In this document: positions 1 through 64,000 of the stretch, piece by piece
Numbering within the stretch: position 1 is the stretch's first letter
How the letters are laid out: every line of letters starts with the position of its first letter
Assembly (NCBI GenBank): GCA_964016885.1
Contig: OZ024741.1
Location: 140,554,001 to 140,618,000 of the forward strand
From: Eledone cirrhosa
Lineage: Eukaryota
DNA: 64,000 nucleotides
Direction: 5' to 3'
Made by a program: the position numbers and the translations under genes
The notes under the pieces: generated by a model
Databases searched by the model: none
What the model was told of the DNA's origin: nothing
What the model saw: only the letters and a program-made list of their open reading frames with translations

Positions 1-222
1 CCCCACCCCTCAAAATAAATTTTTTTTTCAAATATCACACATCAATCTAAAACTACTTTTCATATGTTGATTTAAAACTGCACTATCCACAAGTGTTTTT
101 TAACCTTCATATCATGTCTTCCTGTTTTATCTGATGAAAACACAAATGTTATTGCATGATGATATTTGTTTTTGAAATGCGCATAATAAAATACATGGAA
201 CTCTTTTAAACATCTTTTGGTC
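1..222 (+). mobile_element. PLE pseudo-LTR fragment (near-identical copy at ~13700-13920)
   Basis: Matches 13700-13920; contains a hammerhead; ends in (TA)n. Confidence 0.7.
123..194 (+). ncRNA. Minimal type I hammerhead ribozyme
   Basis: gttttat-CTGATGA-stem II (aaa-caaatgttattg/catgatgatatttgttttt)-GAAA-tgcgca (palindrome)-TA-ataaaat. Confidence 0.8.
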
Positions 223-223
223 T

Positions 224-253
<30 letters not shown>

Positions 254-254
<1 letters not shown>

Positions 255-917
255 AAAACAAATAACGAAACGAAATTAAATTTCGCTTCGTTTGTAACTC
301 ACTTTTGTATGACTGACGCTTAAACAATTAAGTTAAAAATGTACATCCACATATGTATACTGAAATATTAGTATGCATATAAATACACACACGTGTACAT
401 ATGTAGATGTACCGAGTTTTTCACTGGTCACCTTACTGTGAGTGTTCAGCTATTCTGTATGTAAACACACAGACAAACCAGTTTTTAGAGTCATACTGGT
501 TTTAATTTCGTTTCGTTATTTGTTTTTATCGTCTCCGCTGAACCGGTACGTACTCACGCTCTATGCAAATTAGTCTGCCCACTACTAATTTTCATAGAAA
601 AAGCATATAACGATATGTGCTTTTACGATTCTCTAGAAAGGCCGGAATAGGTAAATATTGCTGATGAGATGTAACAACATCGAAACTAGTCCAATGTTCC
701 TGTCTGGCTTTCTGGAGAATAGAGGAAAGTTGGTTCCTCGAAAACCAGTATGACTCTAAAAAACGGTTTGTCTGTGTGTTTACATACAGAATAGCTGAAC
801 ACTCACAGTAAAGTGTCCAGTGAAAAACTTGGTACATCTACATATGTACACGTGTGTGTATTCATATGCATACTAATATTTCAGTATACATATGGGGATG
901 TACATTTTTAACTTAAT

Positions 918-918
<1 letters not shown>
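254..918 (+). mobile_element. Non-coding HHR-containing retrozyme-like unit A (~463 nt) with inverted partial copy
   Basis: 326-503 is the reverse complement of 741-918 and 254-279 of 502-528; flanked by (TA)n; no credible ORF; contains an HHR. Confidence 0.7.
654..698 (+). ncRNA. Type I hammerhead ribozyme (GUC site) with extended stem I
   Basis: aatattg-CTGATGA-gatgt-aaca-acatc-GAAA-ctag-TC-caatgtt; flanks attctctagaaaggccgga / tctggctttctggagaat also pair. Confidence 0.9.
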
Positions 919-962
<44 letters not shown>

Positions 963-997
963 ATGTATATATGTATGTATATATGTATATATATATA

Positions 998-1392
998 TAT
1001 TGTTATACTTTGGGAGGGTCATGTTGCCAATAAGAAACAGACGCACCAGTTGTGTGTGGTGACACAACACACACACAGAAACAAGATGGCGTACGACAGA
1101 CCAAAGGAGAGGCAAAAAAACAAAGAAAAGAATCCCGTCACAGAAGAGATGACATAATGTGTGACGAAAGAACTGTGACAGTATAGAAACAACCATCTGG
1201 TTGTGGAACCAACCAACCAACCGGAAATTTATAAATTCCTAAATTTATAAATGTATTATAATAAATTGAAGTTAAATACCTGGCGCGTGTGTTTCTTATT
1301 TGCAACATGACCCTCCCAAAGTATAACAATATCGGTTTCAACACACTTTTTCAGATAAAGAATCTAGCTAAACAAATTCAGAAACGAAATAT
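998..1392 (+). mobile_element. Solo PLE pLTR with ORF-start tail (MTLPKYNN...) and inverted 5' piece; decayed HHR
   Basis: Homologous to 13070-13412; 998-1050 is inverted relative to ~1280-1332; HHR core mutated to CAGAAGA at ~1141. Confidence 0.7.
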
Positions 1393-1399
1393 ATATATA

Positions 1400-3635
<2,236 letters not shown>

Positions 3636-3763
3636 AAAGTTTTATTTAAAATGTTGGGTTACAACGAGTAAATATTTTATAACTGATATAAAAGCACTCA
3701 ACAAGTTTTGGAGTATTTTACGATATTAAACAAATGGAAATTACATTTATAAAACCATATTTA

Positions 3764-3826
3764 TTTCATTATATATATTTCAGGGATATCATATTAAAAA
3801 TATGGTATGCCCTCTTCAGATAAAAT
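3764..3826 (-). ncRNA. Minimal type I hammerhead (inverted copy of 7121-7180)
   Basis: Reverse complement reads ttttat-CTGAAGA-ggg..ccct-GAAA-tatata-TA-atgaa. Confidence 0.7.
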
Positions 3827-5155
3827 ACAATATATAGACAGCTTTATAAATAAATTTGACATATCTTAGAGTTCACAACTTCCATCTAAAAAGTTGTTAC
3901 GGTTGTGAAAATGTTAAGGACGGTTAGAAAGAAAGACGGAGAGAAAAAAGGAAAAAAGGAAAAAGAAAAAGAAGGAGAAAAGAAAAAGAAAGAGCGGAAG
4001 GTGAAGAAGATGAAGAAATGTATGTAAAGAGAAAATCACCAAATGAGAGATCTATGAGGGAAGGGGGTACTGTAATTATTCATTTGTTTATTTATTTATT
4101 TAGTGTTAAGGATACGGGGAGAAATAAAAACAAAATAAAGAGAGGTAGATCGAGTAATATCTATTATACGAGGTGGGAGAGATAGGGGAGGGGTGATATA
4201 CAGGAGATAGAGTTAAAACAGCCGATATAAGAGTAGAAGGGAGGAGGAGAGGAGATATACTTAGAAACAAAAATGATAGTTTTAAAATATTATGTTTCAT
4301 CAGTCTATCAATTCCTATGAATTATAATGTAAACATCAATATTCATGAATGAGACACATATCAATAATGTGTGAAAAAATAGTGACTATATGTTTAGTTT
4401 AAAAATTCATAGGTTTATAATCAAAATCTGAGATAAAACCTCAAAAAAATATTGGAATACATAGGTATATATGTATTTTCATGAAAAAAGAGAAAAGAGA
4501 AAGAAAAAGAGAAGGTTATCTCAAACTGACATTATAGACACATTTGAGTTTATATGATCAGCTCTGTAAATTTTTATTTCACATGGAACTCTTCATTGCG
4601 TTAAAAAGAGTTTACCATACACATAAGTGTACATACATATATATATACATAAAATATACATTATTAATAATAATAATATTCTTGCCCTTTCTTACATGAT
4701 TATCGTACAAGCATAGAATAGAACAGATATCAATATATTAAAATATTAAAAACGCCAAGAATATTTTCCTCCCCAGAATATCTAGGGCCGTAATAAAAAC
4801 ACAGTGTGCCCAGCATATCAATCAATCCCTCCAATTTATTTGACAATACTGCCAAGTTTATTAGAAGCAATCAGAGTCAAAAGCAAACAAAACCAAAATT
4901 ATTCACCAAACTTATTTAGCAGAAATCATTCAAAAAAACTTTAGGAAGCTCGGTTGTTCTACAGATGCTCTTATATTTATTCTAGAAGTTTATCTAGCAG
5001 AAAAATTGTATTCAATAGATTTGGATCATCACCGTTTTAAGGTAGTTTAATTACATTATTAATTATATATTCATGAAGAAGGTTTAAAGAATTGAAGGAA
5101 TCGAAAGATTTATCGCCAAGTTTTCTAAAATAATTAAAAGTCTTAAGTAAATATA

Positions 5156-5822
5156 TTACATTTTAAACTTATATTTATATTTAAAAGTTGAGTTCAATCT
5201 ATGTCTGCAGCAACTGAATAAATTGGTCCGTAAATTAAGGGAATTTTTAGATTTTAGTATAAAGAATGTCTCCTCTGCGCAGAGGTCACATGTCTCAGAG
5301 GAGGAATTAAAAGAATCCCTCTTGAGACTATATTCCAAACCATCGAATATCCAACGTTATCATGTTTAAGTTGCCAGAGTAAGCCTGATAGTGATGTTGA
5401 AGATTTTTTGTTTGGATCTGTGAAAGAATACTTGTGATTATTATAGCGAAGTTTAAATTCTGTCGAGGTGGAACCAACATAATTAAAAGAATTTAAGTCA
5501 GTTTTAACATTACAGTTGTATATTATATTTTTAACTAAGCAATTGTTATTTAACGGGCATTTAGATCTATCTCTACAGTTACAGTTGTTTACTTGAATAT
5601 TGTTTATGCTATTATCGGTATTTTGGCTAGGTTTTAGATTTCTATTATTTATTCTATAAATATTTTGTGCTAAATTTTTGGTGGACGAGTAGGTTAATTT
5701 TATAGTATGTCTATTGAAAATTGAGTGATACTTATGTGTTCTAGGGAATCGTTTGTCAAGAGCATTAAAAAATAGTTTAGCGATGTGGGTTTTAATGTTT
5801 AGTGAGAAAGGGGGTGCAAACC
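5156..5822 (-). pseudogene. Naiad-type GIY-YIG endonuclease remnant
   Basis: CNCRDRSKCPLNNNCLVKNIIY..YVGST..FKLRYNNH; CDLCAEE..LNLR..CCRH; frameshifted. Confidence 0.85.
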
Positions 5823-7120
5823 AACTTGGCGATAAATCTTTCGATCCTTCAATTCTTTAAACCTTCTTCATGAATATATAATTACTAATGTAATTAAACT
5901 ACCTTAAAACGGTGATGATCCAAATCTATTGAATAAAATGTTTATGCTAGATAAACTTCTAGAATAAATATAAGAGCATCTGTAGAACAACCGAGCATCC
6001 TAAAGTTTATTTGAATGATTTCTGCTAAATAAGTTTGGTGAATAATTTTGGTTTTGTTTGCTTTTGACTCTGATTGCTTCTAATAAACTTGGCAGTATTG
6101 TCAAATAAATTGGAGGGATTGATTGATATGCTGGGCACACTGTGTTTTTATTACGGCCCTAGATATTCTGGGGAGGAAAATATTCTTGGCGTTTTTAATA
6201 TTTTAATATATTGATATCTGTTCTATTCTATGCTTGTACGATAATCATGTAAGAAACGGCAAGAATATTATTATTATTAATAATGTATATTTTATGTATA
6301 TATATATATGTATGTACACTTATGTGTATGGTAAACTCTTTTTAACGCAATGAAGAGTTCCATGTGAAATAAAAATTTACAGAGCTGATCATATAAACTC
6401 ACATGTGTCTATAATGTCAGTTTAAGATAATCTTCTCTTTTTCTTTCTCTTTTCTCTTTTTTCATGAAAATACATATATACCTATGTATTCCAGTATTTT
6501 TTGAGGTTTTATCTCAGATTTTGATTATAAACATATGAATTTTTAAACTAAACATATAGTCACTATTTTTTCAAACATTATTGATATGTGTCTCATTCAT
6601 GAATATTGATGTTTACATTATAATTCATAGGAATTGATAGACTGATGAAACATAATATTTTAAAACTATCATTTTTGTTTCTAAGTATATCTCCTCTCCT
6701 CCTCCCTTCTACTCTTATATCGGCTGTTTTAACTCTATCTCCTGTATATCACCCCTCCCCTATCTCTCCCACCTCGTATAATAGATATTACTCGATCTAC
6801 CTCTCTTTATTTTGTTTTTATTTCTCCCCGTATCCTTAACACTAAATAAATAAATAAACAAATGAATAATTACAGTACCCCATTCCCACATAGATCTCTC
6901 ATTTGGTGATTTTCTCTTTACATACATTTCTTCATCTTCTTCACCTTCCGCTCTTTCTTTTTCTTTTCTCCTTCTTTTTCTTTTTCCTTTTTTCCTTTTT
7001 TCTCTCCGTCTTTCTTTCTAACAGTCCTTAACATTTTCACTACCGTAACAACTTTTTGAATGGAAGTTGTGAACTCTAAGGTATGTCAAATTTATTTATA
7101 AAGCTGTCTATATATTGTAT

Positions 7121-7180
7121 TTTATCTGAAGAGGGCATACCATATTTTTAATATGATATCCCTGAAATATATATAATAAA
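7121..7180 (+). ncRNA. Minimal type I hammerhead ribozyme
   Basis: tttat-CTGAAGA-gggcataccatatt/aatatgatatccct-GAAA-tatata-TA-ataaa. Confidence 0.8.
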
Positions 7181-7243
7181 TAAATATGGTTTTATAAATG
7201 TAATTTCCATTTGTTTAATATCGTATATATATATATATATATA

Positions 7244-7609
7244 TAGTATTAGTTATACTATTTATGGTTATGTAAACACAAAACCTTAAGCAGTTGTAAG
7301 TATTTTACACACACCCTAAATAGTGGTAGGCAGTAATGTATTACTACCTTATTACCAGTAAGTTAAGTAGCTCAATGTAAAAACATCAGATGATTTACAG
7401 AGCAGTTATATGAGATATAAGAATCAATGTTGACCCACAATGTTTGAATATGTATCAATGTTTGAATATGTATTGGTATGTCTCTCGGCTGAAAAGGAGG
7501 TCATATAACTGTCCATGCATTAATAAATTGCTCCGAAGAATCCAAACCTCGGTTTGGAGGAAACAGCTGTAAGCACAATAATGTTTTGAACAGTTCTTTG
7601 ATTCTTATA

Positions 7610-7620
<11 letters not shown>
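7244..7620. mobile_element. PLE pLTR fragment with internal inversion (related to 50075-50350)
   Basis: Shares cagtaatgtattactaccttattaccagtaag with 50127; 7408-7427 is inverted at ~7598-7618. Confidence 0.6.
7529..7575 (+). ncRNA. Hammerhead ribozyme, U4C core variant
   Basis: tgct-CCGAAGA-a-tccaaacc-tc-ggtttgga-g-GAAA-cagctg-TA-agca. Confidence 0.7.
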
Positions 7621-7669
<49 letters not shown>

Positions 7670-7704
7670 TGTGAGAAAAACCACAGACACTCCATCCCAA
7701 CTCA

Positions 7705-7742
7705 CCTTTTGAAAAGCAGAAGAACTGCGAAACCGGTAAAGG
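7705..7742 (+). ncRNA. Hammerhead ribozyme, U3:A8 compensatory core variant
   Basis: cctt-TTGAAAA-gcag-aagaa-ctgc-GAAA-ccgg-TA-aagg. Confidence 0.7.
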
Positions 7743-7873
7743 AACCAAATAAATATATATATTTTTTTTTTAAATAAGACGCCAGTTGCATTTTCGATTT
7801 CATCTCTTTTTCTTTATACTTTCACTCGTGTAGAACACCTCGGTTATTTTTCATTTTGTTAAAAAAACCTCAC

Positions 7874-7980
<107 letters not shown>

Positions 7981-8503
7981 ATATTTGGGGAGGGTCATAT
8001 TTGCGTAATATCGCCAGAATTAATAACAGAACACACTCACTGTTTGGTTGGTTTTCGCTTCTCGCTGTCTTTTATATATATATATCTGCGATCTAACTTA
8101 CTCGGTCCTCAATGTTGCCATTGACTGACCGGCGGTCAAAGATAATACAGATACAATATAGACAAACACATATATATATAGTTTACATAATTTACATAAA
8201 TCTTTCGTTGCACATCTGCAACATCGTCAGTGGTGTTATATTCATTGTTCCTCCTGTTGTGTTGTATGTCTACGCCATTTTTTTTTGTTCAGTCTGTCTA
8301 TATATTTATTTATTTATTTGCTTGTTTGTTTATCTTATTTTATTTTGTCTTCTTTGCGCATGCGTTTGCGTGTGTGTATAGTGTTGTGTGTGATGTGTGA
8401 CTAGTGTGTATAGTGTTGTGTCTGCTGGGTGACTAGTGTGTGTTTATGTGCTTGTGTATGTATTTATTTATCTTATTTTATTTTATTTAATTTACTTATT
8501 TAT

Positions 8504-11500
8504 TTATACTTCTCTTAGGTCAGTGTTGTTTGTTTGGGTGTTGTTGTTGTTCCACTCATTCTTTCTGTTTAGCTTTGGTCTTCTAATTTCTATTTCACTG
8601 GCCTCTCTGATTTGCCTATCTGCTGGGTCATTCCTATGTTTAGATATTATTCTAATTTCTATGTTGTCTATGTTACCGTCATGTTGTTGTCTAGCATGTT
8701 CGTATAGTACTGACCCGTTTTTTCGTCCTTTTAGTTCCCCCCAGTGTTGGTCTATCCTTTCACCTATGCTACGAGCTGTCTCACCTATGTATGTTGTTGT
8801 CGTGTTTCTGCAAGTACCCTCTGTACATCTTATGCTATAGACTACGTTTCTAGTTTTACAGTTTATCCGGGGGTTCACCTTACATATGATACATTTCCTA
8901 TTGGTACAGTGGGTTTTCTTAAAAGGGTAGGTTTTGCTGATCAGGGATTTTATGGTGGTTCCTGGCTTTTCTACCACCTTTATTTTTAAGTGGGTCTTTC
9001 TCAGGGCCTTTCTACACTGGTTAGCTAATTTCCCTCCAGGGGTGGCGTCCACAAACATGACACTCTGATATCTCTGGTTGTCGTACCATGATGTGGCCTT
9101 CCCTATCTTATGTCTAGCCCTATCTAAGCTATTCCATGATTTGCTCCTGTATAGTGGGCAAATTCCTTTCATGTCCAGTTCTATGAGGGTCTTATACTTT
9201 TCCATGGCTCCTTCGTATACTCTGACTCTGTCTTTTTGGTTGTAGCCAGAGAATTGCATGCGGTTGATGAAGTGTTGGATGTGTCCTTCCATTTCTGTTG
9301 GGTCGCACATGCTGGACACATTCTTCATCACTCGTACCAAATCTGCGATCAGAATATTAAACTTAGCACTACTGGACATTGCTGAGTTTTTGAGTATCAG
9401 GTATTTGGAGGCCATGGGTTTAGCATAGTGTGAGTGGAGAATTTGGGCTCTCTCGTCTATAGTGTTAATCCAGAGTTCTGTGTCTAATACAGGTAGTCTA
9501 TTGTTAGGGTGTTTGGAAGGGAAGTCTATAGTTACAGTTATACTCTGGTGTATGGAATTAGCTATCTGCTGGATGCTTTCCATCGTGCTACGTTCTAAAT
9601 CAAAATTGTTAGTGCTCTCTAGTGGGGGTGTTCTTATAGCTATATTGATATCGTCTACATAACGAGAGTACATGCTGAGGTCTATGGAGCTTTCATTAAG
9701 GAGATCTTTAAGTCTCCTTTCCCACCATACCATGAAAAGGTTGGCAACATCACCAGCTATAGTGACGCCGATGGCTGCTCCCTCATTTTGGGTGTAGATT
9801 TTCTCATTGAACTTAAATATGTGGCCCTTTAGGGTAGTTTTGATACTAGCCCCTATTGCATGTGCGACCATTTTTCTTACCTGATCAGTGTTTTGGGGGG
9901 TCCGTATAGCTTTGGTCCACCCAATCCACCTTCCTATGGGAGTCTTTTTAGCCATTGAGGTTATGGTGGGGGGTCTACCTCTTATAGGTCTACTAGGGCA
10001 GAAACATCTAAGGTCATGGCTGTCTAGGTAGTCAGTGTCGTAGGTAAGTCTAAGTAGGAGGCCCAGTTCGTCTGTGTCGACGTCGCAGAACTCCACCTCA
10101 CTCTCAATGATCATCTCCACACATCTTTTCACAGCAAAATCAATGTTAATGGATGGGGACAGTGACACCACATCCATGCTGCCTATTATGCAGTTGGATA
10201 GGCTCCTGTTTTTGTTGCACTCACTGATTCTGCTGAGGAGGTCCTCTGTACTTTCACATACATCTGGGGACATCTTGATTATGGGGCGCATAACCATTGA
10301 GAGGAAGTAGGAGATCCTGCAGTTGCTAGCTATATTAGCTCCGCATACGGGTCTTGTTGGTGGTCCTGTTGTCGGGTCGTCGACTGTCTTGTGGTCTTTG
10401 CGGAGCCCATACAAGGGTGGTATGCCATTGTTAGACGCCGGGAAGTTGTTGGCAGTGCGTCTGCTTGGCTTTAGGATGTCAGTCCACATCATCATGTGAG
10501 CGTTGAGGATTTTTTCTCTCCCATCGTGTGTTAGTTGTGCAACTTCGCTCGTGTTGGTGATGTGGGGTTGCATTGCCTCGATGTAGTTCGGCATGCTATC
10601 TATTGACATCCTACCAGACTTATCTGTGGGTAGACACACTACCTCACCATCCCTTGTGCGCTGCTTGAGGCTAACCAAGCCTTCTACAGGTTTTATCCCA
10701 AGTTGTTGGGCCTCTGGTCTGCTCTGTCTCATAGTGTACCTGTCTACTACTTGTCTAATCTTATTTCTAGCTATGGTGAACTGTGCCTCCGTCTCGTCAT
10801 CTATTTGCTGTGGTATGCAAACTCTTTTATTAAAGGGTAACCTCGTAGGATAGATATTACCCATCTTATATGTTTTGTCAGCTGGGTTGAAAAATAGTTT
10901 CTCTAAGGGGTTGTCGTTATTTCTATCGTCATAGTTGTGTGTGTTGCTATTATTGTTATCATGGTGGTTGTTGTTGTTTCTATCATTAGCATTAATATTA
11001 TTATTGTTATGATTGCTAGATGTATTGTTGTTTACTTCACCGTTATTGTTGTTGTTGTTACTGCTATTTCTACCATTGTGGTTGTTACTATTATTATGTT
11101 TCTTGTTTTTGTTGATGTTGCTACATGTACTATTTCCATTATTACCACTGTGGTTATTGTTGTTGTTGTTGTTCGTATTGTTACCGTTATTACTACTGTG
11201 GTCACTGTTGCTGTGTCTGTGGTTAACGTTTCTATTATTATTATTATTGTGGTTGTTGTTGTTCTGTCTATCGCTAGTATTATTACCATTATCACTATTT
11301 CTCACTTTCCTGCCATTGTTATGGTTATGGCTGTTATTTCTATACCCAGAGTTATTGTTTATATTACTACTACCGTTATTATTGTTGTTGTTGTTTACCT
11401 TTGCATTCCAACGTATTTTTGTGAAACACTTTTCCAGCTCCGTTTTGCATTCCATAGGGTTAATCTTTTTGTAGATGGCAAATTTTGGTGGTAACTTTAG

Positions 11501-11593
11501 GATTTGTTGTTCTTGTTCACTGATTAAAGTGTTCCCATAGATATTTACTGTGTGGTCATTGGTAAATTCTTCCGGTAGTTTTACATCACTCAT
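8504..11593 (-). CDS. PLE polyprotein: Asn-rich linker, RT, thumb, Cys-rich linker, GIY-YIG endonuclease
   Basis: PTDKSG, LYGLRKDHK, RPVCG, GSMDVVSL, GAAIG, SRYVDD, LPVLD, CxxxxCxxC, VVYSIRC..YIGETARS..RIDQH, RQIREA..I..LNRKNEW. Confidence 0.95.
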   Translation of the reverse strand: MSDVKLPEEFTNDHTVNIYGNTLISEQEQQILKLPPKFAIYKKINPMECKTELEKCFTKIRWNAKVNNNNNNNGSSNINNNSGYRNNSHNHNNGRKVRNSDNGNNTSDRQNNNNHNNNNNRNVNHRHSNSDHSSNNGNNTNNNNNNNHSGNNGNSTCSNINKNKKHNNSNNHNGRNSSNNNNNNGEVNNNTSSNHNNNNINANDRNNNNHHDNNNSNTHNYDDRNNDNPLEKLFFNPADKTYKMGNIYPTRLPFNKRVCIPQQIDDETEAQFTIARNKIRQVVDRYTMRQSRPEAQQLGIKPVEGLVSLKQRTRDGEVVCLPTDKSGRMSIDSMPNYIEAMQPHITNTSEVAQLTHDGREKILNAHMMMWTDILKPSRRTANNFPASNNGIPPLYGLRKDHKTVDDPTTGPPTRPVCGANIASNCRISYFLSMVMRPIIKMSPDVCESTEDLLSRISECNKNRSLSNCIIGSMDVVSLSPSINIDFAVKRCVEMIIESEVEFCDVDTDELGLLLRLTYDTDYLDSHDLRCFCPSRPIRGRPPTITSMAKKTPIGRWIGWTKAIRTPQNTDQVRKMVAHAIGASIKTTLKGHIFKFNEKIYTQNEGAAIGVTIAGDVANLFMVWWERRLKDLLNESSIDLSMYSRYVDDINIAIRTPPLESTNNFDLERSTMESIQQIANSIHQSITVTIDFPSKHPNNRLPVLDTELWINTIDERAQILHSHYAKPMASKYLILKNSAMSSSAKFNILIADLVRVMKNVSSMCDPTEMEGHIQHFINRMQFSGYNQKDRVRVYEGAMEKYKTLIELDMKGICPLYRSKSWNSLDRARHKIGKATSWYDNQRYQSVMFVDATPGGKLANQCRKALRKTHLKIKVVEKPGTTIKSLISKTYPFKKTHCTNRKCIICKVNPRINCKTRNVVYSIRCTEGTCRNTTTTYIGETARSIGERIDQHWGELKGRKNGSVLYEHARQQHDGNIDNIEIRIISKHRNDPADRQIREASEIEIRRPKLNRKNEWNNNNTQTNNTDLREV

Positions 11594-11617
11594 ACGGATG
11601 TTGTCGATGTTATCTGG

Positions 11618-12136
11618 CTATATTTGAGAATATTCGATTTTCCTTTCTTGTAGTTTTTTCTTATTCATCCATTCTAATTTCTTCTTGAAATGCCTACAGC
11701 ATTCGTTTTGAGCATATTTCGTTTCGCGTCGGATGACGCTCATGAAGTCATCTCTCTCGTTTGCTGTGATGAGATTTCGGATTTCCTTACCGTTGATGCG
11801 TTTTTGTCTGTAGAGTGCGTTGACTTTTGTGTATGTTGTTCTTTTCATATTAACTGTTATTGTGTGTTTTAGCCGTTCAGCTTGTGTTTTGTTAAATAAT
11901 AAATTATTTACTTGTTTTGATATGTTTGTTGTGTATGTTTTGAAGGAAACACAGTGTTTTAAGAAGCGGATTTGTTCTGTTGTTATTGTAGTTTTTATAT
12001 AACAGAAAACAGTGTCTTTCAATAACCTTTCAGCTTGGCACAAGCTAATGCCATAGCGGCGATGAATTAGTTTTGCGAGGTTTTTTATATGAAATCGTGT
12101 GTCGAAACAGATATTGTTATATTTGGGGAGGGTCAT
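11618..12136 (-). CDS. N-terminal basic domain of the same PLE ORF, in frame across a single TAG
   Basis: ..CAA ATA TAG CCA GAT AAC ATC GAC AAC ATC CGT ATG AGT..; QIRFLKHC resembles PLE N-terminal segments. Confidence 0.8.
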   Translation of the reverse strand: MTLPKYNNICFDTRFHIKNLAKLIHRRYGISLCQAERLLKDTVFCYIKTTITTEQIRFLKHCVSFKTYTTNISKQVNNLLFNKTQAERLKHTITVNMKRTTYTKVNALYRQKRINGKEIRNLITANERDDFMSVIRRETKYAQNECCRHFKKKLEWMNKKKLQERKIEYSQI

Positions 12137-12223
12137 ATTCTATATGACCCTCCCCAAATATAACAATATCTGTTTCGACACACGATTTCATATAAAAAAC
12201 CTCGCAAAACTAATTCATCGCCG

Positions 12224-12269
<46 letters not shown>

Positions 12270-12277
<8 letters not shown>

Positions 12278-13410
12278 ATGCTTTGGGAGGGTCATGGTGC
12301 CAATAAGAAACACACGCACCAGTTGCTTTTACTCCAATTTATTATAAATTAAATTTATAAATTTTCCGTTGGTTGGTTGGTTGGTTAATACAATAAACTC
12401 ATGGTATGATAGCAATAAATCCAGAGTGTAATGTTCATCAATACAACCCCTAGAGGTGAATTAGCTTACACATTTAGAAGAGCCCTAGATAAATATAAAC
12501 TCAATATTAAGATAGTAGAAAGACGAGCTACCTCCATAATAAACACTTATTATCAATACATACCCTTTTCAAAGACCTCGCTGTTTAGATAAGAAATGTA
12601 TACTCTGTAAACTAAGCCCCATATTAACTGTAAAAATAGAAAAGTAATATATAGCATAAGATGTACTGAAGGACAATGTAGAGATAAGAATATAGTGTAC
12701 ATAGGTGAGACAGCTCGTAGTATAGGAGAACGGATAAATGAAAACTGGCGAGGTCTTAAAGATAGAAAAGAATCATCTGTACTCCACCAATATGCTAAAA
12801 TAGAACACAAGGGTAAATTAGAGAACATAGAAATAAAAATAGAATCTACACACAGAAAAGACGCAATGTTTAGACAAATTACAGAGGCAATAAACTTAAA
12901 TGAACTCCAACCAAAATTAAATAGAAAAACATGAATGGAATAGCAACATCACAACTTACAATTAAGGACAAAATGAAAACACACACATAGAACAAACAAC
13001 CAACCAGTACCATATAAATAAACAAATAAATAAACAAATACAAACACACATAGACACGCGGATGTAATGCATGCGCAACGTAGCACACAACACACACAAA
13101 AACAAGATGGCGTAGGACAGAGCAAAGGAGAGGCACAAAAACAAATAAAAGAATCCCAAGTCACTGAAGAGGTCACAAAATATGTGACGAAAGAACTTTG
13201 ACAATATATGAACAACCGTCCGGTTGTGAAACCAACCAACCAACGGGATATTTATAAATTCTTAAATTTATTAATTTAATTTATAGTAAATTGAATGAAA
13301 GCGATGGTGCGTGTGTTGCTTATTGGCAACATGACCCTCCCAAAGTATAACAATATCGGTTTCAAGATACGTTTTCAGATATAGAATCTTGCTAAACAAA
13401 TTCAGAAACG

Positions 13411-13412
<2 letters not shown>
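12270..13412 (+). mobile_element. 5'-truncated PLE related to 7978-12226: decayed GIY-YIG end, pLTR, inverted 5' pLTR piece
   Basis: YIGETARSIGERINE..RQITEA..LNRK at 12695-12934; ~12270-12385 is inverted relative to ~13230-13355. Confidence 0.85.
13160..13202 (+). ncRNA. Minimal hammerhead ribozyme
   Basis: gtca-CTGAAGA-g-gtcaca-aaata-tgtgac-GAAA-gaac-TT-tgac. Confidence 0.7.
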
Positions 13413-13488
<76 letters not shown>

Positions 13489-13497
13489 ATGTGTATG

Positions 13498-13564
<67 letters not shown>

Positions 13565-13567
<3 letters not shown>

Positions 13568-13917
13568 GGAGGTGAGTTTTATTGTAGTACAATAAAGCAA
13601 TGCAGATATCACCCATCTCTCCTCCTATCTCATCCTTCCTCACGATACTCCTCCCTCTCCACCTTCACTCTCATCTCCTCCTCTTTTTTTCATCCTTCCC
13701 CCCCCCCTCTAAATAAAATATTTTTCCCAATATCACACATCAATCTAAAACTACTTCTCATATGTTGATTTAAAACTGCACTATCCACAAGTGTTTTTTA
13801 GCCTTCATATCATGTCCTCCTGTTTTATCTGATGAAAACAAATATTATTGCATGATGATATTTGTTTTTGAAATGCGCATAATAAAATACATGGAACTCC
13901 TTTAACCATCTTTTGTT

Positions 13918-13920
<3 letters not shown>
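13565..13920 (+). mobile_element. PLE pLTR fragment (copy of 1-222)
   Basis: High identity to the window start; between (TA)n tracts. Confidence 0.7.
13821..13891 (+). ncRNA. Minimal type I hammerhead ribozyme
   Basis: tgttttat-CTGATGA-aaacaaatattattg/catgatgatatttgttttt-GAAA-tgcgca-TA-ataaaat. Confidence 0.8.
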
Positions 13921-14006
<86 letters not shown>

Positions 14007-14043
14007 TTATATATGTATATATATATATGTATATTTATATATG

Positions 14044-14077
<34 letters not shown>

Positions 14078-14082
14078 TGTAT

Positions 14083-14128
<46 letters not shown>

Positions 14129-14452
14129 ATGAGAAGAAAGAAAAATACTGCGTGGTTCCACATGGGCTACATATGATAAAAAAAGTCCTTCGTCAGTGAT
14201 TTTCCAACCATCATTGGTATTTCATCGCATTAAAAATCATATACCTCAGGTTGGTGCGAGCAATAACTAAAAAAAGTTATTGGGACCAGTAAATCGCGTA
14301 AAGCGAGGGGGACAAGTAAACAGCATAGAAGGATAAAAGGAAACCAAAGATAGGAAAAAAACAAGCAACATGGTTGTCCGGTCAGCATGAGCTGGGTGGA
14401 TTTCATGAGCGAAAGGTACAGACCGTCCGACGTGAGTGGGATGTAAGCAAGA

Positions 14453-14581
<129 letters not shown>

Positions 14582-14784
14582 TATATATGTAGATAAATCT
14601 ACCAAAAGTTTACGGTAGTGTCCAATCCGTATGAAGAACTCAATTTAAACCGGATATCATGGAAAGAAGAGATGCATTCAAAAATCACTTTCGGTGAAAG
14701 ATAAACGGAATACAGAGTGAAGATAAAATGTTAAAAAAATAATGAATAAAACAATGAAACAGTTCCTTATATTAAACAAAAAAA

Positions 14785-14939
14785 GTTCATGATTTAACGA
14801 TCGTTTCTAGGACATATATGTGTTAGAATTGGCATGCATACTCAATAGATCTATGTACAAAATTATACAAAATTATACAAACTATCAAATATAATATACA
14901 TACCAACACATACATATGCCGTCTTCAGAAATAATGAAA
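14785..14939 (-). ncRNA. Hammerhead with very long stem II (inverted copy; stem III cgatcg)
   Basis: Reverse complement of 15576-15728 with an intact palindromic stem III. Confidence 0.65.
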
Positions 14940-15329
14940 TATATTTATTGATAATAACAACAATTCAAAATTACAGGTCTGTTTGGGAACAGAGTTCAAA
15001 TTGACCAATGAAATACACAAAAATATATCAAGAAAATACAGTTAGGTGTGTGTATATACGTAAGTAACCTCGTTCACAGATATGCATAAAAATATATGTT
15101 TACATGCATACGCATGTCGAAAAAATGTATTTAAATACAAAAATTCAGGGCTAATGTCTCTGTATGTTTATAATCTACAGACAAAATAAACATATATACA
15201 CTCATATATACACACATATACATACATTCATACACACACGCGCATATACACATAAACATACACATACATATATATTATTATGATAACTATATGGATATTA
15301 ATATCCATATAGTTATAATAATAATATAT

Positions 15330-15372
<43 letters not shown>

Positions 15373-15385
15373 CGTGTGTGTGTGT

Positions 15386-15457
<72 letters not shown>

Positions 15458-15575
15458 TCGTGGGTATGTGTATGTTTATGTGTATATGCGCGTGTGTGTA
15501 TTTCATTGGTCAATTTGAACTCTGTTCCCAAACAGACCTGTAATTTTGAATTGTTGTTATTATCAATAAATATAT

Positions 15576-15728
15576 TTCATTATTTCTGAAGACGGCATAT
15601 GTATGTGTTGGTATGTATATTATATTTGATAGTTTGTATAATTTTGTATAATTTTGTACATAGATCTGTTGAGTATGCATGCCAATTCTAACACATATAT
15701 GTCCTAGAAACGATCATTAAATAATGAA
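15576..15728 (+). ncRNA. Hammerhead with ~115-nt stem II region
   Basis: 10-bp stem I ttcattattt/aaataatgaa, CTGAAGA, ggcatatgtatgtgttgg..ctaacacatatatgtcc, GAAA-cgatca-TT. Confidence 0.65.
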
Positions 15729-15858
15729 CTTTTTTTGTTTAATATAAGGAACTGTTTCATTGTTTTATTCATTATTTTTTTAACATTTTAAATATATATA
15801 TATGCATACATATATACATATATACATACACACATATGTATGTATACATATGTATGTA

Positions 15859-15929
<71 letters not shown>

Positions 15930-15930
<1 letters not shown>

Positions 15931-18125
15931 TAGTAATAATAATAGTAATAATAATAAATTTGAAGACTAAAATCCAAAGAGGGCTCGATAAGGATAAATA
16001 TATATCAAATATATAAGAACCGTAGAGCAAATATTTATTAAAATAACAGATTAAAGTTTAAGTAAAGAATCGCTGGTTTCACACTTAACGGGATCTTCTG
16101 AAACTAAAAAAGTCAATCTGTGAACGCAGAAGCAAATATTTCAAAAAACGTTGCAACCGGAGGAAGACAGGAAGACGATACTTTGCTTCGTTGAAACGTT
16201 CCCTGGCAAAGAACGGGGAAAACGAAGATAATACGTCATTATTTGCAGCGGTGAGAAAAAATTACACGCAAAGGCAAAACCACGTTTATGGTATAAAAGA
16301 AGTCGTAGACTAAAATTCTAACTAGGAAACCGAATGATTCTCGGCTTTAGAGTTAAGAATAAAGTAAATAAAATACAGAGGTAATTGAAATAAATAAATA
16401 CATACACGCATCCATATATGTACATACACAAGCACACGCGAAAACACTCGCCATAGGTGTAGAAATACAAGCACGCACACAAAAAAACCCGCACGCACAT
16501 ACAGACCCACGCAACGCCTGTACCCGCACACATACGAATGTATACACCAAATACACATAAAAATATATATAAAAAAATATATATATATGTAGAGACATAT
16601 GCGTGTGTGCGTGTATACATATAATTAAATAAACGTATATAAATAAATAAATACGTATATAACGGGCGCACACACGTACGTACATGTAAAAACACATATG
16701 TTCGGAGACGTGCGTCAACCAAAACACAAAGTACACATATATACCCATCCTACATACGTACGACCCCGCATACTCACACAGACGCAAAACTCGAGTATAC
16801 ACGTAATCAAATGCATATGTACCAGACAGAATATATAATATATACGCCATAACATATACAATCAAATATACGTACGAGAAAGTATACGTACCTTCACAAA
16901 ACATACAGGTAATATATACTTACCTATACAAATAAATAATGGTATAAACATAACAAATACTTAGCTACCACATCAAGAAGTAAAATATCCGCGTATATTT
17001 CGTACTATCCGTTAGTATATAATGTGGGGCTGTAATACAGGTACGTTTTGTGCAATTTATATTTACAAGCCGAAATTGCCTCATATTTTTTTTTAAGATG
17101 TGGTGTATGGTGTAGAGTATTTCCAGGGCCTCAGCGGCGCAGAGGTCACATGGTATTTTATTTCCGTTATATGAGCTAGCCTCAGCTAGGATCTCCCAGT
17201 GTAATTTATATTGGGTGTGGTTGTCTTTTAGACTCCAGATATAAGCTGAAAGTGACGTCGTATTCCTTCTTAAAGGGCTAAGAAAAGAATGGGTATGCAT
17301 GTAAAGACGCTGCTTGAATCTATTGGCGGTTAACCCTATGTAGGCCCTACGGGGCGTGGGTGTTTCAACCTTACATTTGTAGACAATGTTAATAGAGTGG
17401 CATTTCCCGGATAGGGGGCAGTCAACCCGATTCCTACAATTACAGTTAGTACTAGCTACAGGGTTGCACGTGTTCCTACGGCTAGGTAATTTAGCTAAAT
17501 TTGAAGCTGTGATGTTATGTGCAAGGTTAGGAGTCGTAGAGTAAGAAATGTTAATGGTATTTCAATTTAAAATTTTACTATATTTATGTGTTGGGGGAAA
17601 ATGTTTCATAATAAGGGAAAGAAAGATCTTGCTAATGGTGTGGCCACTTCCATATTATATGGTGTGTTATACCATATAATGCGCCGGGATCTATTTTTTC
17701 TAGGTCTATTCTCCTACTCTGTATATGCTACCTTATCGACAAATCCACTCCGAGCAAGAGCTTCATTGTAATATGTGGAATGGTCGTTTAAAATATGCTC
17801 GTTAGTAGATAGACGGGAAAGCCTCAGAGAAACGTTTCTTACCAGGTTCTTGGTTATGCTGGCAGGATGGTTAGAATGCTTACTTATGTAATTAAGCGTA
17901 TCATTCGGCTTTCTATATGTGTAGTGCAAGCCATTCGACAAATTGAGGGTAACGTCGAGGTAATTAACGACCTAGAGGTTGGCCTCAACCTGTATGGAGA
18001 GGTTGAAGCCTTTAAAGAAGGCTGTGACTTCTTTTCTGAACCTATCGCAAGCACGTGTCCCGCACTTTGTCATGGTCAAAAGACCATCATCACGGTACAA
18101 ACCACCGCCCACGTTGGGGAATTAT
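15930..18125 (-). mobile_element. 5'-truncated, decayed Naiad-type PLE
   Basis: pLTR ~15930-16960 followed by RT/EN remnants. Confidence 0.85.
16965..18122 (-). pseudogene. Naiad RT (GGLYRDDGL, VNYLDVTL, YRKPND..SNHP) + GIY-YIG (CNC..CPLSGKC, IVY..GLT..FKQR, CDLC..E)
   Basis: Manual translation plus ORF track; stops and frameshifts. Confidence 0.88.
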
Positions 18126-18132
18126 GTGCATA

Positions 18133-18240
18133 ACACTCCCTGAAACATAAGTAATACACATGTAAAGTTTGAAAAAAATCGGTTGGCTACTTCTCGAGTT
18201 TTAGGGATTCAAACTCACAAACTCACACACACACACACAT

Positions 18241-18303
<63 letters not shown>

Positions 18304-18608
18304 GGCATGCTCAGGGAAGTGACGTAATGCAGACAATCAGACATACAGACAGATATTATAAGGGCGCGACGTTATATGTTAGTATCTATCTAAAAAGAGA
18401 AAGACTAAGAATTATAGAGCGAGATCGCTAAATCGCCTAATGCGATCCCTAGGGCATTGAACATTTGAAATTCGTTTTGCTCAGAACACTCCCTGAAACA
18501 TAAGTATTACATGTGTAAAGTTTGAAAACAGTCGATTGGGTGGTTCTCGAGTTTTGGGGATTCTAACTCACACACACACACAGACAGACATCCTCAGTTT
18601 TATATATA
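18133..18608 (-). mobile_element. Non-autonomous Helitron-like terminal fragment with internal duplication
   Basis: acactccctgaaacataagta duplicated at 18133 and 18487; ends cagacagacatcctcagttttatatat, similar to the Helitron end near 25000. Confidence 0.45.
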
Positions 18609-18619
18609 TGTGTATGTGT

Positions 18620-18980
18620 GTTTGCTACCTTCAACGGTGTGGCTCGATGAGTGAATGAAATAAGTAAATAATAATCAACCTCAATCAAAGCTATATAAAA
18701 TTATAAGTTTAAAGATTAGTCAGACAAAATTTATCCAATTTTTTTCTCCTTAGTCCGTAGAAATCAACCTGATAAATAATCATTTAAACGGAGCTAAGAT
18801 TAAAATGTAACTCTGTTTAAATGATTATTTATCTGGTTGATTTCTACTGACTAAGGAGAAAAAAAATGGATAAATCTTGTCTGACTATTCTTTCAACTTA
18901 CAATTTTATATAGCTCTGCTTGATAATTATTTACTTAATTCATTCACTAGTCGAGCCACAACCCTGAAACTAGCCAACAC
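18620..18980. mobile_element. Palindromic foldback/MITE-like element
   Basis: Imperfect ~170-bp arms (tgtggctcga../..tcgagccaca) centred near 18800. Confidence 0.65.
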
Positions 18981-19037
18981 TCTTATATTTATCTGTGACT
19001 AATTTAAATATATATATATGTCCTTATGAATTTATTC

Positions 19038-19083
<46 letters not shown>

Positions 19084-19089
<6 letters not shown>

Positions 19090-19296
19090 ATAATAATAAA
19101 TTTGAAGACTAAAATACAAAGAGGGCTCGATAAGGATAAATATATATCAAATATATAAAAACCGTAGAGTAAATATTTATTAAAATAACAGATTAAAGTT
19201 TAAGCAAAGAATCACTGCTTTCACCCCTAATGGGATCTTCTGAAACTAACCAGCGATTCTTTGCTTAAAACGTTAATCTGTTATTTTAATAAATAT
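19084..19296 (-). mobile_element. Second copy of the pLTR end of 15930-16110 with fold-back
   Basis: Direct repeat of 15942-16108; 19250-19295 is an inverted piece. Confidence 0.7.
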
Positions 19297-19451
19297 AAAT
19301 ATATATGTGTGTGCGTGTGTGTGTGTGCGTGTGTGTGTGTGTTTGTGTGTGTGTGTATCCATATGTATATATGAATTCGTGAGGGAATAATAATATTAGA
19401 TAATATAATAATATGATAATATTAATAATATTCAGTTTGTTTGCAAGCAAG

Positions 19452-19794
19452 CAGCCTCATAAATACCACGTGTTAGATGACCAACGTCATGCTTTTGTTC
19501 AAGTGGTAGCTGAGAGAAAACAATCGACAATTTTTTCGATGTTATTCTTCCTTATCGACATTGTGTATCTTATAACTGTAAACCGCTGAGACTGCTGAGA
19601 ATATATAGGCTTCTCAAATGTATTCTTTAGTTGATCAGCCTCATTTGCATACTGAGCCATTTTACTGGCGCCTTTTAATTTTATGCAAAGCCGGTCGTAA
19701 AATCGCGGAGACATAATGTATTATAATATTACTATTATTAACTCACGAATACATTTGCTATACATCATGTTTAGAGCGAAAACAAATTTTGTTT

Positions 19795-19830
<36 letters not shown>

Positions 19831-20003
19831 CTATACTATGTTTTCTCGGCAGTTCCAGACTGTAGCTAAGAAGGAGAATACATAATCTTGAAAAGAGCAA
19901 GACACTCCGAAACAATAAACAATTGTCGATTGTTTTCTCTCTACTACCCCTGGAAAAAAAGGGTGAAGTTTTTCGTCTACCACGTGGTGTTTTTATGAGG
20001 CTG
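19452..20003. mobile_element. MITE with ~85-bp imperfect TIRs
   Basis: cagcctcataaataccacgtg..gagagaaaacaatcgacaatt / aattgtcgattgttttctctc..cacgtggtgtttttatgaggctg. Confidence 0.7.
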
Positions 20004-20057
20004 TAAAGAGACTGATGGTCTATAATGTTATGATATTACTATTATGATATTGTATTG

Positions 20058-20238
20058 AGGGCGGTGCATTGGCAGTATCGGTAGAGGGTCGGACGCCATG
20101 CTTTGACTCATAGAGTTACGGCCCTTGCCATTCTGAGTTCAAATCCCGCCGAGGTTAACTTTGCCTGTTATCCTTACGGGGTCGATAAAATAAAGTACCA
20201 ATAATACACTGGCATTGTGCCAAAAGTAAAAACAATTA
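20058..20238 (+). mobile_element. tRNA-derived SINE with Deu/Nin-like central domain
   Basis: Box A-like tggcagtatcgg, box B gagttcaaatccc, then ..tccttacggggtcgataaaataaagtacc. Confidence 0.8.
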
Positions 20239-21471
20239 CTATTATGATATTATTCATTATATTATATAGATTGAACATACACAGATAATACATATAAATA
20301 CATATACACAAACACACGCATAAACACTCACATATATATACACATATGGGGTTTGGAGGGTGTATTAGCAGAAATACAGCCCTCGGCTGTTCTTCTGCTA
20401 GTTGCTTTATAACTTAATATAATTTCAATATTTTCAATAATCAGTTTGAAATATTTTCAGATTTCATTTATTTTCCTATTCAATTTACGACGTCGCAGAC
20501 TTATAACCTAATCAGAGCTAGCTTAGAAATAAACATAAAACACCAAGAGACAATAACTTGGCATTTTATATAGAATGTCTATGAAATCGTTCGAAATGAA
20601 ACCGTTAATATGTCTTCTGGTAAACTAAAGAGATAAATTACTTTTTGTCATGAATTCAGATTTTCTAGATAAATGTATGACGGCACTCAGCTCCTGAGAA
20701 CAGCTGGCATAATAGAAATATAATTTCTATTCAGCGGATAAATGTTATAAACATTAATTATTATAAATCTCGAAACAACAGAAATATATGCCTATTTTTC
20801 TGCTCTTAGGGGTCACTTCTCAAAAGTCTAAGAAATTGTCTTAGAGCAGCTGTTCCTTTAATGTTCATATTGGTGACACACATTTTAAAAATACAAAGAA
20901 TTCGCGAATCATTAGATAATTAACTGATTATCTTAATAGTGTCAGAGCCCATATAATTTAGAGAGAAATAATTGTAATATTAATCAGGTTTAACATACTT
21001 TTGCGGCGCCACGACAGGGATTATGGACGATACTCTACAGTTGAGGAAAATATAATTTGAATACCTCTACCGCAGAGTAGTGGTAAATAAAGTACCAGTC
21101 GTAAATATTCTGGATCCAGGGTAGAGCAGATTATTTAAATTAAAGGACACATTTCCATGTTCAAAATATTCACTCTATATCAAACTGAGAAGGTGGTTCG
21201 GCAGAATAGTTTCAACGTCGGATTGATTGATGTGCTGCATTCGTTCCGGCTCTCTGCGCTCTCAGATTTTGAATCACGCCGTGGTCAATAAAATTATCGG
21301 CATAGTACTGAGTTCGATTCTTCCTTTATATATCTTTCTCACCCCTTCTCCATTTCTGAGTGTAATCGGTTGTGTTCAGACCGGGGTAGGAGTTAGTTCC
21401 AGCAGGGTTTAATTTCCCAAGACGCAGCGAACTATGGAATCACTACTACATCGCAATCAGTAGTTACTGAT

Positions 21472-21510
<39 letters not shown>

Positions 21511-21512
21511 TA

Positions 21513-24500
21513 CTAGTAGTTTAGCCCGGCGTTGCTCGGGTTTATTCATTTGCTATGAAACGTTACATACTGGTAAACGTAGCTTGAAAGCGAATAAGCT
21601 TATCAATTAAGTCTATAAAGCAGTTGAACCTGTTGTTAAAAGTTACGAACTAATTAGCATTTTGGACAATCAATGATAGGTTAATAATCTTCCAATAGCA
21701 TACCAAAGTTACAAGATGGTGGCCCTGATGCCGCTGGGTGTCAGATCTGTCCGCCATAGGTGACCCTACCAGGAATTAGTTTTCCAGAGAGCATAGCTCC
21801 AACAACTCCAACACTTGCACCAACATCTATAGCCCCTATTTGTAGACGATATTGCGTGTCATCTCTTGAGGAGTGTAAGCAAAAATGTCCATTCCTGCTC
21901 CCTACGCGGGAACAACAACATAAAGTTGGCCATGGGGGAAGCATGGCTGCCCCAAATGGATGCCCGCCACCGACAATGTTTGCCCATGCGACTTGTTAAT
22001 GCACATGGCAAAACATGGTCTCACCGGGAATGGGATCGCCGGAAATCGAACGGGATATCTTACGCCGATAGGAATAGGTTCATCCTTGGAATGAAAACAT
22101 TATCCCCCCTCCCGCACCCCGTTACAATCGTGGCCTCAATCAAGTGGGGCGTCAGTGACTTGACGACCATGCGAGTACCGTTGCACTGCTTTGGTGGACG
22201 TAAGTTCCTTATTAGCATAATGGGACAGCCAACCCAAGCTTAAGAATGTGAGGTGGGAGCCCTGGGGACTCAGGGGAATTTAATAACTCAACCGGATAAT
22301 TAATGATATCGTCGGGGTCTGACGTCCGGTCGATAGATTTGAAGATGCGCTCTTTACCGGGAATCTTCTCAATCAGCTGCTCGTTAATAAAATTAACCAT
22401 GGCATTTTTCGGAGCAAGGATGGCTCTTTCGCTGAGCCAATCGAGGTTTTTAAAGTTAGATGAGACATTAGAAAAAACTGCTTCACAAAGGTCAGAAGAG
22501 CTGCTCACTATGTTGCACAGGGAGTCGATTGCTATGCTGCCCTTGTCATCCGCAGGGACCTTGCCGTCACTAAGTGCTAAAATGTTCTGAGCAAATTCTG
22601 CAGACATGTTGTCACCATACAAATGAGCACGCATATTTGTGCTCAGGTACAAACTCTTCACCTGGGGCCACAACGTGGACGACTTAAGGCAGGCACGCAC
22701 TTCATCAGCTCTTGTCCCTTTGGGGATGATAGGCAGTGTTTGCCGAATATCCCCAGATAGCAGAAGGGTTACCCCACCCATAGGAGCCGTAGAATCCCTA
22801 ATGTCTTCCAGGGCGTCAAGGCCCTGGAAGACATCAGTCGTCCAATGCCTCAAGGGCACCCTTGTGTGCCATTGTGCACTCATCCCAAACAATGAGGCAA
22901 CATTTTTTGAGAACCAGAGCTTCGTGTGAGCTCTTGCTGATATTGCATGTTGGTGTCTCAGCTTTTACTAAATCCAAGGGGAGTTTAAAGTTTGAATGTG
23001 CTGTCCTGCCTCCCGGCAGCAAAGTAGCAGCGATCCCGCACGATGCAACGGCCAACGCAATTTTTTTCTCCTTAGAAATCTTAGCGAGAATCAATTTCGT
23101 TACAAAAGTTTTTTCCGGTACCCCCAGGAGCATCGAGAAAGTAAATACCCCCAGTCTGATTTTGAACCGCGTCAATGATAGTTTAATAGGCTAACCTTTG
23201 GTCCGACAGAAGTTTGGGCTCATTTTCCTCTAAGTATTGGGAAAGAGATTCAATGTCATATGCTGTTTCCCGCAACAAGCCATACGTCGCCAACTCACTC
23301 CCATCCATGTCGAAGAGGGCATCCTCGATATCAATGAGTGCTGTAACCAATTTGCACTGAAGGATACTGCAGATGAGCCAGGCGCAGGAAGTCCTCAGAC
23401 ATGAAGTCTCTGTACTCAACCCATAAAGATTTGGAATCACCCAATTCACACTTTTGAAGTTAAATGGCAAAGAGTTCCCGTAGACCTTTAGGTGATTTCA
23501 ACAAAGCACCCTCTGCTAAAGTGGAATCCTATTGCGAATCATCTTCCAAAAGGCCACGCTTAAAGCAGGATTCCCGGTACGTATCACATATTTCACAATC
23601 AACAGTGTTCAGGTCCTGAAAACTTCGTGGGCCTATAACTTCATGCAGAAGAAGGCGGAGATGAAAGCGCTCATGCTGAATTGGGACACAGTGTAAACCC
23701 TTCCAAGACAGCTGTCAAATTTTACACCAGGATGTCTTTCAACGCGACGAAGTATAGCAAGATGTATTGCTGACTACGCTGGTCGTCTGTTTCAGCAGCT
23801 CTTCTATTTGCTGAACGTAAAGCACTTTGTGACTATCGCAATTCAGTTTCCTCCTGCGACTCATTCAACCGTCTTCTTTTCTGTTTAGCTGCAGACACCG
23901 TTTTACGACCAAGTGAGCATCTCTTTTTGGGGGGCATTATATCTGAAAATGTTAAACAAAAACCTTATGAAATTCGAAACTAAATGGTAAACACATTTGA
24001 ATGTAAGATGAAATGGCAAGGAAAAAAAAAGTAAATGAAGATGCAATATTCAAGCAAAATTGGGGGTAGGTATGACTACCAACTGGTAGTATTTGGACGG
24101 AAAAGCAGAATATTTGGGGGGAAAATCACTGAACAAACGTATTTGCAAGCTTAAAAGTAAAATGTTATGCTTGACAGAAAGTATTGACAGGTATATTTTT
24201 AATAACGTAAAAGAAAGAAGAACATACAGGTAAACGTGGCTTGAAACAGAATAAGCTTTTCGAATTCTAATGTTAAATATCATGATCGAGTGTTTTTTGC
24301 TTCATGACCTTCTCCTGACCAAAAGCAATAATTGTCCCGACTTTGAATAGAATCCGTTGGAAATAAAACACTGAAAATATTAGACTTTATATGAAAAGAA
24401 AAATACATAAACACACACTCACCTAATCAGTGTATTCGGCAGAATTGCCAGAACTACTATGGGTATTGTCATATTAATATTTAACCAATTAAAGTCGCAA

Positions 24501-25028
24501 AAATAAATAATTTAAACATTCCGATTCATATGTCTATAGCATTAATCTGTTATATGAAGTGTTATTTGCAATAAAGCGATTTAAAATGCCCCAGAGAATC
24601 CGTTGGTCTTTACGGAAAGCCAATGACTCCCGCAGCAGTTAAATTATATAGATTGGGAAGAGCGAGGGAGAGAATAAAGCTAAGAAACTATAGGGAGGTG
24701 TGTAAAACAGTGGTGTCATATAGAGAGTGAAGAGCTACAGAGAGAGTAAAGCAGTTAAATTATAGAGAGGGGGAATGGTCTATTATAGAGAGAGGGAAGA
24801 GCGACAGAGAGAGTAAAGCTAATATACTATAGGGAAGTGTGTTAAACCTCAAAGCTTGATCGATTATTGCCCTTATTGTTGATTGATTTCAAGTTTATTT
24901 TGCTTCATGATTCTCTCCTCCCCAAAACCAATAATTGTCCTGAGTTTGAATAGAATACGTTGGAAATTGTGGACGTGCACAGGTTACAAACCTTAACACA
25001 CACACATCTTCAGCTTTATATATATAGA
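21513..25028 (-). mobile_element. Canonical Helitron, internally deleted
   Basis: Minus strand: A|TC 5' end at 25028; 3' hairpin cccgagcaacgccggg then CTAG|T at 21513; no TSD. Confidence 0.85.
21830..23940 (-). pseudogene. Helitron RepHel remnant (PIF1-like helicase), frameshifted
   Basis: VASCGIAATLLPGGRTAHSNFKLPL, LIVWDECTM, GDIRQTLP, AILAPKN, PPHILKL, RFHLRLLL..GPRSFQDL. Confidence 0.9.
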
Positions 25029-25094
25029 TATATATATACCCAGCTGATAAAAACAATCTGAAAAAAATATCATTTCCGTAATAACGTATATTTC

Positions 25095-25650
25095 CTATGG
25101 CAGTTTAGGTGATTGATTTTCCACTGTTGTTGGAGCATTATATATGTGTTTCATGTCTGTGCATTGTGAAACAAAATCATCCAGAGTTTTTCTTTGGTCT
25201 TCATCAATTCGGGTTTGATAAACAACGTACCTGCCCTGTGTTGGTGCTGCCCCATCTCTTATGCCGGCTTTTACAACCACTGAATCAAAAGATGGAAAGT
25301 CAAGACGATCTCTGTGTATGTACGCGAATGCTGGGACACCTAAATCCCTTAGCGACTTCATGGCATTTAATACCACGTCACACTTGATTTCGAGTGATGA
25401 CTTTAGTTTAAAGTTAATTGTTTCTTTTTCTTTAACAAGACTTTGTATGCTGTTATATATAACTACATTTTCAATGATACCATTTTATTAACGTGTGATA
25501 TGAGAACTAGAAATACATCGTTAGATAATTGTTTCTTTAATAAACTAATAAACTTACTTTAGAAGAATTCTAGTTGGGTGAATTTTAACTTCTCTGACAT
25601 ATGTTTAAATATGTCTAGATATCTAGCTAAAATCATGAATCTGACAAAGT
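25095..25650 (-). pseudogene. Decayed coding-like segment of unknown function
   Basis: Frame open 25484 to 25095 (~129 aa) with natural composition; upstream frame with one stop. Confidence 0.3.
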
Positions 25651-27428
25651 CGTAACATATTACCATCGATTGCAAATAAATTAATTTCTGACATAATTTA
25701 AATGTCAAGCTCCTATGTTTAAGAATTCATAGATCTGGGATTATATAGATGTATTCAAATCTAAGGTGGGTGAAATGAGAGAATTGTCATTAGAACCATA
25801 TATCTGGGTTCTGAATTCGTAATAAAACCGCGTTAATCTTTGTTTTTAATACCTGTGAGCTCGATAAAAAATATATCAACGTATTACTGGGTATCGACTC
25901 TTCTTCTTCTAATATCTCACTCTTTCAAAAACTATGAGTGTGTTCTGACCCCGAGAGTGATGTGATCTGACAGATTTAAATTCCTTACGACTCTTTTATA
26001 TGTTAATGGTCAACAGCATCTATTTACCTGCTCGTCTCTCTGTTGTCTAGGTGACTGCTTGCTTTTATCAATATATATTTATTCTAAGTTAATCCAGCGT
26101 TACAGGATGGTGTCCGAGTAAGATCTTCAACTCGTTTCCTTCCTGCCGAAAATATTTATGTCTGTATAGATTTGTAAGTTACGGCTTCTTCCGCGAATAC
26201 ATAACACTGAATTTATCGCGATAATGCCTTGATTTGTATAACAGTTGTTTCTCACACAGCTCAACTGTCATACATTTTTACTGTCGAATATTCTGTATCC
26301 CTGCAAAAGATTTAGGTTCATATTTTTTGTGGTATTAAGTATTTAGTAGTTACGATTTAACGATCACTATCGTAACGTCATGAGTTCGATTCCCGGCGGT
26401 ACCTTGTTTCCTATTATAATACACTTAATTTCGTTAGTTTCAGTCCACTTTGCTAGCAAATATGGATTGAAACACTTAGTTTAAAAGAACTGGCCTTGTC
26501 ATATGGTGTCATACTAAATATTCCTAAGAACTACTTCATGGCCGCACTTGTATGTGGAATATTCAACCGCTTTTACGTTAATCGTACGTTTGCACGTTAA
26601 TTCGTATGTTAGCCGCATCAAATGCTACGTTCCACGTGGGACACATACACACACATACACACACACACATGGAGCCAATGAAGTTTTGATTTAACCTGGC
26701 GGGAGCTGATTTTGAAGTCATAATATTTATTGAACTCAGAAGTCAAAAGACGTCGACATATAAAGAAAAAGAAAAGATCGAAATACGTTTTCATATTGAC
26801 CAAAAGGGATGAAATAAATGCAAATAATTTAAGTATAATTTTGTTATATGAAACGAATATAAATTAGAAAATTCCTTGGTTAAAACAAGTTTATAGTCAA
26901 AGATCTGGAGAACAGAAATATTTGGTTTCGAAATTGACAAAAACTATTGATTATAATGTAACTGATATTTGGCACCACAGTGTAGATAATTATGATAATA
27001 TATTAACCCTTCAGATTTCAACTATTATTGGGAGGTATGAATTATAAAGAAAATTATTTGCATTAGGGCAAGTAAATTTTGAAATTTGAAATTTGAAATT
27101 TCCCAATTCTTTATACATCTAGCTTATGTTTGCACATATATTACTCAGCATTCTTAGCAATATAGATATTGTTTATTGGTAGGATCATTACAGTGTTGGA
27201 TAAATGCTTAGTTGTTCTTGATTTTGATGTTCTGAGTTCAAATCCCACTTTAGATTATTTTATCGGCCTCCGATTGATGGATGCAAAATTTTTCTCCATT
27301 GAATCTGAACTCAGAACAGGTAAATCAAGAACAAATAATTAAAAACATGTTCTCAGGTCGATAGAGTCTACCATCCCGTCCTGTAAATTGCAGGTCTTGT
27401 GCCAACATTAGAAATCATTATTGCACAC

Positions 27429-27612
27429 GTGGATTGGCAGTATCGGTAGGGGGTCGGACGCCATGCTTGCCGGCATAGTTACGTCCCTCTACGATCTGAG
27501 TTCAAATCCCGCCGAGGTTGACTTTGCCTTTCATCCTTACGGGGTCGATAAAATAAAGTACCAGTAATGCACTGGGTATTTGCTGGCCTTATGCCTAAAG
27601 TAGAAACAATTA
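27429..27612 (+). mobile_element. SINE copy (same family as 20058)
   Basis: Full head and central domain. Confidence 0.8.
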
Positions 27613-28744
27613 TTGCACAATAAATTGTCGCCACACATCTGCGAAATTATATTCAACTTTGCAGAAATATAATTCAAATTTCCGAATGAATATATATTAA
27701 AGTTGGTGTAGTTTTGTCTGGATATGTCATCTCAGGTATCACATATTTCGAGAATCTTAAATAACATTTAGTTAATTGAGAAACTGATAACAATTATGAC
27801 TTCAAGTTTCTGAAAAGCTACATTTCTGAGTTAATACATCCCTTTTCTGAGTAGATACGTCCCTGATTCATCACTCTATTAACAGGGAAACGTTCAGTAT
27901 CTCGTAGAAAAGACAGCATTCTAATCACAGTAATTAGAGACGTAATCATATATAATACAGAGAAAAAGAGAATTCAAAATTCTCTGCGTTGACAAAATTG
28001 AGATTATATTTCGTAAAGCAACAATACTTGTAATGAATTTCGATTTCCATTAATATATTGAATCAAAGACAAATGCTTAAGCAAAAGAACGTCTGCCGTC
28101 GTCGCAGCCATTATGAAAATCTGAACAATTGAATTCAATTTGCGTAAGCAATGGAATCGCCATTTTCTATCTGAGAAAGTATAAATTTTACTAAGTGAAG
28201 AGGAAAAATTGAATCATAATAAAGATGTCTGAAGTGGAGACAAAATTGTTTGTAGCCCCCAGATTATAGAAAACATAACCACAATTAATCGTAGGCGTAA
28301 TTAATCTAGAAATATATCATAAGCCACTAATATTTCTGAGAAAGAAATTAATGTAAAACAATCTGTTTCTATCACCCCAATATAAACCAATCATTCTATT
28401 ATAACTTCAGAATAATATCTCGTCATAGTAACATGATATCGTATACTGCTATATCATCTACTAACCCCAGTGTAACATCTAATCGCGCCTATTATAGTAT
28501 CATGTAATACTAGTATATCATCTAGTCACTCCTGCATAACAGCTCGTAATACATGTATGTTAGTTTATCACTCCATTGCAACATCTCGTAATACCAGTAT
28601 ATTATTATATCACCCCAGTATAATATCTAAGCATTTCAGTAGAACAAATCTTCACACAAGGAAAACATCTAGTAGTTCAAGTCGCACTATAATATATATT
28701 CCCACTGTAACATATATCCATACCGGTATAAAATACATTTGTTC

Positions 28745-29748
28745 CAGTATATATTTAGTATATATATATAGAGACACCACTATCTATAGAAAGATACCAG
28801 TATACATTTAATTACTCCAGTATATATTTAGTCACAGCAGTACATATTTAGTCACAACAGTATATATATAGAGACACCAGTATATATTCAGTTACTCCAG
28901 TATATATTTCGACACTCCACTATATATTTAGTCACTCTAGTATATATTTAGAAACACCAGTATATATATCAGTCACTCCAATATATAGTTAGTAACTCCA
29001 CTATATATTTAGTCACTCCAGTAAATATTTAGTTACTCCAATATATAGTTAGTCACTCCAGTATATATTTAGACACTACAGTATATATTTAGTCACTCCA
29101 ATACATATTTATACGCTCCAGTATATATATAGTCACTCTAGTATATATTTAGGTACACCTATACATATTTAGTCACTCCACAATATGTTTAGTGATTCTA
29201 GTATATATTTAGTCACTCCACTATATAGTTAGTCACTCCAGTATATATTTAGTCACTCCAGTATATATATATATAGAAACGCCTGTATATATTTAGTCAC
29301 TCCAGTATGTATTTAGGTACACCAATACATATTTAGTCACTCCAGCATATAGTTAGTCACTCCACTATATATTTAGTGATTCTAGTATGTACATAGTCAC
29401 TCCACTATATAGTTAGTCGCTCCAATATATATTTAGAGACACCAATATATATTTAGTCACTCCAGTAAACATTTAGTCACTCCACTATATATTTAGTCAC
29501 TCCAGTATATATATTTAGAGACACTAATATATATTTAGTCACCCCAGTATATATTTAGACACCTGTATATATTTAGTCACTCCAGTATATATATAGTCAC
29601 TCCAGTATATATTTAGTCACTCCTGTATATATATAGACACTACAGTATATATTTAGACACTACAGTATATATTTAGTTACTCCAGTATATATTTTGTTAC
29701 TCCAGTATATATTTAGACACTCCAGTATATATATATCTAGTCACTGCA
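28745..29748. repeat. ~21-bp minisatellite, consensus agtcactccagtatatattt
   Basis: About 45 degenerate tandem units; more decayed units upstream from ~28370. Confidence 0.9.
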
Positions 29749-29758
29749 GTGTGACTCT

Positions 29759-29789
<31 letters not shown>

Positions 29790-29792
<3 letters not shown>

Positions 29793-30350
29793 AAAAATAG
29801 AGGTGTAACACACGAGTTGTGATATATTGGTAAAAGGAAAAGAAAATGCTGACAAATTGTTCTCAGTGAAAAATAGTTTAATTAGGAATAAGTAAAAATT
29901 AGTAATAAGTATTGGTTAGTATTCAGTTTTGGTATTAAGTTTTTACCGGTTGCGCATTTCTAATGCTTTTCAAAAATAATCTTCAGATAGAGCGCCCGTG
30001 ATGTTTGCTCTAATCTGATCAGTTTTGGAAATTCTACCTGTTTTATGTGAAAAAAGTGGCTCCAGAGGTATTAAAATAAGTTTAGCGCCAATTCGTGTTG
30101 CAAAAATTCTTGTGGTCAAAACAATTTTGAGTGGTCGGTAGAGGTCACGTGAAAAATAAAAATTGATTTTGCGCCAAATGTAGGATTGTCGAAGAGTGTC
30201 TTTTTTCGCCTGAAAAATAAGTCTTTTAAGACAAATATATATGTGTGTGTGTAGTAAAGAGGTTCATTGTTGTGATAATGGTCAGTAGGGATGTGTGTGT
30301 GAATTGCAGTCATGTTGATAGGTCAACAGTTCAGGTGCCTATTAAGACAA

Positions 30351-30396
<46 letters not shown>

Positions 30397-30775
30397 CAGA
30401 GTAATTAGTGGTAGAGGGATCGGTCAGTAGGAATGTGTCTGCACTTGTGTGGGGGATATTTTTACATGTTAAAAAATATTTTTCAGCTTTCGTCTTATAC
30501 GGAGAAGTGTGTGTGTGTGTATATATGTCTCTTTGTATGTTAGTGTGTGTGTGTATATATGTGTTTGTGTGTGTATATATGTGTGTGGGGGGGGGGGGGG
30601 GGCATTATTCGATATTTTCAGCAAAAACGATTCTCTCAAGAGAACATCAAAAAATTAATAATAAAAGGTGTGAAATGATATATAGTATTGTCATAACACC
30701 AAGGTGTGTGTGAGTGTCCAGATTATATGTACTGCAAGGGGAATCCATGAGGCCCTGTCGTATTGGAATACTTAT
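29790..30775 (-). mobile_element. Probable PLE pLTR fragment with decayed HHR
   Basis: Minus strand CTGAAGA..GAAA-tgcgca at ~29945-29992; between (TA)n tracts. Confidence 0.4.
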
Positions 30776-30844
30776 GTATATATATACTTGTCTATATATA
30801 TATATACTTGTGTATATATATACTTGTCTATATATATATATATA

Positions 30845-30882
<38 letters not shown>

Positions 30883-30897
30883 TCCAATATATATATA

Positions 30898-30936
<39 letters not shown>

Positions 30937-31156
30937 GGATTAACAAATAATAGTTAAATGCAGTCCACTTAGGTGAAGTCCAGTTATGGTATTCCAGGTA
31001 GTGGATGATATTAACGCTTGGCTTGGTTTGACTCAACAAGGCGTTTTCATAGTGATGCCGCGGGTATGCTGTAATTCCTATGTTGTAAACACTTGGAGTA
31101 ATAATAAATCAGGAAAGAAGGTTTACATGGTTTGCTATACAAAAAAGTTTTTAATC

Positions 31157-31270
31157 ACATAGCTTACATTTGTTTCACTGAACTGGTATGTCTAGAGATC
31201 GCTACCCGCCTAATTTTGCGTCACTCGATCGCCAATACAGAATTATAACCAGTCAGATCTTCGGAGCATG
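31157..31270 (-). ncRNA. Hammerhead U4C variant with stem II insert (inverted copy)
   Basis: Reverse complement of 32911-33023. Confidence 0.6.
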
Positions 31271-31622
31271 CGAGAATGAAGAAAATACACAGGCAAGCAA
31301 AGAAAAGAAAATATGGAGTAGTTATGGCATTCAATTAGAACAATAACAACAATTACAACAATGCTATCAATAAACTATTTAAGGAGACCCTGACATTACT
31401 TAGGTGGGGGGGTATATAATGTATCTAATGTTACGGCGTGAAAACCAGCTGTCATAAGGCAAAAAGTATCGTAGTATGTATCAATTTTAAATTATAAAGA
31501 TAAGCTAGTTTTTACAGTCTTTCTCTTCATCTTCAACAGTATACATGAGTGGGACCACTGTCAAAGCTCAATAGTAGTAGAGTTAATACAGAGGTTAACG
31601 AATTAATATACGCATATATCTA

Positions 31623-31669
<47 letters not shown>

Positions 31670-31713
31670 ACACATATATATATATAAATATATATACACA
31701 TATATGTGTACAG

Positions 31714-32098
31714 ATGTCTCGATTCGAGCCTGGTGTACATGTGCACTGTCACCTCGGGTAACTCCACCTGGAATTACATAGGATCCACCGCGGGTTCTTT
31801 TAAGAAAAGATGGTATGTGCACAGGCACTCTATGAAAAACCGTGCACTTATGGGTTCCACCACCCTCGCCAGAAAAATATGGGAATTGAAGGACAGCAAC
31901 GCTAGCTACACTATCAACTGGTCGAAGTTGTCGGCTGCTAAAACCTATAGTACAGGGATGTCCTATTGCGGGCTGTGTGATCTTGAGCTATTGTATATCC
32001 TTAGAAATGTTAAAAGGCTACTTAATAATAAGTTAGAAAGATCTATCTTCTGCAGACATAGAATAGCCACTAAATTCATAAGATTCAAACCTCCGTGA
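31714..32098 (+). CDS. Naiad GIY-YIG endonuclease C-terminal part (5'-truncated, open)
   Basis: LVYMCTV..YIGST..FKKRW..H; IWELK; CGLCDLE; LNNK.E..FCRH. Confidence 0.88.
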
Positions 32099-32438
32099 AT
32101 CGAACCAACATAACATAGCTTTAAATTAGGATACCTACTACCCACAGAAATATATTCATTAAGTATATTATTTCCTTCACAAGTCTATACCACACAATTG
32201 TCTGTAAGTACCTCATCTACCAACAATCTTACTCCTTCTCAGCTGCTGCAATCATTTGATCCTAGATCCTAGTTTTTCTCATTTCACTACTACAATGTTA
32301 CTTTACCCTCTTTTTGCCATAATTACAATTAGCACGCTTTTCTCTTTGCATGTATGTATATTTTTGTACGAGTGTATATTGATGTGTATGTATGTTTCTA
32401 TGTACACATATATGTGTATATATATTTATATATATATA

Positions 32439-32516
<78 letters not shown>

Positions 32517-32910
32517 TGTATGTGTGTGTGTGTGTGTATGTGTGTGTGCGTAGATATATGCGTATATTAATTCGTTAACCTCTGTATTAACTCTACTACT
32601 ATTGAGCTTTGACAGTGGTCCCACTCATGTATACTGTTGAAGATGAAGAGAAAGACTGTAAAAACGAGCTTATCTTTATAATTTAAAATGGATACATACT
32701 ACGATACTTTTTGCCGTATGACAGCTGGTTTTCACGCCGTAACATTAGATACATTATATACCCCCCCCCCCCCCCACCTAAGTAATGTCAGGGTCTCCTT
32801 AAATAGTTTATTGATAGCATTGTTGTAATTGTTGTTATTGTTCTAGTTGAATGCCATAACTACTCCATATTTTCTTTTCTTGGCTTGCCTGTGTATTTTC
32901 TTCATTCTCG

Positions 32911-33023
32911 CATGCTCCGAAGATCTGACTGGTTATAATTCTGTATTGGCGATCGAGTGACGCAAAATTAGGCGGATAGCGATCTCTAGACATACCAGTT
33001 CAGAGAAACAAATGTAAGCTATG
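32911..33023 (+). ncRNA. Hammerhead U4C variant with ~60-nt insert in stem II
   Basis: gct-CCGAAGA-tctgactggt..accagttcaga-GAAA-caaatg-TA-agc. Confidence 0.65.
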
Positions 33024-33097
33024 TGATTAAAAACTTTTTTGTATAGCAAACCATGTAAACCTTCTTTCCTGATTTATATATATATATATATATATAT

Positions 33098-33805
33098 AAT
33101 ATGTTGAGAAGGTAACACACCAGAGAGAGATATATAGTGCGTTATTAATAATACAGGGAAAAAACCACCAGTGTATGGAATCTGTAACCTATGAAAGGCA
33201 GACCATAGACACGATAATTAAAAATATAAATTAAAGCGTAAATAAATACCTCTATCACTATATAACACACCTACAAATCCAAAGATATGTTTCACCAAAA
33301 GATTTGTTGAAAGAAATGGTCTAGTCTCGGTTCATCAGCGTGTGTAAGGCCATACATTTCAGACAACACTAAGAGAATTTTACAATTGACTGTCCAGCTA
33401 CACGTGGGAGAGAGAAGTCACAGCGCATTTAGGGGCAGTGAACCAGTGGCCTCTGAGAGATGGACTGCTGGAAAGGGCAGCCCAAAGCCACTCAGAGAAG
33501 TGTGCTCAACCAAACAGAGATAGGAAAAACTGTTATTAGGAGCGAAATATCACGATAAATTAACGGAGGTATAGACCGTCGTTATTCCCTGTAAATAATG
33601 TGCTCAAAGGAGAAGAGATCCTGAGCCCTTTAAAATATAATATGTTGAGAAGGTAACACACCAGAGAGCGATATATAGTGCGTTATCAATAATACAGGGA
33701 AAAAACCACCAGTGTATGGAATCTATAACCTATGAAAGGCAGACTATAGACACATTATTTACAGGGAATAACGACGGCCTATGCCTCCGTTAATTTATCG
33801 TGATA
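33098..33805 (-). mobile_element. Non-coding ~540-bp unit with terminal direct repeat, short inversion and decayed HHR
   Basis: 33098-33213 repeated at ~33637-33753; 33755-33805 inverts ~33547-33598; minus CTGATGA..GAAA at ~33290-33338. Confidence 0.55.
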
Positions 33806-33815
33806 TATATATATA

Positions 33816-33880
<65 letters not shown>

Positions 33881-34744
33881 TCCAATATATATATTTAGCG
33901 ACATCAGAAGACATTCTAACAAGGCATTGTAAATCTTAGTCACTCTTCTTTAAATTAATCAGTCGAGTATAAACTTAGTTACACTGGTATAGCATTCCTA
34001 CAACCCAGAATAAGATAACAAATTAATAACATAAAATCTGAAGGACCTCTAAAGAAGATATGACTAATCCAGGGAAAATATTATTTTTTATAACAATAGT
34101 GGACCTCACTCTGTCGGCAGGTATAGGGAAGAGAATAGAACCATAACTCCTAAGAGAGGACTTTAGTTGATTAGCCATGTAACAGTATTGTGTCTCAGAC
34201 ATTCAATAATATTTTAATTTCAATAATACATTTATGTCATATGTTTCTGGTTTCTTTGTTTATACGTGTAGACGTTATACTTGCAATTTATGAAAACAGA
34301 TGAAATCTCAGAAAACATATTTAGCTGAAATCTGTCATACGAACATCCATAAATGCTGTGGTTGGAGATAAAACGGTATATTTTACGAACGTCTGTTGTT
34401 GGTTCTTGCTAACTATATATGATTTTAATGTTATACACTGCTGACTACATATTGACTGCATTGGTTATTGAATGTAGAGTTTATTTAATGTACAAATCCT
34501 AAGACAGTTGACAGTTCTAATTTTTTTTAGCCCAGTAAACCTTCTTTTATAACACGTTCTCAAAAAATGAATCATACCATTGCTAATGTATAGCATAGAA
34601 ATTAATGATTTAGTATTTTGCCTTCGAATGGACGCTAGTTGTGTAATATGAGGGTTGTGAAAAATAACAATTGCAATTACTGATTTACTGTGCATTCTAA
34701 CTAAATTATAAAGCATTTATTCTTTATTCATTATTTATACAGCT

Positions 34745-35133
34745 TTCGGTAGAGAGTCGGACATCATGCTTTGCAGCATAGAGTTACGGCCCTTTAAGGT
34801 CTGAGTTCAAACCCCGCCGAGGTTAACTTTGCCTTTCATCCTTACGGAGTCGATAAAATAAAGCACCAATAACGTACTGGGGTCGATTTAATCGACTTTC
34901 CCCTTCCCCCCAAATTACTGGCCTTGAGCCTATCCTAGAAATCATTATGATATAAGGGCAGTGGATTGGCAGTATCGGTAGAGGGTCGGACGCAATGAGT
35001 TACGGCCCTTTATGGTCTGAGTTCAAATCCGTCGATGTTACCTTTGCCTTCCATCCTTTACGGGGTCGATAAAATAAAGTACCAGTAATACACTGAATTA
35101 ATTGCTGGCCTTGTGCGAAAGTAGAAAGAATTA
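34745..35133 (+). mobile_element. Two tandem SINE copies
   Basis: Box B plus central domain at ~34800-34870 and ~35018-35085. Confidence 0.8.
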
Positions 35134-35174
35134 TTATTCACTCACGAATTCATATATACATATAAATACACACA

Positions 35175-35251
<77 letters not shown>

Positions 35252-38200
35252 GAAACAATTATTTATACAGTCTTTAAACATACAAGCTTCAAAAAGTCAA
35301 TTGCTCTCTCTCAAATAATTTAAATGAGATTTGATGCTCTGTCGGGAAAACCTGTAAAATCTCTTCATTTTCTCGCTATCGATGGCGTACAAGCTTAATA
35401 TGAATCCTGGTGTAAAGTAACACCATATTTGGCAAGGAGTATTACTGATTATGTTAAAGGAGAATAGAACACCAAACTTGATGCAATGTGTAATAGGAAG
35501 TTCGACTAAATCTGCCTCTTCACACTGAACATCATCCGGATCGCTATCACCAGCTTAAGCATGAACTAAATCAAACTGTCTTGACTGAGATAACAACAAA
35601 ATTCATGGCCGCTGGTTAATGCTTTTCGCAAAACTACAAGTTTTAGATTCCAAAATGCTTGATTTAAATTTCTTGAGAAGCACTTCTGTTTGAATCAATA
35701 TAATCGTGTTTTGTGGTGAGAGCAATACAGGTTCAATTGAAGAAGCAGGATTGCTTCAATTGGAATGAATTTAAAATCTGAAACTTCTTTGAAGAAATTA
35801 GCCTTCTGGCCTGAGCCTAGATTAAAAACTGCATTTCATTACAAATCATGTTTCCACATCGACACCATTGCTCCGTTGGCAGCAGCTAGATACTTTTAGC
35901 ATTATTTCTCTTAGCGTGCACACGATTGGAGTCGAGACTAAAACAAAGAATAAACTACGAAATGCGAGAGATGAATGAGAAACATTGAGAAATGGAGGTA
36001 GAGGGAGGGGTTAGGGGGAGAGATCCTGAGAGAAAAGGAGAAAGAGGAGTATAAGGAAGAAGGGAGAGTGTAGTGGAGGAAGGAGAAATTAGCACGTGGT
36101 GAGACGTGGTAGGGGGAAGGAGAGGAAATGGATGAAGAATAGAAAGAGGAAGGAGGAGTGGGGATAAGGAGAGAGGAACATGATGCAGGTGGTGAGAAGA
36201 GTGAGAGGGTCATGTTGAAGAGGGGTGGGTGAGGGAAATTGGGAACATGATGCAGTTGGGGGGAAAAACAAAGAAGAAGGAGAAGATGATGAAGAGGTGG
36301 AGGGGGAGGATTTGTTGGTTCAAAGGGAAGAATACTGCTATATTTTTAGTTTGATTTCAATATTTGATATTTTAATGAAGGCATATAATTATAACAGCTG
36401 CTGCTATTTATTATACTTCAGAGTCTAATGTATTAATGATTCTTAGAAATCAAAGAGAATAATTAATTTTTAAAATCTAACAAAAATTTGAAGAAAGTCT
36501 CTCTATAAAACATCACTGTTATTTAAATAAATCATTATAACAATTAAAATAACAAGATCGCTTTTAGATCCAGGAACTCCAGGGGAAATAACTGATTCTA
36601 CTACAGCCTGTATAATTAATCATCTTTGTTGTTTTTTATTTCAGTTTTATTTTCTGTTTTAAAAGATTTATAAAAATGGAGGTGTTTTGAAGTCTTTACA
36701 TTTTCCTACAGCTTTGTCTTAATCCAATATATTAATTCTAGTTTGTTCTTCAGTTGCCACTTTAAAGTATCAAGCTCCAAGTGTGATTTTTTCTGTTAAA
36801 GATAGGTTTACTGTTTGATACGTGAATAGCATTAACTAACGCAAAGAAACTGTACAATTGCAAGAGATTTTTGGTTAGTGTGTTTTTTAAATGAATATTT
36901 TTTATTGAAATTGAATTATAGATGGCGTACTTGCATAAAGTTTGTTGGTTTTTAATTAGTGCTATGGAGCTTAAATTATTCTGGAACGGTGAATTTCGCA
37001 ACGAATTTTAATTAGGTAAAAATGCTTTGGATGTGGATCACGTTAGTAGTATGGAATGAGCCGTCCGTCAGTTTCGACGATGAGTGTTCCAGTTGTTTGA
37101 TGATCAACAGAATAGCCGATTCAGGGAATTAACAAGTACAGAGATGATTATCCACATACAGATATATCGGCAACGTAATTCTCAGGGACATTCAGTTTTA
37201 AGTAAATTGTGTCAAGTCTAGCCCTTTGACCTGTAGGTAATATCGTTTCGCAAACACCCAAATGGTTTCACTCAAAATGCATGTAAATTCATGGTAAATG
37301 AAACATGTCCAACATGAAACGACACGGGATCGAGCCAGGGACCTACATATTTCAAAGCGCAAAGGGTAAAAATTTGGTCATATTGCTTCCGTTAGTAGGG
37401 TAGAATGTAAAGTATTGTTGAACCACCAACAACTGACTATCAATTCTCTCTTTTGCAACTATGAATCAGGTATTGTCAACCTTTATCAGAAAAATGCACA
37501 ATTTTACTTATCCATAGTAAATTCCTGAATGCATCTTGATTTCAAATTTAAGAAGGAAAGAGCCAACTGCTATGGAGGTAATAGAATTTCTTACCTACCA
37601 ACAAACCCAACACAAATATTACTTTGATCTTTGACTGAATTAGCAACCATTATATGTTTTGTTTATAAATTATTGATTGCGAGCTTTTATCCTGCTAAAA
37701 ATAATAACAAATCTTCTTCATATCCCACTTTGCAGTCATTAATAAAGGAACCTAAAAAGAGGTTGTTCACAGCTAGTGTGACTATGATTGGTACTTGATA
37801 AGACTTGACCTTGGACCAAGCAGTATCAATATCACATTATAAAACACACTTGACGTACTAAACTACTTTTTGTTATTCTAACGAATGGAAAACTTTAGTT
37901 TCTTTACAATTCGCCTCAAACATATTGTCTAAAAAGTAATTACTAGATCTACAGACGTTCGATAGCGCTTAAATAGTTTTAGACCAAGCAATGATCTATC
38001 TTGATCAAACAATTCAACGTCTTATTATTCTCTCCAATACCATTTGAGGATGTCAACACACAAATCAAATAAAATACGAGTAATTTGTCTCATCAGCGAT
38101 TTAATGTAGCTAAAAGAGACGATTCTATTTCTGTCGATTTAGATACACTGGAATGTCTGATGCATTTGCATATGGGAGGAAATTATTTCGCATTCAGACA

Positions 38201-41029
38201 CAAAGTCAATAAAAATGCCTACGTTATACATGAAAGTAAATATTTAGTCCTTGAAGTAATTATTCTTATCACTGAATTTGAGTATAAAATTACTTTTTCC
38301 TAAAAGGAAAGTTTGTACGAAAGCTGAAGTTTCATAGCCGATTACGCAGAAATAATATTGCATCAATGTCGAGGTTTTACAATTCAAATTGATCTGGTTT
38401 AATTACGTAAGGCAAAAACAATCCAGATTTCTGCATTTGGTGTTCAAATCCTGGCGGGTTAACTTTACTTCTCTCTGTCTGTCTCCCTCAATCTCTCTCT
38501 CTATATATATTTATCTATCTCTATCATTTTATTTCTGCCCCCACTCTTTCTCATTCTCTCTCTTTTTCTCTCTCTCTCTCTCATTTTCCCTCTACCCTCA
38601 CACTTTCTCTCTCTCTTTCGCTCTCTCACTAATCCTTTCTCATTCTCTAATTCATCACTGTTTCTCTTTTGGCGCCTACACAGTTTCTCCAGAAAAGCAG
38701 AGGTCTACACCGATGGATTAATCGCCAATATTTAATTTTACAATGCATGTGGTTGTGCAGTGCATCACGAATTCAAAATAAATGATTAATATATGATTAT
38801 AAAATGATTATAAAACGTGATTATAAAACGATTCAAACATGCCTTAAATTGTGCACCTTGATAATATATTTTCAGCAAAAATATGTGAACAAATAATAGT
38901 TCACTAAAATATTTCTAAAATTTACTACCTATGAATTTAAATTAATTTTGAAAATAATCAACAATTTTGGCGGCTGTTGTAATACATTTCTTTTCTTTTT
39001 TAATCCTTTGTTTGGAACATAAAGTAACACATTTCTGTACATATTAGTACGATGGAAGAGCTTTTAGATGACTTGAAATACTTCAAAATAAATAGTTTCT
39101 CTATCATAAACATTGGGCCGAGATCGAGTGGTTCGTTATCAAAATTGTCAAATGCACTTTTTTCAAAAATAGCTGTGTAGAGCAGACACAATATACTCTA
39201 GAATACTTCGCATTAAAAAGCAAATACAGACCGAATTAACAACTTTCGTTATCCTTTAGTTACTCTAAACTCATAAAAATCCTCATTTCGTGACAAAGCA
39301 AATTATTTCTTGATAGATGTAATTCCATTTCTGAGGCTATCTACATGATTCTCCAAAGTTATGTAAAATTCCATTGGAATCGAAAACTAGAAAGATGCCC
39401 CATAGTTTTGTGTTTTCTTTTTTCTAAAAGATAAACCGAAGATACATTCAATATCTGTAAATTCCCATTATATTTCTTTGTGTGTCATCCATCTATATCG
39501 ACAGGTGATAACTGTTTAGATTACACGATGCTGGATATTGTTGAATTATCATCACGGTTATGATTATTTTACAAAACTCTGTATAATGCAAAGTGGAAAT
39601 AGTAGAGTGTTCCCAAGAGTATTATGTGGAATATAAACGCACACAAATTACATTTCCTGATACTTCTTAAATACGACCCATTTTTGAAAACTAAAAATGT
39701 TTGTTGTTATAATTATAACGGGTTCAGGCAGTGATTATCATGCAATTGTTTCTTGCAGTTTCTACTGCACTACTATGTGCAACTTTGACAGAAATGTGTA
39801 CAATTGTGACCATGCAGCAATCACTTTTGCGTTGATGTGAGGTCGAGGTTTGTCGATACTTCTACAAATATTTTAGCATTATGTAGGGTTGCTGTGTAGG
39901 GTACGGTCAATGTTACTAATATTTATTTTTAGTTTGATGCTTTTATGTTCCTTCAAGCTAAGCGAATTACGTTGCGTTTTACTGGATATTCTAAACAGTA
40001 CGCTTTGAATTAGACAATAATTATGTGGCCACCATGTATAATGCGGTGTGGATTTTCTGGATTATGTGTGTCATTTTAAGGAATGACGATAATGTAAGCA
40101 TGTGGGTTGTCATATATTATTAGCTGTCGATTCTGTAGTTAGAATATATGTGTGTAAGTTTTTTATATTTGATGGGAGGTCATCCCTCATAGCATATGCT
40201 AATTGCTATATTTCATTGTATGTGATTTTAATGTGTAAGATGTACAGAATTTACAAATTAATAATATACAGTAGACTAAACAACATGATTTCCCTAAACA
40301 TTTGCTACTTTGAATCGAAATTAGTAATCATATTTGTTGTCTTATTAACTATAGGTATTACATTCTGTAAGTTTGTTAAGTAAAAATATGGGCGCATCGT
40401 GATGGAATGGTTATTTAGTTTCGCAATAATTAGGTTCCATACCACTGTGTGGCATATTTGGCAAATGTTATTTAACGTATGCCTGAGTCGATCCACGACT
40501 TGTGGGTGAAACTAGGTAAAACATACATTATTTCGAAACCCATTGGATTAGCTGTACTTGTAATTCAAAGAGCCATTGTTGTCTCACTGTCACGCGGAAT
40601 CCCCCGAGTGTTTGGGGAATAGTCATCAGTCACGTTCATGTTGATTTAATGAATAGCATTTTCCATTGATTTAACAATGGAATACTCAACGTCGACACGC
40701 ATGAGTGACCATTCCAGTTAGAAATGCTTTCATGTAGGTACAGGGGATAACAAAGGCAATTTCCAGTTTGGTACGCTGTCTAACGTAAGTACAGAAAGTT
40801 GACCGTTTGACAAGTCACGTCGGTTCACAGCGTAAAAGATGAATACTGCATTAGACAGTACCCTAACACCGCACCGATACATTTACGTCTATCTACAACA
40901 AAGAAAATAATATTAAATTATTTCAAAGAATAATACAGATGGCATAATGAACGAGAGGTATTAACTGTCACAACTGTCCTTGATTAAGTTTAATGGTAGA
41001 TATTTGATTCCATCCTCGATCCAAATCTA

Positions 41030-41290
41030 GAGTACCAGAGACAAGTCATTTGTTGAGTAAACCCGACAATATCTAGCCCGTTGCATCAAGACTCCACTTC
41101 TAGTTCCTGCTCCTTACATGTAAGAGAGATGATATTCAAGGTTCCAATTGGGAAGTTATACTCCCTTCCAGACCCTCTAAGGGGTCTCGATATACGCATT
41201 ATATGTGCGTCCTTCCCCGTCTCCCAGGACAGGGCGCAGGCCCATCTGCAGTTTTAGGGCATGAAAGGGAGACTACAATATATGTTTCGA
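41030..41290 (-). pseudogene. Inverted 5' part of an RTE LINE (APE endonuclease N-terminus)
   Basis: Minus strand IGTLNIISLTCKEQELEVES*CNGLDIVGFT, resembling GTWNVTSL.GKE.EL..LDIVG. Confidence 0.6.
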
Positions 41291-43170
41291 ACAGGCCACT
41301 CTACCTGAAGCCAGAACACGTCCTTTGTTTACCAGTATGAAGGACGATATGTATGATTATTTCTCTTACCTCTCACAATATTACAGTTTTGGTGGTCTTA
41401 CTAGCGTCAGCTACCAATCTGTTTCTTTCTCAAACCCGCGACGTTATAAGCAGTATTAAAGGACAGAGATCAATAATCTATTTTGTTATTGTCTCTGATC
41501 CCTTCGACTTTGTGTTAGATGTTCGTGTTAAAAGCGGGTCTGAGCTGTCAACTATTCAAAGAAGTTCACAATCCAAAGATGTTCACAAAATTGGCAGGTC
41601 CAGGACAACCTACAGGATAAAATGGGAAGCGTTGGTGGATAAGGAATTTATGACCAGGTTTCAGGCACACATCTGTGCTTCTGCTCTCTTCTGATAGGTG
41701 CATACTCGCGAAGGGAGAGTATACTTTGCTGTTCTCTTAAACCCGATTGCAGTAGCATCTTCTGGTGTACACGAGGTGCGTCTGAGAGCGATAACTAATC
41801 TCTCGGAAGCTGAAGTAACAAGGGAAATTAAACAGCTTAAATGAGAAAAGGCCGCTGGATATGATGAAATTCAATCTGAGATTGGCCTGAATCTCTGAAA
41901 CATCACCTAAACAAAGGCAATTGGGATAATCCAACTTTTTGAAAAGGGAGGCAAGAAAGATTGCTCCAATTATAGAGAGTTCTTTTTGTTAAGCTACCCC
42001 AGTAAGGTCCATGCAAATTGTCTAGCAAAGAGATGTAGGGAGGTCGTCGAGTCCAAGCCAAGTAATGAACTGTGTTAGTTTCGCCCCGGATGCAGCATAA
42101 CCTACCAAATAGCCACACTGATAAATTGTGGGAGTTCTACCAAGAGGTGTAGTCTTGTTTTGTAGATCTCTAAAAGGCATATGACCGCGTTCTACTGGAT
42201 CTGCAGTGGAACGTTATGCATATCGATGGTCAATTTCTTGTTGCCCTGATGTCTCTGTGCGAATGCCTGAATATTTGTGTTTAGATAAATGATGCTAAAT
42301 CGAAACCATTCAATGTGGGTGTTGGATTCTACGAAGGGTGCATATTGTCACATCTCATGTTCATTATTTTCACGAGCAGGATTAACACGCCCAGCCCGGG
42401 TGGAAGTGGTGTACGACGGGAAGGTGTAGAATCAGTCGGCTAGAATTTGCAGATGACATCGTATTACTTAACGCGACAGAAGCTGATTTCCGATTTACAC
42501 ATTACGGGTTTGATGCCGAGTGCTGCATGACTGAAAATCAGTGCTGCAAAACCCATGACACTCGTTCTCTCAAGAAAACCTGCGCAATGAACCCTACATT
42601 TGAAGCAGGTGGGGAAGTTGAAGTATCTCAGGGCAATGTCTTAAATGAAAGAGTTATAGGAGCTGGTGGAGTAATGCGCCAGCTTCAGCATTCGATAATC
42701 AGAAGTGATCTTCAATTCGGCATTCATGCTAACTCTTACCTATGGTCATGAATCTTAGGTACTGACGGAATATGTTCGCGAATACGTGCGGTTGAAATGG
42801 CGTTCCTCCGAATGGTCTGTGGAGTAACGTTACTGGATAGAGTACGTTGCTCGGAGATCTGAGAGTCACTATACGTCGAGTTGCTACTTCTCCAAATTGA
42901 GAGATCAGAGCTCCGATAGTACCAGCAAGTAGTTAGAATGTCTCAGGAAAGATTCACTGGATAAATTTTACGGGTAAGGCCAACTGGTAGGAGATCCAAG
43001 GCTAGACCCCGAGTATGATGGTTGGATCACATCCATAAATCTGGCTCTTCTTGCTTGAGGATCCAGCTGGATCAATTGGAAGCGGTCGCTTCTGACAGGG
43101 CCCGCTGGAAGGAAAGTCTGAGGACTCTGCCCCCTTGACTGTCTCAGGAATATGTGGGTAAACAAGAGGA
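41290..43170 (+). mobile_element. Heavily decayed RTE-clade (Rex3/Expander-like) LINE
   Basis: RSIIYFVIVS..VLDVRVKSGSELST; CSNYR; KAYDRV; EFADDIV; KYL. Confidence 0.75.
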
Positions 43171-46100
43171 AGAAGATATTTCGTTAACTTGTCATATATC
43201 TTATTCATACCTTGGAAGAATTATTGGCCTACCATGATTGACATTACAGATGACGTAAATTGTATGTTATTAGTGTGAATGTCCTATCACGTTTCTAATG
43301 ATTGGTTAAGTATTCAAATACCTTTTATTCTTTTACCAATGAAATATTTCTAAGTGTAACAAATAATCCATATCCTAAACATTTAGCTCTATACTTGTTC
43401 AGAAAGGATATCGTAAGAAAACTGTAAATATTTGTTATAGCGTCACCGTAGTATATGACGTAGAGTTTCAGTAGTGTTTCATGTTGATATTAGAGTTATA
43501 CATGGAGGTAGATTGTATCTTAATTCATGCTCAAGCATACGCCATTTAGCTGATCGACCATTGTCCGTTGATAAATTGCTTCTTTAAAAAATATAGAAAA
43601 TGTTTGAAAAAACAAATGTGTTTTCCTTTCAATCATTCTCCAGCCCCTATGACATTTTAATGAGCTTTGGATAATAATTTATCTTCTGTTAGCTTATAAA
43701 CAACATCTCAGAGCTCCACCAGACATAGCCCAATCCGCTTCCCCTTCTATAAAAATATCCAAATGTATTTGATCTACACACGATAAAATGGTATACTCTT
43801 TATTGATAATAATATCTGCCTATTCGTTTCCTATGTGTACAGGTGAATATCTGAATTAATGCACAGTTTTACTCTTGAAGTATGGTCTGTTTCGCTACAC
43901 TGCATTTTGTGTTAAATCATACATATATACATGACGATTCTACCTATCAGACATTTTTCCGATAAAATAGTATACCTTTACAAATTCATCACCATGTTTC
44001 CAGTTATAATATATTATTTTTATTCATACATTTGTCAGAATTATATTTTTAATGGTATTTTTCATACAAAGATTTTGCATCTATTCTGATATATGCTCAG
44101 TTTTGTTTAATCAATTTCTCTTCTAAGATTTATTGAATCTGATCAGTGAGATATATTTGAGAAAATCATTGTCTTTTATGTGCTGTAAAAGTAATATATT
44201 GTGTTAGGATGAAGGGAACTTCTAGCTTATTTCCAACTTAATAAATATGATTTTACACCTGGAAGAGAAACATATCACCATAGATTATATATGAGAAATG
44301 TCATGTAGGGAAGAGCTGCAAGATGAATATACACAATTACTGAGAAGCTAATAAAGATACAACATACATTAAGACCTCGAAATCCAATTTATAAAACAAT
44401 ACTACATAAATAATGATATCATCCCTCATTTGTTCTTCTTATGAGGTAAATGGAAGCGGAGACACATCGTAAAAACAAAAGTTTTTCAATAATGAGTGAC
44501 GAAAGAAAATTGCGAATGGCGCGTCTAACTTTATATATAATAGAAATATATATATATTATATTGATTGTTGGGAACGTTATATGAAGTTACTGTGACTAT
44601 CTGAATATTTGTACGATTTATGATGCGTAGAATAATGTGTAATTTTTAGATCCCGAAAGGACAGGTCGGACAGCATAAATATAATGATATAAAGTAGGGG
44701 AAAATGTTGAACAACATTCAGTAATACCTGACATTGATGTAAATGGTCAATAATTTCGAGCACGCTTAAACAAAATGTGTTTAATATCTGAGAATATATA
44801 ATTAAATAAATAACGAGTATAAATTTCTAAAGTAGTTATTTTATTGAGACTAGACTGGCGATATTTAGTATAAAAAATGAACAATAGTCGATGTGATAAA
44901 GCATGCAATCTTAATTCTTAATTTATACACAAGCATGTTTTCTTTGAAGGTGAGGTATTTGACACGTCGATGTTTTCTAAAGATTTGCCAACTTAATACA
45001 AGAACAAAACTCTAAAATATAATACAATTAACAATAGAATATTGACATCCCAGACACAAATCCGTGTCGCATCATATCAAATATTATAAAGATTTTTAGA
45101 GAAAAAGGGAAAAAATATTGATTTTGTTTCGGAGACTTAACGTCAATTTTTTTAAAGTGTGGGAATGGATGTGATTATTCGGATATCTTGTTCAAAATAT
45201 TATCATCATTCAAATAATTTGCGTATAAATGGCAGTTACTATTTTTCATTCGGCAACGTTTCCTGCGGAGAAATTGCGTTTTCCTAGAACATATTGCCTA
45301 CGTTGTCATATTCGTTACTAAATAATTCACTGCCCAAGAAAAAACACCGCTTTTATATACATTCAGTTTTGATCAACAAATTGATCGTGGCTTCTTTATC
45401 CCTTCTTCAAAAAAGCACCCAAATAATTGTTTCTTTGGCAATTGAGGAATTGAATTCCATAGTGAAATATAAGTGTTTGGAATTTCAAGTCTCCCACAAC
45501 AGATGTAAAACGATATTTAAATATCAATTATCAAGACGGGTCAAACATACGGTCTTAATATTCGCTTATTCATACCTGGTTAAGAAATATAAGCTTTTAA
45601 TGCAATGAAATTCTATTCAGAAATCTATGAAACTTTTGTATTTTTAAAGAGCAATATCAATGGTTTTTATTATACTATGATACCTGAAACAAATTTGACC
45701 TGAGACAAAGTTGATTTCAGACAAGGTAGAGAGAAGTACAACCGGGGGAGACATATGTAATAAATATCATAGAAGAACTTATTATGACTAGATTTTAAAA
45801 ATTGAACAACTCTAGGTTAAGTCAATATAAATGCGCAATCATTTATTTATTCCTCTCTACTTAATCATAAATGAACTGCACACCATATTAACCCATGGTT
45901 GATTTTAATTTAGTAAGTTTCACATGAATTTAATGAATTCTGCTTAATTAGTACTCATGATGTTAAATGAAGCATAAACGGCAAATTTTATGAGAATATT
46001 AGAGAAGTATGTGTAGGATGACGATTATAGTCAAAGCGTAACATAACTTTTAATTAAAATGAATACGCAGTGAATAAATTACCATGACTATGCGTATTTA

Positions 46101-46329
46101 ATTAATAGAAAAGACTCTCCCGCAAGTTTTGACCTTTGCAAAGGAAATAACAAATTGTCAACAGAAATGAAGCTTGTAATGTTTAAATATTTATAGAAAT
46201 AATTTTGATTGCAGAGTATTACATTGCTAAATGATATTGGTTACTAAATTGATAGAAAACAAAGAACGCGTCTACAGAATACACCTCTCATTGATAATTA
46301 TTTTCAGCCCTCCTTATAATATGCTTTGA

Positions 46330-46452
46330 CGCATAGAGTTGCGGCCCGTGCCATTCTCAGTTCAAATCCAGCCGAGGTTAACTTTGCCTTTCATCCTTAC
46401 GGGGTCGATAAAATAAAGTAATTGCTGGCCTTGTGCCAAAAGTAGAAACAAT
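46330..46452 (+). mobile_element. SINE copy, 5'-truncated
   Basis: Central domain match. Confidence 0.75.
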
Positions 46453-47497
46453 TATAATAATATGCATTTGAATTTGAATTTTTGCGACAGATTTAGAGAT
46501 TGGGCTAGTACCTGCTGAAAGTACGTGGAGATATCAATTTAGGAGGTTTCCAATTTAAAAATTGATAGAAAACATAGAGGAATTTTATAATTTGGAAAAC
46601 ATTAGTTCGGATTATATATATAAAGACAGCATAAAAGTTGGCGGGGTGGGGTCATTCTGGGGAAGAGACTAGCAATTCTTTATTCTATTTAGAAAATGAG
46701 CCCTCATGTTTTCATGGAAGTACAGAATTATAAAGTTACAAACCAACTGTTTTTAACGAGAGAGAATAAACGAATGAATGCATAATCTTCTATAGCAAAT
46801 ATATCTTGACCATTGAGGGACAAAATATTGCGAAATATTGCGAGATTACCATCAAAATAATACATAGAATGTGAGAACATTAGAAAAATTAAAGGATGCG
46901 CATACTGTAACACTATGTAAACACATATTCATCACAACATTACAGCGTTCTCGTGAAATTAAAGTACAAGAGTCTGAGCAACCCATATATTCGAGCATAC
47001 CATATCAGCGAGATTCAGCATCACACAGTGTAACAAGGTGGATGCATGGGATTACAAATACAATTCATTCTCACCTGGGCAATGTGAAATAAATTATGTG
47101 GCTCAAAAACATAACAATACTTAGAATAAATATTACGACTTTAATTATTATATGCAAAATTATTTTGGATGGGATGTGACGTACAGTTTAAGGTATTGGT
47201 CGTACAATCGGTGGATCATGTTGTTCTTGAGCAGCATTCTTTATTTCTCTTTCTTCCAATTCATTCAGCTGGAAAGATTAGGAGCCAAGACGCTGGTGCA
47301 ACGCTCTTGGCTATTTCTTTTGCTTTATCAAGAGCGTTGAGAAATTGGGAAACAGTCATCCACGTATGGCTGCTGGTCTTCTACAAATAGAATTTACCTA
47401 GTCTCATGCGTTGCAGAGGAATTTTCCAGGTTCAAACCAAGGAGGGTCTTTCTCTCACTCTCTTTCTCTAGCTCTTTATATATATATATATATATAA

Positions 47498-47596
<99 letters not shown>

Positions 47597-48268
47597 TTTG
47601 TGTATATGAGAAACTCAGGCGAAATAACACTAGACACGGATGAAAGATAGGCGATTTTTGTCCGTATCTACGGTTATTATACCCAATTTCTAAATCGTTC
47701 TCTATAGTGAGAGGTGTGTTATTACGATTATTTCCTGTCGATGGTACGCTTACATTTCGAAAGTTCAGAAAATATATATATATATATATATATAGTTATA
47801 AACTCAAAATAGTATTTTACAATTAAATAGCTGAAAGAAAGGAATATTTCCGAGCCGTGTAATACAAATGAATATATGATAGTAATAAACACTGATACAA
47901 GTATACATGTGTTCGCATTGCAAATGACCAAGTTAGCTAGATTGAAAAATACTAATTAAAATAATACGGTTTGCCTGTCTCGATTTAAAATAATAATCAA
48001 TAAAAGCAAACCTATATTGGCAATAGACGTGATACCCGGACAAATTTTTAATTTGTTTTTCAACAATTAAGTGAAAACTACTATTCCTGTGCTCTTCTGA
48101 GGGTATCCAGAAATTGGTAAGTTTCACTTCAAAATACTTTAGAAGACTGAGAGAAATGTGTTGTTGAACGCACATGTGTCACAGCGCCTAGCTCGTCCCA
48201 TACTCGTGCCGCTAAAGATAGCAGCCCGTTTTATGGGACTAAACATTAGCTCTACGTATGGAGCCGAG

Positions 48269-48318
<50 letters not shown>

Positions 48319-48417
48319 AGTATATGTTGGTTGTATACAAAGTTATACACCTCAAACGTATATACAAAGTTATACACCTCAACAACATGTGTGCTCGTCT
48401 CTACCACACTAATTCGG

Positions 48418-48472
48418 ACTGCCTGAAGAGGTCACAGCCAAAGGTGACTGTCACCGAAATATATATAGCAGT
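48418..48472 (+). ncRNA. Minimal type I hammerhead in a ~210-bp insert between (TA)n tracts
   Basis: actgc-CTGAAGA-ggtcacag..ctgtcacc-GAAA-tatata-TA-gcagt. Confidence 0.85.
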
Positions 48473-48523
48473 AATAAACGAAGCCAAATTTTAAACATTT
48501 GACTTATTTATTTTATTTTATTT

Positions 48524-48569
<46 letters not shown>

Positions 48570-48583
48570 ATCTCTTCATAATG

Positions 48584-48619
<36 letters not shown>

Positions 48620-48624
<5 letters not shown>

Positions 48625-50060
48625 TGCCCGATTTGATAGTACACAGGTACACTATGTTTGATTCCAGGCATCTACTCTGCAGTGGGCATTTATCCGCTAG
48701 GTGGCAGTTACATTTGTTATTGTTATCATTACTGTCATCACTATTTTACATATCCACTTACCCACCATTATAACTACAGCTACCACCACCACTACTACTA
48801 TTATCAGTATTTGTATTTTGTACTTATTTTGTACTTATTTTTTACATCTTTATCATTATCGTTTTCATTTTTACTTCTTTATTGCCACCTACCTGAACCT
48901 TGTCCATTGCACAATGAATCTATGCAGTCTAACCTGGTTTTACCAATGCACAATAGAATAAGACAACCAGAAATGGTATTACATCGGAGCGACTGGGAAT
49001 ACATTTAAAGCTCGTTGGTATACACCCCGTTACGCAATGAAACATTCCCAGCATCGTTATGTAATTATCCTTGAGAACAAGACCTGGCAACTGAGGGAAA
49101 ATGACCATCAATACACCCTGAAGTGGACAAAAATTATCGAACGCGCCCCCATATCGGAGTGGTATGAGAAGCTGTCGATTATGTGACCTTGAACTGTTCC
49201 GCATTTTGAGTTCAAAGAAAAATTACTCAACAATAAAATCGAAAGATCAATTTATTGTAACCATAGACTCAAAGAAAGATTTTCGCAATACAAGTGCAAA
49301 TCGAACCCTTAGCCTCTTACTACCACCTGACAAACTGAATATACTTAGACTTTCTATCCTCTTATTGAATCTAGCCCCTTTAATTACGCATGATAACCAA
49401 TACCTATGTCCCTCCCTCTTCCTTCATTCCTTTTTCTCTTTTTTCGTTTTATTCTTTTCTTCTCTCCCTTTTTTGCTATCTCTTCTTTTCTTTTCTTGTG
49501 CCCCCCCCCCCTTCTTTATTTTTATTTATATATATATTTATGTCTCTACCTCTCCTCCCCCTCTTTCTCTCTATCTCTACCTCCCACTATAAACAATGTA
49601 ATTCTCTTTAACTCCCTACACTGTAAATTGACGACATCAAGTCTACGTTTCAAAACTGATCGAGGAATCCTTCCACAATACCCCTCCCTCCATCTCCGTT
49701 TGTCACTCTACTTCCTAATTATTTTTCCCCATTCTCCCCTCTCTCTCTATACTACTCCATTTGTCCCTCTACTTCCGAATTCTTCACCCTCTTCCTCTCT
49801 AGTAAATACAATTCCTACTAGTAAATACAATTCCTACTAGTAAATACAATTCCAAAAAAAAAGTGTTTTAATACTAAGAACCGTTTACGAGTAACTTATT
49901 CATTATTTTGAAAATTTGGAGGTGAACAACAATTATTATTGAGTGGCTGCTATTTGCAGTATAGCAAGACAAGGTTGCACCTACCGATGAAACGTTCATA
50001 AATACCTGGATAAAATCCTTTTTTAATGCTTAACCCAGTTTTCTCTTTTATTCTATATAT
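48620..50060 (+). mobile_element. Decayed Naiad 3' end plus pLTR
   Basis: CPLHNE, YIGATGNTFKARWYT, CRLCDLELFRIL in shifting frames. Confidence 0.7.
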
Positions 50061-51729
50061 AATATTAAAGATACTATTTATAGTTATGTATATACTATAC
50101 TATAAATAACTATAAACAGGGAAGGTCAGTAATGTATTACTACCTTATTACCAGTAAGATAAATAGCTCAATGTAAGAACATCAGTTGTTTTACAGAGCA
50201 GTAATATTGAATACACAAGAATTAAAGTTATGTTTAAAACATATAATCGCTGACAATTGTTTCTTCCAAACCTAGGCTTGGTGTCTTTGGAGCATTATCA
50301 ATGTTTGTACACATAATTAACCCCCTATTCAACTGAAGAATCATACAGATACATATATATTTTTGTTGGGGACAACAGTTTCATGTTTACAGTGTGGAAT
50401 GGATGCGACATATATTATATTATACTATAATTGTACAATAATTCAAATTAAGATTAAAATCAAAATTAAATTTAAAATTAAAATTAAGAGCATAGGGTGG
50501 AATACATGCGACAGATAATACAAGAGAATAGTCTAATAATTAAATTAAAGAGATAGTACATGCGTTAGTCATATATAATGGAATGGAACAAGCAAATGTA
50601 TCATGTATATATGAGTACTGAATGGCAAGGTATTACATGAAATACAAGCACTTTAAGCGAATATGTTAGTGTATTATGGTGGTTGAAATGCGAGGATATT
50701 TTCTGTATAGTTCAAATTTGTATGTGTGTAGAAAAAGAACGTTACAGATTTCACATCCATTACATATGTTACGATATATTTGTATTGAATGTTTGTTATA
50801 GTAATGGATTGTAATGTATTGTAACTTAGTGTTATTTAATCCATATTTATAGATTAGAGTTGTTCAACTGCGAAAATTGTCAACGGTTTAATATCCGGAA
50901 GTGGGTATGGAATTAATGGGAGCTAATGCGTAAGGGTAGGTAACTAGCTCATTATAATAATTAAATTCATTGCTCTAATAGACATTATATGGTGCCTCAA
51001 TTGAGTGCCTTATATAAAAAGTTATATATTTATATTTAATTTTAAATACAGTCTACTCTCTCATAATATATTAAAGTTTTCATCAGAAAGTTTTCTACCC
51101 AATATTATATAGTGCCCTAATTGAATTTCCCATACAAAGTGTTATATATTTATATTTAATTTAATTGTTATATTTAATTTAATTTTAAATACAATCTACT
51201 CTCTCAAAATATATTAAAGGTTTTATTAGATTGTTGTCTACCCAATATTTGGTAAGCTATATAATAACGTATAGCTGTTTGCATGATAAATTAGATACAT
51301 CTCTTGAGTAAATAAATTCATCCTTTATATACAATGTTATTAATCTATACATTTAATTATAAATGTATATATAATTCATTGTTCCATATTACATTTAAGT
51401 TAGATAAATCCCTTATGTTAATACATTAATCCTATATATACAATGTTATTAATTTCTACATTTAATTATAAATGTATATATAATTCATTGTTACATTTAA
51501 TATTTAAAGTTTATATAAATTGCATTATATTTCAATCACTATATATATAAGTAATCTAAAGTAATTATATTAAAAGGTGGTGACTATAAGAATATTTCTA
51601 GAGTATAAAGTTATAGATAAAATGATTTGTGTAGAGGAAAGATTGTATCAAAGAGTGTGATGCAGTGGTGGAAGGCAAGTCCTAGAGGTGAAGTGCTAAT
51701 GGTGGTGATGAGTTCAAATCTGATATTGT

Positions 51730-53065
51730 TATATACTAGGTTTAAAGTTTTAGAAAGAGCGTCGGAGGCGGTGCTGGCACGATGCAAACTCCGATTCTTT
51801 ATTAAGGAGGTTAAGATTCGAAACGATTATAGTATGGGTCTCTAGTAGACAAAGGTTACACAATTTATTAGGTGGTTTATACGATGCATCCCTACCTATT
51901 AATTCCCATTGAAGTGTATATGATCTATTCCTAGTTTTCAGATAGTGTATCTAGCTAGATAGTGAAGTGGATTTGGTTAGATTGTCTTTTTTGAAAGAAT
52001 GGAGGTGTGAGTTGTATCTCGTCTTGAAGCAGTTCGAAGTAGAGCCTATATAGGTTTTAGAAGAGTTGTTAGTGTTGACCGTGCATGAGTAAATGATGTC
52101 CTTGATTAAGCAGTTGTTACCTAAAGGGCAGGTTCTATTTGATCTACAGTTACATATATTTTGGATGTTATCTTGTCGGTTATTATGTTGTGTAGAAGTC
52201 TGGTTGATAGGTATTGCATTAGGGCTATGATGTTTTTCGTTCCTAATGTTATTGATTTCATTAGTGTTATTACTATTATTACTATTGTTATTAGGGTTTG
52301 TAGTTATTATGTTGTTTTGAAAGTTTACGTCCTGCTGTGTTTTAATTTGTTGAAAATAGGTATTAATCTTTCTTGTATTACTACTAGCTATATGGTACGC
52401 TATGTTAGGTTTGGTAGAGTAGGAGATTTTAATGGTGTTTTTATTTATAAGACTATCGTACTTGTGGCCAGATGGGAAGTCTTTTTCCAGGATCGAGAAG
52501 AAAGCCTTAGGTAAGTTGGTAGAGGCGTTTAGATTGAAAGGGGGATTGAAAAATGTATTAGTTCTTCTATTTTTGTTTTTTATATCTATTGAAGTATTTC
52601 TGTTTATAATATTTTGGTGTCTACTTTGGTGCGAGTTAAGTTTGATACTACCCTTCGTATTAGTGTAAGGGTGGTTATTATTCTTATTACTATTTTTCCT
52701 CATGGCCATATTGTGAGAAATAATGTTGTGACCATGTGATTTTATAGGTAGGAACTCAATCCCATTATTATGGCCTGATTTAGCTAATGCCTGATTGTGA
52801 ATTATTGCTAAATATGGTTTCGTTATAAGATAGATTAGAGATTCTATTAGATATTCCTTTAGTGATTGAGTTTAATATGGATCTAGGGTGGTAAGACTTG
52901 GTATCTACGTAAATTAGTTTTTCGTTAGGTTTATGAAGGCGTGTATATATTTTAGAGTTTAGGTAAAGGGTAGCATCAAGGAAGTTAACATTCTTAGTGT
53001 TTTTGTCTATGGTGATACTTAAGTTATAGTTTTTGAAAGTTTATGTAATAGTTTCCTAGTTCTTT
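51730..53065 (-). pseudogene. Naiad RT thumb, Asn-rich linker and GIY-YIG
   Basis: VNFLDATL; FFNPPFN; ICNC..CPLGNNC..IIY..YIGSTSNCFKTRYNSH; CNLCL. Confidence 0.85.
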
Positions 53066-53067
53066 CT

Positions 53068-53425
53068 ATATTAAAGAGAACAATAATAAAAAATGTATAC
53101 AGTTTGCTATGAATTCATACTACACCTCTATTTCCCATATCCTATTAAATAAGGCACTCATTATGGCCATGAACAATAGTGACCTGACTAAATCCCAGAT
53201 TGATGTCATACTTGCGGCCCGTAAAACCATAATTACATTTGAAGATCAGTTATGGACCCGCAAGGATACGCATAACAACTTTGACATAACTATGGGATCT
53301 AGTGACTCGGCGCAGGTCACTGATTTGGTGGGCCAATATCTACTAAATGAAATCCATATGGACCTACCATACCTCAACGGTGGTTTATACCGCGATGATG
53401 CACTACTCCTTATAGACTATAAAAA
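53068..53425 (+). pseudogene. Naiad RT core (motifs A-C), inverted
   Basis: YYTSIS..LL.KAL; FDITMGSSDSAQVTDLVG.YLL; GGLYRDDAL. Confidence 0.85.
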
Positions 53426-53649
53426 AATTGCGATGATCGAACCTGACTCTGAAATCGCAAATTCTTCAGATACGGCTAAATCTATCGACGCAGACTTTCC
53501 AAATGTCCTATTTATCCCCACCCCCCGGCCTTCGCTCGCCAGCTTCTATCCTGTTCTTGTTGGTCGATGAGTGGTCAAGAATTGTGCACGTCATTGGTAT
53601 TTATGACCACTCATGCCGTCCATTTTTCTCGTTCCATTCATATGTCACT

Positions 53650-56600
53650 TGTCATACAAAGTTGGTCCTTTTAGCGGAATTACGCTGTAGGATGTAAGGG
53701 GTGGTATGAGTGAAACGCCCGCGCACTGCCACAGCCGTTTCGGCCTGTAGACACCCACATACGCATCCATAGTGCGCGCAAGCGCAATACAAAAAGGCTC
53801 GTATACACACACAATAATCATACACACACCTGCAACTGTATTATATACGAAAGTCACAGTAAATATTAAATGTGCACCGATTTCTTGGAAAACATTTTTT
53901 TAAAACTTAGAAAAACATGGAAAAACATGTCTGTACATATACCTGGAGTGATGCCTATATCAGTAAAAATTATACACATACATATATATATATATCTATA
54001 CATATATATATACACACACACACACACATAGAGGCGTATAGATACAGTGCATACGGAAGGGTACAATGAATAAATAGTAAATGCGCAGAAACTACATAAA
54101 GACATTTAACAAACACTTTAAAAAACCCTTTAAAAATCCCTTAGAAAAACCCTAAAAAAAACCTTGGATAAACATTTAAAAGAAACATAAAAAAAACACA
54201 CCTTCAAAAAAATACCTTAAAAAACACACATTTTTAAAAACATTATAAAAAAAGCCTTAAAAGAATCTTTCAGAAAATTATTTCAAATGTATTTCTAACA
54301 AATATACATACACTGTACTCAGGAAAGCATATATACTTCAAAGAAACATATACTTGAAAAAATACATATGCATGCACATATATACACATGAAAAAATGGA
54401 AAGTCTACATATACATACACCTACACAGACAAATACATATACATATATATACATATATATACCCACGCATACGCATGCACATGGGTATGCGTATACATCT
54501 TAAAAAACACATACTTGACGAATACCTACATATCTACTAACACACGCAAATGTGCACTGGACGCATAAAACATTATATGAAAAAACCTTCGTGAGACGTG
54601 GAATCCAATACATTCACGAAGCCATATATGCCCGAAAGTAAGAATTACGTAGCAGCCACATACTAATGACAAATAACATGGGAGGTACATATATGAATGC
54701 GTGTACGTAGAGAAAATGCATGAAAAAATATATACGTGAAAAAGGGGCACCAAGATACTAATGGGATATGCATAAAGTTACATAAAATACATAAAGACTG
54801 TGATGCATAGAGTTACATAAGATACATACATTCTGAGGGTCCAAGGGACTGAGTAGAAACCTGCACACCAACTATGCACATGACACAGATTTCATGACAG
54901 GTGGACACAGAGAACCGTCTAGTTATACACAAACAAGTTATATATATCGGGAATGTGTAGAATATCCTTTTCATAACAGTATATATGAAATGTACATCGA
55001 ACGGTTGCATAAATGGAATATACCAACGGTTTGTGGTGTAGTTATGGATATAGCAACGGCAACCAAAGTTAGAATTAACCTCAACATTAACCTTATATCC
55101 AACATCAAGTCCAATATTAAAATTGCAAATTAAAAATTAAAAATTAAAATTGAAAACCACAGATAAGGTTGAAAACATAATCAGACTTAGATTGAATCGC
55201 CGTCCCCGTGCTGGTGAGACGGCGTTATCCAAGGTACCTAACGACGTATGTATCGTTGGATCTGCCGTTGATTTCCGCGTGTTTCGCCGCGCATTCATTG
55301 GTATGCTGTCGCATGTTATGGTCCGCTGCGGGCGCTCCAACTGGCATCGTCGTACCGGTAATGCCTTAGTTAGACCCATCTGGTATCACTAAATCGGGGA
55401 GTGTGCATTTACGTTGATGTCTACAGACCATGATGATTTCAGATTTGAGGTTGACTGCGTCACCCTTTCGTTTTACTATCTCCATAGCCTCGGACAGGCA
55501 CAACCTGTACCTCACCTCGCCAGCCGAATACGCATTCGCGCGCTGGACGATACTCGTGTATGTTGCCCCGATATAGGTGTGCCTATAATTGTGCGTGGTA
55601 ACCGCACATCTGTAGACAACGCCCTTTGTCAGGCGCATTCCCTGTAGAGGGCACTGTTCACCTACACGGGAGTTACATGTCCGTGCTTCATTTTTGTCTG
55701 TCCCTTTATGTGGGTCTGACGTCTTAGTGGTGTTCTGACGTACCACAGTGGTATTCCGGCAGAGTGGTATTCACCACCCGCGGGTCTCTGTTGTCAAGTG
55801 TTGCGTCCTCTACGGCCACGGCGCTGTTCCCGGGTACATCGCCGAAACCACAGGCCACGTTCCCATGCGCTCCCTCCCCACGTGCCCCCCCCCCCCCGAG
55901 GTGCGTGTGGCCTGTAATGTTTGGCGGTGTGGAGTACTCATTTTCACTGCGTTGGCTCTGGCCATGTAGTCTGACATGTTGGGTGCTTTGGAAAAGGAGA
56001 ACTTCACGTTGTGGCGGTTGAATATTTTGTGGTATCTGTGCGATGCCGCGAAACGCTCGTCTAATGTCCTGAAGAAGCGTCAGGGCACGTTGGTGCATAC
56101 ATGCTTCGAGTAAGGAGCATTGAACCACGTTATGTTTCTAGACCTATTCTTATTCCGTCGTCTGGTACTAGTACCGTGTGCAGTATGATGTTGGTTTCCC
56201 TATGCTAGCTCTATGCTTAGAACTATTTTTTATGTCGGGAGAGAGGCATTCACTTACTATGTTGTTCTTGACATGTCTACTGGCCCCAATTTTCATCCCC
56301 GTCCTGCTATCCGAGTATCCCGCCGTATCTGTCTTAGTGTTAATTATCCTGGTGTCATGTCTACTGGCCCCAATTTTCATCCCCGTCCTGCTATCCGAGT
56401 ATCCCGCCGTATCTGTCTTAGTGTTAATTATCCTGGTGTTTTCTCTAACGTGTTCTATGTCCTGTGCTGCGTTAAATACTTCATTATCTTTTGTTCCCTC
56501 GTTATGGTCTGCGCTGGTGTTACGGTTCAGTCTGCATGCACTGGGATCCGCAGAACTCCCATGCGCCCTCGTCTGTCTATGCGTCGTGGTGTCTTCCTTG

Positions 56601-57350
56601 TGGTACGTAATAATCTTAGTCTTATCGTTATGTGTGTGCTCCCGGGTAGTTTGCCTGCTTATATTAGTACTAATGGTATCCCGGTGTGTGCGTTCCTCGG
56701 TATATGGCCTGCCCTTGTCCGGGGTATACACTATGGCTTCTGTGTAACCGACTCTGCCCAGTGCCACGTTATAGTAGTCGGCGTGTTTCTTGAACACATC
56801 TGCGTTGGCGGACAATGTGGATACGCGGTTCGATACTCCCATGACTATAGCGTCTATAACAGACTTGGGGTGGTTTCAGTGCCTGTTTAGGTATTGCAGG
56901 TTCTCGCTGGGCTTGTGATATGACCGGTACGTCTAGGAAGTTCACCGTCTTGGTGCTAGTTTCTATTAGCTCGGATAAGCCGTGCTGTTTAAAAAGGTAT
57001 GAGATGCACTCCCGCATACGCTCCAGCTGCATAGAGTTTAGTGAGTGGAAGGTAAATAGGGCATCGTCTCTATATAATCCCCCGCCTATCCCTGGTATCT
57101 CCTCTGCTAACCTATGGAGGGGGTAAATTCCCACCAGGTCCGTCACTTGTGTGGAGTGGTTCGACCCCATAGTGATGACGAAACTGTCGAGACTGTCGCT
57201 CCTTTCCCATAATCTACCGTCAAACCTTATTCGCATCTTTCTAGCTGCTATAATGATGTCCACTTTCCCTCTAGTGAGGTTGGACATGGCCATTGCGCTC
57301 ATGAGGCCCTTGTTCACAATTACTGGTGAAATGGAAGCATAGGGTTCAAT
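53650..57350 (-). mobile_element. Decayed 5'-truncated Naiad-type PLE
   Basis: RT (ITMGS..QVTDLVG, GGLYRDDAL, VNFLDV), EN (CPLQG..VVYRC..YIGAT..CRH); pLTR with decayed HHR at ~53717-53782. Confidence 0.85.
56275..56437. repeat. In-frame 81-bp tandem duplication in the PLE linker
   Basis: TRIINTKTDTAGYSDSRTGMKIGASRH twice. Confidence 0.9.
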
Positions 57351-57424
57351 TATGGTCAAGAGGTACATGTACCCTTTTTCAGTTTTTATTTTACAACCAA
57401 TACAAAAAAACTGAAAAGGTTTAC

Positions 57425-57510
57425 CGGGGACTCTACTCCCGACCAGGATCGAACTCCAGACGAGGATTACCACCGTCTATGCTTCCTCCAGCTAGGCCAC
57501 CGAGACAGCT
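57425..57510 (-). mobile_element. tRNA-derived SINE-like head (different family)
   Basis: Minus strand box A tggcctagctgg and box B gagttcgatcc; no clean cloverleaf. Confidence 0.45.
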
Positions 57511-57764
57511 ACAAACGTTTAATGAAAATTGATAATTATAAACCTACTTTCAAAATCAAAGTTTAAAAGACGTGGTGTCGCTCATGGCCTTCCTAGAGCT
57601 ATTAGTAATTTTTAGGGTCAACTTCTCGTCATTATTGAAAGTCTCTGGATTTCGCAAAAATACATAATATTTTATATTGGAGAAGGTAAGATATTTTTCC
57701 GCAAAATTTGATTGCACAGTTTTGTTTCCACTCATGTATTATTCTATAATGTTATTTATTCATC

Positions 57765-57858
57765 AACTTTGCCTTTCATCCTTACGGGGTCGATAAAAAT
57801 AAAGTACCAGTAATGTACTGGGATAATTGCTGGCCTTGTGCCAAAAGTAGAAACAGTT
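57765..57858 (+). mobile_element. SINE 3' fragment
   Basis: Central domain match. Confidence 0.75.
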
Positions 57859-58282
57859 ATTTATTCATTAAAAATGTTAAATGATAGCATTCTATATGTA
57901 CGTGGGACACGTTCATCTCCTGGCAACCAATATGTTTAGATCCAGTCTGCCACTGGATATCAGTGCACTTTGCCTAATGTTTACACTACAGGCGCATTCC
58001 ATGGTTTACCGCTACCCAAACAAGAATGGTTGTGGATTTAAATGAATAGGTATAATTGGGGGATGAGGGGACGTCGGGATGTATGCATACAATTAATTTA
58101 AATATAATGTGAACAGAAAGGTAAACACAAAGGTAAACAAAAAACAAAGGTGGAAAGATGCAGGCAACTTTGGCGAGAAGGTAGGAAAAGACATTGTCAA
58201 TTATTTTCTTTTTGGCAACCGGACAGGCAGATGGTCATCTAGGGATATCCTGGTGCACATGGGCGTGTATATTCTAATATAA

Positions 58283-61240
58283 CTTTCTTTTTATTTGCCA
58301 CCAGGGCATCAAAAGTGGGACAAGTACAATGGGGGGAGTTTACATAAAAAAGCGTCCTCAATAAGGAGGAGGCATTAACAAGATATAAAAATAAAATAAA
58401 ATATAACAAAATAAATTTAATAACAAAATCCTCAATATGGAGGAGGCGCCTTGGGGGATCGCACACACCCCCGAAAAAAGTGTGCAACCCTTCTACTCAG
58501 GAGCACAGAGAGGGGGTGATCCCTTGATCTTTCATCTTCCTCACCTATAGTCTGATGTAGAGTGAAGGCCCATTCACACGGGCCATTGTCGCCACTTTCA
58601 CCCATCTTTCATAAAAACGGCTGGGGTGCAGCAGCTCTCTCTCCATCCCGATCCTTCTTCCGAAATGATATCGGAAGAAACGGACCAGTTGTTGGCCAGA
58701 GAGAAAGGTGTCTGACCTCAGTCCTTTCAAATGCGTCCACCATGCAAAATCTTTCGCCATGGCTATTACGCACAGAAACACCGCCTCTCCTTCGTTTTTG
58801 AAGAGGGGAGGCGGCTTGATCGTTACAATAGGCTCAGTGGTCAACCGGATCGGTCCCACCCTTGACAGCAGTTGTTCGAGGTCACCCCACAGATCGGCAA
58901 TCCCCGAGCAGTGTACCAATGCGTGTGCAACGGTTTCCTGGTCGCACACGTATCTGGGACAGATCCTTTTCGAGGGGTCCCTACCCGGGCGCCCGTGTCT
59001 GTAGAGCCTTTCTCGAACAAGCAGAGCCCCTCGGTAGCACTGTCAGGCCAGGGACCTCTGGAAGTTATCCATGGGTCCCTACCGAACAGGTTGGCCAGTT
59101 CGTCTTCCTCCATGCCTAGGGCCTCTCCGAGGGCGGCGTCGGACCTGCTAACCACCAGCCCTCTATAGAATGACGAGGTGGATTCTCCACTGACAGCCGG
59201 GTCCGCCTGCCAGAGTGCCGTGAGCGCCTGGGCATACTCAGTGTGCCAGGCGCCCAGTTTTCTCGGTCTTTACTTGACCCAGGATTGCAGCTCGGTGAGT
59301 GAGACGAGTTTGGGAAAGGTTCGCCTCACAAACGGGCCCACACCGGTTGAACCGGTGAGGAATACCTGGAGGTGCCGTAGCCTTAATGCGTTTTTACGTA
59401 TCATTAGCCACGGCATCCCCAGCTCTCCTTTCGAAGGGTGTTGACAGCAGATGGATCTCCTCACCATAGGAGCCCGCTTCTTCCAAAGGAATGGAAGAGT
59501 GCGCGCTCCATTTTGGAGAGCGTTTCCTTTGGCCAAGGCACAACAGTCAGGCTGTAGTAGATGACGGACGCTATATAAGTGTTCGCCACCTCCGCACGAC
59601 CTTTCAGGGACAGTTTGCACTCGGCCCACTTCTGGGTCAGTGCAAACACCCTGTACGTTACCTCACCCCAGCTCTTCTCCACCTGGAGGTCTGGTCCGAA
59701 CCAGACCCCGAGCAACTTCACCGGGCCCTCCGTCAAGCGCCCGACGACGCCCTCGGAGGGCATCGATCTGCCCCTCCACGTGCCGAGTTGCAGACCGATC
59801 GACTTGTCCCGGTTCAGCTTAGCTCCTGTAAAGCTTTCGTACTCCTCCAGTAAGGTGCCGATCGCCCTATTTCCGAGGCCATCGACACCATTACTGTTAC
59901 GTCATCGGCGTAGGCCGACACCGCTTTCCGCAATCCCGGTTCCAACGGGATGCCCTGCAGCAACTCCAACTTCCGCAGCAGTGGCTCTAAAGTGGCTCTC
60001 AGAAGGGAGGAGACAGGGCACCCTTGTCGGATGGACCGCGCGATTTCGAACGGCTCCAAAAGGTAGCCGTTCACCTTGAGCCTAGAGCAGATGCGGCTTC
60101 TGTGCATAGCATTGATCCAGCCCCTGAAAACGGGTTAGAAGCCTGCCGCCGCTAGCACCGCATCCAGGTAACCATGGTCGACCCTATCGAATGCCTTAGA
60201 TTGATCCAAGTTGATCAGGGCCCCCTTCAAAGCCGGGTTCGTCCCAACCCTCTCTATGATGTATCGCATGAGGTGGAGGTAGTCGTGGATGGACCTGGAC
60301 GGGATAGCACATGTCTGCGCATCTCCCACCAGGTTTCCTACGACACGCGCCAACCTCTTTGCTAGCACCTTGGCCAAAATCTGCAACTCTGTATTTAGCA
60401 GAGTAATGGGCCTGAAATTATTAATATCGTCCCCTTTGTTCTCGTCCTTCCTCACTAGCGTGACTACGCCCTTGGTCACAGAACAGGGAATTCTTCCGTT
60501 CTGTTGCCAGTTGCAGTACGCCGCCTCGAGATCGGGGAACAAGTCCGGCATAGCTAGATATAGTTCGTATGGAAGACCATCGAGACCCGGGGATTTTCTT
60601 TGCCGCATTGGCTCAGCACATCCTCTATCTCAGCGGCTGAAATCGGCTCCTCGCAAGACTTCGCCTCCCTCTCCGTGAGACGCGGCAGGCCGTCGATGTA
60701 TGGACCGAAATCCACTAATCCAACCTGCTCCCCGCCCCTTCCGAACTATATGGCAAAGTGCTTTTGAAAAGCCTAGCACATCTGATTAGGCTCAAGGATC
60801 ACCCGTCCATCCTGGTCTCGCAAAGACCGGATAGTGGATCTGCTCCCTCTTTTGGCTTCTGTCACGCGGGCCCATCTAACAGCTTTTGTCCCCTCGTTTC
60901 CCAGAGCACGCATTTTGCTTCGGACGATGCAGCCTTCGTGTTTCGCGTCGAAGAACTGGCCCAGGGCCGTTCTCGACGCTAGCACTCTGGCCACGTCGAC
61001 GCTTCTAATTGCCTCTTCTACACTATCTACCAACTCCCTTTCCTTCCTATTTCTATTTGAGGCTAACTCCTTACTAAATTCTATAGAGACTACTCTAATC
61101 TCCTTTTTGAGAGATCCCCACCACCTGCTGTTGACGATGGCGCCCGTCAACCGCTCCTTAACTAAAGTGCTAATCCGGTCCCTGTAAGCCTTACTTGCCG
61201 ATAAGGACAAGTTGAGCTTCCAGTAACCGGGTCCCTGTCT
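58283..61240 (-). mobile_element. 5'-truncated L1/Tx1-clade LINE (ORF2 frameshifted)
   Basis: GPGYWKLN, KSPGLDGLPYELY, RPITLLN, LDQSKAFDRVDH, IRQGCP, AYADD, KLLGVWFG, CxxC..ETVAHALVHC; AATAAA at ~58290. Confidence 0.92.
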
Positions 61241-61322
61241 ATGCGTTCTGTCATGTCAAATAACACAATTGTTGGTATGATTGAAGGCTGCATAATCGGG
61301 ATTCATGTACATTCATTATTTG

Positions 61323-61490
61323 TTATCGGTAGAGGGTCGGACGCCATGCTTTCCAGCATAGTTACGTCACTTTACGATCTGAGTTCAAATCCCGCCGAGG
61401 TTGACTTTGCCTTTCAAACGGGGTCGATAAAATAAAGTACCAGTAATGCGCTGGATAATTGCTGGCCTTGTGCCTAAAGTAGAAACAATT
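61323..61490 (+). mobile_element. SINE copy
   Basis: Head plus central domain. Confidence 0.8.
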
Positions 61491-61859
61491 ATTTGTTAAA
61501 TTATTGTAAAGTTAAAGGAAATATGTTCGTTCGGAATCGCATTCCTGTGTATTTGCACAAACATTACATCACACCGGGAGAATATGTAGTGTTCCAAGTA
61601 CAGCAGTGGTCATACTAGGGTTACCGTACCCTGATATGCTTATGTACATTTTTGCATACATTATGTACGAGCCAATTCAGTGTTTTTTATGCAGTTGGCA
61701 TGTACGTACAGACGGGGATGATATGTGTAAACCAAGAGAGTTGGAGCGTTGCATAATTGAAATTGTGCTATTGCTATATAGGCCTAGGTAGAGCAAAAGC
61801 TATGCGTTAGCATAACAGATATATGTGTGTGTGTGCGTGTGTGTTTCTATCTATGAATC

Positions 61860-61890
<31 letters not shown>

Positions 61891-62071
61891 TGATTTTTCC
61901 CTGGATTTCACTAAATTCTGTGGATGAATTTGTATGCCGATTCCCTTTTGAGATGAGTTTGAATTATTTTTCCTACGTCTTACGTTAACTATTTTCCCAT
62001 CTTGACGACATAGTCGCATATATGTTATGGAATACTGTTAGCTTCTCGCTAAAACAATTTCTATACCTTTC

Positions 62072-62106
<35 letters not shown>

Positions 62107-62116
<10 letters not shown>

Positions 62117-62488
62117 GAAAACGAAATTTCATTTCTCACTCTTAGTATGGCACTTACTTAAATGTAAGTATGCATGTATACGTACATACATATATGTATA
62201 CAGACGTACAGTAGCATGCACATATATATATATATATACATATATACATACATATGCATACAGGTACACATACATATATGCACGTATCAGTTTAGCGGCG
62301 CTTATTATAACGTCGCTTTGTTCGTTTGTAAACAAACTGAACAGCCTGAATTTATGCCATACGGTGTTAAGGCAACCACGTCACCTTTTTGTTCAACACT
62401 GACACAGGAAGGATGTACTAGTTTCAAGCTTGTTAGCTAACATCAGCACCGTTTACCCATCTGCCAGATAGTTGAACGTTCGAAAGTA
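62107..62488 (-). mobile_element. Inverted partial copy of unit B (HHR core mutated to CTGATGT)
   Basis: Reverse complement of the array unit; abuts (TA)n at 62106. Confidence 0.85.
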
Positions 62489-62922
62489 CATCGTTCCTGT
62501 GTCAGTGTTGAACAAAAAGGTGACGTGGTTGCCTTAACACCGTATGGCATAAATTCAGGCTGTTCAGTTTGTTTACAAACGAACAAAGCGACGTTATAAT
62601 AAGCGCCGCTAAACTGATACGTGCATATATGTATGTGTACCTGTATGCATATGTATGTATATATGTATATATATATATATATGTGCATGCTACTGTACGT
62701 CTGTATACATATATGTATGTACGTATACATGCATACTTACATTTAAGTAAGTACCATACTAAGAGTGAGAAATGAAATTTCGTTTTCATTTTGTTTCAAT
62801 TTATCGTTTTCGGTATGCCTGACCGATTTAACTCACTCAATATGCAAATTAGGCTGCTCAGCCGTTAATTTTCATAAGGAAAGTATATACTTTCGAACGT
62901 TCAACTATCTGGCAGATGGGTA

Positions 62923-62967
62923 AACGGTGCTGATGATAGCTAACAAGCTTGAAACTAGTACATCGTT
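62923..62967 (+). ncRNA. Hammerhead ribozyme (GUA site after 62960)
   Basis: aacggtg-CTGATGA-t-agct-aaca-agct-t-GAAA-ctag-TA-catcgtt. Confidence 0.85.
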
Positions 62968-63394
62968 CCTGTGTCAGTGTGGAACAAAAAGGTGACGTGG
63001 TTGCCTTAACACCGTATGGCATAAATTCAGGCTGTTCAGTTTGTTTACAAACGAACAAAGCGACGTTATAATAAGCGCCGCTAAACTGATACGTGCATAT
63101 ATGTATGTGTACCTGTATGCATATGTATGTATATATGTATATATATATATATATGTGCATGCTACTGTACGTCTGTATACATATATGTATGTACGTATAC
63201 ATGCATACTTACATTTAAGTAAGTGCCATACTAAGAGTGAGAAATGAAATTTCGTTTTCATTTTGTTTCAATTTATCGTTTTCGGTATGCCTGACCGATT
63301 TAACTCACTCAATATGCAAATTAGGCTGCTCAGCCGTTAATTTTCATAAGGAAAGTATATACTTTCGAACGTTCAACTATCTGGCAGATGGGTA

Positions 63395-63439
63395 AACGGT
63401 GCTGATGATAGCTAACAAGCTTGAAACTAGTACATCGTT
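63395..63439 (+). ncRNA. Hammerhead ribozyme (array copy 2)
   Basis: Identical to 62923-62967. Confidence 0.85.
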
Positions 63440-63864
63440 CCTGTGTCAGTGTTGAACAAAAAGGTGACGTGGTTGCCTTAACACCGTATGGCATAAATTC
63501 AGGCTGTTCAGTTTGTTTACAAACGAACAAAGCGACGTTATAATAAGCGCCGCTAAACTGATACGTGCATATATGTATGTGTACCTGTATGCATATGTAT
63601 GTATATATGTATATATATATATATGTGCATGCTACTGTACGTCTGTATACATATATGTATGTACGTATACATGCATACTTACATTTAAGTAAGTACCATA
63701 CTAAGAGTGAGAAATGAAATTTCGTTTTCATTTTGTTTCAATTTATCGTTTTCGGTATGCCTGACCGATTTAACTCACTCAATATGCAAATTAGGCTGCT
63801 CAGCCGTTAATTTTCATAAGGAAAGTATATACTTTTGAACGTTCAACTATCTGGCAGATGGGTA

Positions 63865-63909
63865 AACGGTGCTGATGATAGCTAACAAGCTTGAAACTAG
63901 TACATCGTT
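63865..63909 (+). ncRNA. Hammerhead ribozyme (array copy 3)
   Basis: Identical to 62923-62967. Confidence 0.85.
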
Positions 63910-64000
63910 CCTGTGTCAGTGTTGAACAAAAAGGTGACGTGGTTGCCTTAACACCGTATGGCATAAATTCAGGCTGTTCAGTTTGTTTACAAACGAACAA

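Follow-up and report, generated by a model that had tools for sequence, protein, structure and literature searches.

Two retrozyme-like sister families of Eledone cirrhosa keep a predicted branched RNA fold and end at the same two U-rich sites

Two high-copy elements of Eledone cirrhosa, here called families A and B, are in all probability sister retrozyme families from one ancestor, which keep a predicted branched fold at about 62% sequence identity, whose insertions stop beside (TA)n at a common pair of U-rich sites, and whose fold is likely selected as the template recognised by a Penelope-like reverse transcriptase (RT)/endonuclease. Both families occur in a stretch of 64,000 nt (GCA_964016885.1, contig OZ024741.1, positions 140,554,001 to 140,618,000 of the forward strand), hereafter the window, with insertion A at 252-918 and insertion B running from 62,100 to 64,000 and beyond.

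Insertions A and B have the same build

A first-pass annotation, made from the letters alone, had read 254-918 as one unit of about 463 nt. The unit length stood, as tandem arrays elsewhere in the genome have a period of 462-465, and 254-918 itself proved to consist of two opposed arms. A (TA)n target (224-253) is followed by a 5'-cut-short inverted arm of family A on the minus strand (252-503), which corresponds to monomer 50-301 by self-comparison and end mapping and whose outer 3' end is the 'long' end TTTAT, then (TA)n. This arm joins, with a 3-nt overlap in the self-comparison, a forward arm on the plus strand (501-918) that runs through monomer 273-463 and then 1-227, the outer 3' end being the 'short' end; a (TA)n/(TG)n flank follows at 919-1000. 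Helix 1 has its GTGAG strand, and a long-range helix its 3' strand, on the minus arm only; the whole monomer is therefore present on no single strand of insertion A. Insertion B has the identical build, i.e., (TA)n (62075-62106), an inverted arm and a forward arm. The inverted arm (399 nt, minus strand, 62100-62498) has its long end at monomer 316 and contains one hammerhead with one core letter altered. The forward arm (plus strand, 62485-64000) is a tandem array of family B units of 470-472 nt that continues past the window end, with upstream elements at 62841, 63313 and 63783, hammerhead cores at 62930, 63402 and 63872, and 12 further cores in the 6 kb fetched beyond the window. This arm begins (62485-62492) at most 4 nt from the predicted hammerhead cut, a position that is not enriched across loci (2/48).

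Among other features of the window, a short two-armed element lies between (TA)n runs at 997-1390; its inverted arms measure 53 nt and its one-sided tail about 60 nt, and near 1140 it holds a hammerhead-like core that is degenerate. Related cores lie at 13164, where the core is cleaner, and at 48423. The minus strand also carries a stop-free frame of 1037 codons with no Pfam match (8504-11617), a PIF1-like helicase fragment of Helitron-like kind (22212-22964) and a reverse-transcriptase fragment (60135-60629).

Families A and B are homologous and resemble metazoan non-LTR retrozymes

The annotation had credited the two units with little linear identity, which was overstated: BLAST with lenient scoring aligned A and B with 386 of 624 letters identical (62%, E 2e-31), and default scoring gave 69% over 153 nt (E 3e-9). 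As judged from these alignments, the families are homologous, sharing one common ancestor, and not mere look-alikes. Given this homology, the question is how far the fold is retained beyond what identity gives, rather than one of convergence. The hairpin 2 pattern shared by A and the B subfamily of the window was found 17,270 times in the genome as an exact match (reversed control, 0), and the pattern of a second subfamily, B2, had 5,351 further exact matches (control, 0). Tandem periods were 462-468 in A and about 427-538 in the B lineage, with a hammerhead core in each unit. Both loci are non-coding, with no frame of 150 aa and no LTR/PBS/PPT layout; the arms end straight in (TA)n, and the GC content of the elements is about 35%.

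The type I hammerhead of insertion A (643-713, plus strand) was matched by Rfam HH9 with 26.5 bits (E 0.024), under the gathering score of 52. Its core is intact, with CUGAUGA at 661-667, a stem II with an AACA loop, and GAAA, and self-cleavage is predicted, with the cut after GUC at 691. Stem I reaches to about 628/720, and stem III is a single pair, the palindromic ACUAGU, which suggests that cleavage probably occurs as dimers (cf. the available text of PMC4209133). The B hammerhead has U.U in place of the usual G10.1-C11.1 pair. In both families the hammerhead cores are confined to the sense strand of each arm.

Metazoan non-LTR retrozymes are defined, in the available text of PMC7229834, as tandem repeats of the genome in which every unit bears a single type I hammerhead, confined to one strand. 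Families A and B are like those of coral, mussel and axolotl (Cervera and de la Pena 2020, PMC7229834, text as available) in having a non-coding tandem unit with one type I hammerhead each, and like those described there and in the available part of a vertebrate survey (bioRxiv 10.64898/2026.07.22.740005) in low GC, self-pairing, thousands of copies and Penelope elements in the same genome. The same portions of these two sources call metazoan retrozyme sequences species-specific, and give about 170-400 nt for invertebrate retrozymes, a length exceeded by the A and B units (463-472 nt). A type I hammerhead in each unit, absence of coding capacity, low GC, dispersed and high-copy occurrence and a predicted self-paired monomer were all found here, and on these sequence features A and B would be metazoan non-LTR retrozymes carrying Penelope-type insertion marks. 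The annotation's suggestion of an undescribed family thus survives in part: no published description of A or B was found in the papers searched (Repbase, Dfam, subscription journals and supplements lay outside this scope), and the kind of element is a known one. In the Rfam search the only meaningful match was the HH9 hammerhead, with no family for the unit itself; the 96 matches at E <= 1 were all below the gathering score and nearly all were microRNA models on TA/CA repeats. An altered stem II was used to look for a third lineage having the blueprint of A and B; of the 19 matches none was new, 14 being copies of A or B subfamilies and five being other hammerheads lacking the blueprint.

Hammerhead viroids and viroid-like RNAs (Avsunviroidae) are small, branched, hammerhead-bearing RNAs that may be circular. 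The annotation's term 'viroid-like' invites the reading that A and B are replicons copied from RNA to RNA and only occasionally written into DNA, and their size, branched fold and hammerhead do resemble those of viroid-like RNAs; moreover, mussel retrozyme circles are not exact matches to genomic copies, according to the available text of PMC7229834. However, the viroid arrangement of ribozymes in both polarities is absent from the arms of A and B, where the hammerhead has one polarity only, and these elements are inherited and spread as DNA copies, i.e., as genomic tandem repeats with a single-strand type I hammerhead and a Penelope footprint at their ends, and nothing points to copying from RNA to RNA. 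Their genomic copies with Penelope-type ends number tens of thousands, and each unit keeps a DNA-level promoter-like element that a pure RNA replicon would not need; both likewise make an RNA replicon exceedingly improbable. With thousands of copies in the genome, the elements would seem to be stored chiefly as DNA.

Predicted folds of A and B agree beyond linear identity

All seven structural elements listed by the annotation were present in the sequence and, in the same order, in blind minimum-energy folds of both units. On the plus strand of insertion A, the conserved TTTAT|CGT motif (525-532), the long outer end in A, B and B2, is single-stranded in the predicted fold. Hairpin 2 has its 5' arm, TATGCAAATTAG, at 562-573 and its 3' arm at 586-596, and its arms do not change between A and the window's B. 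The C.T mismatch that the annotation saw in both units holds for A and the window's B subfamily only, and does not extend to B2 (the 5,351 matches above), which has a different 3' arm. The small ccg..cgg hairpin of A does exist, as a weak structure (two pairs in the centroid fold) that is out of register with its B counterpart. Further along lie hairpin 3 (599-624 in the fold), with a TATA-like box at 606-611, and hairpin 5 (722-739), GAGGAA/TTCCTC, which varies to GGGGGAA/TTCCCCC in an A subfamily and AGGTGAC/GTTGCCT in B. The best covarying helix, P2, is long-range: its 5' strand is at 748-755, its partner at 307-313 on the minus arm, and its strands, about 185 nt apart, read GTATGAC/GTCATAC in A and GTATGGC/GCCATAC or GTACGGC/GCCGTAC in B. 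It was missed in the first reading, as were two more hairpins common to A and B. The region 764-903 holds a TTTA-capped hairpin, a next hairpin that covaries within A and within B, and an RY-rich hairpin, which was excluded from the tests because it is self-complementary by composition.

Against shuffles, the folding z-scores of A and B were -9.7 and -8.4; removal of the RY hairpin left -3.1 for B. In order to compare the folds, blind folds of A and B were matched through a sequence-only alignment with the RY hairpin left out. Of the 11 non-ribozyme helices in A, 10 were matched in B, and the two abstract shapes were identical, while neutral descendants of A, at an identity equal to or above that of B, kept at most six helices and the shape in 0/300. 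Under a harder null, in which identical letters, gaps and the hammerhead were fixed and the differing letters alone permuted, the maximum was 7/11 (A on B) and 8/12 (B on A) against the observed 10 and 11, and the shape appeared in 0/130 each way. When the whole monomer was compared, the overlap was 7/12 helices, a value equalled by 2/200 neutral runs; we attribute the drop to aligner slips at the RY hairpin.

Variants within the families were also examined, outside the hammerhead and RY hairpin and with CpG transitions removed (51 rows). A stem variant was counted as inherited when found in at least three loci and as one-off when found once, mostly arising after insertion, with variants in exactly two loci excluded. 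Pairing was kept by 15/31 inherited and 29/122 one-off stem variants (p = 0.013), and both-sided changes made up 5/31 of the former and 3/122 of the latter (p = 0.009); 16 of the 31 inherited variants break the predicted pair. The check for covariation outside the hammerhead that the annotation had proposed gave less. In the blind column alignment of A and B there were five both-sided changes, with no excess over the neutral 4.9 +/- 2.2. When run on 28 copies (4 of A and 24 of the B lineage), RNAalifold retained 34 pairs only, losing most hairpins, and outside the hammerhead found both-sided changes in P2 alone (C-G 24 / U-A 4; G-C 21 / A-U 6). The alignment shows A and B hairpins keeping their position with altered length and register, and column-wise covariation is thin because hairpins hold their place but shift in this way.

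These results bear on the possibility that the blueprint is a by-product of descent together with short conserved motifs (promoter element, TATA, priming, ribozyme) in palindrome-rich sequence, with no selection on the fold outside the hammerhead. The 62% identity of A and B, the neutral level of blind column covariation and the unchanged arms of hairpin 2 all agree with it; yet the null that fixes the identical letters never attains the observed helix overlap, inherited variants favour pairing and P2 is altered on both sides across 185 nt, which leaves this explanation improbable. The annotation's proposal of selection on the fold outside the ribozyme therefore gains from the shape nulls and from the inherited variants, and its appeal to covariation is not borne out column by column. 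Since the comparison covers two deep lineages and energy-model folds, support is good rather than of R-scape grade; at that level, the predicted folds support conservation outside the hammerhead beyond what linear identity explains.

Insertions end at two fixed sites beside (TA)n

Arm 3' ends were mapped in 131 of 311 fetched loci, the others being mostly overlapping duplicates, other families and host genes. Among A loci, a set biased to young copies resembling that of the window, 79 of 86 arm ends lay at two sites, 39 at positions 296-301 (long) and 40 at 224-233 (short). B-lineage ends lay at the homologous sites in 97 of 126 cases (53 and 44; wider windows were used), and (TA)n was next to the fixed-site ends in 74/79 (A) and 83/97 (B lineage). 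A, B and B2 all have TTTAT|CG, the very motif flagged in the first reading, as their long end, and the short end falls on or close to TTTA|AG, within a small hairpin common to the families. Two-armed loci combined one long with one short end in 26/32 (A) and 25/39 (B), and two long ends never occurred together. The one-sided tail measured 69-74, 59 and 57 nt in homologous families; a fixed DNA ruler was rejected as its cause, given that the length differs between homologous families and tracks the motifs. Contigs from four public runs (kind unknown), possibly from the source sample, had (TA)n loose ends at the same A sites.

Inner arm ends were at random points, falling within 6 nt of the cut site in 0/87 (A), 2/48 (B) and 1/80 (B2), and the arms cross the cut site without stopping, often covering several units. 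The copying enzyme thus reads through the cut site, which a circle, an uncut multimer or smooth template jumping would make possible. One-off changes showed no A>G excess as a trace of RNA editing (42 A>G vs 39 T>C).

Penelope-like elements leave inverted cut-short copies with a one-sided tail and a (TA)n bias, according to the available text of PMC8557442, and an inverted cut-short copy, a one-sided tail and a microsatellite target were all found in A and B-lineage insertions. With the EN+ clades of these elements (Craig et al. 2021, PMC8557442; Cervera and de la Pena 2014, PMC4209133), families A and B share, as far as the available text of both goes, the inverted 5'-cut-short copy by the main copy, the one-sided tail and the (TA)n targets, as well as the type I hammerhead and short palindromic helix III; in contrast to them, A and B have no ORF and a tail of 57-74 nt rather than 30-40.

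The window itself contains a 5'-cut-short Penelope-like ORF with RT and C-terminal GIY-YIG domains (2162-3394, minus strand). The element to which it belongs (1400-3394, minus strand, 5' cut short) has a long C/A-rich 3' region with a 164-nt tandem repeat. It represents a young family, elsewhere in the genome having 887-aa frames that are 95-98% alike, whose copies are (TA)n-targeted and have two ends 42 nt apart, TTAT|C and TTTA|C, in about 15 and 15 of 30 copies as judged by eye; this tail of 42 nt compares with 57-74 nt in the A/B lineages. Its priming stretch has almost no predicted structure (-2.6 kcal/mol). Across 30 loci no sequence or pLTR homology to A/B was seen, and a pattern search of the 30 copies found no hammerhead. 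A first look at the genome gave 25,457 Penelope-like candidates, of which the comparison of ends and homology covered this one family. By sequence, the young family may serve as a model for the copying enzyme of A and B, and is a candidate rather than a proven source, since it shares no sequence with either.

A host U6-type element lies within each unit

The 5' arm of hairpin 2 is identical to an element at about -78 of the host U6, tRNA-Sec and RNase MRP genes, where it was present at four U6 loci, 2/2 tRNA-Sec genes and 1/1 RNase MRP gene; the A element equals those of U6 locus L104 and both tRNA-Sec loci in 12/12 letters. A one-mismatch form was found at the best of six U6atac matches, and the element was absent at eight U1 loci, four U2 loci and four further pseudogene-like U6 matches. 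We rejected the reading as a Pol II snRNA promoter, the U1 and U2 loci being without the element. The host U1 and U2 genes (L196-L203, L091-L094) have a common RTCAGT near -58 and a TATA-like box near -31, and the upstream element of U6-class genes is another one; in animals, a TATA box is an unusual feature of a Pol II snRNA gene.

From the start of the element to the TATA-like box there are 44 nt in A and 43 nt in B and B2, against 47-49 in all host genes bearing it, so that the A/B spacing, 4-5 nt under that of the host, departs from the host spacing of a type 3 (U6-class) Pol III promoter. The units contain T4-T5 runs that could halt Pol III, and inner arm ends, a weak proxy, did not pile up at the predicted start about 30 nt past the TATA. 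In B2 the 3' arm of hairpin 2 is altered and the TATGCAAATTAG arm retained, and older hammerhead families have the element 85-105 nt before the core without that 3' arm. Since B2 and the older families keep the element in this way, a DNA signal accounts better than RNA covariation for its conservation. What the annotation called RNA covariation is therefore, for some of the listed features, plain sequence conservation with other likely jobs (the U6-type element and the copying start motif). Per-position conservation around the element was left unused as circular, the loci having been fetched by patterns that fix it. On this sequence evidence, we consider the chances evenly balanced that the element in A and B would be a working promoter.

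Several further loci bear such an element. An older, dispersed family C (L146-L188, e.g., L181, L182, L184 and L188) combines the element with a TATA at 48 and, about 105 nt further down, a decayed hammerhead whose stem III is palindromic; the host-like spacing of family C is circular, as the search pattern demanded it. L154, L163, L174 and L222 represent further families with the element ahead of a hammerhead-like core. At 19651 of the window (minus strand) a U6-type element has a TATA at 44 nt and an apparent decayed hammerhead core about 100 nt downstream, possibly another short-spacing family. A lone U6-type element with TATA at L176 (G000:C20:7240380) has no Rfam family downstream and may mark an unannotated Pol III gene.

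Internal promoters are known from other hammerhead repeats: newt satellite 2 is a hammerhead tandem repeat with an internal snRNA-type (Pol II) promoter and the Schistosoma hammerhead satellite has an internal Pol III promoter, both as cited in the available text of PMC2220036. As compared with these two, the A/B element is of the host U6/tRNA-Sec/MRP class, not of the U1/U2 class, has an altered TATA spacing, and its promoter role is putative.

Discussion

Taken together, the same fold at about 62% identity and the same two U-rich ends next to (TA)n suggest that the fold is likely under selection as the enzyme's template. In the sequence of events that we propose, an array would be transcribed, with the U6-type element in the preceding unit as the probable promoter, and the hammerheads, as their motif predicts and probably as dimers, would release monomers that could be ligated into circles. 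The ends suggest that the enzyme would then nick (TA)n and that the freed 3' end would pair with the single-stranded UUUAU in the GUGAG/CUCAC-closed junction, and a second nick may prime at the UUUA in the small hairpin 57-74 nt upstream, giving the opposed arm.

The fold might instead serve RNA survival only, through protection from nucleases or innate sensors, hammerhead folding or ligation, with the enzyme needing just short U-rich motifs. The free variation of the A/B hairpins in length and register fits this explanation, as do the similar U-rich motifs at which the autonomous Penelope family primes within its nearly unstructured stretch (-2.6 kcal/mol) and the generally high self-pairing of metazoan retrozyme circles (available text of PMC7229834). 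Generic stability, however, needs no common branching order, and the shape was found in 0/300 and 0/130 nulls; both start sites, moreover, occupy the same place in the fold. We therefore regard survival as the sole function as possible and on the whole doubtful. Presentation of the template is favoured as the reason for the fold because both start sites are at the same place in one branching pattern, and template presentation and RNA survival are not mutually exclusive.

A bolder extension of template presentation, which we think rather unlikely, is that the fold would be a telomerase-RNA-like scaffold for the telomerase-related Penelope RT, with long-range helices fixing the U-rich template and the second start, circular RNA copied from both sides of a (TA)n break, and the same letters acting as DNA in a U6-class promoter with altered spacing, directed into the next unit. 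If this were true, promoter, ribozyme and template would all be contained in every 460-nt unit, a complete cassette with an architecture that outlives its sequence.

Mobilisation of retrozymes by Penelope elements has been proposed from co-occurrence and pLTR similarity in the available text of PMC7229834 and 10.64898/2026.07.22.740005. A whole-unit fold common to families, fixed insertion ends and an internal promoter are not reported in the available text of these two retrozyme papers (supplements lay outside this scope), and in the papers searched, within the scope given above, we found no literature on a cephalopod retrozyme, a retrozyme promoter or Penelope ends on non-autonomous hammerhead elements. 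The available text of PMC7229834, 10.64898/2026.07.22.740005 and PMC8557442 treats as open questions the transcription of animal retrozymes, their return to DNA and the RNA features that Penelope RTs recognise. Families A and B differ at four letters in ten yet keep the fold, the two start sites and the promoter-like element, and thus provide a ready mutation map. With a 460-nt template whose helices and priming sites are named and which has compensatory variants in nature, it becomes possible to test directly how animal retrozymes are copied and transcribed.
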